A DNA stretch of 57,375 nt, counting the filler, from Sphacelaria rigidula (lineage: Eukaryota), in assembly GCA_964200075.2 (NCBI GenBank). It is 8 parts of 8 records of this genome, joined end to end, with 100 filler letters (N's around TTAATTAATTAA, not from the genome) between each part and the next. Parts side by side here need not be neighbours in the genome. Positions count along the whole stretch, not along the records: positions 14,371 to 21,455 come from CAXNAA020016569.1; 7 more parts are not named here. One strand, written 5' to 3'. The translations under genes were made by a program, and so were the position numbers. Each line of letters opens with the position of its first letter. The stretch's first letter is position 1. The notes under the pieces were generated by a model, which made no database searches, was not told the origin of the DNA, and worked only from the letters and a program-made list of their open reading frames with translations. Positions 1 to 57,375 of this stretch are shown here, one piece after another.

Positions 1-932
1 TTCCTACTCCTAATAGAGACACCTCCAACATTCTGGCGCTCATTACGGCGGAGGGAGGGTGGGGTGGGTGGCGTGGGTGGGGGGGGGGGGGATACTCATT
101 TGTTGCTCGCTTTAGTCGTTTGACCAGTGACCACGCATCCCTCGCGAGACGGGAAGCTGGCAAGGGAGAGGGCGGGGGGGGGGAAGAGTCACCGAATATT
201 GTAGTTCCCCTGAGTCCAGAAGTATCTTTGCCTGAGTCGTAGTATCAACGGCCCATGGGCATCCGTGGGCACCTGCGGTTGATCGTGGGTGCCCCAGTTC
301 AATACAATTTCATGAACTGGCATGTGGGCGCTTACAAAGGCGGCCCATGAGGAGTCCATGGGCACTCAAGGGTGACGCCAAGGGATGAAACACCCTGATA
401 GCGCGTGATAGCTCCGGAGAATAGACAGGTGGCGGTCTCACAAAATTATTTTCCACTGAACCGTGCGAACGAAACCGTTCCGGGTAACTGTGTCTGGGTA
501 TTTTTCGACCACCGGGAATTGAGTAAATGTTGTGGTCTCGCAGCGACATTTATTTATTGCGGATCCCGCAAACGGACACGATTTTTGTTTTTTAACTCTC
601 GTGTCGGTGTGCTCTTCAATCACTGGGGTACGAGTGCCGTGCATTTTTGAGGACTGACCCTTGCACATTCAGTGTGCTGGCGAGTCGCAGTCTCGGGCAT
701 CCTCCAGTCAACTGTATCCCCGCGCACTTCAATGAACTGGATATGTGGGCAACAGTGTTACGTTGAGCACGGAGATGTGTCGAAGGCGTGGCCATACGAT
801 ATCATTTGTTGTCAAGAGCTTTTTTCTCTACTTCGCAATACATTACAATACAGTCAGCTCAGTGGCATTTTTGGGCGGTCACATAAGCGACAACAAATTA
901 ACCGACAAAGCAGTGCCGAAAATCTTGGTGCA

Positions 933-1432
933 AGCTTCTGAATTGAAGGCCACTTATCATGTATTAAAAAAAACGTTCTTGTTACAAAGTGCATTTATAG
1001 TCCTTTTTCGTCGTTTTTCGCCCGAAACGAGGGCTAGGCGGATGTTGACTTCTTGAAATGACTTACCCTACTCGTTGCGACCGTTCCAGGGCACCTTCGC
1101 GTTTTCCGCACGTTGCAGGTTTGTTTTTGGCCAAACTTGCCCTTCCGATAACAAACGGTCAACTTATACAAAAAAAACAGTGACCCCCCTGTTATTTACA
1201 GTTTGACCGTCGGCGATTGAAAATGCAAACTTAGCCAAAACCAAACCAGCGACGTACGGAAAACGCAAAGGTGCCCTGGAACGGTCTCGACGGGTAGAAC
1301 TAGTCATTCCACGGTGCCAACATCCGCCTAGCCCTCTTTTCGGGCGAAAACCGACGAACAAGGGCCAAAAATGCACTTTTCAATTAAAACATGTTTTCTA
1401 TACATAAGAAATGGCCATGGATCACAAGAGCT
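933..1432. mobile_element. fold-back/MITE-like element with about 230-bp imperfect inverted arms
   Basis: About 933-1165 is the reverse complement of about 1198-1432, e.g. GAGGGCTAGGCGGATGTTG / CAACATCCGCCTAGCCCTC and GACCGTTCCAGGGCACCTT / AAGGTGCCCTGGAACGGTC. Ends approximate; no TSD resolved. Confidence 0.75.
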
Positions 1433-1913
1433 AATTCGTGATCGGTCAATCCCATAATTTTTCTTGTATGCTTTTGCGAATGAGGATAATGACGTTGCCA
1501 GCCGAGAAATCTAGGCGTAAACGCTGTACAGGCGTGTTTCGTCACTTACACCGCCGCTATTCGTTACATCGCCGTCCCGACGGTATCCGCACAGCCACGG
1601 CACGTGGGGGTGTCCGTCCATACCTCAAGCAGTCACCTACAGCAGTCAACTCGTCTTCAGTGAGGCCGACGGAAATACTTTCTGATTCGAGATTCGACTG
1701 AGAATTTGGTAACAACATCCTTCTGCCAGGCTTGAACATTAACCTGCTGCCGTCGTATGACCATGTTTGAATCTGTTCCACTTATTCATAGGTTGAACAG
1801 TACGACTGCTCCTGTGTGAGGTTCAACATATGTAACAATTTTATGATTCCAGATATGTGACTTTGGGACTACTTTGCAACGGCGTTTCGTGCGATGCTGC
1901 CGTCTGCCATCAG

Positions 1914-4900
1914 GTTGATATCCCTGGAGGGTTTTGCCGCGTTGCATAGTTTACGAGAGCTAGATGTGAGCCATAATGGAATACAGAGCATGTTGGGGTT
2001 AGTTTCCAACAAGAATCTGCGGGCTCTGAGAATATCACACAACCGCATTCGCCGAATAGAGGGGCTGGAGAAGCTCACGATCCTGGAAGAGGTACGAACG
2101 ACAGGTTACAGCCCACAAGTGTACTCAATAGACTCTCAGTATACACTATCTTCAGCATTCGCAAACACGGACTGCCACGAACCCACCTGTGTCAAGATAG
2201 GATCTCTTCCACGGGACAACGGATACGAGTACATATCGCGGGCGCCAAAGCCGAAAGCAGAGCTATAAATCGAACTGTCGTGTGTCATAATCTCCTCTCC
2301 GCGGGGACCAAGCAAAATATTATTATGGCTTCAAGGGCGTAGTGCTTGTATGCATATCAAATGATAGACACGGCAACTGCGGTAAATTACTCCCCTCACG
2401 CACTGCCTTCCCGTTGCCTTTCCGTTACTTCGGCAGGCTGACTTGTCGCACAACCTGCTGAGGACTAAGAGAGATATGCGAGCTCTCTCGCTAAATTCTG
2501 CCCTACGTCGACTTCGGCTCGAGGGCAACTCCTTCTGCAGTACAGGCGTCCCGGCTACTCAGAGTTTCGCGGTGTACATGCACCATCTCATGCCGGGAAC
2601 GACACTCCTGGACGGCACGCCATCCGACTCGGCGCTGATACCACCTCCTCCGCCGCTCTCAGCAGATACGGCCCACCACCACTACAATCAGCATCCCCAC
2701 CACGGTCACCATCGTGCACTGAGCACATCGCAGCAGCACATCGGCAAGCGGGGAAACGCAGCGTGTAGCGGGTCGCGAGACGACCTTAGCTTATCGCGAC
2801 GCTGGCGAGACACTTCTGTGATAGTCACAAACGGTCGTCAAATGTTGTCGGTCGAACGCAACAGCCAGCAGCAGGAGCAGCAACGCCACAAACAGCGATC
2901 CCAGTCTGCAGAGCGGAGCGGACGCGGCTCGCACGCTGCCACTTGGCCGACGACTGGAGGTGGTGGGCCCGCGGTAGATCCCGGGTCTTACGTAAAACTG
3001 CACTTGGCCTCTAGACGCAAAGAATGTGGCACTGGCACAGCTAACGGGGCGAGATCTTCCGCCGGCGCAGCAGGCGCGAGAGACGTCAGTCGAGACCGAG
3101 CAAACGCTGCAGTTGAGAGAAATCGGCGAAATACAGGGGCACAGTCCATGCGGGTAGGGGTGGGGGCGGGCATGGGGGCGGGGTATGTTCATCACCCGCC
3201 GCACACGGCACCCTGCGACGATCATCATCACCATGGAGGAGGAGGAGGAGGAGGAGGAGGAGGAGGAGGAGGGGGTCATGCGACAGCAGCGGCAGCCATT
3301 CACGGTGCTGGTGATCGCGTTGCAGACGGAACCGCTATGATCAGCAGGGGAAATCACCAGGTATCACTGCGCGGCGCGGGTGGTGGTGGTGGTGGTGGTG
3401 GTGGTGGTGGTGGTGGTGGTGGTGGTGCAGCTGCCGCTGCAACAGACGCGCCTCTATCTTCCTCTTTGTCATCTTACCACGGGCGATCGCGAGCAGAGCG
3501 GGCGGCAGCCCGCCGCCTGGCGTGGAGCCAGGCGAGATCGGAAGGACTCGTGGGAACAGCGACCTCAACGCCGGCAGCCCGACGGCGGAAAGACGTGCCC
3601 CCCCCCAGCCTTTCGAGAAAAAGTGAGTTCACCGCAGAAGGCGACAGGAAGAAGAGGGGATCTGGGAGCGCTAAGGTATCGCGTTCTTCTACAAACGCCA
3701 GGGTGGCGCTGAGGAAAGGTCATGCGACAGGGGAATCGACACCGTCGATCAGAGGGTCTCGCTCGCCAATGCAACGCTCCTGGCGGGGAAACGAAGTGAC
3801 GCAGCACACTACGGGCCCACAGGTAAGATCAGCGGATCTATGGGGCAAGCCGTATGCAAGAATTTAGCACTGTAGTTGGTTTCTAAAATTTGTCAAAGCA
3901 TAGTCTGCCGTGGATGTTGCCTACTACAGTGTACGCGTATAATCTTGTATGGCGTGGAGTCGATTGGTGACGACTCAAACACCCAGATACTTGGAGGGGG
4001 AATGCAATCGAGTGTTGATGCATCGGATCTACCGATGAATTACTCCTTGCGTGACGCCAAGCGAGTAGAGCATTGCAGGTGACACAAAGGCCTGGCACGC
4101 TATCTGGCCGCCATCGATGCCGGTCGTGGTTGATTATGACCAAGTTCCGCACAAGGAACAGTAGCATCGCAATTTCGCGCCTGTTCATCTCAGGAATACC
4201 TAGGATTAATCACTTTCTGGGGCTGATCACGCTGGTCAACTGAGATCTGCTCTTCGACGTGGCTCGAAAGAGGGCATGTGCGGTTGACTACATGGACCTG
4301 CAACATCTCGAGGGAGCTTGTCTTGTGTCGCACCCCAAACGACCGTGTTCACGACCAACCGACTCATCTCAGGCATAAAAAATGATCTCCGTCCAAACTA
4401 CAGGTAGGTTCGAGTCGAAATCGCTTCCGCCGTGGCGGTTCAGCCTTCACCGATCACGCAGACGGAGGAAGAGGATTCCTTCGACATGGCGCATCACATT
4501 CAGCGGGTACTAGTAGGAGTCAAGGGCGTCGACCGGCAAGCGTCGGCGGGCGGAAGAAGCGCCTGGGTGGAACCTCGTCGAAACATGCGGAAACTAAGGG
4601 CAGGAGGTGGACTAACGCTAGCACCTCATGGACTGGGGAAACCCGCGCGCGCGGCGGAGGTCGTGATACCCGCAGGCGATCACAAGGCGTGTTAAGCGGT
4701 GAAAAAACATCACATTTGAGTGGTGGCGGGGGAGAGTCGTATCCTTATTCGACTTCGCTCGGACACAGAAGTCGTCGAATCACGCGACCGGCGGCCCCGC
4801 AGGTATCCCCGTGGACACCTCGCGAAGATGCGATACCGAAACAGGATCGTCGCCGCCGCAGCCAAGTGCAGCGCGACGAAGATATTGAAATATTCTATGA

Positions 4901-6584
4901 GCAACGGCGGGATAACGGGGGGGGCGACAGAGGGGTAAGAGGAGGGCGCGGAGTAGGGGGAGGCAGAGGAGGAGGGATAGCCGGTGGAAGGGCTAGAGAC
5001 GGAGGGAATAGCGGATCGCCAGGGGCGTACCATAATGATCTGGGCTGCAGCGACGACGATGGAGGCGACAAGTCGGCGAACACCGCTGACGATAGGTCCT
5101 GCCAGAGAGTGCCCCCCTTCGTGTCACCACTGTCCCCCGCTGGAATTTTGCAGAGAGCCGCGGGTTCAAGATCTGCAATCGCGTCAGCGGAAACGATAAC
5201 TTCGTCGGCAAGGGAAGATGATGCCGGTGAAATTTTTCACGTCAACAGTGGTGAGACACGGGAGGCGGGAGTCGCAAGTCGACCGTACCAGGCCAACTTG
5301 AACGCAGAAGAGGGAAACGCCTTCGGCGTTGGTGGAGGATGGCGGCGGATGTCGTCGGACGTTGCTCCCATGGAGAACGAGTGGGAGACAAGCCTAGGGG
5401 GAAAGAGGGACGATAGCCCTCTTGATGTTCGCGCGTTTCATTCCACGGATGTCCAGTACCATCAGCTTGGGGCCGAGCGGGACACTAGATACAAAATCGG
5501 GGAAGAGGGGCCATCGCACAAGCCTTTCTCGTCGTACAGGATGATGCCCCAGTTCTCCGGTGACAGAAGTATGAGGGGTGGTGCCACCACCGGCAGCGCC
5601 GGCCGAGAATCTGGTCGTGCGACGTCTCCTCCTTCCGCTCGACCCACGCTTCGTGATCCCCTTCGCCATGTTTCCGTTTTGCGAGAGTTTGGTGGCGACG
5701 GGCAACAGGAACAACAGAACGCACAAAATCGGCTGGGCGTATCGCAAAAAGCGTCGCCCGGGAGAGATGAGGCGGGTGTTCGCAGGATGGAGAATGAAAG
5801 TATCCAATTTCGGGACGGGGGTGTGGTGTTGGGGGATGAGAAGGACGACGCGTGGGTTGATGACGACGACGAGGTCGTGGAGCGTTGGAGCTCTACCCTG
5901 AATACAGAAGGGGGCGCTCATGTAGAGCGTTCCCATTTGTGGTATGATCGCGAAAAAGGGCAATATCCCGAAGGGGGTGGCGTGGGAAGCACAAAAAGAG
6001 TCAGCAGTATGGGCGACGTTGACCAGGGCAACGGCAACACGGGCGAACTCGACCCTGGAGCCTCTAGCAACGGCGTCGACAAGGTTGGTGCTGGTGCTTC
6101 GACTGCTGCTGTCACTGTAGATGATGACGATATTGGCGACGCATACGGTCTTGTCGCTGTTTTCGATGACGAGAAGTTTGCAACACCAGGTCAGCGACCG
6201 TTGAAAAATGACCCTGGCGGATCGAAAACAGTGGACCCGCCCATCCTCACCTGGAACGATGACACGGAGGTCAGTGATAACGGAGACCAGGCGATTTCTA
6301 ACATCGCCAATGCTCCCGAAAAACTTCCGAAAAAGATCGAGGTCACAATTGAACCCCCCCCGTCGCGCAGTCCCGATGATGCCATGGTGCGAACCTTGGC
6401 GGAACAGTTGCTGGACGCCGAAGTCGCAGAAGATCAGCCCGTAAACACAAAGGAAGCTTCCGGGGGAGGGGTCAGGAGCGGAGGGGGTGGCGGAAGGTGG
6501 GGGGCGGACGCTACACTGGAGAGTGAGATCATGGATGTGCTTGCGTCTATGGTGGGAGGCGCGTCTTCGTCTGCTCCTGGTTGA
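1914..6584 (+). CDS. SDS22-like leucine-rich-repeat protein with LRRcap and a long low-complexity/disordered C-terminus (5'-partial, spliced)
   Basis: Exons 1914-2091, 2437-3822 and 4404-6584 are all GT-AG and join in phase 0. They read LxxLxxLDVSHNGI, LRALRISHNRIRRIEGLEKLTILEE|ADLSHNLL, LRRLRLEGNSFC, then LRRcap-like FAVYMHHLMPGTTLLDG. The last exon is open from 4404 to TGA 6584. Upstream exon(s) not identified. Confidence 0.8.
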
Positions 6585-7085
6585 GGAACGCAGCAAAAGG
6601 ACTTCCTTCCCGCGCTCCAGCATGCAGTCAAGAGTAGGGGAGCGAGAGAGAGGAGGAGGGGGCATTGTATGTATATGTGTTTTCCTGCTATGTGTGGTAT
6701 TTCAGTCTCATTCTCCTCCTGTGGTAGAGTCTACGCGTAAATTGTTTGTTCTGCATGCACGCATGAATTTTGCGATCCCAATTCCTCCATCTATTTCTCC
6801 CTTTACCCCGGTTCTATTCATCAGTGGATTATTCCTCACACATCAAGGTCGGCACGCAGCTTTTGCCGCCCCGGCCCGTGTTTACCCCCCCCAAAAAAAA
6901 AAAAAACGTTTTGCGATCTGTGCCTCACGACTCCGGAAAGTCGATCGCGACTGAAGCTCGAAACATTAGAAGGATTGATACAATAATATATACTCTAGTA
7001 TGTTATTGTATTATTATACAAGCCGCACGGGACCCGGGGCTGCGCCCCGGTCCCGTCCGTCTTTTTCGAGGGTCTCGGTATTCTT

Positions 7086-7185
7086 NNNNNNNNNNNNNNN
7101 NNNNNNNNNNNNNNNNNNNNNNNNNNNNNTTAATTAATTAANNNNNNNNNNNNNNNNNNNNNNNNNNNNNNNNNNNNNNNNNNNN
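7086..7185. other. artificial 100-bp contig spacer N44-TTAATTAATTAA-N44 (also 14271-14370, 21456-21555, 28640-28739, 35824-35923, 43008-43107, 50192-50291)
   Basis: An identical six-frame-stop linker appears seven times between segments of 7084-7085 bp. Confidence 0.98.
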
Positions 7186-10100
7186 TTGTGGTTGGGGGGC
7201 GGGGGGGTGGGGGGGTGGGGGGGGGGGGTGGGGGGGGGGGGGGGGGGGGGGGGGGCTGTCGCGGCAACAACAATATAGCATGCAGCAGTATTGTGTGTGT
7301 GCATATGTGCGTATGGGTGTAGTGAAACTGTCCAACATGCTATTCGTCAACAGTCTGAAATCTACCGCCCCACACGCTCGTGCGGTACTGGTACGCTTTT
7401 TACGCCCAACAGTTCTCTCGGCGGGGTAGTGTGTTGCTCTTCAACCGGAGTGTTAATTGCCCCGCAAATGCAGAAAACAGCAGCTGGCACGATTGTTGAA
7501 GCGAAGCAAAACTCACCTACACCGCGAGGTCACGGAAGTTGACGGGCGATCTCATTAACTTCAACCGAGAAAACCCTTATCGCGTGCGTTCGGCAAATAA
7601 ACCAAAGCGGTCTGTCCGGTGTTATCGCTTTAATTTAGAAGCTCCGTTCCTCTCGGCTTTCGTCAATCATGCAACTGAACATGAACCATCTGGAACCCGC
7701 GCGGCGTGGAACAGGATCTTTGTCATGTGGTGTATGCAACTGCTCTTCAGACCCGTGGTCGAAGGGTAGTTCTTACGGACGACTCTATCATCAGGAACCT
7801 CGAGTTTGAGAGACCTCAAATAGCAGGTGTTCAAGTTTTGCCCATCTCCTGAAATTCACGACGAATAGTTCCCGCGGTTAACGCTAGCCCTGAAATCCTC
7901 CCGTTCTCTTGTCTTTGCATGACAAAAGAAGAGCTGGTGGCATGATGATTCGAGGAAATTATGTCCAGTGTTTTTGTCGTAAAGAGATTGTTCAAGCACA
8001 AGTCAAAGAGGGGGATGTTACGGGCGATATCGGCCGTATGGGTCAGAGGCATTTCGGAGTACGTAATATGCCGCGTGCAGTATGCGTGTTCTACTTGTTG
8101 TAGTATATGGGCGCCTTACTCTAGTCAGTGCTTCCAAGCGCACCCTCGTCGCACACAACTACTGTAAACTGTGCAGATAGCAGCAAAGGGGACAGCAGAG
8201 CAGACCGATATTACAGCCGATCCTCCTGAAGGCATCGTATCTCTGGGCCACCACTGCGCATGCACTGAACAAATGAGTCCTACGCTACTTGACTAAGTGC
8301 ATCGAACTCAACAAGGCAAGTGTTGTGGTAGCTACGTGGGGCATCGCACAGGGGCATTTGCGGCCTGTATTGTACAGCTCAACCCCTGCGATTCTTGGTA
8401 GTGTCATGGATGTGCAAACACCCGTGTCGAATATTATACCTGAATGGCGGCAGTCAGTCCCTGAACTGCGCTGAATCAGCACCCTCAAGCGATTCTCAAA
8501 ACATTCAGCGGTCTCTTGAACTGAGATCGGCGACGAGCCGGCGAGCCGCAGATGGACACCATATTTTTTCGGTGCTGCGCAACTTGATGGCTTCAAGTTC
8601 GACGCCCTGCCAGTACACACTTGCCTTGGAACACTATGCACCCCCCTTGACCGACTGTTCCCGGTCCGCCTTGGGTTGAGGTTTGAGTTGGGTTTGTCCC
8701 AAAGGCTTGACGAAGTCTGTGCGTACCACCACGGCGTTTTTGAGCGCAAAATCCATGAAAACCCGCCTCCTTGCATGCACAGCTTTTATTATCTGACAAT
8801 CGATGCGCAAGTCATCAAGTTTCACTCTGTTTCCATGCAATTTCCAGGGTTTGCTGTGTCACCTTTAACTTTATCGGGTAACCACTGATGGAGAAAGGAT
8901 AACCATCATCGAATCATCCTGCTACCCAGTATTCCCGTGTAGATTGATGAGATGATGCATCACAATAGGGCCCTCATTCTTCGGCGGGAATAATTCGGCG
9001 AAGTTGAATTTCAACATCCCCCGGCAGTGAAAAACCCTTAGATCGCGAAGGTAGTCCATCTGGATCGTGCTTACATTTTTCAGGTAAAATCGATGTCGAT
9101 TCAAACAGATGATCTGCTGTCGCCGTCCAAGTACCCAAGAAGAGGTCGATTGATCCCTGGGTACACCCAGGTCGACGGCAATCCGATCTGTCCATAGCAG
9201 GCGATCCGGTTTCTCGGAAACCCTTCCTGCCGGCGCCAGTACTCCTCCGCTTCGTTCTCCACTGGATTGGATCTCGGACCAGCTCCGAAACTAATATCTT
9301 GCTGGTTGCCAGCCATCATCGATCACGTTAGATTGGCATCCTTGGAGGGTGAAAGTCCGGACGAATAATGTCAAGATAATAACGCACGGTTTCTGCCACG
9401 ACTTTTCAAGTTAGAAGAAAAATGTCGACAGTGATCTCGCAGATAAAACCTTCTGACTCCTGGATGAGCATACCAACAAAATGCGCAAAATTTTCCTAAA
9501 TGTCCAATGTTGCGGCTATACCAACCTCCGCACTTACACCATTTATATCTTACCCATCGCCTCTTTTCCCTCCCGTGGGTGGTTCCTATCACACCAGAAA
9601 CTTCCTGTATTTGAAACGACATGTATGTCTCTATTGTCAGGGTGCGCCATCACCATGCCGTATACTACATGAACTGACACACTACTACATCGATATACAC
9701 TAGTAGTGGGACAGGGAGGGGGTGGGGGGCTGTCGCACATATAGCTCGTGTGAACGCAAAACACTCCACTAGAAGCAAGAGCACCATGGACGAACAGAAC
9801 AAGAGAAATAGCTCAGGATAAATAACAAAACGAACAACAAACAAAGGAGGAATCTGTATAACCCCACACACAAGTATAGCTGTCTGAAAATATACCCACT
9901 CCGAATCACACTCTTCTTGCCGCCAAACCAGACACGACTCAACTCCTGTCTTGGGCTCGGAGAGATGACAATTCTCGAAACATTAACACTCCCACTTCCT
10001 GGATGAGAATCGTGAGCAACAACAACCCTTCTCAAATAACGGCTTCTAACAAATCAACTATAAGATGTATCACGCATTGTAGGCACCCACATATCATTCA

Positions 10101-10385
10101 TACATATGTTACCCTGATGCCGTCCAAAAGTGCACGCACCAGCTGTTGACAGCTTCGCCGGGACGCACGAGCACCAAAAGCCTCTTCGATAAACTACCCC
10201 GTGAACGTCCTGAAACAGGTCTTTCCCATGCCCAAAGCTTTGCATCGCAGCTCGCCTGGTACATCCATGTAAAAATACACCCAAGCCCGTGAAGGACCTA
10301 CGCTGTCCCTCCTCAAAAAAAGGCTCGCGTGATTTAAGGATGCACGCATTCTAAAGTTCTACAAGCAGTGCATGGACCAAGTTAA

Positions 10386-10484
10386 CCCTTAGACCGCGAG
10401 ATTTGTCTTTCTTGATCATGCATACTTTCTTCACTTGAAATCGACGCAGATTCAACAGAAGACTATAACCTCGCGCTCTAAGGG
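10386..10484. mobile_element. piggyBac-like miniature element
   Basis: TTAA|CCCTTAGACCGCGAG ... CTCGCGCTCTAAGGG|TCAA: CCC/GGG TIR ends with TTAA-like flanks. Confidence 0.6.
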
Positions 10485-10768
10485 TCAAGAAAGCAAGAAA
10501 GCTGGAACGCTGTCTCATCCTCGAACCGTCCTAAAAATACACGCTGATTGAAAGAAAATGTTTCAACACAACAAGGCATATGTCAACACATATTGAAACA
10601 ACGAAAAGGTATTACGTGAGCCAAGCAAGGTTTGACCTAATTTTGACATGGTCCGTTACCTCTCAAGACCCTTCGTCAGTTGTGATCCCGATCTCTCGAC
10701 AACACATACCGCAACACACATACACATCGACAACACGCAAGCGCATATATACCAATATCATCAAAAGT

Positions 10769-13532
10769 TCATCCCATCCTAAACCCGCGAGTGAGCAAGG
10801 GTTGACAGTCGCTGCCCGATCCTCTTCGTTCCAACGCCTCATACAAAGGACGCGCGGCATGCGGGGGCGCCACACTCCCAGACAGAAGTTCTCTGTAGAT
10901 GGAGTAAAAAATGGGGTAGAGGGCACGGGGGTTGAAGCGACCAGGGATGCGGGGATTTGTAGTGTTGACGTTTCCAGGGGGTGCTATGCAACCAATAAAA
11001 CTGTCATGTTGAGTGTTTCCCGTGCGTTTTTCACGCGCTCATATCCGCCAATGTGCGACAATCAATCAATTAAACGATTTCCACGTATGGAGACCGCGCG
11101 CATATATGCAAAATTTCAGGAGCAAATGGAGGAGCAGCCCTGTTCCATCTCAAGCATGCATCACTATCTCGTCTCTCGCGCGAGTGTGGTAATCTGAACC
11201 CTCAACTTTTTCTCTGCTCAGCAGCGCAAACTTGAAAAGTTGAACAAGTTCCACGTACGAATCGTGGTACAGCATGATGAGGAACCAACCATCAGGTCTC
11301 TATATCTCACACACATGTTCGACAGCTAAGCATAAAATACACTAGAAACGGCACGCGCGCGGGGGGGGAAGGGGGGGGGGGGGCTACCACATGCTTACAT
11401 ACAGACATGAAGCACACCTGACAGACACTTCTCGGCCGTAGAACTTGCGGTTGACGTCAGGCCTGGCCATGATAACGCCGCCCTCCAGGCTCAGCCCAGC
11501 GAACAGCCCTCGACTGTGGCTGTCTGCACGTTCATTGACACGAAAGGTTCATGCAGCACATGTCCAAGGCAAGGATGGAAACAGCGTCTGTCGTTCAGGG
11601 TGAAATACTTGAGGAAGAGAGAAGAAAAAAAAGCAATGTCATGGTTGTACTTATGAACATAGAGACATCGCACACAACCTTGGGAGCGGGTCTAGATGGA
11701 GTATAGACCATCTACTGTAGCGCAGGCGAAACATTCCCTGTACAAGAGCACACGACATGGAGAGTGTGGATACACATGCTGGGCAAAAAAAACAAAAGGA
11801 AACCACCGCACAGCAATGCATAGCCCTCGAGCGCCGAACCTTCTCAGATGGACGCTGGATGGGACATCGAAGGCATGTCGAACAACAGCTGCTCTGGCAG
11901 TATGAGTCCGAGGTTATGGAGACCATGGTACTTACACATGAAATGTCGTCACCAGCGCCACGCAGAATACAGACCTCGTACAATAAAGGTGTTTTTGATC
12001 GGTACCATATCATGCCATGTGTGAAATCGATGATTCCTTACACCAGGTGAGAGTGGCAGGAGATGGATCTCATACTGCCAGACGCGGCACCCTGGCAAAT
12101 AGCGGCTGCGAAGCTGATACTGATACCTATTTGTTTCAAAGACGCCGTACATAGCTCAGTAGTCTGGTGTGGTGCACACTACCACTGTGACTGCTTGGAT
12201 TCCCTGCTTGGTCTGACAGTGCCGTGCGTGGAGATATGCACATTTCTTGCCTAGTCTACTTCTTCACGCCAAAGTACGAGTACCCCCATCCTGTCATAAC
12301 CTCAGGTGAGTGTGCATCTTGTGTGAAGTGTTTCAAGGATGGAAACCAGTAGTGTGACCCAGAGATCAAGGAACGCAGCACCTGCCCTAATCTGCAGACC
12401 GCAGGTATGGCTCACCACGGGGACCACGGGCGTTCGACACGTGGAGTATGCCTTTGACATTGCTAGTAACGCAGTACATGACATACCTGCAGACAAGACC
12501 AGTAGCCCTGACATCAACCCCATAGAAAGTATCGTTGCGATGTGCTCAGGTATCACACAATTTCAGACTTCTGGGCGACTGACAACAAATCTCTATGAAT
12601 AAAGCTACACTATTCCGAAACAAAGTTGAGCGCATACAGGATTAAAGAACACAAGTTACATTTGGAAACCTGCACAGCGCATGAACGTACATGAATAAGC
12701 GTGCGCGAGACCTTCCGCCGCGACGCTGACATTGCCTGCTCCTGTCCGTCCCAGAGGCCCCACCGCCACACTGAGCTCTGCCCCGATGGAAACTTGACCC
12801 CGCCCTGCCACAAACATGCAGCCGAGAGAAGATGGTGATAAAGGATGCATTAACGAGCGCATCGCGAAAGCATCAGATGGGTGAAGCCTGGCTGACCCTG
12901 CAACCGAGTTCATCCCCCTGGTAGCTATAGGGGGCGGTTCTTTTGCACTACAGTGTCATGTGACTAATTCAGCATTGGTGGGGCGCCTCACGGTAGAGTC
13001 GTGTCAACCGTGCTGTAGGAGCAACGCATGTACTGGCAGGAAAACGCGTAGCGAAATAGTTCGGTACACAACATGTAAAGCCAACACTTTACATACATAG
13101 AAGTAAGCTCTCGCACGATAACAATGACAATGACGATAACAAGGACAATGACAACGACAATGACAAACAATAGCAATAACAGTAACAACAAAAACGCCTA
13201 TAACAACAATATTTATTTTATTTTATTTTCATTATTATTAATAACAATAACAATAATAACAATAATAACAACAAAAACATTAACGTCTATCACAACAACA
13301 ATAACATTAACAAGAACAACAAGAATATCAAAAACAGCCCCAAAAAGTACCTGAAAACGCGTCAACGGCCGAGTCCGTGTTGAGCACCAGCACGAAGTCC
13401 GTTATCTCTCCCCCGATCAGAGCTCCCCACCCCAAACCTACCGTGGCTATGGCGGATGGTGCCGACCATGCACCATCTTCTGTCTTAGCCAATACCAAAC
13501 CCGTTCCCACGCGACCTGCGACAATAAATCCC
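10769..13532 (-). CDS. SYLF/Ysc84 actin-binding-domain protein (SH3YL1/Lsb3/Lsb4-like), 5'-partial, spliced
   Basis: Four phase-compatible GT-AG exons (13532-13351, 12804-12691, 11523-11418, 10892-10769) give GFIVAGRVGTGLVLAK..WSAPSAIATVGLGWGALIGGEITDFVLVLN..GQVSIGAELSVAVGPLGR..AYSYSHSRGLFAGLSLEGGVIMARPDVNRKFYG..ELLSGSVAPPHAARPLYEAL..stop. These are hallmark SYLF motifs. Confidence 0.9.
13118..13330. repeat. degenerate (AAC/AAT)n microsatellite, intronic
   Basis: Direct inspection; immediately downstream of the SYLF exon donor. Confidence 0.9.
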
Positions 13533-14371
13533 CTGTGCTCGATCGTTCACAACACACAAATCGGCACGGACACAAGGTAGGAGCACCGACCAACGGACAG
13601 GGGAACTTTCACACAAGTTTTACAGTTGTAAGGCCTCGATATTTCAAGCACTGTCTCTGAAACCAAATCAGAATCAACAGATCACACATCACACGAAAAC
13701 TTGAAATAAAGAACAAAAGAGGGGGGATGGGAAGAAAAAAAAGACGAGGATAAACGAAGGACACGTGTTGAAATGTGTCGTCCGATAAGACTATCCTCTA
13801 CAACTCCTTCGTGCTTACAATACAGAGCGGGTCGACAAGCGGCGGATGTTCGAGTTATCGTTGCTCCTGTACACCCGATGTCGTTCATCACACTCTCTCA
13901 TGAAACGCGTTTTCCTGGTGCTGCAATCATTCGTGCCGCGTATGATAATATGTGCAGAAGAATTAAACCGTCGAGACAGACTAGCAGCAAATCTTCGTGC
14001 GGGTATATTTACACACGCAAGGGATACATACATTAAAATACTGCGGATACCGTTCCGGGGGGTCTTCATACACTACCCATACAATACACCCACGCTCGGG
14101 TAGGGGCCAACTGATACCATTCATTAACGCCAATCTAGGCGTACGAACCGCAATGGGTTGACACTCTGACAGCTGCTGACAGCATAGTTACTATTTCTTG
14201 ATATTTTCTTTTTCCGATTTTTATCCATCGAGCCAGAAACGAAAGGATAGCCAGACAGTGGGAGGGGGGGNNNNNNNNNNNNNNNNNNNNNNNNNNNNNN
14301 NNNNNNNNNNNNNNTTAATTAATTAANNNNNNNNNNNNNNNNNNNNNNNNNNNNNNNNNNNNNNNNNNNNG

Positions 14372-14803
14372 GATACCGCACAACACCGCCCGCTGAATAA
14401 GAGATATCGGTCGATGCGCAAAGGAGCTGCCGCTCGAGAACTGGCACGTGAACACTCAGCGCGGTTTGTTGTGACAGGCTATAGCCTCCTCCCGCGTCCA
14501 CAATACATGCAGTCTTTCCACGGGAAACGATTGCCAAAAGGGGCGTATTTCTGGTATAAGGCTTTGGATTCACTGTGGTGGTTGGGAAAAATTCATCTGG
14601 TCGACCCTGCATCTGACCACTCCTACTTTATCCGTTTTCTTGATGACCCGAGCCCCCTTAAGATTCGCTTGGATGATGCGTACTACACCGAGGAGCCGAC
14701 CGCTCGGAGGGGATCCTGGTGCCTCCAACGACACGACCAAGGCGAACTCGAAACAGCCGTTCTACAGAACACGGACACCGCTTGGGATGCAGATGACTCA
14801 TGA
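14372..14803 (+). CDS. C-terminal end of a probable Ty3/Gypsy LTR-retrotransposon polyprotein, ending in a PWWP/Tudor-like domain
   Basis: Frame open from the contig edge to TGA 14803: DTAQHRPLNKRYRSMRKGAAARELARE..LPKGAYFWYKALDSLWWLGKI..YFIRFLDDPSPLKIRL..GSWCLQRH. This resembles, from memory, the post-integrase tail of brown-algal Gypsy elements. It is followed by a repeat-rich 3' region and an LTR-like segment. RT and integrase core are not in this contig. Confidence 0.65.
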   Translation, partial: DTAQHRPLNKRYRSMRKGAAARELAREHSARFVVTGYSLLPRPQYMQSFHGKRLPKGAYFWYKALDSLWWLGKIHLVDPASDHSYFIRFLDDPSPLKIRLDDAYYTEEPTARRGSWCLQRHDQGELETAVLQNTDTAWDADDS

Positions 14804-15185
14804 TGCCGCATCCGAGTCTGCTTCCCCATTCACCTTGCGTGGTGTACCGCGTTCGAGTCGCTTGTCTCGCATTGTAGAGTCGTTGGACAACCATGTGTTC
14901 CCCCCCTTTCCCCCACTTCATTTTTTTTTCGTACTGATTAGCCCTGCACTTGTAGCGGTTGATGTATGCCGGTGTGTCGTGTTTGGTATTTGGTCTTTCG
15001 TTTTTGTATTCTCTATTCTTTGCTTTCGTGTTGCGTCTTGTTTTTTTTTTGTTGCTTTGGACCCTGTGTTTTTTTTTTTACTTCGATTGTTTTTTGCTTT
15101 TGTTCTTGTCTTTGTTCTATATATTTTGTTTTGTCTTCTTTTCTTTTCGCCTCGCCCTTTGTGTTCGATCTTTCGTGTCCAATGG

Positions 15186-15276
15186 GTATTTTCTTGGGTA
15201 TTTCTGGGTACTTTCTTGGGTATTTCTGGGTACTTTCTTGGGTATTTCTGGGTACTTTTCTTCGGTATTTCTGGGT
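15186..15276 (+). repeat. 22-bp tandem repeat (TTTCTTGGGTATTTCTGGGTAC) about 4 copies
   Basis: Directly visible tandem copies downstream of the pol stop codon. Confidence 0.9.
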
Positions 15277-15504
15277 TCTTCGGGCGAAGTACAAGTGACG
15301 ACCGTTCCATTCCTGACCCTGAGTCTGGAACCTTGAACCTCCGTCCTCCACGCCGTACATTCACAACCATTCCGTCCACCGGAACAGTTGCCACGAGTTG
15401 ATTCCCTCTTCAATTGTTTTTCGTTGTATACCCATGTTGTATTGCTTTGTTATTACATGGTCTCTATCGTTGATTTGTTTTGTTTCGAAGGACAAGTTTC
15501 CAGA

Positions 15505-16130
15505 ACGAGCGCTAGCCATACCTGACGCGCACGTCTGGAGTATTTGCGCTTTTGTTCCGTCGCTCACGCGATACCGCCTCCCTCTTCGGGACCGGTCATG
15601 ACGTGTCCTTTTCTTCTTTGTGTGTTACATGCTGTCGGTATTTTTCTTCATTTTTTTCTGCCTTTTCGGTTGAGAGTTAGGAGCGAGCGCTGCATATGCC
15701 TGACCTCTCCGTCTGGAATATTTGCGCTTTTGTTCAGCCGCTCTACACGCGAGTGCCACCTCCCTTTTGGGGACCGGTCATGGCGTGTCATTTTTCTTTG
15801 TGTGATATATATGTTATCAGTATTTTTCTTGATTTTTCTGCCTTTCGGTTGAGAGTTTTGGGAGCGCGAGCTGCATATACCTGACCTCCCCGTCTAGAAT
15901 AACTGCGTTCTTGCCCACCCGCTCCGTACACGCATACCGCTTCCCATGAAGGATCGGTATTGACGTGTCCCTTTTTTGTGTGCGTACCACGTTGATTTTA
16001 TATTTTACATGGGTTGCCTGAAATGTTTCAACTTTCTTGGCTGAAACTTTTTGACCCTGCTTGCTTCATACACACGAGAACCGCTTCCGTTTACAAGGAC
16101 GGTCGCCACGTGTTGTTTTCCTGCCTTGTG
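15505..16130 (+). repeat. about 180-bp degenerate tandem repeat, about 3.5 copies, in the retroelement 3' region
   Basis: GAGCG..ATACCTGAC..CGTCTGGA.TATTTGCGCTTTTGTT..GGGACCGGTCATG.CGTGTC..CTGCCTTT(T)CGGTTGAGAGTT recurs at about 15507, 15681 and 15861, with a decayed partial fourth copy. Confidence 0.85.
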
Positions 16131-16288
16131 TTGCGGATTTTCGTTTTTGCTGTTGCTCAGCGTACCCCTGATATATTATTTTGATTTTGGTTTTTGCGTC
16201 CATGTCGGGAATTTCGCCACGAGTGTCCCAATGTTTCTGACCCTCGAGTCCAAAACACTTGGCCTATTTTTTTGCGAGTCCTGCCGCA

Positions 16289-18314
16289 TGTGACCGACCT
16301 CGTTTATAAAAGGGTCACGGGTAATGCGACGCGATGATTTATATTTTGGTGATTGATGAGTTACAACGAGGCCACCACTGGCCGCGTCGTACAAATTGGT
16401 GTTGAAGAATTGTTATTGAAGTCGCAGTAAGATGGGTTGCGAACGTCTCCTCATACAGGACTCACGTATCATGATGAGGTAGGTCGCTCTTTCGGAACTG
16501 TCCGTTCCGCCATGTCGATATTCGACCGTTGGTACAGCCTTCAGGCTCAGAGTCCGCCACTCGCTATTTTTTCTGTCACTTTTACCAGTTTTGCGTACAA
16601 TTACCCGCCCCTGAAATTGGTCGGTGGTGTTTTGTTTTTTTATCAGGGATTATTGGACGAAGTAACGTGACGGTACGACCGGCTGTGGGTTTTACTCCAG
16701 TTTGTGTTCGGGCCAGTCTCGTTTTAGTCCGAACGGGCAGATACTGAGGAGTGGGCTGCGTTGGTCCTCTCGTTCCTGTGTATTTGTCGTGGTTCAGAAA
16801 TGTGTTGGGTGATCCGCCTCGGTACTACGCGGTAGGCCCGAAGGTTGTGTATTGCCCACCACGTTTCTTTTGACGTGTACGGACACCTGACCTCGCAAAC
16901 CGGTCAGTTGTTCTCGTATCGTCGTGTGAGAAAAAAAAAAATGCTGTACGACTGGATCATCAACCAGACGTCCCCAGCAAGTCGTCTCACAAACAGGTAC
17001 CGACAATTATCTCACGTCAAACGAGTTGATTGTCCGTATCATTCTAATGTTTTTTTTTTTTCAACTTATGGTTTTCACGGAAAACTACCATTTCCGCGAT
17101 GAACTCGGCTGTACGTTGTTTGCTCTTACTGATTGACTGGGACGAGTGATTAGCATGGACTTGGTTATTGTATTGTGGCTTTAACCCATCTCAAGAACAG
17201 GTAAGTGACATTGTACTTGCGTGTTTCCGCACTCTCCTTACCGACGTGGCCCCCTGTGGGCAACAGCGGAGACGCCGGTAAACACGTTTCCTTAGCCACC
17301 GAGCGACAACCCTCCGTGCTGTACACATTATCGGTTGCGGGTGTTGGTTGCGGTGTTGGGCGATTACCTGAGGGAGATCGGGCTGTCGACGAAGCACAAA
17401 TTGACAACACGTTCGGTACTGTACTTATCCTATCTGAACCGTCCACGCCGAGCCCTGAGCCCATAATGAGTATTGATCGTCAGCACTTACGTGGAAGCTC
17501 GTTTTCGCGGAGTCCCCATCAGCCAGTGCGTGCGTGACCGCTTGCAGTTTAAGGTTCGGGTGCAACAGCGTGCGATCCTGTGTTATGAAGGAAAGTGTAT
17601 CACCTCCGTCACATATCGTGCGATGTGACCAGTAATTCGCGCTGTCGTTTCCGGCCTCGTGCTGATTGCTGATGCAGTCGCGGCAGACATGAAGGTATGG
17701 TCGTCGAGACGGTTCAGCGTGGCACCCCCCCATCGTGTCTGCACCCTCCCCACCTCCCGCGCAGGCGGACGAGGAGGTGGATATTCTCCCGTTCTACGAA
17801 CGTCCGAGGACTGAGGGTGGGCACCACATTAAGTTTGCCCTCTATCACTACCTTCTCAACGCTTCTCGGGGCAGAGAGTCGGAGGCAGAATAGCCGCGGA
17901 AGATCGATGGCAGGGTACGGGAGTACCGGAGTCAGATCGCGGAGAAGACACGGCCAGGAGGGAAAAATGACATTTTCAAATACCCACTAAGCTCCTCGCA
18001 AAGCTTGGCCGCACAGTTGACAGCGGTCGCACAGGCGAGTGGTGAGCCCGGTCGTGTGTCTTTGACCCAAACCGAAGTTCCACGTGAGGTCGTTGTTCGA
18101 ACATTGCAGCCGTGTCCGTCTGTATGACCGGCCGTGCGCGCGGCAGTGCGTGTTGGGAATAAAGGCTGGCAAGTTATGATCCGGTACGGCTGTCTGAGTG
18201 CAGTGCCTACCACACACACACCGTTATGTTAGGGACATTTGGACACATTAGCCCCGTCTCTCAGATGGCAGTTCGCATGTGGATTTGAGGGACGCTTCGG
18301 TAGGGGTGGACACA
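16289..18314 (+). mobile_element. putative long terminal repeat (about 2 kb)
   Basis: Begins TGTGACCGACC and ends GGGTGGACACA (TG...CA with a short imperfect inverted repeat). AATAAA lies at about 18158. It sits downstream of the pol end. No clear polypurine tract and no second LTR copy are visible, so the boundaries are tentative. Confidence 0.45.
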
Positions 18315-18547
18315 TATGTTCTGAGGCTAGAACTGTTAGGAGCCCTTGATGTCATCCGAAACACGACTTATGAAAATATGTGAGAGTACGCCAGGATTAC
18401 TACTCCCGTATGCCGGGGATATCCCGCGTGAATATGCAAACGGGAACGCCCTGAACTACATTCTTGTGCATCTAGAATCGTTTGGAGCCCCTGAACCAAA
18501 CAAAACAGCGCGCAATAAGTGCACCCCTACCGTAGCATTGCTCATAT

Positions 18548-21271
18548 TTGTTTTTCTACAACCAACGCCACCATTCACGGCATGATTTAAAAGAGCGTGA
18601 CGCATGCTCGCACACTTACTCCCCGGAACGCACCAAATGTAGACTCGACTGTGCCCAGGATCGAGTGCCGTTCGCCATGTTGGGATTGACGATGAAGAGG
18701 TCAGTAGCACGCACCGTCTTCACTCGAGCCACCTCTCGACTGGGCGAACAGTACGTGAAAACGCAGGAGATCTACGACGCTCCGCCGCGGAACTGGTCAC
18801 AGGACTACAGCTACCGCAGCGGTTGGTTGTTCACACACCACGTAGACGGCATCCCCGTACAGGCAAGCGAGCCCTTTTCTACGCGGAGTTCGTGATGTAA
18901 TTAAAGCGATTGTGTAGCGGTGACGTATCGATCGAAAACCGACTGGATTGTACATCATAGCATCTCGTATCCACATGGGTGATGAGGTCGTAAAGCAATG
19001 GGGTTGGGCCGCACTTCTTCCTGCCGCCTGTCACAGGTCATCATGCCTGTCCCGCGAGCGGCCGGCCAGACGTGCGTTACGTCCATCACAATATGTGGCC
19101 ACGAGGTATCCACTTTCGCCGTATTCCAGTCGTGTCTCGGTGCCATTCGGGACGCAGAAGATTTGAATGAGGTGAGAGAATCGTGGAACCATTGAGTATT
19201 TACACTATCGAAACATGTGTCTTCCACATCTCGTGGAAGAAGCTGTGATAATATTGGCTGCATTATCTGGTGTTACAAATCTTCCTTCGTTTGCCACTTG
19301 TTTCAAATGTAGGTCCTCGCCACCATCAGTGCTGTCAGACCTTGCACTGGGATCGGAAAGTACGATCACGACGACAGTCAAGCTAGGGTGGGACACGGCC
19401 ACCTCGTGAGGAACGCGCTGCGAGAGGGGCCGCCCCCAGGCAGAGGGCCGGACGCCCCAGCGGGATTCCTGCGGGGATTTGCCGCTGGCGACGTGTCTGC
19501 CACCTTGGGCTTTGTAGCCAACGAGGGGAGATTTTGGTCCGGGGACTGCCTGCGGGTGTGTGATGGTCTCCGGCTGTCGACATCGGACCCACCTGGGAGC
19601 AGTCGGTGCTCGGGGCACTACAGAAGAACGTTTCTGCCCCGGTGTGTAAGGGGGGGCTCCACCGCATGGTAGTGGACCACCAGGAAGGACATGCTCAACA
19701 CCGTGCACAAGGTAAGAGGTCATATCCGACTACGGGGGTGCCTGGGGCACACTTAGGGGAGGTGCATACAACACGATACTCGCCTGCGAGCACGCATGTT
19801 TCCTGCGTGCACTATGGTATGTTTGGAGGTTTAGGAAGATGGGGTTTCGTTGCTGCATCCGTAACAACGCGCGTGACGTGTATGGCGAAGGGTTAAGCAC
19901 TCCCTCACACCCGCGTGCCATATCCCTCTGCTGCATCTTCGATGCCCTTGAATTCTCCCCCGGCAGAAGTTGAAGCTGGAGGCCTTGCACAACATTCATA
20001 ACCTCTGTAAGCGGTCTCTTCTCCGTCAGCGAGCGAAAGCAGTTAACTAGGAGGAAGCCGTGTCACTAGAAGGCGAGCGGGGGAAGCAGGTGCACGCAGT
20101 GTTAAGCAGTCGCGAAGGAGAGGAGATCTTCAGCAGACTGAAACCGGACAGCTTGGGTTATGCGGTCGTAGAGGTCATGGTGATGTCGGCGGTACTGGCG
20201 GTAGAACATGATGGTTGGGGTTGAAGGCAACAAACGAACCCGGTGGGTTGCGATGAACCATCCACGTCGCTGACGTCCCGGGGTTTGTCTTCCACGTAAT
20301 ATCCCGCACCTCACGACCGGCAAACGCCGGAAATGTGGGATATATTGTGCTTATCAATAGGTGCCAGCGGGTGAAGGAGTGCAACGTATCTTCGAAGGAT
20401 GTGTGTGGGCGCGGTCATGATAAATTTCCCGTGATCTTTCTTTGCGAATATATCCATGCTCCATACTGCAGCAGGCCTGTTCTTCGTTGTACGATTCATG
20501 ACTGCTATCACACCTGCCCTCCCCCAATGATCTTCTGACTACGACGTGCATGATCGTGAGTACACTCCTCGCCCCCCACCCTGGTCGCCGCACGTTGTTC
20601 AGGAAATGATGAAATGGAACAACTGCAAGGGCTCCGCCGTGGGGTGGCGTGTCAACCCCAAGGTCCTGCGGTGGGCGTGCTACATGCACAGTGTTTCGTG
20701 TACTAGGGGTTACACTATCCTCAGCGAAGTTCTCAAGCTTCGTTCCTTGGCCCATGTCCGCCGCCTGAAAGCAGCTGCTGCCCGCTTCGCTGCGGAGTAC
20801 AACACGAGAACATCAAGGTAATCAGTGTGGAGCGGCTGCTGAGATCGTTCGGCGATTGTAGTACACGTGCACCGAAGATATTTACCTCGTGCGTTGTCGC
20901 CTCATGTTGCTCCGTCCTGTACAGTCGGCGCCTTGTGATTCATCTGGTGCCAAGGTCGCGAATGTTCCATGTGGTGGGCGTAGGAGTGGGCGCTTTATTA
21001 ACGTTCGCCATTTCGTCCATCCTCTGGGTGGGTGCACGGAGTCATAGCTGCCGGTGACAACGCCACCGCGTTCGACTTGATCGGTATCCTGGCGTGGGAC
21101 CCCATGGACATGAATAGGAACGGTTTTATCCGCCTGCGCGGTAGTGGTGGCATATCCAGCTGCATAGATCCGCATACGTTCTACAACCCCGTGTGGCTAC
21201 TGGAGGGGAAATCGCCGGAGGCTGGCTTGGAGGAGACGGTGGAAACCGTGATAGCGAAGCAACATCTCGAG
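18548..21271 (+). pseudogene. intron-containing P-element/THAP9-like DNA transposase, pseudogenised, 3'-truncated by the contig end
   Basis: Exons about 18550-18862 (GC donor), 19037-19171, 19313-19711, 19967-20173, 20603-20817 and about 21032-21271. Motifs: DLNEVLATISAVRPCTGI; FWSGDC..RC; coiled coil then LKPDSLGYAVVE|EMMKWNN..GWRVNPKVLRWACYMHSVSCTRGYTILSEVLKLRSLAHVRRL; GILAWDPMDM (first catalytic D, cf. FDEM); IAKQHLE. In-frame TAG stops at 19670 and 20048 and a probable frameshift near 20790. Confidence 0.65.
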
Positions 21272-21555
21272 GTGAGGTGCACCGTGATGAGTGACTGGAG
21301 CTGCCGGTATGTCAACATGCCACATTAATCATTGTCGGTACCCACACACACACTTTCACCAATCCCGAGACGAGTAAGTACCCCCCCCCCTCCCCATGGT
21401 TAGACACCCATGAGGCAGTGTAAAATCGTGGCTGTCTCTGGAAGTGGCGATACCANNNNNNNNNNNNNNNNNNNNNNNNNNNNNNNNNNNNNNNNNNNNT
21501 TAATTAATTAANNNNNNNNNNNNNNNNNNNNNNNNNNNNNNNNNNNNNNNNNNNN

Positions 21556-21790
21556 GATAGAGAGGGGGCAAGGAGAGTCTCCCTCCTCGGAGTGAAAGTG
21601 ACGGGGATCGGACCCCCACGACTAACTTCTGTGACGGTTTAAGAGACAACCAACTAGACTACTGACGTAGTCAGTGCTGACTGGTCAGTAGTCTAGTTGG
21701 TTATGTCTCAAACCGTCACACAAATACATGGTCACACAGACTGCAAATATGCTCGTTGGACACAAGGGTCTGGGTTCAATCCCTACTTCA
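21556..21790. mobile_element. two head-to-head tRNA-like (Pol III box) SINE heads forming a hairpin at 21630-21720
   Basis: GTCAGTAGTCTAGTTGGTT..AAACCGTCACA is present on both strands. B-box-like GGGTCCGATCCC lies on - at about 21603-21614 and GGGTTCAATCCC on + at about 21772. Confidence 0.5.
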
Positions 21791-22729
21791 CACGCTGATT
21801 TTTTCTGTTCGTGGTGTCCAAGTAAAGGTTGTCGCTTCTCACTCGATGTACGAGGACGGCGCGTGGTGCGACTATGTAAGCTTGAGAGGGCATTCCTCTA
21901 AAGCTATCTACAATTCAGACTGTTTTCCTTCGATTATGTAATGTTGTTCTTTCTCTTAATATGTTCAACGCTACACCTTCTTGAGGTGTGCAATCGATTC
22001 ATTCTTACCGGATTGTGTCACCCTGTCCGGTCCACACCCTTCAACACATTTCCTCTAATGAAACACGCATCCCAACATTTATTTTCGAGGACACATTTCT
22101 ACACCCTCTTCCAACCAGGACACCGTTCATGATGACAAAACGGGAAGAGCAGAATACGACCGACCTGAAAACGGCAACACGGAGACTCTATTACAAAAAA
22201 AATGATGATGCATCCATCCCTATAACTGTCACTACCCGTATCCCGCCTCTTCCTTCCCAAACTCCCTACTACACGACAACACACGAGGGCTTGGCTGTTT
22301 ATAACGCGTCAGGCGTGACCCGCTAAAAAAGGCACCGCCGCCGGCCGAAGGCCGGCAAGGGACCTTGTAAATACACATGTATTTTGAAGTTTTCCCCACA
22401 AAATAAGGTGGCGTGATGAAAATCGACAGCCCTTTTGTTGTAGGGGCCAGGGACCGTCATTCTTCTTGAACGTTTTTGCGTCTAGGGTCGTTTTCACAGC
22501 CTTCTAATCGGCAATAAGATTATGTTAGTTTTTGTTTTGTTTCATTTATGACACTCTGAATCCCGCACTTTCTCGGGACGAGTCCGGAGCGAGTCCGGAC
22601 GCTCAAGGGATCAACCCATCATCTCTCCCCCGGCATATATATATACGCAGTAAAAGTGCGGCACTCAATTATTCAAATCAATCAATCCAATCAATCGATC
22701 GATCAATCATATCCCTGATACCTTTATTT

Positions 22730-22990
22730 CATTGGTTGTCGCACCTCATTCGATCCCCCAGAGATCCAGCCGTGATCACATGATGGGTAGACGCACCCGA
22801 GATTAAAAAAACAAAATCAGAACGGTACCACTCGCTTGGGGAAAACAAATGAAACAGGAAGATGGAGTAGGAAAACAGAGTAGACCGATAGAAAAGAAAA
22901 AAAAAGAGAAAAGAAAAAGAGGAAGGAACAAAACAAAACAAAACAAAACAAAATACGAACAAAGACAGGACACAAAAAAATAAATGATAC
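22730..22990 (-). mobile_element. probable non-LTR retroelement 3'-end fragment (second copy on + at about 55760-55985)
   Basis: A T-rich tract followed by GGGT(G/A)CGTCTA..ATCATGTGA.CACGGCTGGATC.CTGGGGG..GTGCGACA.CCAA is present in two different contigs. Confidence 0.55.
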
Positions 22991-23656
22991 TTTTTGAATC
23001 GCTAAATAGGATCAGCATTTCCCTGCCCGCGCCGCCTCTCGTCAAAGCACCTCTTCAGCTTTTTTTTCAGATTCTTTTCGAGACAAAAAAACACATCTGC
23101 TGGAATTCAGGCCCTCAACGTTCTGCTCCCAACCGGCTATAGCCATAGACGCCCAAGTCAGTGATGAACTACCACGTTGACCGCGTTATAGTGTCAAGGC
23201 TAAAAACATTGCAAGGGCGATCGGACAGGGTACACCCGATATTTTGGTATTTCGAAAAATGGAGATCCGACCCTTGCCCACAGCAGCTGCCAGCCCCGTG
23301 CTGTCGTTCCCCTCTCTAAAGCCCATACAGGTCATTGTGACTGGCTCATTAGGCAGGTGATGTTCGAATTTTCAAATACCACGATATGGGGTATACCCCC
23401 CCCCCCCCCGACATGCGCTTGAAATATTATTTTGCTGAAATCGAGGCGGAAAAATAGGCAGGCCGCTACCCGGCACCTCACATTTACACCTTCGGAGCCC
23501 TATCGTTCGTTTTTGACAAGTAAAAGTATCGAAATATCAAACGACGATTGGCTCCTGCATATACACGAATATGCCAGCTGCCCCCTCTCCCCCCTCCCCC
23601 CCCTCCGCTCTTTTCCGCAGAAGTAAAACGTTCATCCTGGGGCATAATTTACATAC

Positions 23657-24076
23657 CTGAGGTACCGTGGCCATGTCATCATCTTGCCTCAGCAGCACCT
23701 GTGACGTAGAAATGGCATTGGGAAAAAAACACATGGACATCCGAACGCCACAGCGCACAAGACACCGTGCACATGAAGTCACCGCCGAAGATATCCATCC
23801 CTAGTGAGTTTAGTGAGGCTTCACAACGAGGGGGGGGGGGAAGTAATTTCAGAACACTTCCCTTCCCCCTGCTCCTTCCATAGTTTTGTCTGTGCTCTCG
23901 GTTTGAAGCGCGATTTTGTCGAAGTCAAAATCGTGAAATGATATTATCGCCATTTTTTTATACAGTAGCTTCGTCGCAAGTAGATTGGCGACGATGGCAT
24001 CATGGGGTACCCTCATTACCGTACCATAGGCAACGATGTACAAGACCCTCGGAGGTAGTATCTAGCATTTTGGCAG

Positions 24077-24131
<55 letters not shown>

Positions 24132-27100
24132 CGCGTGATAAACCGCGTAACCCTCAAAGCACTTGAGATAAATTGCAGACATGATGCGAAAAAGAACCAC
24201 AGTAAACGCCGACAAGATACGACACAGAGGTGGCCTAGTCCTTTAGGGCACGGGAATAAAAAACAAGCAGCACCGCTACCCACTCCATCCGCAAGACAAC
24301 TTGTACTTATCGTGACGACCGCCCCGGTGGATGCTAATGGGACGTTCAGCTGCATCACCGATCATCACACCTCCCACATATTATAACGTCGCTGTACTGT
24401 TGTCTCAAAAACTACAGTGGCGGTTTGCTCATGAGAAGTGAGATTGTAAGATCAGGCTGAGATTTCCTCCCAAGTATACTGTACAGAGAATGCTGTCAGA
24501 ACAACAGTCGAGTACAGTCGGACAGTTTTACCGTACAGCGTATTATACGCACGCAAAAAAGCGCATCAGTGTTCGTTTCTTTGCCACAATTTGCCGAAAG
24601 GATGCAAAGCACATGGATAGTCGGGCGCCGCAGCGGGTTGCCGAAGGGACAGCGTATTAAAAAAAAAACATGACGCAGTATAGATGGGTGTACGTACTAT
24701 ATCCACGTATTGCTGCTATCCACGCGATGGTAAGTCATGATTCAGGCGACGCGCTTAATTTTACCCTTCCGGAACCGTTGATGGAAAAGTGACGATTCAC
24801 AATTGAAGTTTCCTTGGGCAAGATATGGTTGTTGTTTTTTTGCAATTGTTGATGATGCAGCCCACCAAAACGGTGTGCGACTCTAAGTTCAAGTATATAC
24901 TAATGTGACATATTCGTGCACCGAACTCCAAGTCACGTTTTCCCGGTGACGAAAGTTCGCATATGGGAGTTGGTAAATCGCCACTTCTCCATCAACGCAT
25001 CCGAAAGGGTTCATAAATTTATTTCGATTGATTGATTAATTGTCTCAAATTGACTGATTCTTCAAGGGTCCAGTCGTGGTGACATTACAGACGTACCGGA
25101 GATGTACACAAAGCGGCAACACTCGTTGAGTACGATAAAAAGGTGACAAAACAAGAAGGTAGAACTACAGTACTGTACTGTACGAAAAATGCCATGCTGA
25201 ACTGTGCTGTTGGCGAAAAACTACTCAAAAGGAGACGATATGCCGTAAAGTCCGTTTGCTGCGGGAATATGCCGAACATTAAAAATAATTACGCGTCAAA
25301 AAGGAACATGTACGTCTGCATTGGCATGTTATACTCGTTTTGGGAATAAGAACGCTGTCAGCTGAAAAATGTATACGACGTACAAAGATGTTATTGTTGA
25401 TTTTGTCATGAAATATTCCCTCTGGTGGGGTAAGTTATGATTTCACATCATGTAATATTTTTGCCTTCGTTTGAATGGAAAACAGCATTTACTTCGGCCA
25501 AAAACAACCACTTCAAAATCCACTTCATTACGGCAAAAAGAACTAGTGCACGCTACATACACATTATACAATACATACATACTTCTTACATACATAACCT
25601 GCGTACAACGCGAAAACAAAACACGATCAACTAATGACAAATACCCCCCCCACACACAAGAAACCTGGAGACCGGGAACAACTAAACGATCGACACGAAA
25701 GGTCACAGACGAAACACACCTTAAACGCGGGATATAAGGCGTTCGCGATGGCCTCTTCCATCTCTTGACCAGTTAGCTTGTCTCGATTTTCCACGTAGAG
25801 GGCACTGCAACGGTGTACGGGTCTGGTGCGGGACATACTGCCGTTAACCTGCACCCCGAATATCCTCAGGGCTTCCATGTTGGCCTTCGCAAACCCGCCG
25901 TCGTCTTTGAACGTTATAAATCCTGACGGATCGCGGCCAGAGATTTTTGAACAACGTAAGTGAATTAATGACAATACAGTGATAGTGATGGATGATGGTG
26001 GTGGTAATGATGATGATGATGATAATGATGATGATAATGATGATGATGATGATGATGATAATAGTGATAATAGTGACGACAATGATGATGATGATGATGA
26101 TGATGATAATAATAGTGATAATAGTGACGACAATGATGATGATGATGATGATAATGATGACAACGATGATGATGATAATGATAATGATGATAATGATTAC
26201 GACGACGATGATAACAATAATAACACTAATAGCGAATACAATAGGAATGACAACAGCAATAGCAATAGCAACAGCTATAAAACAAAAACAAAAAAAACAA
26301 TAACAATAACAATAACGATAACGATAACAAAAACTATAGGGTCTTGCTATTTACGTCAACGTTGACGTAATCTGTTACATCCGTCAACGTTCAGCATCCG
26401 TCCCACAAGCCCCGCATGGACACAGCAACGTATGGAAAACACTCACAGTCTCTAGCTATCGTTCAAGCCATCGCACGGAGCAAACGGATCCGTAACGGAT
26501 GAGATACATGCATGATGCATGGTGGCATGCCACAAGAGTGCTCACTCTGCTATAAGCATGTATCTCATCCGTTACGGATCCGTTTGCTCCGTGCGATGGC
26601 TTGAACGATAGCTAGAGACTGTGTGAGTGTTTTCCATATATTGCTGTGTCCATGCGGGGCTTGTGGGACGGATGCTGAACGTTGACGGATGTAACAGATT
26701 ACGTCAACGTTGACGTAAATAGCAAGACCCAAACCTATAATAATCATATAATGAACAAAAAAGAACTATATCAAAAATGGAACAGTCACCAAAAATCTGC
26801 CCCTAACTCGATAAGAAAAGATTACCGGTTTTACTTGATTGGATGCATTGCGTCATATGATATTCCCTCCTCTGCTACGAACCCACCCGTAGGCACAAGA
26901 TGGACGCACTCAAAGGCAAACAACGGACGCACTCGGAGGAAGAGACCCAGCCAGTAATCGTCTGTATCCACTTTTCATACGCATGTAGACAGTGTGTGCA
27001 TGCTTGTGTATGTATGAGTGTGTACCGTTACGCACCGTGAGTGGTACTATGAGCCTCGGGGGTGTAGCCTCTGGGGGTGTACCGAAAATCCTTCCGCCTC

Positions 27101-27178
27101 TTTCCAACCGAGTACTCCTCCGCCACGTCCTGTAGATGCAGGGGATGGTACAGGGACACCTTCTCCACTTCACCACAC
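23657..27178 (-). CDS. RNA-recognition-motif (RRM) protein, internal exons only
   Basis: Phase-compatible GT-AG exons 27178-27036, 25922-25720 and probably 23698-23657 give CGEVEKVSLY..THGFITFKDDGGFAKANMEALRIFGVQVNG..ALYVEN.. This is an RNP1-like HGFITF followed by an RNP2-like LYVEN of a second RRM. Start and stop not located. Confidence 0.6.
24077..24135. repeat. (TG)n(CG)n dinucleotide microsatellite
   Basis: Direct inspection. Confidence 0.95.
24764..25009. mobile_element. piggyBac-like MITE (degenerate) in an RRM-gene intron
   Basis: About 37-bp imperfect TIR CCCTTCCGGAACCGTTGATGGAAAAGTGACGATT / AATCGCCACTTCTCCATCAACGCATCCGAAAGGG, flanked by TTTA and TTCA (decayed TTAA). Confidence 0.6.
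25978..26335. repeat. compound (GAT/AAT/AAC)n microsatellite, intronic
   Basis: Direct inspection; it accounts for the poly-D, poly-M and poly-S ORFs in the track. Confidence 0.95.
26339..26730. mobile_element. Mutator (MULE)-like MITE with near-perfect about 170-bp TIRs
   Basis: GGGTCTTGCTATTTACGTCAACG...CGTTGACGTAAATAGCAAGACCC, with 9-bp flanks AAAACTATA / AAACCTATA (TSD with one mismatch). Long TIRs, G-start and a 9-bp TSD fit Mutator. Confidence 0.85.
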
Positions 27179-27240
27179 CTGATACGAACAACAGAGGGAA
27201 AGGGGGACGGACTATTACTCGCAATTACAACCATATTCGT

Positions 27241-27634
27241 TAGAGCTCGGAAATGGTTTGCCTAACCATTAACCAGCTGAATAGTTACGCGTAGCGGACT
27301 CATTAACCAATTAAATGGTACATAACGTTTTGGTCATCCAGCGGCGCAGCCGCCAGCCAAAAAGCCTCCCCCGGCAGAGGGGGCGCCTCTGGAGGGTCCT
27401 GCTGGAGGCGCCGTGCCGGAGGCACGTTAATACGCGGTTTGGCTTCACGAGAGCTAAAAAATACGTCAAATTTGGGCCAATTTTCGAGGGCTGTACGTTG
27501 CATACGTAGCCGGTAACGGCTTATGGAGTCGGTAACAGTAAATAATGGCATTATCCAAAAAATTCATACAACCATTACCATTATCACCATTATAATGATA
27601 GTGGCCAGATATAACTGGTACCATTTCCGAGCTA
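27241..27634. mobile_element. hAT-like MITE
   Basis: TIR TAGAGCTCGGAAATGGT ... ACCATTTCCGAGCTA, with an exact 8-bp TSD ATATTCGT at 27233-27240 and 27635-27642. Confidence 0.85.
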
Positions 27635-27669
27635 ATATTCGTGAAATGAGAGAGAGGGATTCACAATAC

Positions 27670-28108
27670 AAGTAATGGCGATAGTACCCGGAAGATCAGC
27701 GCGACAGAGAACATGATCTTCCTCAGCGGAGAGACGAACATGTCACTAGGGATTGCTGTGTTGTCGTCCCATCTATTCTGGACGACGGTCTACACCCTTC
27801 GGTATATGTGGGCGCATCAGCCAGGGTCACACACAGAAGGGGGACTAACACAAGAGTTTTTTTTTTCTTTATTTTAGTTCTCCACCTTCCTTCTGCGGTT
27901 CTTGCCTATATTTTTTATAGCGAGAGGGGTTCAGCAGTCCGTTTCCCTCGTCGACCACGAAGTCAAACTTTGTGCACTCACGACATAGTCGTTCTCCACC
28001 GTTGGGCATTGAGTGAGACAAAATTCCAGATCGCTCCGAGATTCAAACCCACGATCCAACCGTCAGAACGTTTCGAGGTCACCAACTGAGGGCCACCGGA
28101 GCGACCGT
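27670..28108 (-). mobile_element. tRNA-derived SINE-like element
   Basis: The minus-strand head CGGTCGCTCCGGTGGCCCTCAGTTGGT..GTGGGTTTGAATCTC has A-box and B-box-like motifs. The body segment TGTGTGACCCTGGCTGATGCGCCCACATATAC..AGAATAGATGG recurs on + at about 36030-36100. 3' boundary approximate. Confidence 0.65.
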
Positions 28109-29507
28109 ACTACATGTCGATTGTCGATTCCCATCTTCGTGAAGGCGAGTTGCAGGCTCCAACCCGAACTGAGAGTAAACGCGGGATCCTGCAAAAATGG
28201 GAACGACATATTTTCTACGGGAACAAACTGAGGTCGAAATCGTGTACGATATTGCAACTGATACCCTCGAAGCATACTCTTGAACCCTTCAAAGGTACGT
28301 TTGATGGGTACCAGTTGCAGTATTATAAACAGTTGGTTCAAGGTTACGTTCGGCGAGTGCCAGTTGCAGCACCGCTTCACCCTTTTGGGACCGGGCCTCC
28401 AGAACGACCAATGAGGCTGGTTAGGAATGACGTGTCTGGCGTCTGCACGAAACAGTGGCGTGTTGCTGGAAATCCGTGTATGTAACCGCAAGACCGAGAG
28501 TTTCATCCAATCTTTTTTCAGGTGCAGGGTGCGCATTAGGTAGTGTACATCTGATGTAGCAAGCAGTATGGGTCGGGGCAGAGAGGTGTCAACAGGATGC
28601 GGCGACCGGCGGGCCTGCCGCCACTTGTGGCTTTGGATGNNNNNNNNNNNNNNNNNNNNNNNNNNNNNNNNNNNNNNNNNNNNTTAATTAATTAANNNNN
28701 NNNNNNNNNNNNNNNNNNNNNNNNNNNNNNNNNNNNNNNAAGGCCTACTGGTTATCTTGCATTCGGATGACGGCCTACAATGCGTTTGCTTCATTTTCTG
28801 GTATCGCCACTTCCAGGGACAGCCACGGCTTATCCATTACCTCGTGGGTGTCTCACCATTCACACACTACGTAGCACAACAATCCCACGCCACACATGAT
28901 GTAGCTCGACTACCATCATGGTAACCGCAACAAAACGCAAGCGCGCGGAAAAAAATCGGTAACCGGGTTGCCTAGCATACGCAGTGAACGGCGTGTTTTA
29001 TAGCGTCATCGCCAACCGATGCCAACCCCCATTGGGGATCCGCCCCCACAATTTTCCAAGGGGGGGGGGGGGAATCAGGCGTGCGCACTTGACGACAGAA
29101 AACAGAGGTTTCCTGTATTTCGGATGACGAGATAGATCAGTGCGCGCTTTTTGCTTACTAGGCCTTAGTCTGCGTGTGTTTCATGTTGATAATTCGTCAT
29201 TTGCGATGTTTTCATTCACAAATCTGCTTTGCTGCAGGCAAAGTTATACTGCAGGTGAATCGAGCATGAATACGTACCGTTCACCGATTTTACCCATGTC
29301 TTGGATCTTTTCCCCATAGCTTTGATGTAAAAAGTTGATGTCTTGTGGCACGTACATTCAACGTCACACGCTTGCCGCATTTGAAGCACAACACTACTCT
29401 GGTGTGATGAGCTCTTGGGATAGCTTGAGCACCAGTACCTTTAGTACACATGCCCTTTGCCGTGCAAGTGTACCTGGGTGAGTAACGACCCACTCGATAG
29501 CGGTCTT

Positions 29508-29735
29508 GTCTAGTGCGGGATCTCACTACAAATTGGTTTCTCTCTTGCGGAGTCCCACTACAACGCAATTCTCTCTAGTGCAGGGTCCTGACTACAATGT
29601 AGTTCTCCTCAGCGCGTGGCTTCTCTACAATGCGGTTTTCTCTAGTTCGGGGCCCCACTATAATAGTGTGGTTTTCGTCACTGCGATCTCATTGTAATGC
29701 GGTTTTTACTCGTCGGCGGTCACACTATAATGCCG
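29508..29735 (+). repeat. about 33-bp degenerate minisatellite, about 7 copies
   Basis: Recurring ACTACAATGCGGTTTTCTCTAGTGCGGG-like unit. Confidence 0.75.
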
Positions 29736-30112
29736 TCACAAAAAATTCTCACAATTCACGTCCGGTTTACCGACATCAAGTGATTGCTTTGCATCGGTAT
29801 AGTGGCGGGTCCCAGCATCGTGCGGCCATGACGATTCACCACACCATGTTTAGGCCCCGCTAAATTTCTGTGCCATGGTGGTGAGTCGTCGGACTACTAG
29901 ACGCCCGCTCCTTCGTGTTCAAGTGCCGCAGGATTTCTGTTGAGGAGTATTTTCGCTCAGGGTAATCAAACCGCCGGCCTCGAAATTCTATGTGGACGAT
30001 TCCCTGCACTGCCTGAAGTCCGTATTTTGTGTAAATGGGAAGTGTGAATCGATCACATGGGTGTGTGATGGTTCGCGGATTTATTTTTGGTCCTGGACGC
30101 GTTTCACATTTA

Positions 30113-30574
30113 GGCCGCTCCTTGTAACAGACAAAAATAAAGATCTGGGAAGGTGCATTTCCGAGTTCCCAAGTCGTTTCACGCCTCAAAAGAGAGCCAG
30201 ACGGAGTTTGACAACTTGGAACGAATGACTTGCTCTACTTGTTGAGGCGGTTCCAGGACATTTTGCCATTTTCCGGTGACCGCAATTTTCATTTTGGCCA
30301 ACAAGAATTTTTGTCCAAGAACGGTAAAGAACGATCAAGTCTAGATACAAGTGGCGATTTTTTCTAGATTTGACTGTTTTTTACCGTTCTTGGACAAAAA
30401 TTCTTGTTTGGCCGAAATGAAAACTGCGGCCACCGGAAAATGGAAAGATATCCTGGAACCGCCTCAACTAGTAGCGCAAGTCGTTCTAGCTCTCTTTTGG
30501 AGCGTAAAACGACGTGAAAGCTCCAAAAACGCTCTTTCCCAGATTTTTAGTTTTGTCTGTTATAAGGAGCGGCC
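30113..30574. mobile_element. PIF/Harbinger (Tourist-like) fold-back MITE
   Basis: TTA|GGCCGCTCCTTGTAACAGACAAAA ... TTTTGTCTGTTATAAGGAGCGGCC|TTA: 3-bp TTA TSD, and the arms pair over nearly the whole length. Confidence 0.85.
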
Positions 30575-31799
30575 TTATACGAACAACATGAATACTTTTG
30601 CAAAGAAGTCAGAAGATTTCGGCAACGACGAAATACTCTCTTGAAAAATTCATCATCCTCGTGTGAGAATCAAATTTGCTTGTGTGTGTGTGGTTTGGGA
30701 TGGGGATTGGCATGGGTATTTCACGAAGAATCGCACACGGTCAATTTATGAACCTGAATTGTGTTAGTTTTTGTGGCTTCAATGAAGACATGGCTTGAAA
30801 ATATCGTTAGTCAGGAGATGTCAAAGATGAAATGTTTTTTGACGGCAACGCCGGCACACAGTACTAGAAAGAGAGACGGAATTTGGGTTGCTTTTTTTTT
30901 GCGGGTGGCGATTCGTTTCTCGACACGTGATGCAGCCTGAAAGCGTGTAAAACCAAACAGCTTTGCTGTTCTTGTACGTACATGATTTTGTCCTTGCATT
31001 TGGTGCTGTCGAATCCTGTCGTGCATGTGCCCTGTTCATTCCCCGTCCATGTCGCCGTGGTGTATTCCAGTCGGATTCGCTTTCACTGCCTTGCCCTGTG
31101 TGTTTCCAAGGTCGGCGTGATGTTGGTACGCTAAATGCTCAGTTTGATCAGATATCCTGAATTAGTTCAGGCTTCTTTTTTTTCTTCTTCACCCTGCATT
31201 AGTTCGGGCTTGTCTTCTTTTTTTTTTGTTCATTCCCCAGGAACCGAAAAATGCTCCGAATCCCAGGGGCTCCGGAGTATGATACTCCTCCGTATTTATA
31301 ACCCCCAACATACCGTCGCTGTTGTTTCTTGCATCATTTTTATTGTTTTGACTATTTCAAGGATTGGACAAAGAATAGTTCGTCTGGAAATTACTTGGTT
31401 TTGGTATTATGAGTCGACTCATGACGAATCCATCCCTAGGCTTGATATAAGCGTTGCAACCCAGGTACACGCAGCACGGACACGTGCAGTGGCGCAAAAG
31501 TTGCGTGGATACCCCTTGGACCAGCGGTCAACTTTTTTTTTCTCCCTTTTGGACAATCAGGCCGAAGGAATCGTGAATTTGGTGATTTTGAGTCGTGATG
31601 ATTTGCCCTAACCGTGGACTATTTGCGAATGCATGAAAGACCCCTAACGCCGCCGGTCCGGATGTCGGACATTTCCCCTCCCCCCCTCCCCAAATGCAAT
31701 CGACGGATCCCCTCCGCAAGCAGGGTGTGAATTGCAACATGCCCCCTCCGCTCCCGAAATTGCGTTACCGTACCTCTATCGGCTGAGAACTTTTTCCAG

Positions 31800-32177
31800 G
31801 CCCAGCATAACGTGAAGAGTGCGGAAAAAACCATGCCCACGTCGGTTTCTGGGCCTAGAGCGATCGCAGGAATGATCTTTGGGAAGTTGCGGACGCCGGA
31901 GGGAACGCCTCCTGACGGTGGTGTCGCGCAGATGCCAGCAGAAAAATGGAGGATGATTCCAGCCGGTACCGGACAGTTAGTCGAGGAAGGGCACATTTTA
32001 CCGAGGAGCGGTTCCGGATCAATCTTCGGGGAACCCAAGATGCTTCCGAGGACCGGTTCCGGACCGATCCTCGTATCTGAGCGGAAAACGACTCCGGAGA
32101 GGAGACCCCTGTCGCGGAGTTCTTCCTTGACGCCGCTGCGGCCCACTCGACGGCCAATTGATGTTTGCCCTGAGTAA
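31800..32177 (+). CDS. possible terminal exon of an uncharacterised protein
   Basis: A TTTTTCCAG acceptor precedes an open frame AQHNVKSAEK..DVCPE-stop that contains an internal peptide duplication (ILPRSGSGSI / MLPRTGSGPI). Upstream exons not confidently found. Confidence 0.35.
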   Translation, partial: AQHNVKSAEKTMPTSVSGPRAIAGMIFGKLRTPEGTPPDGGVAQMPAEKWRMIPAGTGQLVEEGHILPRSGSGSIFGEPKMLPRTGSGPILVSERKTTPERRPLSRSSSLTPLRPTRRPIDVCPE

Positions 32178-35100
32178 TGTGGTGTTCACCGGGGGTGTGG
32201 CTTGCTGGAGGAGCGTGTAACTGGAATGACGCGTAACCGTTGGATTTGTGTCTTTTTCTGGAACACGTAACGGTCGAAACGTTTTTCACCGAAACATCTC
32301 CCCGCCGCAGAATGTCCGAGCACTGCGGGAAAATATACGTTTTTTCTCCCCGACTGCTCAAAGCCCGGCAAGATACGGGATTTTGTTGCCGCACTGAGAT
32401 CTGTCCCCGGATTTTTTTGCGGATGTATCGAGAAATCCTCGATTGTGCTCGTGCATGTGAACGTCAGACATGTTGGAGGGCCCTGCTCACCCCCTCCCCT
32501 CCCCTAACCGAATCTGAATCTTCATATCGGAATATTTTGGCTGTGGTCTTTCGGGAATACGGCACACGTATTTCCGATTTGTGGGAGCTTTTGTTTTTCG
32601 GCACCATCTCTCCTGGCCGATTGCCGGGGGAAATTTCCCCATCGTTATTGTCGAGATTTACGGGAATCCAACCGAAAATATAGTGTTTCAACCGGGTGAT
32701 GACGGATTTACGCTGAGTAGTTTTATTCGGGGAATTTCGTGGTTGCTCCTTATTTCCAACATTTGTGCTGTGGCCTCTGGACGGGGGGGGGGGGGGACGG
32801 AAGAGTGGCGGGGATGCCTAGTACGGTGCCTTTCAGATAAAGGTCCAAACGGCGTCTTTCTTGCCGTGAAGTCTTGCATTTATTTTCTGCCATGTACATT
32901 TTGTGTTGTTTCTTGTGGTAGGGGTGTGTGTGTGCAAACACTGGAGTAGGGGTTGAGGCCGGCCGGTGGGGGGGCAAAGGTCGATCTGTGGTAAATGAAA
33001 CTTCTGCCCGTTTGTGCACGATGCACGGGTGGTGTGTGTGTGTGTGTGTATGCGTGTATGCGTGTGTGTGTTGGAAGTTGGCATGCACCTGGGTATTTCC
33101 TGTGTGAGGGTGGATACATGTGTTTTGATTTTCGTGTTCCCGGAGAAATTAATGTCTTGTTGTTTTGTGGTTTTGGCTTTTTGGCTTGCTTGTTTTACGG
33201 TGTTTACTGCGTTATGTTGATTGATGGCGGTATGATGGAAGACGACCATATGCGCTAACATTGCGGTTTCCTTTTGTGCCGTTGCGCTTGTTCGGGGTCA
33301 TGGTACAACTAGAGTGGGGTGACGATCGGCTTGAGGATGGGGGACAAACTAGTCCTGATTTCCGAAGGTAGTTGGGGGGATGATGATGTTGAGCCCGGTC
33401 TCTTTTTTTTGCCTTCTTTTTTTGGGATCTGTTTGTCTTGATGGGTGACGACGTCTCGTGAGGTCAAGAGTAGAGTGCTGATCGAGAGAAGCTTTGATTA
33501 TTCGCTTTCACTTGACCATTTTTTATTACGTGTGTGCTTTTCTTCGCTTGCCATCACTGGCGTGTGCTCACAAGCTACACGTTGATATCCTACTCGGAGA
33601 TATCGAGGGCCTCAGGGGCAAACTACTAGAGAAAGCATATCGGGCGTCGTGGAGGGGCATTTCGGAACTGAAACGATTTACTCACCCTTTGACCGCTTGT
33701 CACTCTCGATCTCACGAAAACATTGCTGGGTGTTGATCGATTGCCTGCAGCACGGCATTGGACCACGGCGTACAGTAGTGATACGCTGAGATAGAACGGC
33801 AGTGGACGCGCTTGGAAAGGATAAATCCGAGTCGCCGGAAATCACCGTGGATTCACATCAGTTTCGCGATCCAGTGTTGTCTATGCTCTCTGCCTATCTA
33901 CTTGTAACGTCTTTTTGATTGATACACACGAAAGGACATAACCCGACGGTTTCCACTGAGAAGGAGGCATTTGTCGAACTGGGTCAGGACTAGGCGACAG
34001 TTTTGATTGCAGCGTGTCGGTGGGCGCCGTTTCTACTCAGTCGGCCGGGACGTTCCGGAATGTTGGAACGGGTCGAATTACAGCGACACGCAAGTGTTTT
34101 GGAAATACGTCAACATGGTAGTGGTTGAGTGTTTTATGGGGGAAGTCATTGTTGGATTTCATCAAGGCGGTTCCGGAACATCAATGGCGAGCTTGGGTTA
34201 TGTCGTTTGTCCAGAGTGTTGTCACGGTACGCTTTTTTTATGCGGAGAGACCATGGGCCGCTGTTTCCTTTGACCATCAAGATTGCGGTGCTGTTACAGT
34301 GGTGGTTTTAGGATGCCATCGATTTTTTTTTTAATTGCATCAAGAGGTGGAGATTGTGGAGAAGTGCAGGAAGCTCTTGCTTTGTTCCTCATGGGGAATG
34401 TATTTTAAATATACTTTTCTGCTGCGGGCAGGTGATGAGGATGTCTCCCGTGACTAGCGTTACTGTTTGGTAGCTTGTTTTTCCACGAAAGTTGTTCTTT
34501 TTGTCTGAGTCGAGTATATGAGGGTCATTTATTTGGATGTGTCGGATATTCGTTGTTTCATTTTGGCGGAATCCCCTCGATAACAGGATGTGGAGTCGAT
34601 AGACCAGGGATGAATGATGCTTGCCCTAGCCAGTGAATCTTCTCGAGGAATGAAAAGTACATTCGACATCGGCGACCGGCGGGGTTGATTTGTCCCGTGT
34701 ACTGTCGTTGGGCATGGTTGACAGGATGTGCTGGAATATCGTTCTCTCAATCTGCCATTTTATCGCAGTGAAGGCAGATGCTTGGTTGGTCGTCACTTCA
34801 AAACAATCTCAGGGTTGGTGTCCATGCACGGGTCGAACGGAACGGGACGGAGGCTGGGCGTCGTTGCTGGCGTACGCTGTGCTATGACACCACTATGACG
34901 TGTGTTTGAGACATGTGTTATTCCTGTTTGATGGTGTGTGTTGCCAAGGTGAAATGGACTAATCCGCGCGGGGGCGGAGGGCGGGGGGGAGGCTTCACGG
35001 TCAAACTCTCGTCGTCGCTGGATGAAGACAAAGTAGTCGAAAGAAGGGAGGAAGGAAATTATTTTTCTTGTTTTTTTTGCTCAGATAGATGTATTGATAA

Positions 35101-35936
35101 GGAATTACCCCCTTCCCATCCCACATTATGGGTTGCTGGGCGTGTTGTGCTACTATTCTGAGAAATGAACGCCTGAATATGTCCTATACTGCATTTTTAC
35201 TCGGAACTTGAGAGGGGGGAGGGGGATGTACTCATCATTAGGCATGACGCGGTCACAAAAAGACTGAACCTCGCCACAAGGGGGAAGAGCAGCCCGGGGG
35301 GGAGGGGAGTTCGTCAAGGATCATGAACAAACGCGCGAATACGGATATGTGCCGCGCGTGTGTACAGAGTTTTACCAGAAATATCATACGTCTTTTTTCC
35401 CAGAACAATATAATCCCTTCGAGAATTGGTAGTAGTCATTACATCGGGTAGTGCGTCCTCCGATCCGGGGTGTCGCTGCCCGTACGTTTATTTGTGTCTG
35501 TGTGTCATAAATATTTTTTTTCTGGTCGGTCGAGTACCGCTAGTTTTTTTTTTTTCCTCGTGTTCGTGCTATCGTCGTCTCCGATCATGCGTTCAAGGTT
35601 GGGTCAGCGCGCTGCATTATCACTGCCGTGTTGCACCACAAGCTACAGCACATTTGATAAGGCTATTTCCTGTGTTGCCCCGCGTCGTCGGCGGGACGTT
35701 TTCGCGCTGAGGGACATTCCTTGACGAAGGCAGGTCGCACCGTACGGGCGGTGTATCGCGGGGGGGGAGGGGGGGGGGGCTTCAAGGGATAGAGACGTTG
35801 ACGAACAACCCACTCGGCATGTGNNNNNNNNNNNNNNNNNNNNNNNNNNNNNNNNNNNNNNNNNNNNTTAATTAATTAANNNNNNNNNNNNNNNNNNNNN
35901 NNNNNNNNNNNNNNNNNNNNNNNGTAGTATATCTTT

Positions 35937-36016
35937 TGTTCAGGAAGCGAACAGTTTATCCATTGAACCAGTGAGCGCTCACTGGTTCAATGGATAAACT
36001 GTTCGCTTCCTGAACA
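35937..36016. repeat. perfect 80-bp palindrome without a loop
   Basis: TGTTCAGGAAGCGAACAGTTTATCCATTGAACCAGTGAGC followed immediately by its reverse complement; centre at 35976/35977. Confidence 0.95.
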
Positions 36017-38153
36017 CTGCGCTGGCCTTCCTCCTGTGTGACCCCGGCTGGTGCGCCCATATATACGGAAAGGTGCAGACTGGCGTCTAGAATAGATGGA
36101 ATGGCTCACACAGAGTCGGAAAGAAATATGTTAGGGACCAAGAACGGTCAATAACACCCCGTGTCAATTCAGCCCAAAAGTCGTTCAATATTGAGCGCAG
36201 ACACGATTTTTGTTCCGGAGTGTGGAGCGAATGCCTAGTATCTCCCGATCCCCAACCTTGTAATCAAACGTTCATTGGGATGAGCGGTGACACGCGAGAA
36301 AACTATTGAAAATCGCCGACCACGGGAATATTACAAAAATCCCCTTTTTCAGGTGAAACTACTGTGTAACCGGTGTCTGAGCACACTCGTCTTTTGTGAT
36401 GCATGCAGGAATTCACGAATTAGTTAAATCACTAAGCTTGATTGTACTGTTTGCTGTGTTTGTGACTTGCCGGGGGCTCCAGTGTTCATGACAGTCGTAC
36501 AAATATGCGCGCAGCTCGCGACGATAGATTGAGAGAAAAGGAGCGTTGAAATCTCTTTTCTGAAGCGGGACACTCTTTACTCATTAATATTCCAGTGCCC
36601 TAATTGTTCACGACATGTTCACACGCTCTAATATAGCACCACCACAGGCACTAGGACATGGAGATCTTCGTATAGGTAGGTACAGGTGTCTACATCTAGC
36701 TTCAGAGGAGACGACTTGGACTGGATTATCGGAAACACGTCAACTTTTCAACATTTGCCATCCTAGAAACCAAGACCTCGATAGCGATGATTACTGCGGG
36801 TTGCTGCGAACGCTGCGTCGCTGCGAAGACATATTGCGACGAACTAAAATACCTACATCACAGCCTAAGACATATACTTGAAGAACAGACGCAAATAGCG
36901 CCCTTTTACAGTACCAGAAACACGACGACGATACCGCTAATATACCATATTTTTGTAGCCACGGGCGGAGGGACTCCCTGTCCTCGAGCTGCCGTAACTC
37001 GGTAAGCCATGCATCTCTTTGCAAAACGCAGGCAGGTTTCTTACGTAGCCCCTCCATCTCCATGATTTCTCGCCACCACCATCCGTACACTGGAGAGCAG
37101 GCCAAGCGCGGAGCCTCTACATTACGTGGGTGGACTGAGGCGCATAGTGGTTTGCATGTGTTCGAGAGCTGTCGTGAGGAGCGAGGAGACCAGGCGCGAA
37201 GCGGGACGCCTTTTGATATCGTTACCGTCGAAGCGACACATATTTCCCCGCACTTCGGAGCATTATGTTATTCCTCCGCATATGCCCCAAAAAGATAGTC
37301 ATACCTCACAGAACACAGCCACTGCTCGGAAAACCCCCATCAAGTCCGGCTTACCTGCACCGCCGCCCGAATCTCCGTCTTGTGCAATCAGGGGAAGAAG
37401 TTACTGTGAGTGAATTTCTGATCAAACAAGTGTCGGGGTTCTGCCTGTATTGAAGACGCTGCAGTTATACTTTCAGCTGATAGAACTGACTGACTTGAGA
37501 TGGATGACGCAATCGGGGCCGCCTTTGTAGCGGACAAACGGCGATGAACTGTGGAGGAACCGATGCACTCTTCTTGCTGTACTGTCTGTAAGCTCTTGTT
37601 GTACTACTGCCTGTACTGTGCTGTAGCTACCCCCACGTATCGCACTGCTTGTATGTTGTCCTTTAAACTACCGTGAAAGCTCTCTGCAGGATATACCGAA
37701 GTGCGCACCAGTGTAACGCCGAAAGAAAAAAACAGGATTCGGAACAGAATCCGACATCGTTTCGCCCCGATACGCACGCACACATTACGCAACCCCAGAT
37801 TCAGCAACATGAGGGTGTTGCCTATGGTCTACATGGCATGCGGGCTGAGTTTCAGCGTGTAAAAGTGCTGACAGCGCGTGCACGACCGTGCGTCCTGAAG
37901 TGAGCACCTCTACAGCCAATAGGAGAAAGTGTACCGCACAGAATGTCATGATCCGGAATGTGTGCTAGTACAGATCGATTTTAGTTTGACGACGCAGAGG
38001 CTGCGTAGTATTTCATGACGCGGGAGTGAGCACACCCGCGTGTCAACATATGCATCCAGCGATGTCTCCCGCAGTCTGGGCTGCAGAGACGCCGTTTTGA
38101 GGGCGTATGGACGCCGTAAGCCAAAATCCGTGTTCGCTCTGTGCTTACTGCGC

Positions 38154-38193
<40 letters not shown>

Positions 38194-39133
38194 ACCCCGA
38201 CGCCGGATGCCGGGTGGGGCTGGTGGTAGCCGCGTTCACTCAGACGTTNNNNNNNNNNAAAACCCTGTTCCCTCTGTGGTTACTGCCCCCCCCCCCCCCC
38301 CCCCCCATCACTTGCCGCCGAACAGCGTATATGCTGTGTGTGTCGTGCTGTACCTCTGTGCCAAGTTTGAAGCCAGATAGTGTGGACACGGTGGAGAAAT
38401 TCACAAAGTAACGCTTGAAAAGTGGAAAATGCAGTACTTAGCCGTTGAAACATACATGAGGTGAACAAAGGGGTGATTTACCGCCGTCCTATTTGCACCC
38501 CTTTGTTCACCCGCCATCCAGTACGATGGGAACTAGTGCAGGGTCCGCAAACGCGTCGGGTGTTGGATGCGATAGCTCACCCTCCGATGGTTTCTCGTGC
38601 TAATGGTGTGTACAGCAAGAAGCATGTAATTCACTTTGAGTTACCCTTATCTGTGGGAGGTGAACCGTTTGTTTTTTGTTGGTGAGAACTTGCGCATCCC
38701 CTTTCATGGTAGGAATCAGCGACGGAACTGCGTAGTACGGTGGACAACCGAGTTGCGTGCACGCTCATGGACAGTGCATGCAGTGCAAAGCTGCACGTTG
38801 CTGGAGTCCTTTTCATGTCGCATTGTAAGCAGAGAGAACTGATGGTCCTGGGCTGTCTGCACTGCACGTTGCCCGCTTCTCTTCTATATCCTCCTGTACG
38901 AAACACGCACACACGCACTCAAGGCACTGCTTGCAAGCAGTGCAGATAGTACGGACTGTCTGTACTGTGTACGATTCACGAATTTCACTGTCTTTTTTCG
39001 ATCGAAAGCTTGAAAGTTCCCCTAGACCCAACTCGAGAAAAATGAGCGAATCTCGCTCAAATCGATTCCACCGCCCCATTTTTTCGATCGAAGGAAAAAG
39101 TGAGAAGAAACGCCCTTGTAAAAAATATGTAGA

Positions 39134-39285
39134 TGTCGAAAACGTGCAGTCGAATCGAATTCGCTCGTATCTGATACGTCCACGGCATTTATTTTCTCAG
39201 ATGGTTGAGAACATGATTGCCGCGGACGTATCAGGTATCAGGTACTGTACGAACAAAATCGATTCGACCGCGCGTTTTTGACACC
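39134..39285. repeat. imperfect inverted repeat (MITE remnant)
   Basis: GTCGAAAACGTGCAGTCGAATCGA..CTGATACGTCCACGGCA pairs with TGCCGCGGACGTATCAG..TCGATTCGACCGCGCGTTTTTGAC. Confidence 0.65.
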
Positions 39286-39416
39286 AGTTTTCGGGGGTAA
39301 GACACGGCCTCACTTTTACCTAGCTCGTGATCTCTCGGGATATAGGGCGTTCTAAACATTACATACTATTTCAAAATATTACAATTATTTCAATAAATCT
39401 AGACTTGGTAGCTTGG

Positions 39417-39651
39417 TTTTTGAGAGTTGCGCTTCGAAATTTAGCATGAAGAATCGCAAGGGCATAGTAACAATAACAGTCTGTGGGACATCGAGAATTT
39501 CTTTGAATGATTCAAGGACGTTTTCGTGAAAATGCATCTTCTGTTTTGCCCTTGACCCATGCAGAAAATAAATTCCTCAATGTCTCGCGATGCGTTTTTT
39601 TTTGTGCTCTAGCAATTCTTCGTACCAAATTTCGAAGCGTAACCCTCAAAA
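39417..39651. repeat. imperfect inverted repeat (MITE remnant)
   Basis: TTTTGAGAGTTGCGCTTCGAAATTTAGCATGAAGAATCGC pairs with GCAATTCTTCGTACCAAATTTCGAAGCGTAACCCTCAAAA. Confidence 0.7.
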
Positions 39652-40515
39652 GTGAGTCGCCGAACTGCCTGCAACTTACAGATCGGTCTCTAGGCTGGCC
39701 CAGCTCGTGAGGAAGAAATCATTCGCCAGTTCATGGGTTGTGCGTACAGCTCTATGACTGCTCTGGTATGGTTGGCACGGCACACGGTACCCCTCGTGGG
39801 TTGAAAATGGTCAACAATGTCATACGTCGGATGAATTGCCCGTTGACTTTGTTGTACCGCTTGATTTTGACGTCGGTTAGGTCATCCCTCGTTTCTCCAA
39901 ATCAGTTGTGTGGCTCGAGCTTACTCACCCCGTTTTTCCCAGTTGTTAATCGACCGGTTCTTACGGAAAAGGGGAAAATTGTTGGTTTCAAAAGTGCGCA
40001 AGAGAATGATCGCCTACGTTGATCCTTCGGCGTCGGTTTTCGCGTGAAGAAACGAGCTGGTGGATAACGTCACCCCCGCATGACTTGCTCCGCTGCGTGG
40101 GGGTATTCCGTATTTTGATTCGAGACGGATTGTACAGTACGATATTTTCTCGACCCGAAGCCAATCCAAAGTGGAAATTTTGACCGTTTTTTCACGCACC
40201 AAACGCCACCGAAGGATTACAATAGGCACTCCCGGTCAAAAACAGTTATATGACCCCATGAGAAGTGGTCTTAGTCTCATCACTTGAGTCAGCTCGTGCA
40301 GACTTTCCCGAGTTAGTCATGATGACTCGAGTCCGACTCGTCTGAATGTTTACGAATTAGTGATCTTACGAATGTCATGGCGAAAAAAACAACAGTTTTG
40401 TCGCCTTCCGTCATACTGCACCCATTGCCTTCCTCGGAACGAGCCCGTTTTTCGAGGAAACAACTCCTCTCTCGCTAGGCATCTGCCTGATACTGTGCTA
40501 TCGAGGATTAGGTAT

Positions 40516-41033
40516 GTAGTAGGCGCCTGAACTGTTCATTTGGTGATTTCTTCCTAATCGGCGGTTTTCTGAGGCTCTTTCGCCAACCACCGCTCATCAC
40601 ATTGGGGGTCTGAAGATACTAGTACCCGTTCCACATTCCATGAAAAAAATCGTCTGTTCTCAATATTGAGTGACTTACGGGCTGACCGGTCATCAAGGGT
40701 CCTGACACGTCTTAGCCCAGATTATGAGTCTTCGGTATTTTCGGTCGATCGAGCCTATCCGGATCGTGTTTGTGAAAAAAATGTGCAGGTTCGTGTTTTT
40801 GAAATTCTACCACCTCATTGCACTAGAGCCGAAAAGCTGTGTTTCGCGGTCATCAATACCCTCCTGATGAATGGGGTATCTACTCGTATCGCCCGGGAAA
40901 GAAACAACTAACACTAACTTGGGCACTGGGGAAGGGGGGGGAAAGGCACGACGATCTGTTCATTTTACGAAATCGAAGAGCAGTCGCGAGAAAAAACCTT
41001 TCTGAGCAATAAATAGTTCAGGCGCCCTACTAC
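40516..41033. mobile_element. short-TIR non-autonomous element (possibly hAT-like)
   Basis: GTAGTAGGCGCCTGAACTGTT ... AATAGTTCAGGCGCCCTACTAC; no convincing TSD. Confidence 0.5.
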
Positions 41034-43152
41034 TGTAAGCACTCCCTTACTCCGTCTACTTTCGTCGAATTTTCGTCGTTACTGACATCATCACGCTTCC
41101 AACGACAAAAACCAGATCTGCTCAGAAAGACCGTATCTCCCGAGGTTCAAACTCGTAACGTTTTCGTTCTAACTTGCGGGCGGTGTACCACTTTGCCACC
41201 TGCGCGTGGTGGGGTACTCCCATATATATTGCACCACATTGCCAAGAATGAGCAACAACCCACAAAAGTTATGAGATGAAGAAACGAAGTTCCACGTGCA
41301 TGCTTCTCTTGTGCTCTGCACTCTGAGAATGATTAGTTCTACAACACATCTACCGCCGGCACAACAGCATTACCCTTTCCCTTCAGCGCGGCGTGGAGTT
41401 GGTGGGGTGGTTACGCTGGTGTAAAGTCGGAGATCTGATGTACGATGACATGAGCGGCTGGCGGTTCGATTCTGAAACCCTTTCGTACATGAAAATCTCG
41501 AGGTCATTCTCTTGGAAGTGGTCTACTCACGCTTGCCCCCACTTTGGTGACACCCAATCTTCGGCAAAGCAAACATCGTGGACAATCATGAGGGCTCATG
41601 CGCGGTTTCGTGCGTGGTGTTCTCTGTAAATTGTTGACACCTACAAACGTCTCAAAAGTAGACGTTTTTCGGCGGAGGCGTGACGACAGGCGAAGTAGAG
41701 TGGATTCTCTACCGCAGATGAAGTAACTTACGCTTGTCCACAACTGTTTATTTACTCGGCAGTCACCGATCAATTCTCCCCCAGAGTGTGCTGTAGATCT
41801 GCTCGATCTTAGATCAGCAACGTCCTGTAATTTAATCTTGTTGAATTTTTTTCCTGCGGTTTCAGTATCTAACGAACAATAGTATATTTTTGCTCTAGTC
41901 ATTGGGGCTGGTTGTGGGTAGTCAGAAGACCCGCGCTGTCGATGCTGGTATAGTTACGCTGTACGCACGAGTAGTAGCCGCCCAAGAAGTAATGAAAAAA
42001 CGGATTGCGCGGTCTGGGCCCTACAGCTCCACACGTACTTTTATGGTAGACTTTCGAGTGACGCCGGGATAGCCCCTCCTCAAACCAGCCTAGAGCTCTT
42101 GCCTGGTCCGACAAAAACTCAGCGTGCTCTGCCCCGGCTTTGTGGGGACGTACCCGCTGTAGGACTGGTAATGACGCTGTTAAAACACGCCACTCACCAC
42201 GTAAGCTAGGGAACCAGGCTACCGTCTTATTTTTCGCTCATACGTTTTTTTTGCGGTAAGAATGATGATGTTCGAGCTAGATCGTATTGTGCGGGGTGGG
42301 AGAACCTCAATTCCGCGCACAGGGGATGATCATACTTGTTGTTGTGTTGTTGTCTTCACATTAAAAACCGGTTGTTGTGTTGTTGTCTTCACATTAAAAA
42401 CCGTTCCGATATCTGCGCGGTACATTCGTACTGTTCATCTAATGCGGACGCCTTCCGTGGTCACAGGCTAGCAAAATACCAAAAAAACAAAAAAGAGCTA
42501 AATTAAAACTCACGAAACGCGATACAAGCAAAACAGGGGTAAATTTCAATTTTCAACTTGGTTGTTGTCTCAGGCTATTCCAGATCCGGCATTAGATTTT
42601 TGTGTCAAAAAACTGTCTCGGTTTTCGTAACACTTTTTAAAAAAGAAGCAGAACTTTTCGAAAAACTGCTCAAAACGTGACCCCATTATTTGGAGTACAG
42701 GGTACTACACTGAACACAACGCAATTCTGCAGTGTTTTCTATTCGGAACCTGAAGGCGGACTGTATACAGTATGCATCAGCTGCTTTCTCTTGTTGCAGT
42801 AGTTACGTGTGGGAGACACACTCCACGTGCACAGCTCCCACAGAGAGATACGCACACCTATATCTCCCAGAACTTCGCCGAGTAAGCAAGCATGGACCCA
42901 TCGGCGGGTAGTACGTACCCAGCGCTGTCGAGCACAGTGGCCATCACTCGCAAGGTGCGCGGGTGTTGTCGCACGGTCGGAACGCGGACCGTCTACGATC
43001 AAGAGCANNNNNNNNNNNNNNNNNNNNNNNNNNNNNNNNNNNNNNNNNNNNTTAATTAATTAANNNNNNNNNNNNNNNNNNNNNNNNNNNNNNNNNNNNN
43101 NNNNNNNTAGGCCGACAAAAACGTCATTGGGCACCATCGCTGAAAGTGTGGG

Positions 43153-43230
43153 GGAAGCACTGTTTTAGGCTTGAGCCTCATCTCAAAGTTAAACCTCAAT
43201 CCGCACAATTTGTTGTTCAATGCTGTAACC
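43153..43230 (+). repeat. interspersed-repeat end shared by the starts of contigs 7 and 8 (second copy 50292-50370)
   Basis: AAGCACTGTTTTAGGCTTGAGCCTCATCTC(A/G)AAGTTAAACCTCAAT..CACAATTTGTTGTT at both positions. Confidence 0.85.
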
Positions 43231-44606
43231 GCGTCCTGAACTCTCCTTGCATTTGTTGAACACGACTGATCATTCAGTATGCCGCGCACAATATGACGCT
43301 GCGATAGAACAGCACCCGCTAACACCGCGCCCAGATTTTCGCTGACACAATAATGCCACGTTCTTGCTGGCCCGAGTTGGTTCCGAGTGTGCTGTCGTGC
43401 TTCGATCTCGCGTCGCAAGTCTCGTCGAGCATCATGTGTATATCTGTGTGTTCGTCATGTCCTGGCATTTCCGTGCATATTCTCATAATGACCGTGCGCT
43501 GAGCATTGCGCGCATCATCACGCTGCGAGGGAACACCACCCGCCAGCAACTCGTTATTTTTTCGCTAACACACGGGATTTGGCCACTTTTTTCGGCTGAG
43601 TCCAGTTTGTGTTGGTGTTTGCTGAACGAGCTACGTGCCAGCCGAAAAACGGACTTGAGCTATCATAGCCATATCTCATCGATGCAGACGAATAGGGTCT
43701 TGATCCACACATTTTGTTCGTCGTCTAACCAAGGGGTAGATGTCCATCTACTCAATAGCCCGGTCAAATGCTTTCTTGTTGATTTAACGATATGTCGTGT
43801 AAATCCTGTAACGTACTGAGGTATCTCGACACTATAATGAAGTCAATACGAGCACATACATGCCTTTCCGTTAGTGGGCCTTCCGCAGCTCAATCAACAA
43901 GAACACAGAAATTGGCCAATCTCGTCTTGTCTGTTTACAGGATACGGAGACGGGGCACGAGAGCAGCGAAACGAACCAGAGTTCTAATCGCTGCCTCGTG
44001 GGGGAGGGGTGAGTGAAATCCCTTCCCGTATCCCGTCTCCACCGTCCCCTCTCTCTCCGTATCAAGGCACACACCACCACTGCGTCATGTTTATTGCATT
44101 GAATTTGCATGTTATATTCAACACTGTACGGATCTGCACCGCATGATTCCTTTCGCAACTAGCAGCGTGTATGGTACGGCAAGCTGATTCATCATGCCCC
44201 GACGAACAGTCAGACAATGCTAATACCGTTGCCGTTAACCCCCTGACTGATGTAGTAAGACGGCTTCCACCGAGCGCTCATCGCGTCTAACTTCAACTAC
44301 TATTATCGTAGGCCCACGTGTTGAACTTGACTAGAAACGTCGCCGACAATTTATGTCTACGATGCGCTCACAGAGATTTTCAGGGCTCGCATGGTGCGCG
44401 GTGGTGAAGCGTCTAGGTCAGTTTGTAGCCGAACCCAGTTTGATCGTTGGGCGATCAGGCGCAGCCCGAAGCCAGGGCCCTATACGCGCTTCACGGCTCA
44501 ATAATCGCCACGTCTGGAACTTAAAGACGAAGTATATCGCCTTGCGTATCGCGCTATTGAGAGTAAAGTAACCTGCTTCTCTCCTCATTCCTCCAAACTG
44601 CACTCC

Positions 44607-45354
44607 CTATGCTTCGGGCCGCTCATCTTTCCCGTCCTCCAGCAGTCGTCCACTAACTTCTCCTGCCCTGCATTCAGTTGGATCTTTTCCGTTTTTTGTC
44701 GGCGTTCTGGTGCTCACGTCTTTAGTTTCGTTTCGATCCTTCAGCATCAGATCTTTCCGGTCGTTCATATGAATATCAACATCATTATCACTGTCGCCGA
44801 CGGTAAGAGCAGGCTGCGGTTGTCTCTTCTGCTGAGCCTCGATCTTCTTTTCCTCTTCCATTTGTCTCTGCTGCTCCAGCATCCGCATCTCTTCTTCCTG
44901 TCTCATCCAGCGGCGCACCGGGTTCGATGCTGTGAACACAGACCTGATCACCCTGTGCGTGCTGTTGTTGGTGCTACTGCTCGAAACCGATCGTCCATGG
45001 AGCCACGATATACTAGAGTACTGTGGAACGAATTTTGCTACTCTAGTGGATACTAATATGACCCTCGAAAAAGTTACCATGATACTGTGTAGCCTAGCGC
45101 ACGGCGTACAGTGGGCTCAAGCTGAAGTGCGGACAAAGTCCACTGTTGCCACATCAGCCTGATCACTCCATTTAACCCGCGGTCAACTTTGTGTCACGCC
45201 AGAACTCCAGAACATTAAGCATTGTCAACCGATTTCTCCTGTCATTAGGACAGCATTAGGTATAGAGGCTAAGCCATTCAGCTCAGGATAACCCTTTCAA
45301 GCACGGTGCGGGTTTTTCTAGGGATTGCTCACCATGGAAAATGGCTTTATTCAT
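44607..45354 (-). CDS. small two-exon coiled-coil/charged protein (about 114 aa), head-to-head with NDUFAF7
   Basis: ATG exon 45354-45333 (MNKAIFH+G, donor GTGAGC) joins in phase to 44929-44607 (ASNPVRRWMRQEEEMRMLEQQRQMEEEKKIEAQQKRQ..PEA-stop). No family recognised. Confidence 0.45.
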
Positions 45355-45467
45355 GCGGTATACTGTTATCTTGCTCGAGTCGGGCTATGAACTGGTGTTG
45401 TTCAGGTTCTCCTTCCTGCCGTGAGTCGTCTCTGTAGGGCGAAAATTGTGAGAGGCAGCTCTCTGGT

Positions 45468-49983
<4,516 letters not shown>

Positions 49984-50036
49984 GTAAGAGACAACGGGCC
50001 GAGAGACTGGGGGGGAGGTGTGTGTGTGTGTGTGTG

Positions 50037-50191
50037 CTCATTTGTTGCTTGCCTTCGTCATTTGATCATTGACCACACATGCTATTCGAAACGGAGTATC
50101 AAGAGACGGGGGGGGGGGCCAACTCATTTGTTGCTTGCCTTAGTAATTTGACCATTGACCCCGCATCCCTTTCGAGCCGGAGCAACTAGCG
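50037..50191 (+). repeat. about 86-bp tandem unit (2 copies) separated by a G-run; third copy at 96-175
   Basis: CTCATTTGTTGCT(T/C)GC(C/T)TT.GT..TTTGA.CA.TGACC occurs at 50037, 50123 and 96. Confidence 0.8.
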
Positions 50192-51167
50192 NNNNNNNNN
50201 NNNNNNNNNNNNNNNNNNNNNNNNNNNNNNNNNNNTTAATTAATTAANNNNNNNNNNNNNNNNNNNNNNNNNNNNNNNNNNNNNNNNNNNNGGAAAAGCA
50301 CTGTTTTAGGCTTGAGCCTCATCTCGAAGTTAAACCTCAATTCTCACAATTTGTTGTTAATGTTGTTATCAATCAGGGGATTGCGGGCCATTGTTATCTC
50401 CTTTCCTCTCGTTCACTGAGCACCTGGCCGTGAACACCTGACTGTGATCTGACCCGTGATGGGTGTGGAGCTGGCTAGACACGATTCGATGACGGCGGTA
50501 GGTGTACTGATAGTGAACAGCGGGTGATGATGGCATTATCATCGTGTCTGATTTTAAGCCAATAAAACGCACGTACATGTGTTGCCAGTTAAAGCTTTGG
50601 GCGATATATGCAAGTTGGCTGCTTGTACTGCGCTAGCGTATTTTTTCTCTCTCTGTACGATGCGGTGCAACCCTCCAGTGCAAGTTTTGGCATCTGCATT
50701 GCAGCGCCCATATATGCTCTCAGAAGCGTGATGCGCGTTCAACGATTAATGTGGACGAGAATAGATGGAGGGGTGCGGACTTCAGTAGCTGAAGTACGGC
50801 AAAAGTCTCTACAAGTTCTGCAACCGATGCGCTGTCATCCTCTCAAATGAATTTTTAAAAGTAACGAGAGTCGTCTCCGAGTGTGGATATTCAACGACTC
50901 AGTCGTCCGAGGCTTGCTCGTCGCACATGGAGCACACACGGAAAACGTGGTTCTCTTTTTCTTTATCTCGATTTGTCGATTTGTTGGCGCGGACTGACAC
51001 CCGTACCAGCCCCCAACAAGGAACAAACCATGAATATAGTCTGAGGTAAACCCTCTCATGGTTGAACAGTCGGGCAAATGTCTACTGCGAGAATTGCCGC
51101 GCATCGTGCCCATCTTCCGCACCTTCCTAAAGGCACACACGAACGAAAATTAAGGACTCCGCTGTGA

Positions 51168-51430
51168 CATTTTCTACGATAGCCCCCCCCCTTCCCCCCC
51201 CCCTCCCCAAACGTGGCTGGTTTGGGGATGCAAAATCTACATGTGAATCGAAATGAAGCAAGCCGGGGACAACGAGCAGATAAGAATTCCCACGCTTGGG
51301 TTCGTTTTTGCCAATGTCAGCCATATGAGACGCTTCATGCAGTGTGATACCAAACATTAGGCGCTGTACGACCATTTTCTTCGTGAGAGTTTTGGGCTGG
51401 TTTGAGGGGGGGGGCTATCGTAGAACGTTT
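51168..51430. repeat. short inverted-repeat element with C-run/G-run arms
   Basis: TTCTACGATAGCCCCCCCC..CCAAAC pairs with GTTTGAGGGGGGGGGCTATCGTAGAA. Confidence 0.5.
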
Positions 51431-51895
51431 CCTGTGTCAAGAGGTGTAGTGTCGAGGTCACAAAGCTCTGTATCTCCTTAAGTTTCGAGTGGCACTCGCA
51501 CCTCTCACTCAAACACGTATACGCACTGTACTCCTCTGCTACGTACATTGGGCTGTTTGTCGTTCACAGAGATTTTAACACCCCCCTTCGCATTGGCTTC
51601 GATCTCATACGACGAAACCTCCTCCTTACACCCGATCAAGCAGATATTGACCTTCTTTCACGAGAATCCGATGGATGCCATACGAATCTAGATCTAGATA
51701 TGTATTATTCTATTGTTCTACTTCATTCACGAACTCCCGTTCCCGCCTGCTGCCTCTCCATAGGAACCAGCTGACTTGCATGTCACTTGTCCGTGTATCC
51801 GGTTTCATCTGCGTATTCTAAAGTTTACGATGCTCCTCTCGTTTTCACCGCCATACCGAAACCCTCGACGCGATCGTCCATTCAAATGTGAACAG

Positions 51896-53240
51896 CTGGC
51901 ATGGGATATTTTCGTGGCGGTACTCATCGTCTACGGCTGCGTGAACATCCCGCTGCGCATTGGATTCGATCTAGACTCGACCATTGGACAGGTGGTCGTA
52001 GATGCGGTTATCGATGTGGTGTTTTTCGCCGACATGGTGCTGAGCTTCCGTACGGCGTATTTCGCTGGCGATGGGGACACGATCGTGGATCCCAGCGATA
52101 TTGCGTGGCGATATCTGAAAGGTCTGCCCAGTACAGTGCAGCACAATACAGCGCAGCGTGGCACAGGGGTCTCCCTCGAGATTAACTGTAACACATGTAT
52201 ATTTAGTGTAATACATGTGCATGAATCGGCCAACGTGTGTGATGTTTCTGTGTCCTCGTGTGGGCGAAAAAGTAATATGTGTGCACGCCGAAAACGCGTG
52301 ACGGGAAACATCCCTTGTCGCACGGATTGTATGTTTCGAGATCAGTGCTCTCGGGGCGTAACCTACGAGAACACGTGTGGAGTCCGTCTTTGCGATGGAC
52401 ATATTTCTTTCATCGATGAGCATGTGCTCGGTTGCGGTCCAAATGTCCAAATGAGCCAAGAACTACTGCGTCAAGACATCCGTTTCTTTCGCTAGGCATG
52501 GCCCAAGCACAACGCGGAACCTTGACGTATGCTTCCTGTGTATCAACAGGCGACTTTTTCTTAGATCTGTCCTCAACCGTACCCATCGATTTGGTGCTGC
52601 TGGCGACGGGGAATTCGGATGGGATCTTGCGCTCGACCAAGCTACTGCGAACCTTGAGGCTTTTGCGCTTGGCAAGGTTGCTCAAACTGTCGAAAGTACT
52701 TGATAAAAAGGACGACGACGTGGGAACCATGATGCACCCTAGCTTGTGGGCTCTGATAAAGATGCTGGTCATGCTGGCGTTCATCTCGCACATCATGGCC
52801 TGCACGTGGCACTGGCTGGCCACTCTCAGGTGATACCGCTCTGAAATATTCAACCTTTGTACATTAAAAAAGTACAGAAGCTTTTCAATTGGCGTATATT
52901 TTGCAAGGTTTACTTCGGCAATTTCTCCACGTGGGATGTACCGTACGGACACCACGGTAGTTGGCATCTGCTGCTTCTGCCATGATGAGTCGGAATTATC
53001 ATTACCATCCAAACCATTGCCGAACAAATGGAGCTCCCCGGGTCCCGTTCAAATGGTTACCGAGTGAACCCTGTCTCCCCATTCCCATCGAAGCAACTAC
53101 TGCGCAAAAACTGACGTTCCCGTGAATTCTCGTTACCATCCAATTAAATATCATGCAAATGTATTGCTACCGATTGCTGGACAGGAAAAAAACAAAATGA
53201 GCAGTCAGTAATATCACTTTCATTCAGTAGTAGGTCAGTG

Positions 53241-53272
<32 letters not shown>

Positions 53273-56200
53273 ACAATGCGTGGGAAATAAGTGGCGGGCT
53301 CGATCCCCACCGTACCACTGTAGACTTCGTTCTTGTCTCTGCGTTTCTGTCTGTCATTCTCTCTTCTTTCGATGGGGTGTTCATTTCATTGTCTGTTTTG
53401 TTTTTCAAGGACCCTACACGTCTTTAGTCAGTGGACACGCACGCGCTGAAGCACAAAGGTACAAAACCATGAAGCACCACACCAAAGCACGCACGATTTC
53501 GTGTCGTTCGGATATCTAGGCACACGTTCTACGGTGGCCGTGGGTTACCACACGCTGTGGGAATCCGCTCAGAAAACAAAAACATCATGCGTTGTCGATG
53601 CGGCTGGCTCCCGTACCAATGAGCGCCAGGGTGTCCCGTTCCCATCTAAGAGTTACCCTGCAGCATCGTGGTGGCTAGATCCTGTACCAAAGAGTATCAC
53701 GGCGACCAGTTACTATCCAAAAAAATACTATGCATTGCCAAGGTGGCTGATTGCCGTACCAATGAGTACCAGGGCGTTCAGTTATCCTCCAAAAACTTAC
53801 CGTGTATTACCGTGGTGGCTGCATGCCGTGGTAAACGTGACCAACCTCGCAGAAGGCATAGTCCAGTGAGCCTTGGTATTCTGCGCGTATGTGGGTATGA
53901 TGAATGCATACAACGTACTGCCGCCAAACATTGATGCATGGCTCGTGCCATATCGCAGTTTTATTTTCTATTTCTACGCATCTTGCCATTTGCGTGATGG
54001 CTGACACAGTCGCTCAGTAGCTAGTAGAACGTCCATGTGATATATAATACACACACGCCTATATATGTATGTAGAAATGTTTATGCCCAGGATTGCGGGG
54101 TTATGGTTTTCCCGTTTTTTATGTGGTTCATCTGTGCCCGAGCATCCTTCTCTCTCAGCGATCGCAGTTCTGACGTGAAGAACTCCAATATTCCGCTTGA
54201 ATTGGACTGATACTCATCGCGCCGGTGTACGCTGTACTGTAGTATACCCACTACACGGCGCACCACATGTGGTCTCACTTTTAAACCTTTCAAAGACGAG
54301 TAGAGTTAGCAAGCGGGTTCACATTGTGGAATCGTTGGAGCCACGGCCACACAAACTGTAGTCTTGAGCGCTAAGACAGTAAGGGGGAGGGGAGGGAAGG
54401 GGGAGAGGTCTCCACATGGAATCTCCACATGGAAAAAAGACATGAGCTCCCTCGGGGCAGCGCACCTCAGAGCGATGTACGGACGAGGGAGGTGTACTTA
54501 TGTTCTTGCCTGCCGTAATCATGTGACGATTGACCTTGCACTTGAGGGGTGGAAACGTAACAACAACCTGACTAGTTTCCCCGAGCTCTTCCATGGATCC
54601 CTTCCATTGAAGTGGAGTTTGCCGCCATAGTATGCCCGCGTCGACCGAGCATGGATCCTTTTAGTGCACCCGCGAGTGCCTCATGGACAGGGGAAGGGGA
54701 CACCACGTTCCGTAGCCACAAGGATGAGTAGACTAATGCGTTCTCATTGACGAGGAGCACTATCGCTCTCGATCCCCACTCACTTTACCTTACCACCAAA
54801 ATACTTGCCTGTTCAAGATATGCACGTCATGCTGAAGCAGCATCGCTAGGCCCGTTGATCCCCCCTCCCCTGATAGTGGCTGCCTCATGCTTCAGAATTG
54901 CACCCCAACCCGGGTGAATCCTCAACGCCCTCCGTCTCGCTTTGTGCGTGAATCCCAAACGAAAATGTAGGCCCAACGATATCAATTGGGTAATCGACTA
55001 CGGGGTGGACGATGCGACGTGGGGGCATCGGTACCTGGTCGGCGTCTACTGGGCCTTCACAACCATGTGAGAGGAGACCATGTCGCTCGTTGACGACGCT
55101 CGCGCCCCCGCCCCCACAGACCGAAAGCACTAGCGTTTGCCTGGCAAAGAACGTGTTCGCGGGCGACCATGGTGGGGCGCCAGGCTTTGAATTTGTCCAT
55201 AAGTACGGTATCGCACGTTACTTTTACCTCTTTTGTGAAATGTCGCGGACCTGTCATGGTTTTCGCCGGATCGTTGCTAGTTTGGCATCTTATTGAAGTC
55301 GATTTATCCCTTTGTACAACATACCTACTTTCTTTCCCGCTCTCTTCCTTTGCGGCTACATCTTTGTTCGGGTCGTTTTCCCTGAAAGCAGTCGCCTCCG
55401 TTGATCTTAGTTCCTCCCATTACCCATCGTGCGAACAAACCGAAGTTCGTGGCAGATTGGTTGATGCGAGAATGGTAATAATCATGCGACCAATAAATCT
55501 CCACGAGGTTATCGGCGACAAAATCCAAAGGCGCTTAAGTTTCCTGCCCACCAGTCTATTTTTCGGGCCGTTTATCTTATCAGAGGCTGTCATATGGTCG
55601 GACTGCTAGTGAACTCCGAGTCCACTACAACACATGTTCCGTTCTTGAATTCACGGAAACCACACGATGCTACCATAGCTAAGAGTAGGCTCGGGCACAA
55701 GTTGCAAGGACACTTTGAGGCAGTTATATATACGTCTATTCGGATGTCCAATTTTCACCGGCCATTTCCTTTCTGTACTTTGCTTTTCTCGACTTTTTAT
55801 TCATTTCATTTGTTTTTTTTACGTCTTGGTCTATTATGTCGTTCTGTTCGATTTTTTGTTATGTTCCTCCTTTTTCTCAAGCGAGTGTGTCAGTTTTGCT
55901 TTTCCTTGGGTACGTCTATCATCATGTGAGCACGGCTGGATCCCTGGGGGGCTAGTCAAAGTGCGACAGCCAACCAACTAATAAATCAAATAGATCAATC
56001 ACGGTGGGCGTGTATACCCGCCTGTCCGAAATTTCTTCACATTGCTCCATTCGAAGTTGCTCTCACTTTGCTCTCACTTTGCTCTTCATGGGAGCAGGCG
56101 TTCACTATTCATGCCTATGTGCTTGTACATTGATCTACCAGATTGACAGGCAATCGATGATGCGGTGCTCAGGTGTTGTATGCGTTTTGCGATACACCGC

Positions 56201-57251
56201 TATGACTACAGCAGGTAGCATTGCGCCCTCTACCTGAAGGCGTTCCTTGGTTTCGTGTGTGAAGCCCAAAGCTGTGCGATATCCTAGTGTGTAATAAGCC
56301 TACACGTTTAGACTGTTTTTCTATTGCATCTTACGTCGAGTCCAAAGCTTCTCCTTGTCTTTGTTCATAACCCGAAAATACGGTTTCGGCATTGCGATAT
56401 TCCCTATTTCCCTAGAGTACTCCTGAACTCTTGTGCAACCACATCCCACACGCAATTCACTGAAGGACAACCGTAGGTTATGGAGACATCACGAGCGCCA
56501 ATGACCTGGAGCGAGGATTTGCCATCATAGGCATGATAATCGGCGCTGCCGTGTTCGGATACATCATCGGTAACGTGGCTGTTATCATGGAGAACTTCGA
56601 TGTCGTGGATGCTATAGAGACGTCGAAGATGAACCAGATTAAGGACTGGCTGTACGACAGGAAGGTGATTGAGAGAAGGAAGCGAACCAACAAGAGAAAA
56701 TGATCCGTCATTCCTACGGATACTCATTGCTGTTGTATAGTCGCTGTTGCTATCGTCATCGTCGTCGGCGGCGGCGGCGGCGGCGTTGTTGTGGTTATTG
56801 TTGTTGTTGTTCTTGTTCTTGCTCTTATATTTGTCCCCCCTCTCCTTTCCTCACATGTCGCTTGCCGAATACACGCTATCTCGCTTCCATACTGTGTGAG
56901 CATCATACTGTACACACCCCCCTTTCTCATTTCAAGCCCAACGTACACGCCTTTACTTCATACTTCGACGTAGCATGATAGCGCGAGACCCACCTTCTCG
57001 TTCTTCTTGCCCCCCCCCCCCAGTTACCGCCAGTGCTCGCGGACAAAATCCGGATCCAGTACAGATACATTTTCAAGGAGATGAGCGCATTCGACAGCTC
57101 GGGAATCGTGGAAGTGATGCCCGGGGTCATGGCGACGTCTCTGCTCTACGCGCAGCATCGCGACGTGGCAAAAAGTGTGAGGTTTCTGGCAAAGCGTCCA
57201 CCGATGCTGGTGTGTCGCTTGCTGCGGAGACTGGTACCGTGTCTTGCCACG
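51896..57251 (+). CDS. voltage-gated potassium channel of the CNBD class (KCNH/EAG- or plant Shaker-like), partial
   Basis: Phase-compatible exons 51896-52121 (S1-S2, WDIFVAVLIVY..FRTAYF..IAWRYLKG), 52550-52829 (FFLDLSSTVPID, S4 LRTLRLLRLARLLKL, S5 HIMACTW), 54971-55066 (YLVGVYWAFTTM), 56466-56664 (TTVGYGDI filter, S6 FGYIIGNV) and 57024-57251 (C-linker). The CNBD itself would lie beyond the window. Confidence 0.93.
53605..53835 (+). repeat. 72-bp degenerate minisatellite (about 3.3 copies) in a K+ channel intron
   Basis: TGGCTNNNNCCGTACCAATGAG..CAGTTA..CCAAAAA..GTGG recurs at about 72-nt spacing. Confidence 0.8.
55760..55985 (+). mobile_element. probable non-LTR retroelement 3'-end fragment in a K+ channel intron
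   Basis: Matches the reverse complement of 22730-22990. Confidence 0.55.
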
Positions 57252-57375
57252 GTAAGTAGGGCAAGGGAGATCGATTATTCTCAATGTTTTCGGGTGGTTC
57301 CGGTGGGGGGGTGTACTCATGATCATGCTTGCCATAGTCATAAGACCATTGACCTCGCATCCCTACAAAGCCGGG

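Follow-up and report, generated by a model that had tools for sequence, protein, structure and literature searches.

The tail of an open reading frame (ORF) from the brown alga Sphacelaria rigidula raises the question of whether a retrotransposon can carry its own chromatin reader behind its integrase and, if so, of which kind. The window, that is, the whole stretch of DNA analyzed (57,375 nucleotides), consists of eight pieces of about 7.1 kb each, with seven linkers of the form N44-TTAATTAATTAA-N44 between them. The piece of interest begins at position 14371, directly after an artificial linker at 14271–14370 that joins two pieces and cuts off the 5' end of the ORF. Positions 14372–14803 of the plus strand encode the last 143 codons and the TGA stop (14801–14803) of a Ty3/gypsy pol ORF, a tail corresponding to the whole extension found after the chromodomain in relatives. 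The peptide reported by the first-pass annotation, LPKGAYFWYKALDSLWWLGKIHLVDPASDHSYFIRFLDDP, is present at 14531–14650 (plus strand), as residues 54–93 in the frame starting at 14372. Although this motif is as described, the ORF runs on past ...FLDDP, the stated end, for 50 more codons before the stop; the annotated endpoint, 14735, corresponds to residue 121, where the predicted barrel ends. Integrase was correctly placed outside the visible sequence, the linker having removed the 5' end of the ORF, and because of the cut at 14371 a junction with integrase is visible in relatives and not in the window copy.

Of the element, the window includes just the 3' part, and tblastn with two longer relatives as queries found a single copy. 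The stop codon is followed by a T-rich non-coding region (provisionally 14804–15400, plus strand) with a 22-nt tandem repeat at 15183–15280, which is probably still part of the element. T-rich sequence with a GTATTTC-like motif also follows the stop in two related loci, L001 and L003. Downstream of the stop, neither an LTR boundary nor a purine run of at least 8 was found in any of the three sequences (window, L001 and L003), no terminal direct repeats were detected within the 9.1 kb of L001, and the 3' flank in the window is without similarity to the other loci and without a second copy in the window. Large ORFs elsewhere in the window yielded one Pfam match only, to Ion_trans, and no further copy of the element. 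Twenty sequencing-run rows contain part of the stretch, with no RNA run among the rows listed.

To whom is this tail related? A phmmer search of 1.84 billion representatives returned 268 proteins at E ≤ 1e-3, of which 99 reach ≤ 1e-10 and 7 reach ≤ 1e-30. Along 100% of its length, the tail matches the C-terminus of P0002, another S. rigidula protein, at 90% identity. In 12 well-preserved members, 39–72% identical to the window protein, W61, K63, W69, W70, L71, G72, R88, F89, L90, D91 and D92 are invariant, as are P93, P95, Y105, G114–Q119 and H121. The conserved blocks of the barrel read FWYK, LWWLGKI, RFLDDPxP and GSWCLQxH; judged by this conservation, the motif is far beyond chance. The ESM Atlas gave best feature scores of 0.78 and 0.76, both for unrelated families. 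Many relatives in the database represent pieces of degenerate copies. This state of the relatives, together with the fact that the window shows just a 143-codon tail, would be compatible with a fortuitous resemblance within the remnant of a decayed, non-functional ORF, a reading whose probability we regard as negligible given 268 relatives with strongly conserved blocks, a confidently predicted fold, and intact ORFs (1636 and 2386 residues) terminating in the domain. Two relatives, P0029 and P0034, carry the same barrel without an integrase and are nested inside the retroelement clade; they could represent host capture of a transposon-born reader.

Relatives supply the part of the element that the window lacks. 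In P0004 (779 aa), Integrase_H2C2 (E 4.7e-14) and rve (E 2.2e-8) are found upstream of the domain, across which P0004 and P0003 are 54% identical. The protein search found no polyproteins longer than 1365 residues that contain the domain, and full-length elements were taken from metagenome contigs. The 1636-residue pol of L001 contains RVT_1, RT_RNaseH, Integrase_H2C2 and rve and ends in the Tudor-like domain, with a YbiA-type NADAR domain (PF08719, E 1.8e-52) encoded in the ORF that precedes pol, while L002 comprises NADAR (PF08719, E 1.9e-45), RVT_1, RNase H, H2C2, rve and the terminal Tudor-like domain within one ORF of 2386 residues. A single frame of 598 residues runs from integrase through the Tudor-like domain in L003. 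The Ty3/gypsy pol order of RT, RNase H and integrase is thus seen in L001 and L002, and its integrase part in P0004 and L003. These four relatives, in which the domain is continuous and in frame with H2C2 and rve, bear out the first-pass assignment of the tail to the extreme C-terminus of a Ty3/gypsy polyprotein. The domain order in complete relatives is NADAR, RT, RNase H, integrase (H2C2 and rve), chromodomain and Tudor-like domain, with an SH3-like GPY/F region, recognized by eye, after the rve core and a basic helix between chromodomain and barrel. By the company of these relatives, the window copy would belong to a NADAR-bearing Gypsy lineage.

The chromodomain bears directly on the proposal, made from the tail alone, that the element may target integration by means other than the classic chromodomain. 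Pfam Chromo matches relatives at E values of 0.003–0.005, below its cutoff. Among the 38 relatives with at least 60 residues upstream of the domain, a region HMM detected a full in-frame chromodomain in 15, a partial one in 3 and none in 20, so that an in-frame chromodomain is not universal among them. Three of the 20 with none in frame still align to L002 over the chromodomain coordinates. Several others look frame-shifted by eye. The AlphaFold model of P0002 contains three strands and a helix at residues 130–180 (block pLDDT 88–96). Foldseek aligned this region to the chromodomains of MPP8 (probability 1.00, TM to target 0.64–0.69, 31–32% identity), Oxpecker (probability 1.00, TM 0.70, 27% identity) and Swi6 (probability 0.99, TM 0.47, 25% identity), with no match at E ≤ 1e-3. 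The third cage aromatic is missing from this chromodomain (HWKG-L). Because relatives have a chromodomain fold directly upstream, the Tudor-like domain is an addition to the chromodomain and not a replacement for it, contrary to the original proposal.

The structure of the tail was predicted by AlphaFold (pLDDT 87.8, pTM 0.80) as a five-stranded barrel preceded by an N-terminal helical extension. The extension comprises a helix at 14396–14452 (plus strand; residues 9–27), in which R16, A20, R22, L24 and R26 are invariant, and, at 14480–14515 (plus strand), a short strand (residues 37–39) and a second helix (residues 42–48), with Y37 invariant. The barrel itself spans 14531–14734 (plus strand; residues 54–121), its strands lying at residues 59–63, 69–77, 84–89, 92–99 and 116–121, with a block pLDDT of 90–97. 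The top Foldseek rows are the Tudor domains of PHF19, PHF1 and MTF2 (probability 1.00, E 2.5e-3 to 2e-2), with 26–33% identity over 47–52 columns, an rmsd of about 2 Å and a TM to target of 0.55–0.67, the values for PHF19 and PHF1 being 29–33% identity at E of about 3e-3; no match to the barrel was obtained at E ≤ 1e-3. In VIA, Spindlin repeats score highest (Z 6.0–6.6, 63–69 residues aligned, rmsd 2.4–3.0), and most of the top 50 rows are Tudor-type readers, including Spindlin, UHRF1, RDM15, TDRD3, Agenet and extended Tudors; no Z reaches 8, and by the tool's own caveat a Z below 8 can reflect merely a common arrangement. When a sequence profile was compared with the PDB, the PHF19 Tudor took all of the top three places (E 0.25). 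None of the Pfam Tudor, Agenet and PWWP models reaches its cutoff for the window protein or for 72 relatives; below cutoff, Agenet matches six of these relatives (best E 0.0018) and Tudor_2 one (E 0.14). The predicted model supports a Royal-family, SH3-like barrel of Tudor-like type, at structural and sequence scores none of which is significant, in agreement with the Royal-family fold anticipated by the first-pass annotation.

That annotation had gone further and read the barrel as PWWP/Tudor-like, with a spacing claimed to be identical to that of the PWWP consensus. Two features define a PWWP domain: a motif of the P-W-W-P type where strand 2 begins, which varies among known members, and a helical bundle C-terminal to the barrel. 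Several features do recall such a domain: the W-W pair opens strand 2 and is followed by G-K-I, with a Phe on strand 3; Pfam PWWP weakly matches 2 of the 72 relatives (best E 0.12); and the Shuguo PWWP chain is among the VIA matches at Z 5.4, a score shared by many Tudor domains. At the two motif prolines, however, the family has Leu throughout (S-L-W-W-L-G), with the W-W pair invariant. After the barrel the model contains only two short helices, at residues 126–129 and 138–142, with block pLDDT dropping to 68 and then 46 after residue 130, so that a confidently predicted helical bundle behind the barrel is missing; the helices of the extension lie on its N-terminal side. Structurally, Tudor domains come closest, at Foldseek ranks 1–32, whereas PWWP domains appear only at ranks 44 and 50, and the window protein matches no Pfam family at E ≤ 10, PWWP (PF00855) included. 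A true PWWP domain was rejected on these grounds as very improbable, Tudor being nearest in structure.

The similarity to PHF1 and PHF19 allowed a putative binding face to be outlined from the residue roles described for the cage and the leucyl patch of these proteins (PMC7492083). The cage positions Y47/Y56, F65/F74 and D67/D76 of Polycomb-like (PCL) Tudor domains correspond to W70, F89 and D91, the HMMER alignment pairing Y56 with W70, F74 with F89 and D76 with D91, and the PCL leucyl patch maps to W61, L68, W69 and L71; all mapped positions are invariant or nearly so. Since W61, L68, W69, W70, L71, F89 and D91 align to cage or patch and are invariant or nearly so, the putative face is likely that of Polycomb-like Tudor domains. 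The cage itself is incomplete. Two of the four aromatic positions of a PHF1-type cage are kept (W70 and F89), as is the Asp (D91), while the other two are lost, the Trp becoming A/G/S64 and the Phe/Tyr becoming P95. In MTF2, the lack of a single one of these aromatics already goes with weak binding (PMC7492083). Other invariant aromatics, W61, W69 and Y85, could rebuild a cage. With the cage remodeled and two of four aromatics retained, the ligand need not be the trimethyl-lysine of PHF1-type domains. The conserved Trp/Lys-rich surface (W61, K63, W69 and K73) would be equally suited to nucleic-acid binding.

The incomplete cage also fits an alternative in which the same fold, at the same position, binds nucleic acid or stabilizes the intasome as an extra SH3-like integrase C-terminal domain, helped by the basic helix. 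Invariant exposed Trp and Lys residues on strands 1 and 2 and Arg on the N-terminal helix would serve such a role, and the tied structural neighbors include an ssDNA-bound PWWP (6kco, Z 5.4), KOW domains and a TraI domain (Z 6.5). Against this, the highest-identity matches (24–33%) are histone-reading PCL Tudor domains, the domain adjoins a chromodomain, itself a chromatin module, and the usual SH3-like region of integrase is already in place as GPY/F after the rve core. We consider this alternative unlikely; were the domain merely a structural or DNA-binding appendage, its description would be an ordinary annotation of an integrase tail confined to one lineage. A further possibility is that the barrel docks a non-histone partner, either a host chromatin protein (methylated or unmodified) or, through the arginine-rich helix, the acidic patch of the nucleosome, forming a LEDGF-like tether. 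The remodeled cage and a hydrophobic patch that is now Trp are consistent with this, as is the variety of peptides bound by Spindlin and extended Tudor domains, the top VIA matches; no candidate partner presents itself, though, and the same data fit a histone reader, so that we rate this docking model as rather improbable.

We lean, by a modest degree, toward the tail being a C-terminal accessory domain of the pol of a brown-algal NADAR-lineage Gypsy element, acting as part of a tandem chromatin-targeting reader. By this model, the chromodomain and the Tudor-like barrel would form a tandem reader module on integrase, the module would anchor the pre-integration complex at a chromatin feature, and this tethering would bias the sites of new insertions, as chromodomains do for chromoviruses. 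That the domain targets integration, as the first-pass annotation also proposed, is an inference. As to the feature that might be read, a study of Ectocarpus reports that H3K9me1/2/3 and H3K27me3 are absent and that repeats bear H3K79me2 and H4K20me3 (PMC12477816). The degenerate-cage chromodomain and the rebuilt surface of the barrel might conceivably read such a brown-alga-specific repeat mark (e.g., H4K20me3/H3K79me2), steering new copies into silenced DNA, a proposal that we put forward as speculative and improbable as it stands. The domain is small and, in prediction, confidently folded. If the tandem model is true, a two-reader integrase module would be undescribed, and it would help reveal the marks of safe insertion sites in organisms reported to be without H3K9me and H3K27me.

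Integrase-fused readers are the clearest cases of transposons selecting their landing sites, and nearly all those known are chromodomains. The chromoviruses (MAGGY, Tf1 and plant elements) share with the present family a reader on the integrase C-terminus that is thought to direct integration; here, in contrast, a second, different Royal-family reader follows the chromodomain, which itself lacks the third cage aromatic. LEDGF/p75, a host protein, tethers HIV integrase to chromatin non-covalently through its PWWP domain. In both systems a Royal-family barrel would link integrase to chromatin, the proposed link being in cis in the algal element and made by a Tudor-like domain rather than a PWWP.

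The Tudor domains of PHF1, PHF19 and MTF2, readers of H3K36me3 and H3tK27me3, share with the tail the five-stranded barrel and the block G-x-x-x-x-x-K/R...L-[WY]-[WY]-L-G-K-I...F-x-D-D. They differ in that the barrel described here has Trp in place of the leucyl patch, has lost two cage aromatics and is fused to a retrotransposon integrase, not to PHD fingers; two further features, the helix-strand-helix extension at the N-terminus and the conserved last strand, GSWCLQxH, set the present family apart. Spindlin is more distant: its repeats are only 13–16% identical to the tail at middling Z, and it contains three repeats compared with the single barrel here.

The closest precedent comes from Ectocarpus. 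Gypsy-10_Ec32, described in 2025 as a Gypsy element with a C-terminal Tudor and called by its authors the first TE reported with a Tudor, has a homologue in Tribonema minus (PMC12477816), and that report was the sole relevant one found in the literature on Tudor-integrase fusions. The word "Tudor" is absent from a 2025 preprint on brown-alga centromeres and from a 2026 preprint on DAM retrotransposons. Gypsy-10_Ec32 and the present family share a brown-algal Gypsy pol with a terminal Tudor-type reader. The Gypsy-10_Ec32 Tudor matched CDD cd20401, whereas the domain described here matches no Pfam model, and Gypsy-10 belongs to a lineage separate from the chromodomain and NADAR lineages, whereas the present family has both domains, a comparison made by description only. 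The report on Ectocarpus also places the brown-algal chromodomain lineages outside the chromoviruses and Chronos (PMC12477816). The Ectocarpus NADAR Gypsy lineage (e.g., Gypsy-12_Ec32) shares the N-terminal NADAR, the chromodomain after integrase and a stramenopile/marine distribution (PMC12477816). It is described there, in the sections at hand, with a chromodomain alone at the C-terminus, the extra ~140 residues going unmentioned, again by description, and the family table of that report gives no domains for Gypsy-12_Ec32. A chromodomain and Tudor tandem in the NADAR lineage was not found in the texts consulted, while the principle of a Tudor on a Gypsy pol is already known from Gypsy-10_Ec32. 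Next to that element, another large family whose chromodomain is followed by a Tudor-like domain would demonstrate that retroelements of stramenopiles build multi-reader modules.

The domain is carried by an open reading frame (ORF) at the 5' edge of the third window piece, which opens at 14371; the ORF extends on the plus strand from 14372 to 14803 as 143 stop-free codons followed by TGA at 14801-14803. The peptide picked out by the first-pass annotation comprises residues 54-93 of the product, here called the window protein, is coded by 14531-14650, and is followed by 50 further codons. The missing 5' part of the ORF is an artefact of window assembly. The eight pieces of about 7.1 kb are separated by linkers of the form N44-TTAATTAATTAA-N44 with a stop in all six frames (7086-7185, 14271-14370, 21456-21555, 28640-28739, 35824-35923, 43008-43107 and 50192-50291); the window is a composite, not a continuous sequence, and adjoining pieces do not imply genomic adjacency. 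The upstream part of the gene was not found in the preceding piece, and tblastn with two longer relatives against the whole window gave a single match, at 14372-14800, with no other copy. Elsewhere, an N10 gap distinct from the linkers lies at 38249-38258; the first piece is GC-rich (58% GC) and carries long plus-strand open frames of 493 and 732 residues (2386-3867 and 4386-6584) without a Pfam family; and a plus-strand open frame at 51764-52492, which may be an ion-channel gene exon, matches Ion_trans weakly (E 1.1e-5), right at the curated cutoff.

The two longer relatives were found by a word-based search: a 324-residue protein, titled only "unnamed protein product [Sphacelaria rigidula]" and 90% identical across the whole query, and a 423-residue protein with 74% identity. 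An exhaustive phmmer search of 1.84 billion representative proteins returned 268 relatives with E<=1e-3, of which 99 reached <=1e-10 and 7 reached <=1e-30, with the domain at the C-terminal end of the longer matches, confirming that the motif-bearing ORF end noticed in the first-pass annotation belongs to a family. Across twelve members that are well preserved and have 39-72% identity with the window protein, 29 positions never vary, among them W61, K63, W69-G72, R88-P93, P95, Y105, G114-Q119 and H121, and the same conserved blocks are evident in a 72-sequence alignment in which decayed copies are plentiful. The nearest neighbour of the window copy in a domain tree is the Sphacelaria protein (support 100/94); both have Ser in DDP-S-P, where nearly all other members have Gly. 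Judged by sequence comparison, the domain is real, widespread and conserved.

An AlphaFold model of the window domain, built with the 72-sequence alignment (mean pLDDT 87.8, pTM 0.80), predicts helices at residues 9-27 and 42-48, a short strand at 37-39, and strands at 59-63, 69-77, 84-89, 92-99 and 116-121. Foldseek against the PDB gave no match at E<=1e-3 with this model; its top rows were all Polycomb-like (PCL) Tudor domains, those of PHF19, PHF1 and MTF2 (E 2.5e-3 to 2e-2, probability 1.00), with 26-33% identity over 47-52 columns and an rmsd of about 2 A. VIA, run independently of Foldseek on 48,161 representative chains, gave Z>=5 for 19 and Z>=8 for none, the scores including a TraI domain (6.5), Spindlin-4 (5.7), UHRF1 tandem Tudor (5.5), a PWWP domain and the RDM15 Tudor (both 5.4) and PHF19 (5.3), with extended Tudors and Agenet domains also on the list. 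Over the best 997 Foldseek chains, VIA ranked the repeats of Spindlin1 highest (Z 6.0-6.6), and PHF1/PHF19 (Z 5.2-5.5) had the highest identity, 23-25%. Searched against PDB sequences, the family profile placed the PHF19 Tudor in the top three positions at E 0.25, and the window protein alone reached it at E 1. Pfam yielded no family for the window protein, and only sub-threshold matches across the 72 relatives (SH3_VIII-1_N in 9, Agenet in 6, PWWP in 2, Tudor_2 in 1).

No single score is strong, and on our reading the predicted fold is that of a Royal-family Tudor-like barrel (residues 54-121), nearest the PCL Tudor domains and outside every curated model. The superfamily originally proposed is thus upheld by the modelled barrel and the middling Tudor matches; the more specific proposal of a PWWP domain fared worse. 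PWWP chains tie with Tudor chains in VIA but rank far below them in Foldseek, the profile appears below threshold in just 2 of 72 relatives and not in the window protein, both motif prolines are leucines throughout the family, and the model lacks a confident helical bundle after the barrel; a true PWWP is very improbable. That the resemblance to known folds arose by chance is barely credible.

In the available text of PMC7492083, the PHF1 aromatic cage is described as W41, Y47, F65 and F71, with contributions from D67 and S69, and is adjoined by a leucyl patch of L38, L45, L46 and L48; the F71 position is Y80 in PHF19 and Ser in MTF2, which binds weakly. PHF19 residues were mapped onto the window protein through the HMMER family-profile alignment. 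The cage residues Y56 and F74 correspond to the invariant W70 and F89, and the polar cage residue D76 to the invariant D91; W50 becomes A64 (A, G or S in the family) and Y80 the invariant P95. The patch residues L47, L54, Y55 and L57 of PHF19 (L38, L45, L46 and L48 of PHF1) become W61, L68, W69 and L71. Since the mapped residues are largely invariant, nowhere is the domain better conserved than on the PHF1-type binding face, but the cage is only half aromatic. This pattern supports a conserved ligand-binding surface, for which methyl-lysine, another peptide or nucleic acid would be candidate ligands. Of the rival roles, action in nucleic-acid binding or in the intasome seems to us fairly unlikely, and docking onto a non-histone partner quite unlikely.

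The window copy is cut off at 14371, and its element was reconstructed from relatives. P0004, a 779-residue protein whose domain is 54% identical to that of P0003, another relative, contains Integrase_H2C2 (E 4.7e-14) and rve (E 2.2e-8), both upstream of the domain. When metagenome contigs were searched with two conserved peptide patterns, 292 stretches matched, six of which encode a relative; three of these six were informative. L001 encodes a 1636-residue pol with RVT_1, RT_RNaseH, Integrase_H2C2 and rve and the domain at its end, preceded by a NADAR ORF (YbiA-type, E 1.8e-52; 1382-2998). In L002 a single 2386-residue ORF (190-7347) comprises NADAR (YbiA-type, E 1.9e-45), RVT_1, RNase H, H2C2, rve and, last, the domain, and in L003 one 598-residue frame runs from integrase through to the domain. 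These four architectures bear out, at the level of the family, both the Gypsy assignment of the first-pass annotation and an in-frame link with integrase.

Several features of the flanking DNA were also recorded. Upstream of the NADAR ORF, L001 carries a tandem array (886-1272) of four to five GC-rich units, each about 78 nt long. A T-rich low-complexity stretch with a recurring GTATTTC-like motif follows the pol stop in the window (14900-15400), L001 (8204-8400) and L003 (1798-2000), and is organised in the window as a 22-nt tandem repeat at 15183-15280; no purine tract of at least 8 was seen after the pol stop in these three. L003 1001-2000 and L004 1-1000, on contigs of different metagenome records, differ at 7 of 1000 bases and represent a near-identical element.

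The domain had been proposed as a different solution from the classic chromodomain, a view contradicted by the relatives, in which a chromodomain fold sits directly upstream; the window domain is thus an addition behind the chromodomain, not an alternative to it. Pfam Chromo matches P0003 and two further relatives, P0002 (from S. rigidula) and P0017, at E 0.003-0.005, under the curated cutoff. Among the 38 relatives with at least 60 residues upstream of the domain, a region HMM found the chromodomain in frame in 15, partial in 3 and absent from 20. Three of these 20 still align to L002 over the chromodomain coordinates, several more look by eye as though the same DNA had been read with a frameshift, and three (P0019, P0029 and P0034) are clearly different proteins. 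In an AlphaFold model built for the Sphacelaria protein, residues 130-180 form three strands and one helix (block pLDDT 88-96), for which Foldseek returned the chromodomains of MPP8 (probability 1.00, 31-32% identity, TM to target 0.64-0.69), Oxpecker (1.00, 27%, 0.70) and Swi6 (0.99, 25%, 0.47); the C-terminal part of that model matched PHF1/PHF19 Tudor domains. The central Trp of the chromodomain cage is kept (H-W-K-G), the third aromatic is Leu and the first position is not conserved.

The domain also occurs outside the standard element. P0029 (828 aa) and P0034 (612 aa) end in the Tudor-like barrel without integrase or chromodomain, have coiled-coil-like and Arg/Ser-rich regions upstream, and show no similarity to L001-L006 beyond the common C-terminal domain. 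In the domain tree they fall inside the retroelement clade as the sister group of P0018, beside the L002 pol (support 98/95); capture by a host, a non-autonomous derivative or chimeric gene models could each account for them. P0048 (626 aa) ends in the chromodomain and Tudor-like tandem, whereas its N-terminal 430 residues match no Pfam family and do not resemble the retroelement loci. P0019 (373 aa), with TIMP and WSC domains before the Tudor-like domain, is probably a gene model running into a transposon fragment.

The order in Gypsy-type pol relatives is integrase, chromodomain, Tudor-like barrel. We propose that the last two would form a tandem module on integrase that anchors the integration complex on chromatin, thereby biasing insertion, by analogy with chromovirus chromodomains, for which the available accounts report an insertion bias. 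In the accessible text of PMC12477816, Ectocarpus is described as having neither H3K9me1/2/3 nor H3K27me3, its repeats being associated with H3K79me2 and H4K20me3. In such a host, where a classical chromodomain would find nothing to bind, the reader-and-tether model is plausible, and we favour it, if by a little more than even judgement.

The same text (Genome Biology 2025) distinguishes four lineages of Gypsy elements in Ectocarpus, three with C-terminal chromodomains, one of which adds an N-terminal NADAR (for example Gypsy-12_Ec32), and presents Gypsy-10_Ec32, with a homologue in Tribonema minus, as the first reported transposable element with a Tudor domain. The principle of a Tudor-bearing Gypsy element is therefore already published, and our structural assignment comes from a predicted model with middling scores. 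Full-text literature searches turned up no case beyond that paper in which a retrotransposon integrase bears a Tudor domain, and the word Tudor is absent from two recent preprints, one dealing with centromeric elements of brown algae and the other with epigenetic modules of retrotransposons. The domain may be the published one, or be drawn in a figure there. NADAR at the N-terminal end of the coding region in L001 and L002 resembles the NADAR-carrying Ectocarpus lineage, and because the relatives combine NADAR with a chromodomain we infer that the family belongs to that lineage rather than to Gypsy-10, the Tudor lineage, in a comparison by description. The portion of the paper available mentions no further domain behind the chromodomain of the NADAR lineage, whereas the window family has one. 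What appears to be new, with lineages matched by description, is thus a predicted second reader placed after the chromodomain of the integrase, the lineage being reported there with a chromodomain only.
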